From Candidatus Thorarchaeota archaeon (GTDB taxonomy: Archaea > Asgardarchaeota > Thorarchaeia > Thorarchaeales > Thorarchaeaceae), in assembly GCA_048882485.1 (NCBI GenBank), contig JBHLRP010000062.1, forward strand, positions 3,367-18,001: a stretch of DNA of 14,635 bases. Reading direction: 5' to 3'. Both the position numbers and the translations under genes were made by a program. This document shows positions 1 to 14,635 of the stretch, one piece after another. Every line of letters begins with the position of its first letter. The first letter of the stretch is position 1. The notes under the pieces are model-generated. The model ran no database searches, was not told where the DNA came from, and saw nothing but the letters and a program-made list of their open reading frames with translations.

Positions 1-539
1 GTCATACTCACTTCTGAATCAAGACCTAGTTGGACAAGCCGGCGACAATAATAGAGCGGAGATAAGTCAGCAGATGTGATTTCGTTCTTTGTAAGGGTGA
101 TGTTCCGCATCTTCTTGCATTTACGGAGAGGAGAGAAATCAATATTCTCAAGCTTATTCTCATAGAGATGGAGTGCTTTCAGTTCTCCGCAATAGGCTAG
201 GGGCGCGAGGTCGATCGAACGCAATCTATTGAAGGAGAGATCCAGATGCATCAGACTTACACATCCTTCAAGAAATGACAAATCAATGGTTTCGAATTGA
301 TTTCCGCCAAGGTGGAGCTCGAGCAACGTCGAATTGCCTTGTAGTTTGGAAAGGTCAACAGACTGTATCTCATTGCCAGAAAGAGTAAGCACCTCTAGGT
401 TTTGAAACTGATCAAGTGACGAAAGGTCTGTTGTAGCAATCCGTCTATCACTGAGGCTAATCTCCGTTGTATCTGTATCAAACTGCTCTACAACTTTACC
501 GCCTGTCTTTGTTTCACTCCAAATAGTAATCTCCGTCAT
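1..539 (-). CDS. Leucine-rich repeat protein (24-aa repeats), runs off the left edge
   Basis: Manual translation from ATG 539 is open to base 1: MTEITIWSETKTGGKVVEQFDTDTTEISLSDRRIATTDLSSLDQF then QNLEVLTLSGNEIQSVDLSKLQGN / STLLELHLGGNQFETIDLSFLEGC / VSLMHLDLSFNRLRSIDLAPLAYC / GELKALHLYENKLENIDFSPLRKC / KKMRNITLTKNEITSADLSPLYYC, fitting LxxLxLxxNxL. Absent from the ORF track because there is no stop in the window. Confidence 0.93.
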   Translation of the reverse strand, partial: MTEITIWSETKTGGKVVEQFDTDTTEISLSDRRIATTDLSSLDQFQNLEVLTLSGNEIQSVDLSKLQGNSTLLELHLGGNQFETIDLSFLEGCVSLMHLDLSFNRLRSIDLAPLAYCGELKALHLYENKLENIDFSPLRKCKKMRNITLTKNEITSADLSPLYYCRRLVQLGLDSEVSM

Positions 540-601
540 TTATGACAAATCCTAGAGTTGCGTACGAGTTCTCCACTTAATAACTGCGATTGCAGGCTCA
601 G

Positions 602-1420
602 CTATGGTTTTGGAGGGACCTCAGCCATCATTCGAAGCAATCTGTGATGAAGCTTGTATCCTCGACTATGGCAGAGGTTTGCGAGATCCTCGTTATCTGT
701 AAATGTAAGCCGAATATAGTCATATTCCGGCAAACTATGTTCTTCTAGACCATGAATGAAATCATCAACTCCATCGAGGTTGTCAATCCTAAACGGCATG
801 CATCCTGGGAATGTAGGAGTATAACGGCATGCCCCAACAATATCCGATTCCCTATTCTTCAACACAAGGACTAGGAAGTCTTCCGATTCAAGAAAACGTC
901 TTATCTGTGCGGCAGGAAAGTAGTCATGGTATTTTCGACCAACGAAGTCTATCTCTTCATCGTGAATTGGCTCACACCTATAGTTTCCAGTCGGGGTCAA
1001 GGTCTTGAAAGGAACAAAGTAATGCCAAGTAGTACCAATTATCTCGAAGCCGAATTTCCTGTAGAGGCGCTGAGCATGTTTGTTGTGATCTTGTGTGTAT
1101 AGTATGGCCTGAGTGAGATTCTCATTTCGAAACCAATCCATGGCATATTCCATGAGTATAGTTCCAAACCCCTTGTTCTGCTTAGACTTGGAAACTCCTA
1201 TTCTCCCAAGATGCCCTGCGCCTTCTCCGAACTTGGAGACCACGAGCATTCCTATTAATCGAGTGTCTGATTCCAGAGCAAGGAAGGCACCACGTGAGAT
1301 AGCTCTAGAAAAGGATTCATTGGACATCAAGTCATCCGGGAATAGTTCTGCATCAATGACTTGAAACTCAGGCCAGTCATCCTCTCTGATCAACCTGATC
1401 TTGAATTGGCTCACTGACAT
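602..1420 (-). CDS. GNAT family N-acetyltransferase with additional C-terminal domain
   Basis: Motif A-like IGVSKSKQNKGFGTILM and motif B-like NKHAQRLYRKFGF. Start moved to ATG 1420 (MSVSQF), preceded by GGAGT; the track's TTG 1495 would overlap the upstream small ORF. Confidence 0.88.
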   Translation of the reverse strand: MSVSQFKIRLIREDDWPEFQVIDAELFPDDLMSNESFSRAISRGAFLALESDTRLIGMLVVSKFGEGAGHLGRIGVSKSKQNKGFGTILMEYAMDWFRNENLTQAILYTQDHNKHAQRLYRKFGFEIIGTTWHYFVPFKTLTPTGNYRCEPIHDEEIDFVGRKYHDYFPAAQIRRFLESEDFLVLVLKNRESDIVGACRYTPTFPGCMPFRIDNLDGVDDFIHGLEEHSLPEYDYIRLTFTDNEDLANLCHSRGYKLHHRLLRMMAEVPPKP

Positions 1421-1437
1421 TCTGATTACTCCAATCA

Positions 1438-1551
1438 TCACATGATAATGACAGCTATCATTCCAACCATGAATATTACGAAGACGAAGAAGCAAAGACA
1501 GGTCCTTCTAGCAGATTGTGGATAGTCATTCTCTTCTTCATAGTCGTTCAT
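1438..1551 (-). CDS. 37-aa tail-anchored small membrane protein, MNDYEEENDYPQSARRTCLCFFVFVIFMVGMIAVIIM
   Basis: ATG 1551 is preceded by AGGTG and the TGA lies at 1438-1440. Acidic N-half, RR, then a hydrophobic C-terminal helix. It fills the msrA-GNAT gap on the same strand and ends 17 bp before the GNAT start. Confidence 0.72.
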   Translation of the reverse strand: MNDYEEENDYPQSARRTCLCFFVFVIFMVGMIAVIIM

Positions 1552-1621
1552 GCTACACACCTGAACCCACTCGGTGGATAATACTGCACTTCAGCCTATT
1601 GCCACTCGAAGTGCTGCAAGA

Positions 1622-2149
1622 CTACGAGAGTTTGAGCTTGAATACCTTCTCAAACTTGTCAAGTTTCGGTCGGATTACATATCGACAATACTGCTGGCTT
1701 GGGTTATTCTTGTAGTAATTCTGATGATAATCTTCTGCACGATAGAACTTGGTGAAGGGAACTATCTCAGTAACCACCGGATTCTTCCAATCTCCACTTT
1801 CATTGACTTTCGACTTGAATTGCTCTGCAGCCTTTTTCTGTGCATCATTATGATAGAATATGGCTGAACGATATTGAGTTCCTATATCGTTTCCTTGGCG
1901 ATTGAGAGTTGTAGGATCATGAGTCTCAAAGAACACCTCAAGCAAATCTTCGTATGTTATTTGTTCCGAATCGAATTCTATCTGGCATGCCTCAGCATGA
2001 CCAGTCTTTCCTGTAAGGACATCTTTGTATGTAGGATTGTCAGTGTGTCCGCCTGTATAGCCAGATACAACCGAAGCAACACCTCTGAGTTGCTGGAACA
2101 CGGCCTCAACACACCAAAAGCAACCTGCTGCAAACGTGGCGGTTTCCAT
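1622..2149 (-). CDS. msrA: Peptide-methionine (S)-S-oxide reductase
   Basis: AAGCFWCVE active site, GYTGG, TGHAE, HDPTTLNRQGNDIGTQYRS and AEDYHQNYY motifs, resolving Cys in QYC. Confidence 0.98.
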   Translation of the reverse strand: METATFAAGCFWCVEAVFQQLRGVASVVSGYTGGHTDNPTYKDVLTGKTGHAEACQIEFDSEQITYEDLLEVFFETHDPTTLNRQGNDIGTQYRSAIFYHNDAQKKAAEQFKSKVNESGDWKNPVVTEIVPFTKFYRAEDYHQNYYKNNPSQQYCRYVIRPKLDKFEKVFKLKLS

Positions 2150-2211
2150 GCACTATCTATGTAGCGAATGTAAATCAATAGCTAGGAAGAGGCACAACAC
2201 CTCTCTGCCAG

Positions 2212-2607
2212 TCAACCTAGGTTCCTTAATCTGAACCAGTGTTCAAGGAAGAGAATGCCAAGCAGAAGGTCACCTGCAACGAAAGCAAGTACCAAGATGG
2301 ACGCCTCTCCGATTATGAAGTAGTAGAAGCCCACGACGAATACCATGACTTTCTCGAATATCACAACGGGAATGAATCCTTGGCTGACCTCGAAGTTAAT
2401 GCTGATGACATAGAGAAGCAGTCCCACAACGAATATCAACAGGAAGAAAGAGTCGGCCCATAACAGTGTCGGCGGAGGAGGCACATCGCCTGCGAAGGAG
2501 AAATAGGCAATATCAATTCTAGGCAACACTGCAAAAGAGATTGCCAGTATACAGTTCCAAAACGCAGCTAGTTTGAACAATAGACTGTGATATCGTTCTC
2601 TGTCCAT
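2212..2607 (-). CDS. Hypothetical membrane protein (~4 TM helices)
   Basis: Four hydrophobic segments. Likely start ATG 2607 (MDRER) after AGGTG rather than 2646. Confidence 0.75.
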   Translation of the reverse strand: MDRERYHSLLFKLAAFWNCILAISFAVLPRIDIAYFSFAGDVPPPPTLLWADSFFLLIFVVGLLLYVISINFEVSQGFIPVVIFEKVMVFVVGFYYFIIGEASILVLAFVAGDLLLGILFLEHWFRLRNLG

Positions 2608-2706
2608 GGAATTCACACCTTTGCACCTTCTGCATATGTTGCACATATAACTCCGACGGCACTAACCAAGGAAGCTCCTATATGGAGAGGTATGTTTTGG
2701 TTCAGT

Positions 2707-3861
2707 ATGCGAGTCAAGCCCAATTACTCTGGTAGAGGAATCACAAACCTGATGAGCTCGATTGCATCCGCTGTTGGGACAGAGAGCCCATATCCAAAGA
2801 TATCTGAAAGTTGGTTATCAGGGATAGAAGAATCCAAGAATATAGTTCTGATAGCAGTGGATGGTCTAGGGTACGATTACCTCATGAAGAATGGAAAGGA
2901 CATAGCGCTTGCATCATCAGTGAAAGGTCCGCTTACGTCCGTATTTCCGCCATCGACAGGCTCTGCGATAACGACTTTCATCACAGGATTGCCGCCTCAG
3001 CAACATGCTGTGACAGGTTGGTACGTCTTTCTTAAGGAATATGGGATGATGTCACGCATTCTTCCCTTTACTAGTGTAGTTGACTGGAATGTGCTGGACA
3101 CAGATATCGCCAATGTAGTCAATGTAGAGTCCTTATTCTGGGAGATAGAGCGAGAGCGAATTGTCGTGGCCGGTAAGCAGATAGTTGACTCCACTTTCTC
3201 ACTCTACACTATTGGTCTCTCTGCCAAGAGAATTGCATATGAAGGACTTCAAAGCTTCTTCACTGGTGTGGAAGAGGCTATCTCATCATACGAAAAGGCT
3301 AGCTATATCTACGCATATTGGCCGGAACTTGACTCAATCGCTCACATACTTGGGATTGAGAGTAAGGAAGCACGCGAACATCTTCAGGAGTTTGATCAAG
3401 CCCTGAAAGAGTTCGTTGAGAGGATTGAAGGTACTGATACCACGTTAATAATCACAAGCGATCATGGATTGCATGATGTGAATCCTGATGGTCTTATCCT
3501 GACGGGTGATCATCCGGAATTGGTCGAGTCTCTCACCCTTCCGCTTTGTGGAGATACGCGGTCCGCTTACTGCTATGTACGACCATCCCGAATAAGAAGA
3601 TTCGAAGATTACATTAACTCAGAATTCGAGCACGCGTGCACGGTTCACAAAAGTGAGGATTTGGTCAAAGACAATTGGTTTGGCCTCTACGAGGAAAATC
3701 CTAGGCTATCTGGTCGAGTTGGAGATTATACGTTGATCTTTAATGATGGGTACGCTGTTCTAAATAGCTTCCCAGGACAGGAAGCCCCATCTCTTATAGG
3801 ACATCACGGAGGCACATCCAGCGAGGAGATGAATGTTCCACTCATTGTTATCAACTGTTGA
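2707..3861 (+). CDS. Alkaline phosphatase superfamily protein (nucleotide pyrophosphatase/phosphodiesterase-like)
   Basis: IAVDGLG, TSVFPPST (Thr nucleophile region), YWPELDSIAH, ITSDHG and GHHGG motifs. Start is probably ATG 2707 (MRVKPNYSG) or 2692; the track start overlaps the divergent gene. Confidence 0.92.
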   Translation: MRVKPNYSGRGITNLMSSIASAVGTESPYPKISESWLSGIEESKNIVLIAVDGLGYDYLMKNGKDIALASSVKGPLTSVFPPSTGSAITTFITGLPPQQHAVTGWYVFLKEYGMMSRILPFTSVVDWNVLDTDIANVVNVESLFWEIERERIVVAGKQIVDSTFSLYTIGLSAKRIAYEGLQSFFTGVEEAISSYEKASYIYAYWPELDSIAHILGIESKEAREHLQEFDQALKEFVERIEGTDTTLIITSDHGLHDVNPDGLILTGDHPELVESLTLPLCGDTRSAYCYVRPSRIRRFEDYINSEFEHACTVHKSEDLVKDNWFGLYEENPRLSGRVGDYTLIFNDGYAVLNSFPGQEAPSLIGHHGGTSSEEMNVPLIVINC

Positions 3862-3880
3862 TTCATCTTTTTGTAGGTGC

Positions 3881-3958
3881 TTATAAGGGTCCTAAAGGAC
3901 GGATGTTTGATGTGATGAGCCCGATGTCATGGGGTTGTAGGCTGTCCCTTGTTGACAT
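3881..3958 (-). CDS. Putative 25-aa peptide MSTRDSLQPHDIGLITSNIRPLGPL
   Basis: AGGAGG (3973-3968) lies 9 nt before ATG 3958, TAA at 3881-3883, and TATA-like CTTAAAG at 4002-3996 upstream. Confidence 0.35.
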   Translation of the reverse strand: MSTRDSLQPHDIGLITSNIRPLGPL

Positions 3959-3966
3959 CGGGACTC
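3917..3966. repeat. Inverted repeat/hairpin between convergent genes
   Basis: CCCGATGTCA (3920-3929) and TGACATCGGG (3953-3962) form a perfect 10-bp inverted repeat, extendable by GAG/CTC across a 1-nt bulge. Confidence 0.8.
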
Positions 3967-4055
3967 TCCTCCTAATTCTATGACTCTAGCTTGCACTTTA
4001 AGACGTATTCTTCTCCTGACAGAAAATTCGCCGCCAACGGGCCGGGAATGTCACC

Positions 4056-4949
4056 CTACGAGAAGACCTGCATCTCTTTCGCAGTTTCCATGTTCTTCTT
4101 GACTATATCGAGCTCGGAATCCAGTTCTAGGGCTTTTTGATAGCACTCAACAGCCCGTTTTACATCTCCCTTTTCTCTCAAAGCAACTCCAAGATTATTC
4201 CATCCGCGCGGATCATCAGGCGACAGTTCAGTGTACTTCTCAAGTATTGGTATCGCTTCCTTCCATTCGTCAAGAAACCAAAGAGTAGTTCCATATTTGA
4301 ATAGAATCTCGGGCTGCTTCCTCTTCACTGACAGACTTGACTCGTAGAACTCAGCTGCTCTCTCGTAATTTTGGGCATCATAGCAGAGATTCCCAACTGT
4401 GTTTATTGAACTTAGAGCTCTAGGATTCAAGTCTATAGCAGCGTTAAGGCTTGTACATGCGGCATTGTACCGGCCAAGTTGGGCTTGGCACATTCCTAGC
4501 ATTTCCCATACTTCATAGAGGCCAGGATGGGTTTCTAGAATATAGGAGGTGACAGTGAGCACGCTTTGGCAGTCATCAGCTTGGACAGCAGCCTTAGCCA
4601 TTGCCAAGAGAGTGTCCAGCTCGTTACCCCCAAGCTCAAGATATTTAGTGAGAGTTTCTATTGCCTCCTCATACATCTCTTCAGAGTATTGAAGCATCCC
4701 CGCATTCTCAATCGGTTCAATCCATTCCGGATCGATTTCCATGGCCTTGATGAAACACTCCAATGCTTCTGCAGACTTCTCAGCATCCTGATAGACTAAT
4801 CCCAGAAGATTCCATGCCATCACAAATGATTCGTCCATCTCAATAGCTGCCTTGAGGGATTCTTCTGCAGCGTTGAACTCTCCAAACCTCTGAAAATGCT
4901 CACCACGACGATATAATGACATTGCTTCGTCAGATGGGGCATTTGGCAT
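4056..4949 (-). CDS. Tetratricopeptide repeat protein
   Basis: About 8 34-aa TPR units, e.g. AWNLLGLVYQDAEKSAEALECFIKAMEIDP and GWNNLGVALREKGDVKRAVECYQKALELDS. Start is ATG 4949 or TTG 4976. Confidence 0.93.
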   Translation of the reverse strand: MPNAPSDEAMSLYRRGEHFQRFGEFNAAEESLKAAIEMDESFVMAWNLLGLVYQDAEKSAEALECFIKAMEIDPEWIEPIENAGMLQYSEEMYEEAIETLTKYLELGGNELDTLLAMAKAAVQADDCQSVLTVTSYILETHPGLYEVWEMLGMCQAQLGRYNAACTSLNAAIDLNPRALSSINTVGNLCYDAQNYERAAEFYESSLSVKRKQPEILFKYGTTLWFLDEWKEAIPILEKYTELSPDDPRGWNNLGVALREKGDVKRAVECYQKALELDSELDIVKKNMETAKEMQVFS

Positions 4950-5051
4950 TGTAAACCGCTTCCATTGGGTATCCAATTATGAATTATTCCTTGGAAAACA
5001 AGAGGTCCAGTGTCTTTTGAATCCTTATCGGTCATACTGTGATATTTCATG

Positions 5052-5130
5052 AGAAGAAAAAAGGAGGGGATTGTCCACACATTTGCGACATAGTGGACTC
5101 TCACCCTCAACCGGATTGGTCACGTTGAGG
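5052..5130 (-). terminator. Two 3' stem-loops followed by a pyrimidine/oligo-T tract
   Basis: CCTCAAC/GTTGAGG (5105-5111/5124-5130) and GTCCAC/GTGGAC (5073-5078/5093-5098), then TCCCCTCCTTTTTTCTTCT on the minus strand. Confidence 0.6.
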
Positions 5131-5131
5131 A

Positions 5132-5302
5132 TCATGCTATATAGTACCTCCAGAACGTTTCCAATTCTGATATATCTACACCATGCTCTTGTGTTTCGTT
5201 CTTCTCTTTGGAGGCATCCTTCTTGTCAACATCCTCTCCGTCAGAGGACAGGCAATTTGGATGCTGGTTTTTTATTGCTGTCTTGTCAGTTTCTTTTGCC
5301 AC
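5132..5302 (-). CDS. 56-aa charged, probably disordered small protein with aromatic C-terminus (..DISELETFWRYYIA)
   Basis: GAGGTGG SD-like motif just before GTG 5302 (alternative ATG 5344, 70 aa). Protein-like D/E/K composition, followed by a terminator-like element. Confidence 0.7.
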   Translation of the reverse strand: MAKETDKTAIKNQHPNCLSSDGEDVDKKDASKEKNETQEHGVDISELETFWRYYIA

Positions 5303-5600
5303 AATCTCCACCTCTAGAGAGAGACTGCCTTTATTGCAGTCCATGTGTTGCAGGATGACTAAGCAAGTCTGCTTGGATAGACTTGGTCATCCGGATTCCT
5401 TGTCGTTGCTGACTCACTTCATGTCAATCATTGATATCTGACTGAAGTGATGATAGATGATAGGGGTCGAAGCGGGAACTCAGAATGATTTTCATTCGTA
5501 TGGAATGGGCATCACATCACACTGTAAACTAGGTCCACGCACAATTTAGCTGACCTCCTCGACCTGACTATCATGCTAGTTGATAGAAGTCATCTTTAGT
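5303..5600 (-). ncRNA. Candidate structured 5' leader or ncRNA of unknown class
   Basis: Several 13-15 bp interrupted stems (see findings). Two mismatches resolve as G-U pairs on the minus strand. Confidence 0.45.
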
Positions 5601-5623
5601 GACGTGAGTTTCTACAGAAGCAG

Positions 5624-5637
5624 TATTATACCTTTCC
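5624..5637 (-). promoter_or_regulatory. Putative archaeal BRE/TATA (GGAAAGG-TATAATA)
   Basis: Purine-rich run directly followed by TATAATA on the minus strand. It would place a transcription start near 5600. Confidence 0.45.
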
Positions 5638-5699
5638 AACTACGCCATGTGAAAATGCACATAAGCGCCGCTTTGAACATGAAAAGACGGAGAGGACAG

Positions 5700-6167
5700 A
5701 TGACAAAGACAATCATTATCTATGAAAGCGTCTATGGAAACACAAAGAAGGTGGCAGATGCAATAGCAGAGGGCATTAGAGAGTCGGGTGAGATTGATTG
5801 TATCATTGCCAAGACTGGAGAGGTACATCATACCGATGACCTGGCAAAATATGATGCTGTCATTTTCGGTAGCCCCAATCACAATCAGGACCCATCACGT
5901 AACATGCTGAAGTTCATTGAACGAGCAGGTATTGTGGACCTTGATACCAAAATCGGCGCGGCATTTGATACTTACACTGGCGGAAACAAGGGAATTGCTG
6001 TGAAGAAAATGGAGCAGGTAATTCGCCAAAAAATGGCTTGTATCACATTTGTCATTGATGGCTTTTCAGCCAAGGTGGAGGGCAGAAAAGGCCCCTTAGC
6101 AGAAGGAGAGATTGACAGGGCTATTGAATTCGGGAAACAAGTGGCAGCCAAGATTCAGGGCAAGTGA
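5700..6167 (+). CDS. Flavodoxin family protein
   Basis: FMN phosphate loop IYESVYGNTKKVA, GSPNH and AAFDTY. ATG 5700 follows GGAGAGG. Confidence 0.93.
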   Translation: MTKTIIIYESVYGNTKKVADAIAEGIRESGEIDCIIAKTGEVHHTDDLAKYDAVIFGSPNHNQDPSRNMLKFIERAGIVDLDTKIGAAFDTYTGGNKGIAVKKMEQVIRQKMACITFVIDGFSAKVEGRKGPLAEGEIDRAIEFGKQVAAKIQGK

Positions 6168-6182
6168 TGAATTGGTCCATTA

Positions 6183-7373
6183 TCAAATCTCATATCGGTC
6201 AGGAGCACTTGATAATGAACTGTTACCAGAACTTGTGATGGCGAACGTGTCTTCGATTCCTAAGACTTCACGGCCAGGCGTGATGATTTTTGGCTCACAT
6301 GCAAGAATATTGCCTTGCTCCAAATCAGGACCTCTGGAGTAGAACACGGGCAACTCATCCAACTCAAGTCCAACTCCATGACCAATGAAAGATACTTTGT
6401 TGTCGTCTACGCCCATGAAATTGTCCTGAATTCCGAGCTCGATGCTGAGTTCAATCACTTCGCCATAGAGAACTCCTAGATTGACTCCTGGTTTCATTTT
6501 CATGAGAAGGAGGCTCTTAACCTCTGACAGACTGTCAAGCTTAGCACTTAGATTGTCATCGAACTTGCCGCAGATGAAAGTGCGAGTCGTATCAGAATGG
6601 TATCCTCTCATATTTCCGCATGAATCAACGAGAAATGGTTGATTTCTGCCAAGCTTCTGACGTGTTGGTCCTAGCGGATATTTCAACGAGAGTCCAACTC
6701 CAGATACTGGTGTGAAGAAGGTGTTCAGTGTGGAGCCTCCACTGGAAACAACATAGGAATAGATCAGCATTTCAGATGTGAAGGAACGTGTTGTGATAAA
6801 GCCGGCATGTCCATTCTCCACCATATAGGCATCGAGACGCATTGATAATTCAATTTCAGTCATTTCAGGAGCAGCTATCTCTGTACAGTACTCGTAAGAT
6901 TGGTCGACAATTTTCGCTGCTCCTTCAAGCAGTTCGATTTCATAGTCTGATTTCCTAGCACGTATCCCTCTAAACAAATCACTGCCGTCAGAGAGCGTAA
7001 TCCCATCCGCTCTTGATTGAAGGAAGGTCATCAATGAATAGGGTACTACATCCGCCTCCATCCCTATCGTGGTACCAGACGGTACATTGAGTGTCTGGAA
7101 TAATTGTGACATACGACCCATTGGCTTGATTTCAGGTATCAACGAGTATGACTCGACCAAGTCCATGTTACGCTCAACCAAACGAATTGGCTCACCCTCA
7201 ACTGGTATGTAGACGACACCACCAGTACCAATTCCTGAGTAGTAGTATAATTCAACGGTAGTAATCAAGAGCGCACCATCAAGCTCAGCACTCCTTAGGT
7301 GGTCCTTGAGTCTAGAAAGACGGCTATCGATCTCCTCTTGTGGTAGTCTGGAATATACCTCTGACATAGTCAT
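6183..7373 (-). CDS. Xaa-Pro peptidase family protein (M24B) with creatinase-type N-domain
   Basis: Metal ligands in VDSCG, YHSDTTRT, IGHGVG, ACEPK and GIEDT; IRARKSDYEIE linker. Confidence 0.93.
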   Translation of the reverse strand: MTMSEVYSRLPQEEIDSRLSRLKDHLRSAELDGALLITTVELYYYSGIGTGGVVYIPVEGEPIRLVERNMDLVESYSLIPEIKPMGRMSQLFQTLNVPSGTTIGMEADVVPYSLMTFLQSRADGITLSDGSDLFRGIRARKSDYEIELLEGAAKIVDQSYEYCTEIAAPEMTEIELSMRLDAYMVENGHAGFITTRSFTSEMLIYSYVVSSGGSTLNTFFTPVSGVGLSLKYPLGPTRQKLGRNQPFLVDSCGNMRGYHSDTTRTFICGKFDDNLSAKLDSLSEVKSLLLMKMKPGVNLGVLYGEVIELSIELGIQDNFMGVDDNKVSFIGHGVGLELDELPVFYSRGPDLEQGNILACEPKIITPGREVLGIEDTFAITSSGNSSLSSAPDRYEI

Positions 7374-7459
7374 CAGTCATTCATAGCACAATATGACTCC
7401 TCCGCCAGTGACACAAATAGAAGAAGAAACGGACTTAATAGGGGAATTGGGCAAGTGTA

Positions 7460-7500
7460 TGAATATAATAGACCACCGTATAATATATTAAGATATACTA
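7460..7500. promoter_or_regulatory. AT-rich divergent promoter region
   Basis: TATAATA at 7464-7470 and 7479-7485 and a perfect palindrome TAATATATTA at 7481-7490, between divergent genes. Confidence 0.5.
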
Positions 7501-7542
7501 TGTAATCATATCTGAATGTGTTGTGAAAAAGGGGCCGAGCCA

Positions 7543-7890
7543 ATGACAGACGTCATACCTACCACCAAGAACTCCATGAAGACCTCATGCGGACGTTGCG
7601 GCTGCATTATAGTCTACACCGGGAAATTATGCTTGTTCTGCGATGCTGCAAAAGAGATTATCGGAGAAGCAATCAACCAGTATGGTGTTTCTGATGACGT
7701 AATCTGTCAGATTAATGTAGACGAGGGTGAAGGAGCGGCATGCGGATGTGAGGATGTGGTGACAAGCCTGCCCACCATTCGAATCTGCGAGATTGTCCTC
7801 GAGGGTCTTCCAGATGAGGGCCAGGTGACAGATGCCGTCCTTCGCGCACTCATGATGGACTGTTTCTGTGAAAGCCCGACTATGCTGTAG
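7543..7890 (+). CDS. Cys-rich thioredoxin/glutaredoxin-fold protein
   Basis: IIVYTGKLCLFCDAA (beta1-CxxC-helix), INVD, SLPTI cis-Pro loop and GLP. Start is ATG 7543 or 7516. Confidence 0.8.
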   Translation: MTDVIPTTKNSMKTSCGRCGCIIVYTGKLCLFCDAAKEIIGEAINQYGVSDDVICQINVDEGEGAACGCEDVVTSLPTIRICEIVLEGLPDEGQVTDAVLRALMMDCFCESPTML

Positions 7891-7907
7891 GCAATTTCTC
7901 TTTTCCG

Positions 7908-8363
7908 TTAGTTCAATCCCCGTAGAGGATTTGCTGCATGAGCCTTAATGCTGTCTTCTTGCCCTGCAGTTTCAACGGCACAAGGTCTACTCTTCCGTAC
8001 AGACTCGATTGCATCAAGACCATCCGTCTGACCGTAGAGATAGACCTCAGCGATGGCAAGCATTGTGCCCGTTCTGCCACATCCAGCAAGACAGTGGATT
8101 AGTACGGGCTTCCTTTGGTTTAGAGCATTCTTCACAATTTCTACAAACTCCCTCACATTTTGCTCTGAGGGAATTTCGAAGTCTGGAATTAATATCTGGT
8201 GATGCTCCAAGTCGAACTCTGAAAAGTCTGGAAATCCAAACCTTGATTCCAGTGAAATGATCACTTTGATGCCAGCATCAGCGATTTGCTGAAGGTCATT
8301 GATAGTTTCAGGCAGTGAAGCCCCCCACAGCTCACCTGGCCTATGTTCGAATAGCTGAAACAA
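7908..8363 (-). CDS. Dual-specificity/protein-tyrosine phosphatase family protein
   Basis: HCLAGCGRTG (HCx5R) P-loop, IPDFEIP general-acid loop and RPCAVETAGQ Q-loop. Confidence 0.93.
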   Translation of the reverse strand: MFQLFEHRPGELWGASLPETINDLQQIADAGIKVIISLESRFGFPDFSEFDLEHHQILIPDFEIPSEQNVREFVEIVKNALNQRKPVLIHCLAGCGRTGTMLAIAEVYLYGQTDGLDAIESVRKSRPCAVETAGQEDSIKAHAANPLRGLN

Positions 8364-8390
8364 CAGTTGGCACGACCTTTAGCAGTCATT

Positions 8391-8846
8391 TTAGATTTCG
8401 ACTCTAATAGTCTCCCATTTGACTCTGCCAGCTTCCACGGCTTCTTTGATTTTGCGTTCAGTTCGGTTTAGTTTCGCCTCACCAGTCTTGATGTCAGCAA
8501 GAACCACTGTAATGGGCCGCTCGAAAGAGCTGTCTTTCACTTCAGTGTAGCCATCGAAAATCAGATAGTCAATAGGAGCCCCGATGAAACGCGCATCTGC
8601 TGGATTGTATCTAAAGACATCACTCATCATTGGAATCATATGTTCAGCAATTTTACCCTTGATGACATAGCGGCTTCTCTGTGCGGCGTCCTTTCTGATA
8701 TCACCCTCTTGCTCAGCCCAAGTCTTCTCAAACTCAGCAGTCACAAGCTCGATTCTATACCTGAGACGCCAGTTCATGATCCAATAGACAAGAATCGTGA
8801 CTAGCAGTCCAATCCCAAGACCAAGAAGCACATCCTCTAATGCCAT
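8391..8846 (-). CDS. Holliday junction resolvase-like PD-(D/E)xK endonuclease (Endonuc_Holl-like) with N-terminal TM anchor
   Basis: KGKIAEHMIP, DARFIGAPIDYLIFDG, ADIKTG and LNRTERKIKEAVEAGRVKW motifs; hydrophobic N-terminal helix. Confidence 0.88.
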   Translation of the reverse strand: MALEDVLLGLGIGLLVTILVYWIMNWRLRYRIELVTAEFEKTWAEQEGDIRKDAAQRSRYVIKGKIAEHMIPMMSDVFRYNPADARFIGAPIDYLIFDGYTEVKDSSFERPITVVLADIKTGEAKLNRTERKIKEAVEAGRVKWETIRVEI

Positions 8847-9010
8847 AGACTTCTATTCATTTCATAGGATATATGCGCGGGTAATCGCAGGGTATTGCGT
8901 CGCCTAATGCAAGCAGCTTGGTCGTGCAGACATACGATTACCGGGATAAGAACGCTAATAGAGGGCAAATCTTGGGTAGATGAGAAGTATCTCCTGGGAG
9001 TGCAGTCCCT

Positions 9011-10558
9011 ATGCCAGACTCTCGTAAGTTCATCTCTACTTTGTTTGCAATTGCCCTCCTAGTTGGATTCACTACAACTACGGTTCTAGCGGCTGCAGAT
9101 ATGAAGCGGGGTTCTGATAGAATAGCCCATCATTTCGATGGCACAATTGTGGGTTTCACAGAGAATCTGCTTCTATCAACAGATGATAGTTCTTACAATC
9201 ACCATGTAGAGGTCACAATGGTCATCAGTGACAATGGGACTCTCTTCGCCGGTTGGAAGAACTCTGAGACTCACAATGGAGGCGGAGCAAGGGTCAGCTT
9301 CGTCAAGTCAAGCGATGGCGGTGAAACGTGGTCATACCCCTATCATATGCCATTGTTCTGGCGGGATTTTACCTCAAGACAGTCCGACCCTTGGATGGCT
9401 TGGCATGACGGAAAGTTATACTATGCGTATCTCGAGTTCACAGATACAGATTCGCAAATCACTGTAGCAGTGAGCCACGACTATGGAACGTCATGGGACA
9501 CCGTGCAATCCACTTTTGGATTCGGCTTTGCTGACAAAGAAACGATTACCGTCAGCAATGATGGTGTTGTCTATGTTGCATACGATGATTTGGTCGATGA
9601 CGATTCCACCATCAGACTTACACGTTCTCTTAATAATGGAGAGTCATTTGAGGCTGCTAGTGTGATTGCAGAGTCAGACCCGGGAAATGTCGCACCTTAT
9701 CTCGAAGTCAATTCGGCAAATGATGTCTATGTAGTATGGACATACCTCAATGACACGGCAGGTGACCTGTTTCTGGATGCGAGCTATGACCAGGGTCTTA
9801 CTTTTGGAGAGGAGGAGTTCATCAATCAAGATGGTAACCATGCTGCATGGACAACTGCTGGAAATCTGCCAGCCAAAATCACTCTTCCAGTGATACATTT
9901 TGAAGAACGTTCAGGACAAAATGACAGAATGTATCTTCTTTGGGCGGACTTGTTTGACGGAACTCATGATAATTTCGACGTGTATCTTCGGTATTCAGAC
10001 AACTATGGCGAAACATGGAGTCCTAGAATTCTGATTAATCCTGAAACGGAGGGGGACCAGTGGAACCCTGAGATGGCTATTGACTCAACCGGACGGATTC
10101 ATATTGGCTACTATGATGAGCGCGATGGCTTCTATCGACCATACTATCGGTCACTTGTCTTCACCGGGATAGACAGATCAGTTCCTGTGCGCGGACCAGT
10201 GATTCCTATAGCCGAACAGAACACCTCGAGCGTGTTCACAAGACCCGGGGAGTATTTTTCAATAGAGGTGGATGAGCACGACGTGCCGCATATTGTGTGG
10301 GCAGATGGAAGAAATGGCGAGATGGACATCTACTATGCGAGGGGAACACAGGTTCAGCAAACAGAAACGTCAAGCACTACCACAGATACGACATCCACCA
10401 CGACCACCACTGGGGGAAATGTTGAGCCAACAGATGGCTTCTGGTCAGATATAGGCCCACTTGCAATCACGACACTGCAGGTTGGAGCTGTTGCACTACT
10501 GGTATTTGTACTCTATGTGCTTATGCGCCGTAAGCCATGGCTATTGGAGGACCATTGA
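9011..10558 (+). CDS. Secreted, C-terminally anchored BNR/Asp-box (sialidase-like) beta-propeller protein
   Basis: Signal peptide; five Asp-boxes (SSDGGETW, SHDYGTSW, SLNNGESF, SYDQGLTF, SDNYGETW); Thr-rich linker; TM helix followed by RRK. Confidence 0.88.
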   Translation: MPDSRKFISTLFAIALLVGFTTTTVLAAADMKRGSDRIAHHFDGTIVGFTENLLLSTDDSSYNHHVEVTMVISDNGTLFAGWKNSETHNGGGARVSFVKSSDGGETWSYPYHMPLFWRDFTSRQSDPWMAWHDGKLYYAYLEFTDTDSQITVAVSHDYGTSWDTVQSTFGFGFADKETITVSNDGVVYVAYDDLVDDDSTIRLTRSLNNGESFEAASVIAESDPGNVAPYLEVNSANDVYVVWTYLNDTAGDLFLDASYDQGLTFGEEEFINQDGNHAAWTTAGNLPAKITLPVIHFEERSGQNDRMYLLWADLFDGTHDNFDVYLRYSDNYGETWSPRILINPETEGDQWNPEMAIDSTGRIHIGYYDERDGFYRPYYRSLVFTGIDRSVPVRGPVIPIAEQNTSSVFTRPGEYFSIEVDEHDVPHIVWADGRNGEMDIYYARGTQVQQTETSSTTTDTTSTTTTTGGNVEPTDGFWSDIGPLAITTLQVGAVALLVFVLYVLMRRKPWLLEDH

Positions 10559-10785
10559 TAACTACAACAGCACACTCAGTCAAAGAATTGAATCCAGACT
10601 AAATGACTGCGCGATTAAGGAGAATTAGCATAAGCCATCTGATAATGAGAGCATTTTCTCATGTAACAAATCGAAACGTTTCCAGGCCATCTCAAGACTA
10701 GCTTTCCAGCCTGAAGCTGCAACTTCACACCACTAAGGCGGGACATTCATTAAGTGCTAGCTCAGATTCAGAGAAGCTGAGAGCG

Positions 10786-11823
10786 ATGATGAAACGACTG
10801 TTCGATATGCTCAAGACATTGAGTGAAATCCCAGGACCCGTTGGGCGAGAGGGCCTTGTTCAGGAGGAGGTCAAGAACCACTTGGTGAACCTTGGATTGG
10901 AGGTTTCACAGGACAGAATTGGGAATCTCACAGCAACAATGGCTGGGACCAACAAACACTATGCTTTGGTTTCTCATGCTGATGAGGTGGGGTTCCTTGT
11001 AAGCAACATTGACTCTTCTGGATTCATTCGTGTCAAATGGAACACTGCTGGACACATGCCTGATCTAAGACTATTGCCCGGTCAACAGGTGGTGCTTATG
11101 ACCGACGATGGAATGGTCCCAGGGGTCTTCTGTGTGAAGACTGCACATATTGCAGGTCCAGAGGGCAAGAAGAAACTACCGGAATACAGCGAGATATTCT
11201 TGGACATCGGTGCTGCCTCAGCTGAAGAGGTGGAAGAGAGAGGAGTACACATCGGTACGCCTGTGCTCTACGATGCCACGCTAAAGCAGAATGGTCGCAA
11301 TGTTGTTGGTAAGTCAATGGACGACAGAGTAGGTCTCACAATGATGATGGTCATAGCAGAGGAGTTTTCCAAGATTTCTGACAATAACCGCCCCACACTG
11401 ACATTCGTTTCCACTGTCATGGAAGAGATGGGAGCCAAGGGGGCTGCCGCCGTTGCGAGTAAATTGGATGTGGATGGAGTGATCATTCTCGAGATTGGAC
11501 TGGCTGACGACTATCCGGGAACCGCCGGAGAGGCCGGCGTGGCTCTTGGAAAAGGTCCAGTGATTGTTGTAAAAGACACACAGCTGCATTATTCTCAAGA
11601 TATGATTGAGAAATTCGTTGAAATAGCAGGGAAGAAGGACATTCCTATTCAGCGAGCGGTCTATCATAATTATGCTACGGACGGTCTTCAGATGGTAATG
11701 CAAGGACTACTGGTCTCAACTCTGGCCATTCCTTGCAGATATTCGCATAGCAGCTTTGAAACTCTAAATCTCATAGATGTGGAGTACGCAATTTTGCTTC
11801 TCATGGAGTTTCTGAAGGAATAG
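10786..11823 (+). CDS. M42 (TET/FrvX-like) metallo-aminopeptidase
   Basis: GPVGRE, SHADEVG, FLDIGA, SMDDRVG, MEEMG and RYSHS motifs. Confidence 0.92.
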   Translation: MMKRLFDMLKTLSEIPGPVGREGLVQEEVKNHLVNLGLEVSQDRIGNLTATMAGTNKHYALVSHADEVGFLVSNIDSSGFIRVKWNTAGHMPDLRLLPGQQVVLMTDDGMVPGVFCVKTAHIAGPEGKKKLPEYSEIFLDIGAASAEEVEERGVHIGTPVLYDATLKQNGRNVVGKSMDDRVGLTMMMVIAEEFSKISDNNRPTLTFVSTVMEEMGAKGAAAVASKLDVDGVIILEIGLADDYPGTAGEAGVALGKGPVIVVKDTQLHYSQDMIEKFVEIAGKKDIPIQRAVYHNYATDGLQMVMQGLLVSTLAIPCRYSHSSFETLNLIDVEYAILLLMEFLKE

Positions 11824-11828
11824 AAATG

Positions 11829-12227
11829 TCAGTCGTTCTCCATCCCAGTTGGGGCCACGACTACTCTCATCATATCCCGAGAAATGATTGTGACATCTGT
11901 TCCTACCTCAATGATTCCTTCGTTGCATCGAGCTTCCCAAATCTCAGCACCGACTTTTATCTTGCCAGAGCTGATGGTGACTTCTTCAATGACTTTGCCA
12001 CGTAATCCTTCAAGTTCGTAGAACGAGTATGAGCTTTCCTGCAGGCTGGGATATACTAGATAGTACTTGACAATGACAAAAACAGCAGCTCCAATTATCA
12101 GCAGTATCGTGAGGGGGATAAACCAATCAGGAACGAAGAAGTAGGCCAATGCCATTGCAACTGGCACCAGAAAGAGCTCGTCTATTGTAATTGCTATGAA
12201 CTTGACTCTAGGTGAAAGCGAAACCAT
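11829..12227 (-). CDS. Short NfeD-like protein (TM helices plus OB-fold)
   Basis: Hydrophobic N-terminus, then LEGLRGKVIE..GKIKVGAEIWEAR..IEVGTDVTI, the typical NfeD C-domain pattern. Confidence 0.85.
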   Translation of the reverse strand: MVSLSPRVKFIAITIDELFLVPVAMALAYFFVPDWFIPLTILLIIGAAVFVIVKYYLVYPSLQESSYSFYELEGLRGKVIEEVTISSGKIKVGAEIWEARCNEGIIEVGTDVTIISRDMMRVVVAPTGMEND

Positions 12228-12370
12228 TCTTCTCTACAGCCACCCTTTTTCAAGTGTTAATTCATTCCTAGGCTGAAAAGCCTTTGCTAGTGTTTAGCCT
12301 CCTCTTCAGTGGCATCACACAGGACTATTAAAAAGCAGATTGAGGGGCTCGAGTCAAGAGTGACCGCCTT

Positions 12371-13516
12371 TTGAAGACAGAAACCATTCAAGTAATGGCC
12401 GGTGCAGCTATGCTGTCGGCATTCACATATATCCCAATATTGGCACGTGACTACTTGAGTGCAGACGAACTCTTCATAACGCTACTGGTTGGTGCCTACT
12501 CAGCGGCCTCATTCATTTCAAGCTATATTTTTGGCAGAGCTGGAGATATCTACGGTCGGCGAATTGTCGTAAGGCTAGGTCTTCTTGTTTCCGTAATTAC
12601 ATTTGGACTTCTGATGTTTATCCAAAGCCCTGAGGTCTTGCTCATTGCTAGGATACTTGGTGGTTTCTCAATGGGAGTGTATCCTGGAGCCCTTGCAGCC
12701 TATGCATTCGAGTCAAAGATGAAGATGGGTAGATTCGCATCCTTTGGCGCAGCTGGATGGGGGATTGGCACCTTCCTTGCTGGCTTTGCGGCGGGATACA
12801 ATATCTACTATGCTTTTCTGATGTCAACTGTGTTTTTGAGTATCGCATTTGCTAGCGCGATGGCATTGCCACCTATCGAGAGAAAGAAGATCGCAGTGCC
12901 TCTCTTTCCTATCGAAACCATTAAGCGAAACTGGTCGGTCTATACTGCTGTACTAGTTCGCCATAGCACAGCATCTGCTGTCTGGACTTTATGGCCTCTA
13001 TTCTTGACGGATATAGGTGGAGATCCGTTCATAATCGGGATTGTTCAAATGTCTAACGCAATCCCTCAGGTCATTGTAATGATCGCCATCACGGATCGAT
13101 TCGATTGCAAACTCTTGATATCTATGGGAATGATAAGCTCTGCATTGACTTTCTTCTGGTTCACACTAGCCACCAACATACTAGAAATCATCCCGACACA
13201 ATTTCTCTTGGGCTTCTCGTGGGCATGCCTCTATGTTGGAGCGTTAAAGTATGTGACAGAACGAAATGAGGATAGGTCGACTGCCTCAGGGCTGCTCAGT
13301 TCGGTATTGGCACTCTCAATGGTTATTGGCCCAATCATCGCTGCGGCAATTTACTCAATCTGGCCAGGGTACATTCCAATCATGTATAATGCAGTCGTGT
13401 TCTCGTTGATTGGTTATGTTATATTTGTGATAACTAGTCGACGGGAGGTAGCAAAGGAGCTGGCTATTGAGAAATCTTTGAAAAAAACCACAACCACATT
13501 GACTTGTGACACTTGA
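12371..13516 (+). CDS. MFS transporter
   Basis: About 12 TM segments, motif A GRAGDIYGRR and second-half TDRFD. Confidence 0.92.
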   Translation: MKTETIQVMAGAAMLSAFTYIPILARDYLSADELFITLLVGAYSAASFISSYIFGRAGDIYGRRIVVRLGLLVSVITFGLLMFIQSPEVLLIARILGGFSMGVYPGALAAYAFESKMKMGRFASFGAAGWGIGTFLAGFAAGYNIYYAFLMSTVFLSIAFASAMALPPIERKKIAVPLFPIETIKRNWSVYTAVLVRHSTASAVWTLWPLFLTDIGGDPFIIGIVQMSNAIPQVIVMIAITDRFDCKLLISMGMISSALTFFWFTLATNILEIIPTQFLLGFSWACLYVGALKYVTERNEDRSTASGLLSSVLALSMVIGPIIAAAIYSIWPGYIPIMYNAVVFSLIGYVIFVITSRREVAKELAIEKSLKKTTTTLTCDT

Positions 13517-13519
13517 AAG

Positions 13520-13553
13520 AAGAAAGGAGAGGGAGCAACCCCTCTGCTTTCTT
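13520..13553. terminator. Hairpin between convergent MFS genes, probable bidirectional terminator
   Basis: AAGAAAG-g-AGAGGG (13520-13533), loop AGCAAC, CCCTCT-g-CTTTCTT (13540-13553): 13 bp with one mismatch. Confidence 0.7.
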
Positions 13554-14635
13554 TATGCTGCCAACTCAGAGACCTCTTCATCGCCAACTTCGCCAGTCTT
13601 AATGGCCAGTGTCAGCAGAAGGGCAATAATGAGAAATCCAATTGAAACCGGGAATAGAAGTGCCACCGAGGTGAGGTCGAATATCACCCCAGTAATGAGA
13701 GGGCCAAAAATGGCGGCACTCATGCTGAATGCATAATACATTCCAGTTCCCGCACCAAGTCGGGATTTCCCAACCAATTCCCATACAATGACGATTGAGT
13801 TCACATTGATCATTGCCCAGAAGAGCCCTCCAATGCCTAGGAGGCCGAAGAGTGCCCAATAGTCAGTCATGAAAGTAGCGATGACCAGGATTGCTATGAG
13901 TCCCACAAGTCCTGCAAGGATTGTATTTCTTCTGCCTAGACGTCCAGCTACGAACCCTGCTGGGACAGCAAATAAGACAAAGGTAAGTGAGAATGCCGTC
14001 ATGAGAAAAGTGGCCTGATTTGTTTCGAACGAAAGGATTAGATTCCCATACGTTGTGAACCAAGTTTCAAGCGCATTGAATCCGAGGAACCAGAACATGA
14101 TTGCACCAAGGACTGCGAGTGCAGACTTATCGGCCATCGATGTTACTTGTCGGAATGCTTCGATAATGCTAATCTCTTTGGGCTTATCGAGGTCTACCGG
14201 AGGCACCTCAGGTTCTTTCACGACCAAGAAGAGGATTAGCACCGAAATCAGCATGATTATTGAAGTTGTCATGAAGGCTAGTACTGGACCAGCCTGTGCC
14301 GCTGACACTCCCAATATTGCTCCAATGTCCGCGTCATCTATGCCATAAAGCCATGGAGATACTCCAAACGCATAGATTGCTCCAACACCCCCCATGAGGT
14401 TTATGACGCCATTCGCCTTGGAACGTTGTTCTGATGAAACAACATCGGGCATCAACGCCACTACAGGACCTCGATAGAATGCCATTGCCACATTGAATAT
14501 CGTGATCATTGCTAGCATGAACCAGAAACCGAAGAGCGCCCAGCCATATGCGATTAGTGTAAAGAACAGAGCAGCTATTGGAGTCCCAATCATGATATAG
14601 GGCATTCGTCGCCCCCACTTCGTGCGTGTCTTGTC
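13553..14635 (-). CDS. MFS transporter of GPH/SLC45 (sugar:cation symporter-like) type, N-terminus outside window
   Basis: The frame is open to the edge with DKTRTKWGRRMPYI (GPH-type DRTRTRWGRRRP motif), plus ALMPDVVSSEQRSKANG and AGRLGRR. Confidence 0.92.
   Translation of the reverse strand, partial: DKTRTKWGRRMPYIMIGTPIAALFFTLIAYGWALFGFWFMLAMITIFNVAMAFYRGPVVALMPDVVSSEQRSKANGVINLMGGVGAIYAFGVSPWLYGIDDADIGAILGVSAAQAGPVLAFMTTSIIMLISVLILFLVVKEPEVPPVDLDKPKEISIIEAFRQVTSMADKSALAVLGAIMFWFLGFNALETWFTTYGNLILSFETNQATFLMTAFSLTFVLFAVPAGFVAGRLGRRNTILAGLVGLIAILVIATFMTDYWALFGLLGIGGLFWAMINVNSIVIVWELVGKSRLGAGTGMYYAFSMSAAIFGPLITGVIFDLTSVALLFPVSIGFLIIALLLTLAIKTGEVGDEEVSELAA

Follow-up and report, generated by a model that had tools for sequence, protein, structure and literature searches.

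In leaders of the ermC and cat type, an upstream ORF encoding a leader peptide is combined with a sequestered ribosome-binding site. Type I toxin mRNAs of the hok/sok kind also carry an upstream ORF within a structured leader, and in them a long-range pairing between 5' and 3' regions silences the translation of a very small protein. SD-like sequences are known as 5' stabilisers in Bacillus, the STAB-SD of the cryIIIA mRNA being one of them, and archaea possess 5'-to-3' exonucleases of the RNase J/aCPSF type. In Salmonella, mgtA is associated with an intergenic small ORF and with a leader whose ribosome-binding site is sequestered (PMC8092293), and upstream RBSs have been predicted in Sinorhizobium (PMC13285730). 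Asgard archaea are, among prokaryotes, the closest relatives of eukaryotes. Their post-transcriptional control is scarcely known, and among the papers listed by full-text literature searches, none dealt with a cis-regulatory mRNA leader in these organisms.

The DNA analysed here (the window; 14,635 nucleotides, C62:3367-18001) belongs to the metagenome-assembled genome of a Thorarchaeota (Asgard) archaeon (3.96 Mb in 157 contigs, 90.5% complete). The leader under study lies within a 724-nt gap (4977-5699), single-copy in this genome, between a TPR-repeat gene and a flavodoxin gene, and precedes a 56-aa ORF (Table 1). On comparative grounds, it was shown to be a selected, structured and non-coding leader on the minus strand, and the comparison of orthologues likewise showed a conserved core comprising two SD boxes, a mimic of the rRNA tail, a putative upstream ORF and a covarying masking helix. 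The locus represents a compact, sequence-defined candidate which brings together a promoter, a selected structured leader of ~300 nt with an SD-led upstream ORF, and a microprotein gene with a terminator-like region behind it, and which makes clear predictions for mutations in the 5' box, the internal SD, the P1b strand and the start codon of the upstream ORF; its reach is limited to part of one genus and to a controlled protein without known function.

Table 1. Features of the leader and its surroundings in window coordinates, listed in the direction of the minus strand.
Feature	Position	Strand	Basis or remark
Flavodoxin gene	5700-6167	plus	
BRE/TATA-like promoter GTTGGAAAGGTATAATA	5640-5624	minus	nearly invariant in main clade
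Predicted transcript start	5600	minus	27-28 nt downstream of TATA centre; conservation starts there
5' anti-SD-like box UGACUUCUA, mimic of the 16S rRNA 3' tail	5592-5584	minus	conserved in four lineages
5' domain: P1a stacked on P1b, upstream ORF enclosed	5454-5578	minus	RNAalifold consensus, 98-99% of cells paired
Helix P1a	5578-5568 with 5463-5454	minus	main clade only
Helix P1b, pairs flank of internal SD box	5564-5554 with 5475-5465	minus	all lineages
Internal SD-like box AGGAGGUC	5559-5552	minus	invariant in 17/17 sequences
Upstream ORF, 10 codons, MCVDLVYSVM*	5512-5544	minus	behind internal SD box
Hairpin b: UCACUUCA-GUCA ... UGAC-AUGAAGUGA	5450-5443 with 5421-5414	minus	inner GUCA/UGAC helix
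Hairpin c: GGAUGAC+CAAGUCU with AGACUUG+GUCAUCC	5392-5379 with 5370-5353	minus	
Hairpin d: GGACUGC N7 GCAGUCU	5342-5336 with 5328-5322	minus	compensatory changes
Weak local hairpin around main SD: UCUCUA GAGG UGGAGA	5305-5320	minus	
Main SD AGAGGUGGAG	5315-5306	minus	conserved
56-aa ORF, GTG start, conserved C-terminus SELETFWRYYIA	5302-5132	minus	frame kept in all orthologues
Terminator-like region: hairpins 5130-5105 and 5098-5073, then CCUCCUUUUUUCUUCUC	5051-5130	minus	sequence
TPR-repeat gene	4056-4976	minus	

The gap was found again in 7 of the 16 other genomes of the genus, with 75-95% identity. Further orthologues came from 19-mer scanning of public genome and metagenome sequences and from contigs reached via the small protein, giving 14 distinct orthologous leaders (alignment A3) that constitute the main clade. 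A profile of the small protein led to three divergent loci, two of them in the same-genus genomes G016 (L056) and G003 (L073) and the third in the metagenome contig M1 (L074), so that four lineages and 17 leaders were compared in all. When 86 genomes of the family were searched, the small-protein profile gave matches within the genus only, and a covariance model of the 5' domain matched only the eight genomes already known. This model misses the divergent leaders of G003 and G016 even with filters off; both were aligned via anchors, by hand or script. Among 1.84 billion representative proteins, the small protein forms only 7 clusters (50% identity). Within the sequence collections searched, the leader and the 56-aa protein are restricted to part of one Thorarchaeota genus. 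An apparent TPR::small-protein fusion (P0017) was discarded as a probable assembly chimera, since its 753-nt contig has identical 25-nt ends.

The promoter proposed by the sequence-only reading is conserved across homologous loci. One or two substitutions are present in G014 and G011, the element is retained as GTTGGAAAA(C/T)GATATATA in G003, G016 and M1, and the block common to the four lineages reads GTTGGAAA..ATA. Past the promoter, a variable spacer of 23 nt precedes the point where conservation restarts. A palindrome at 5643-5667 is operator-like in appearance. In all lineages (including G016, M1 and G003), the ORF is followed by a hairpin and a U- or U/C-rich tract; a scan for terminators of bacterial type found none. 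The junction between leader and ORF shows neither a U-tract nor a conserved promoter, and a TATA-like AATAAAG near 5330 was rejected as an internal promoter: it falls in the variable loop of hairpin d and is not conserved. The predicted product is a monocistronic mRNA running on the minus strand from about 5600 to about 5055 and encoding the 56-aa protein. At the sequence level, the idea of a self-contained unit appears largely right, as the promoter, the leader of ~300 nt, the SD with its ORF and the terminator-like hairpin are conserved together at every homologous locus. Indeed, the unit is still there in G003, where the flavodoxin gene is absent, and in M1, where the TPR gene is a remnant followed by a glycosyltransferase, and it is missing in G012 and G013, where the flavodoxin gene has another context. 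The leader therefore belongs with the small ORF.

The window was compared with G014 and G009, its most distant main-clade relatives. At four-fold sites of the flanking genes (n about 300), identity is 42-45%, and in the whole leader it is 75-77%, reaching 96-100% in the first 53 nt, 81-89% in the 3' strand of the long helices and 75-83% in hairpin b; for hairpin c, it is 57-64% against 42-53% at four-fold sites, a modest excess only. Judged by these identities, the leader is under strong purifying selection. The ORF contains a single indel, of 3 nt, and the indels of the leader measure 1-2 nt and are not multiples of three, because of which the leader is regarded as non-coding. Sequence blocks are shared by the four lineages only at the promoter, in the 5' and internal SD boxes, at the base of hairpin c, in hairpin d and at the main SD.

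The four stems (a to d) that the sequence-only reading had described are all present where it placed them. On the minus strand, the region 5303-5637 folds with an MFE of -100.4 kcal/mol (z -3.27), a value reached by none of 100 dinucleotide shuffles, which average -83.3 +/- 5.2 kcal/mol; on the plus strand, z is -1.21 and 11 of 100 shuffles are as good. The better pairing attributed to the minus strand was also borne out by the pair types, with 32 of the G-U type against 14 of the A-C type. Consensus folding of 11 non-redundant orthologues, assessed against column-shuffled alignments, gave z-scores of -5.6 (minus) and -3.6 (plus) for the whole leader, -5.8 and -1.9 for hairpin b, and -6.0 and -2.2 for hairpin c. 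The 5' domain, with z -3.3 on the minus and -4.7 on the plus strand, is therefore no guide to strand; the orientation of the leader is set by the order of BRE and TATA, the SDs and the ORF. Folded as single sequences, the divergent leaders of G003 and G016 are unexceptional (z -1.05 for each).

The RNAalifold consensus contains 84 pairs. In the 14 main-clade sequences, 95% of its cells are paired, as opposed to 30-45% after sliding the partners by 1-3 columns, and its covariation score was matched by only 5 of 500 shuffles. Most changes among main-clade sequences are one-sided, from G-C or A-U to G-U; six pairs of hairpin b have shifted in this way. The sequence-only reading had looked to covariation in orthologous regions, and several helices were found to keep pairing through compensatory changes. 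In P1b, whose arms read GGUCGAGG/CUUCGACC, GUUUCAGG/CCUGAAAC and GGUUCAGG/CCUGAGCC according to lineage, double compensatory changes between lineages affect 3 of 8 positions (G-C/U-A, C-G/U-A and G-C/C-G). Hairpin c forms in 17 of 17 sequences with distal arms that differ (AAGUCU/AGACUU, GUCCU/AGGAC, GUUC/GGGC), and hairpin d appears as GCCUGC/GCAGGC in G014, CUUGC/GCAAG in G003 and M1, and ACUUGC/GCAAGU in G016. The multi-stem architecture was only partly upheld: its stems are present and predicted to fold, but they do not form a conserved heart, the junction interior and P1a being found in the main clade only. The segment enclosed in G003, G016 and M1 is ~40 nt shorter and unrelated in sequence to that of the main clade, and the inner stems AGGTC/GACCT and GAATGA/TCATTC are not conserved and pair in the window's closest relatives only.

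The boxes related to ribosome binding are shared more widely. The 5' box imitates the rRNA tail with U in place of C, takes the form (A/U)UGACUUCUA across lineages and lies 8-18 nt past the predicted start; the exception is the main-clade contig L041, with a single G>U change. The tail reads AUCACCUCCU in the same-genus genome G012, no 16S rRNA having been found in the window's own genome assembly. The internal SD box is complementary to this tail over 7 nt and thus constitutes a strong SD, and the GAGGUGGAGA of the main SD is invariant in all lineages. The 5' arm of the local hairpin, which masks the 3' half of the main SD, reads UCUCUA, UCCAU, UUCUCC or UCUCC depending on the lineage, with complementarity kept. 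In the window's genome, SD-like pentamers stand ahead of 21% of long ORFs compared with 5% at control positions. A near-leaderless mini-ORF at the 5' box, (A/U)UG-ACU-UCU, was considered and rejected, with lengths of 5, 8, 27 and 32 codons and a start lost once.

In every lineage, the 5' box has two predicted partners, the internal SD box (helix P0, -9.0 to -10.6 kcal/mol) and the main SD (-5.4 to -7.9 kcal/mol). Structures in which P0 is forced lie 0-12 kcal/mol above the MFE, P0 being part of the MFE structure in G009, and those in which the 5' box is forced onto the main SD lie 2.5-8 kcal/mol above it. The AGG of the internal SD box is used by both P0 and P1b, so that these pairings are predicted to be mutually exclusive. 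Both helices of the 5' box are built of invariant boxes and are therefore beyond the reach of covariation; moreover, an anti-SD sequence complementary to one SD pairs with any other, and the dual pairing could thus be incidental.

An upstream ORF of 9-11 codons is present in the four lineages, starting with TTG, GTG or ATG 7-9 nt past the internal SD box; the probability of such an ORF arising by chance is 2-5% per lineage. Of the 14 main-clade sequences, 7 begin it with TTG and 6 with GTG, and the stop, always in the same column, is TGA in 11 and TAA in 3, the TAA variant disrupting a predicted pair while the stop is retained. G014 is without an SD-proximal start, though it retains an intact in-frame AUG 10 codons upstream. 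The stop adjoins the 3' strand of P1b in G003, G016 and M1. No coding-type bias or purifying-selection pattern was detected at the codon positions of this ORF.

Like the mgtA, Sinorhizobium, ermC and cat leaders, the Thorarchaeota leader places an SD-led short ORF in a structured RNA with a ribosome-binding site that would be masked by pairing, and ribosome traffic on this ORF would be expected to remodel the RNA. In contrast to those bacterial leaders, it belongs to an Asgard archaeal host and shows no sequence or Rfam relationship to them, and it includes a third element, the 5' rRNA-tail mimic, predicted to pair with both SDs. The SD, start codon and short ORF typical of ermC/cat leaders were found in the four lineages, but a conserved stalling peptide or diagnostic codons were not, as the peptides are unrelated (MCVDLVYSVM in the main clade, MFRESAQCDA in G003, MIRPMFATGKA in G016 and MIRVEFAPC in M1). 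The upstream ORF is also distant from the main SD (~210 nt): since it ends (5512) about 200-210 nt short of it, direct ribosome-mediated unmasking of the main SD, as in ermC, is ruled out.

We give about even chances to the leader being a cis-acting translational control element that operates as an SD/anti-SD relay with an upstream ORF. In such a relay, the 5' box would pair either with the internal SD box, forming P0, or with the main SD, and the internal box would either head the upstream ORF or be locked in P1b by the downstream strand. In the P0 state, the main SD would be free and the gene on; in the P1b state, the 5' box would be released and could mask the main SD, turning the gene off. 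The balance between P0 and P1b might be shifted by ribosome loading on the upstream ORF or by another factor. The transcript ends, the translation of the upstream ORF, the switching and its trigger are inferred. It is rather doubtful that the locus goes as far as a new class of archaeal riboregulator, in which the rRNA-tail mimic would alternate between the true SD and a decoy SD that leads the upstream ORF, and in which expression of the Asgard-specific microprotein would report ribosome availability, a ligand or a protein.

The leader is possibly a stability element too. A purely stabilising or structural role, in which the P0 stem, together with a ribosome sitting on the internal SD and the upstream ORF, would block 5'-to-3' decay with no switching, agrees with the location of an anti-SD box and an SD-like box <=60 nt from the predicted 5' end in all lineages, and with the early appearance of P0 in nascent-RNA folds (once 60 nt are included in G000 and G003, and 100 nt in G016). 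It is nevertheless unlikely, as it leaves unexplained both the covarying helix P1b, a competitor of P0, and why another 200 nt, with hairpins b to d, are conserved. The comparison with the STAB-SD of cryIIIA is similarly incomplete: both have an SD-like sequence near the 5' end and far upstream of the main start, but the Thorarchaeota box is followed by a start codon and the 9-11-codon ORF and has two competing masking partners.

The relay also resembles riboswitch expression platforms and RNA thermometers, in which the choice between mutually exclusive helices determines if an anti-SD strand can mask an SD and weak, G-U-rich pairings are involved. Exclusive pairings involving the SD are predicted here in a long, highly conserved multi-helix leader that matches no known class, and about 50 consecutive nucleotides are near-invariant, more than helices alone need, all of which would suit a ligand-sensing riboswitch with the multi-stem 5' domain as aptamer and the SD/anti-SD pairings as expression platform. 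A conserved unpaired core and junction, however, was not found in all members, since in G003, G016 and M1 the junction interior and P1a are not conserved and the junction is absent or unrelated; no cross-lineage aptamer was found in this leader. Moreover, the invariant boxes are accounted for by the fact that they are complementary to the 16S tail and to one another, the element occurs in one copy per genome, and the downstream gene has no metabolic annotation. In contrast to those platforms, the 'anti-anti-SD' itself precedes a start codon and an ORF. Ligand sensing is thus considered improbable.

Sequence conservation far above what the helices need, together with the persistence of the 5' domain in G011 despite a deletion, could also be reconciled with a dual-function or independent small RNA, whose 5' ~150-250 nt would act in trans or serve as a binding site for a protein (such as the small protein or the TPR protein), the ORF being expressed separately. 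We attach little probability to this alternative, as the leader has no U-tract, conserved terminator or conserved promoter ahead of the ORF, leader and ORF always co-occur, and the combination of 5' box and SD occurs once in the window's genome, with no second site. A lack of any RNA-level function, the region consisting of DNA elements of two divergent promoters or of an unrecognised protein-coding gene, is in line with its position between divergent genes and with the operator-like palindrome, but it is highly improbable and already largely refuted by a conserved stretch that spans 300 nt, by helices preserved through compensatory and G-U-type changes, by indels that are not multiples of three, by the persistence of the leader in G003 without flavodoxin and by its absence where flavodoxin has another context.

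As had been anticipated, the leader corresponds to no recognised class: the whole window gave no match at gathering thresholds in Rfam 15, and a permissive scan of 4900-5800 returned four chance-level matches (E 4-7) far below thresholds. An archaeal C/D box sRNA was also considered and rejected; the weak sR44 and SNORD124 matches score 11-17 bits against thresholds of 40-45, the only CUGA (5483-5480) is lost in most orthologues and the D box is not conserved. The hok/sok mRNAs resemble the present locus in the long structured leader, the upstream ORF, the long-range 5'-3' pairing and the very small product. Nevertheless, the small hydrophobic membrane toxin of type I systems has no equivalent here, the product being hydrophilic and charged and without a hydrophobic segment, no antisense RNA gene is evident, and the locus is a single chromosomal copy with conserved synteny. 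The leader shares single features with each known system and lacks a defining feature of each family tested; its best classification is therefore as a new RNA family, restricted to one genus, of the general kind 'structured cis-regulatory mRNA leader'.

The SD and the 56-aa ORF pointed out in the sequence-only reading are both conserved. Among the 14 main-clade sequences, the start codon is GTG in 10, ATG in 3 and TTG in 1, and one serine codon varies synonymously; in G003, G016 and M1, the codon past the main SD is ATA or ACG. An in-frame upstream ATG in most main-clade sequences would allow a 70-aa form, ruled out in G009 by an in-frame TAA. D, E and K are abundant in the product, which ends in the conserved sequence SELETFWR(Y/S/C)YIA, a C-terminal peptide that may dock on the adjacent TPR protein. 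In G011, a 300-nt deletion (window about 5525-5226) between GTT(T/G)AC microhomologies fuses the first six codons of the upstream ORF, with the frame maintained, to the last 33 residues of the small protein, with the predicted product LCMNLVSKKDAS...SELETFWRYYMAQS*. This single case, anecdotal as it is, fits a C-terminal motif that is functional and an internal SD that works as an initiation site.

The small protein closes with a conserved aromatic C-terminal peptide, SELETFWRYYIA, and in three of the four lineages its gene is followed by the TPR-repeat gene. Since C-terminal peptides are common ligands of TPR domains, the small protein and the TPR-repeat protein may be partners. A predicted 67-aa protein, P0017, has the TPR protein's N-terminus and the small protein's C-terminus; the two ends of its contig share 25 identical nucleotides, which points to an assembly chimera as its probable origin, rather than a real fusion.

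The C-terminal motif is also present in a natural deletion of the main clade, where genome G011 has cleanly lost 300 nt flanked by GTT(T/G)AC microhomologies. The lost stretch takes in the main SD, the bulk of the leader and the small ORF's N-terminal half, and its loss puts the upstream ORF within the leader into one reading frame with the C-terminal motif; the predicted product has 39 aa. The original stop codon has disappeared as well, which adds two residues at the C-terminal end.

In the three divergent lineages (genomes G016 and G003, and metagenome contig M1), ATA or ACG occupies the position of the main-clade start codon. The sole canonical in-frame starts of the small ORF in these lineages lie in or beside hairpin d and lack an SD; the start there, and with it the protein length, is putative.

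Coordinates of the features described in the text
Feature	Locus and position	Strand	Sequence or location
Small-protein gene	window 5132-5302	minus	
TPR-repeat gene	window 4056-4976	minus	
P0017	L075:1-753		
Deletion in G011	L018:1853-1972; window ~5226-5525		
Small-ORF start region, G016	L056:1029-1050		
Small-ORF start region, G003	L073:1674-1695		
Small-ORF start region, M1	L074:1371-1415		
Box	window 5012-5045	minus	ATATCACAGTATGACCGATAAGGATTCAAAAGAC; between terminator-like tract and TPR gene
Imperfect palindrome	window 5643-5667		CGCCATGTG-AAAAT-GCACATAAGCG; between two divergent promoters
16S rRNA 3' end, G012	L076:3040-3160		

The core of the box before the TPR gene, GTATGACC..ATTCAAAAG, was found again in most lineages, partially in G003, and is kept even in M1, beside a truncated TPR remnant. 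The TPR start in G016 is the ATG of the counterpart of this box; the window carries AGG at that position, and its candidate TPR starts are TTG 4976 or ATG 4949.

On the opposite side of the unit, the palindrome is kept in the main clade and absent from G003, which has no flavodoxin gene; it may represent an operator for the flavodoxin side.

Separately, two insertions were observed in the 16S rRNA 3' end of G012, a genome of the same genus, one after AAGUCGUAAC and the other a hairpin, GGAAGAAGUAGAGAGUCACUCUCGCUUCC, immediately ahead of the AUCACCUCCU tail. Both look like unusual small-subunit expansion segments.
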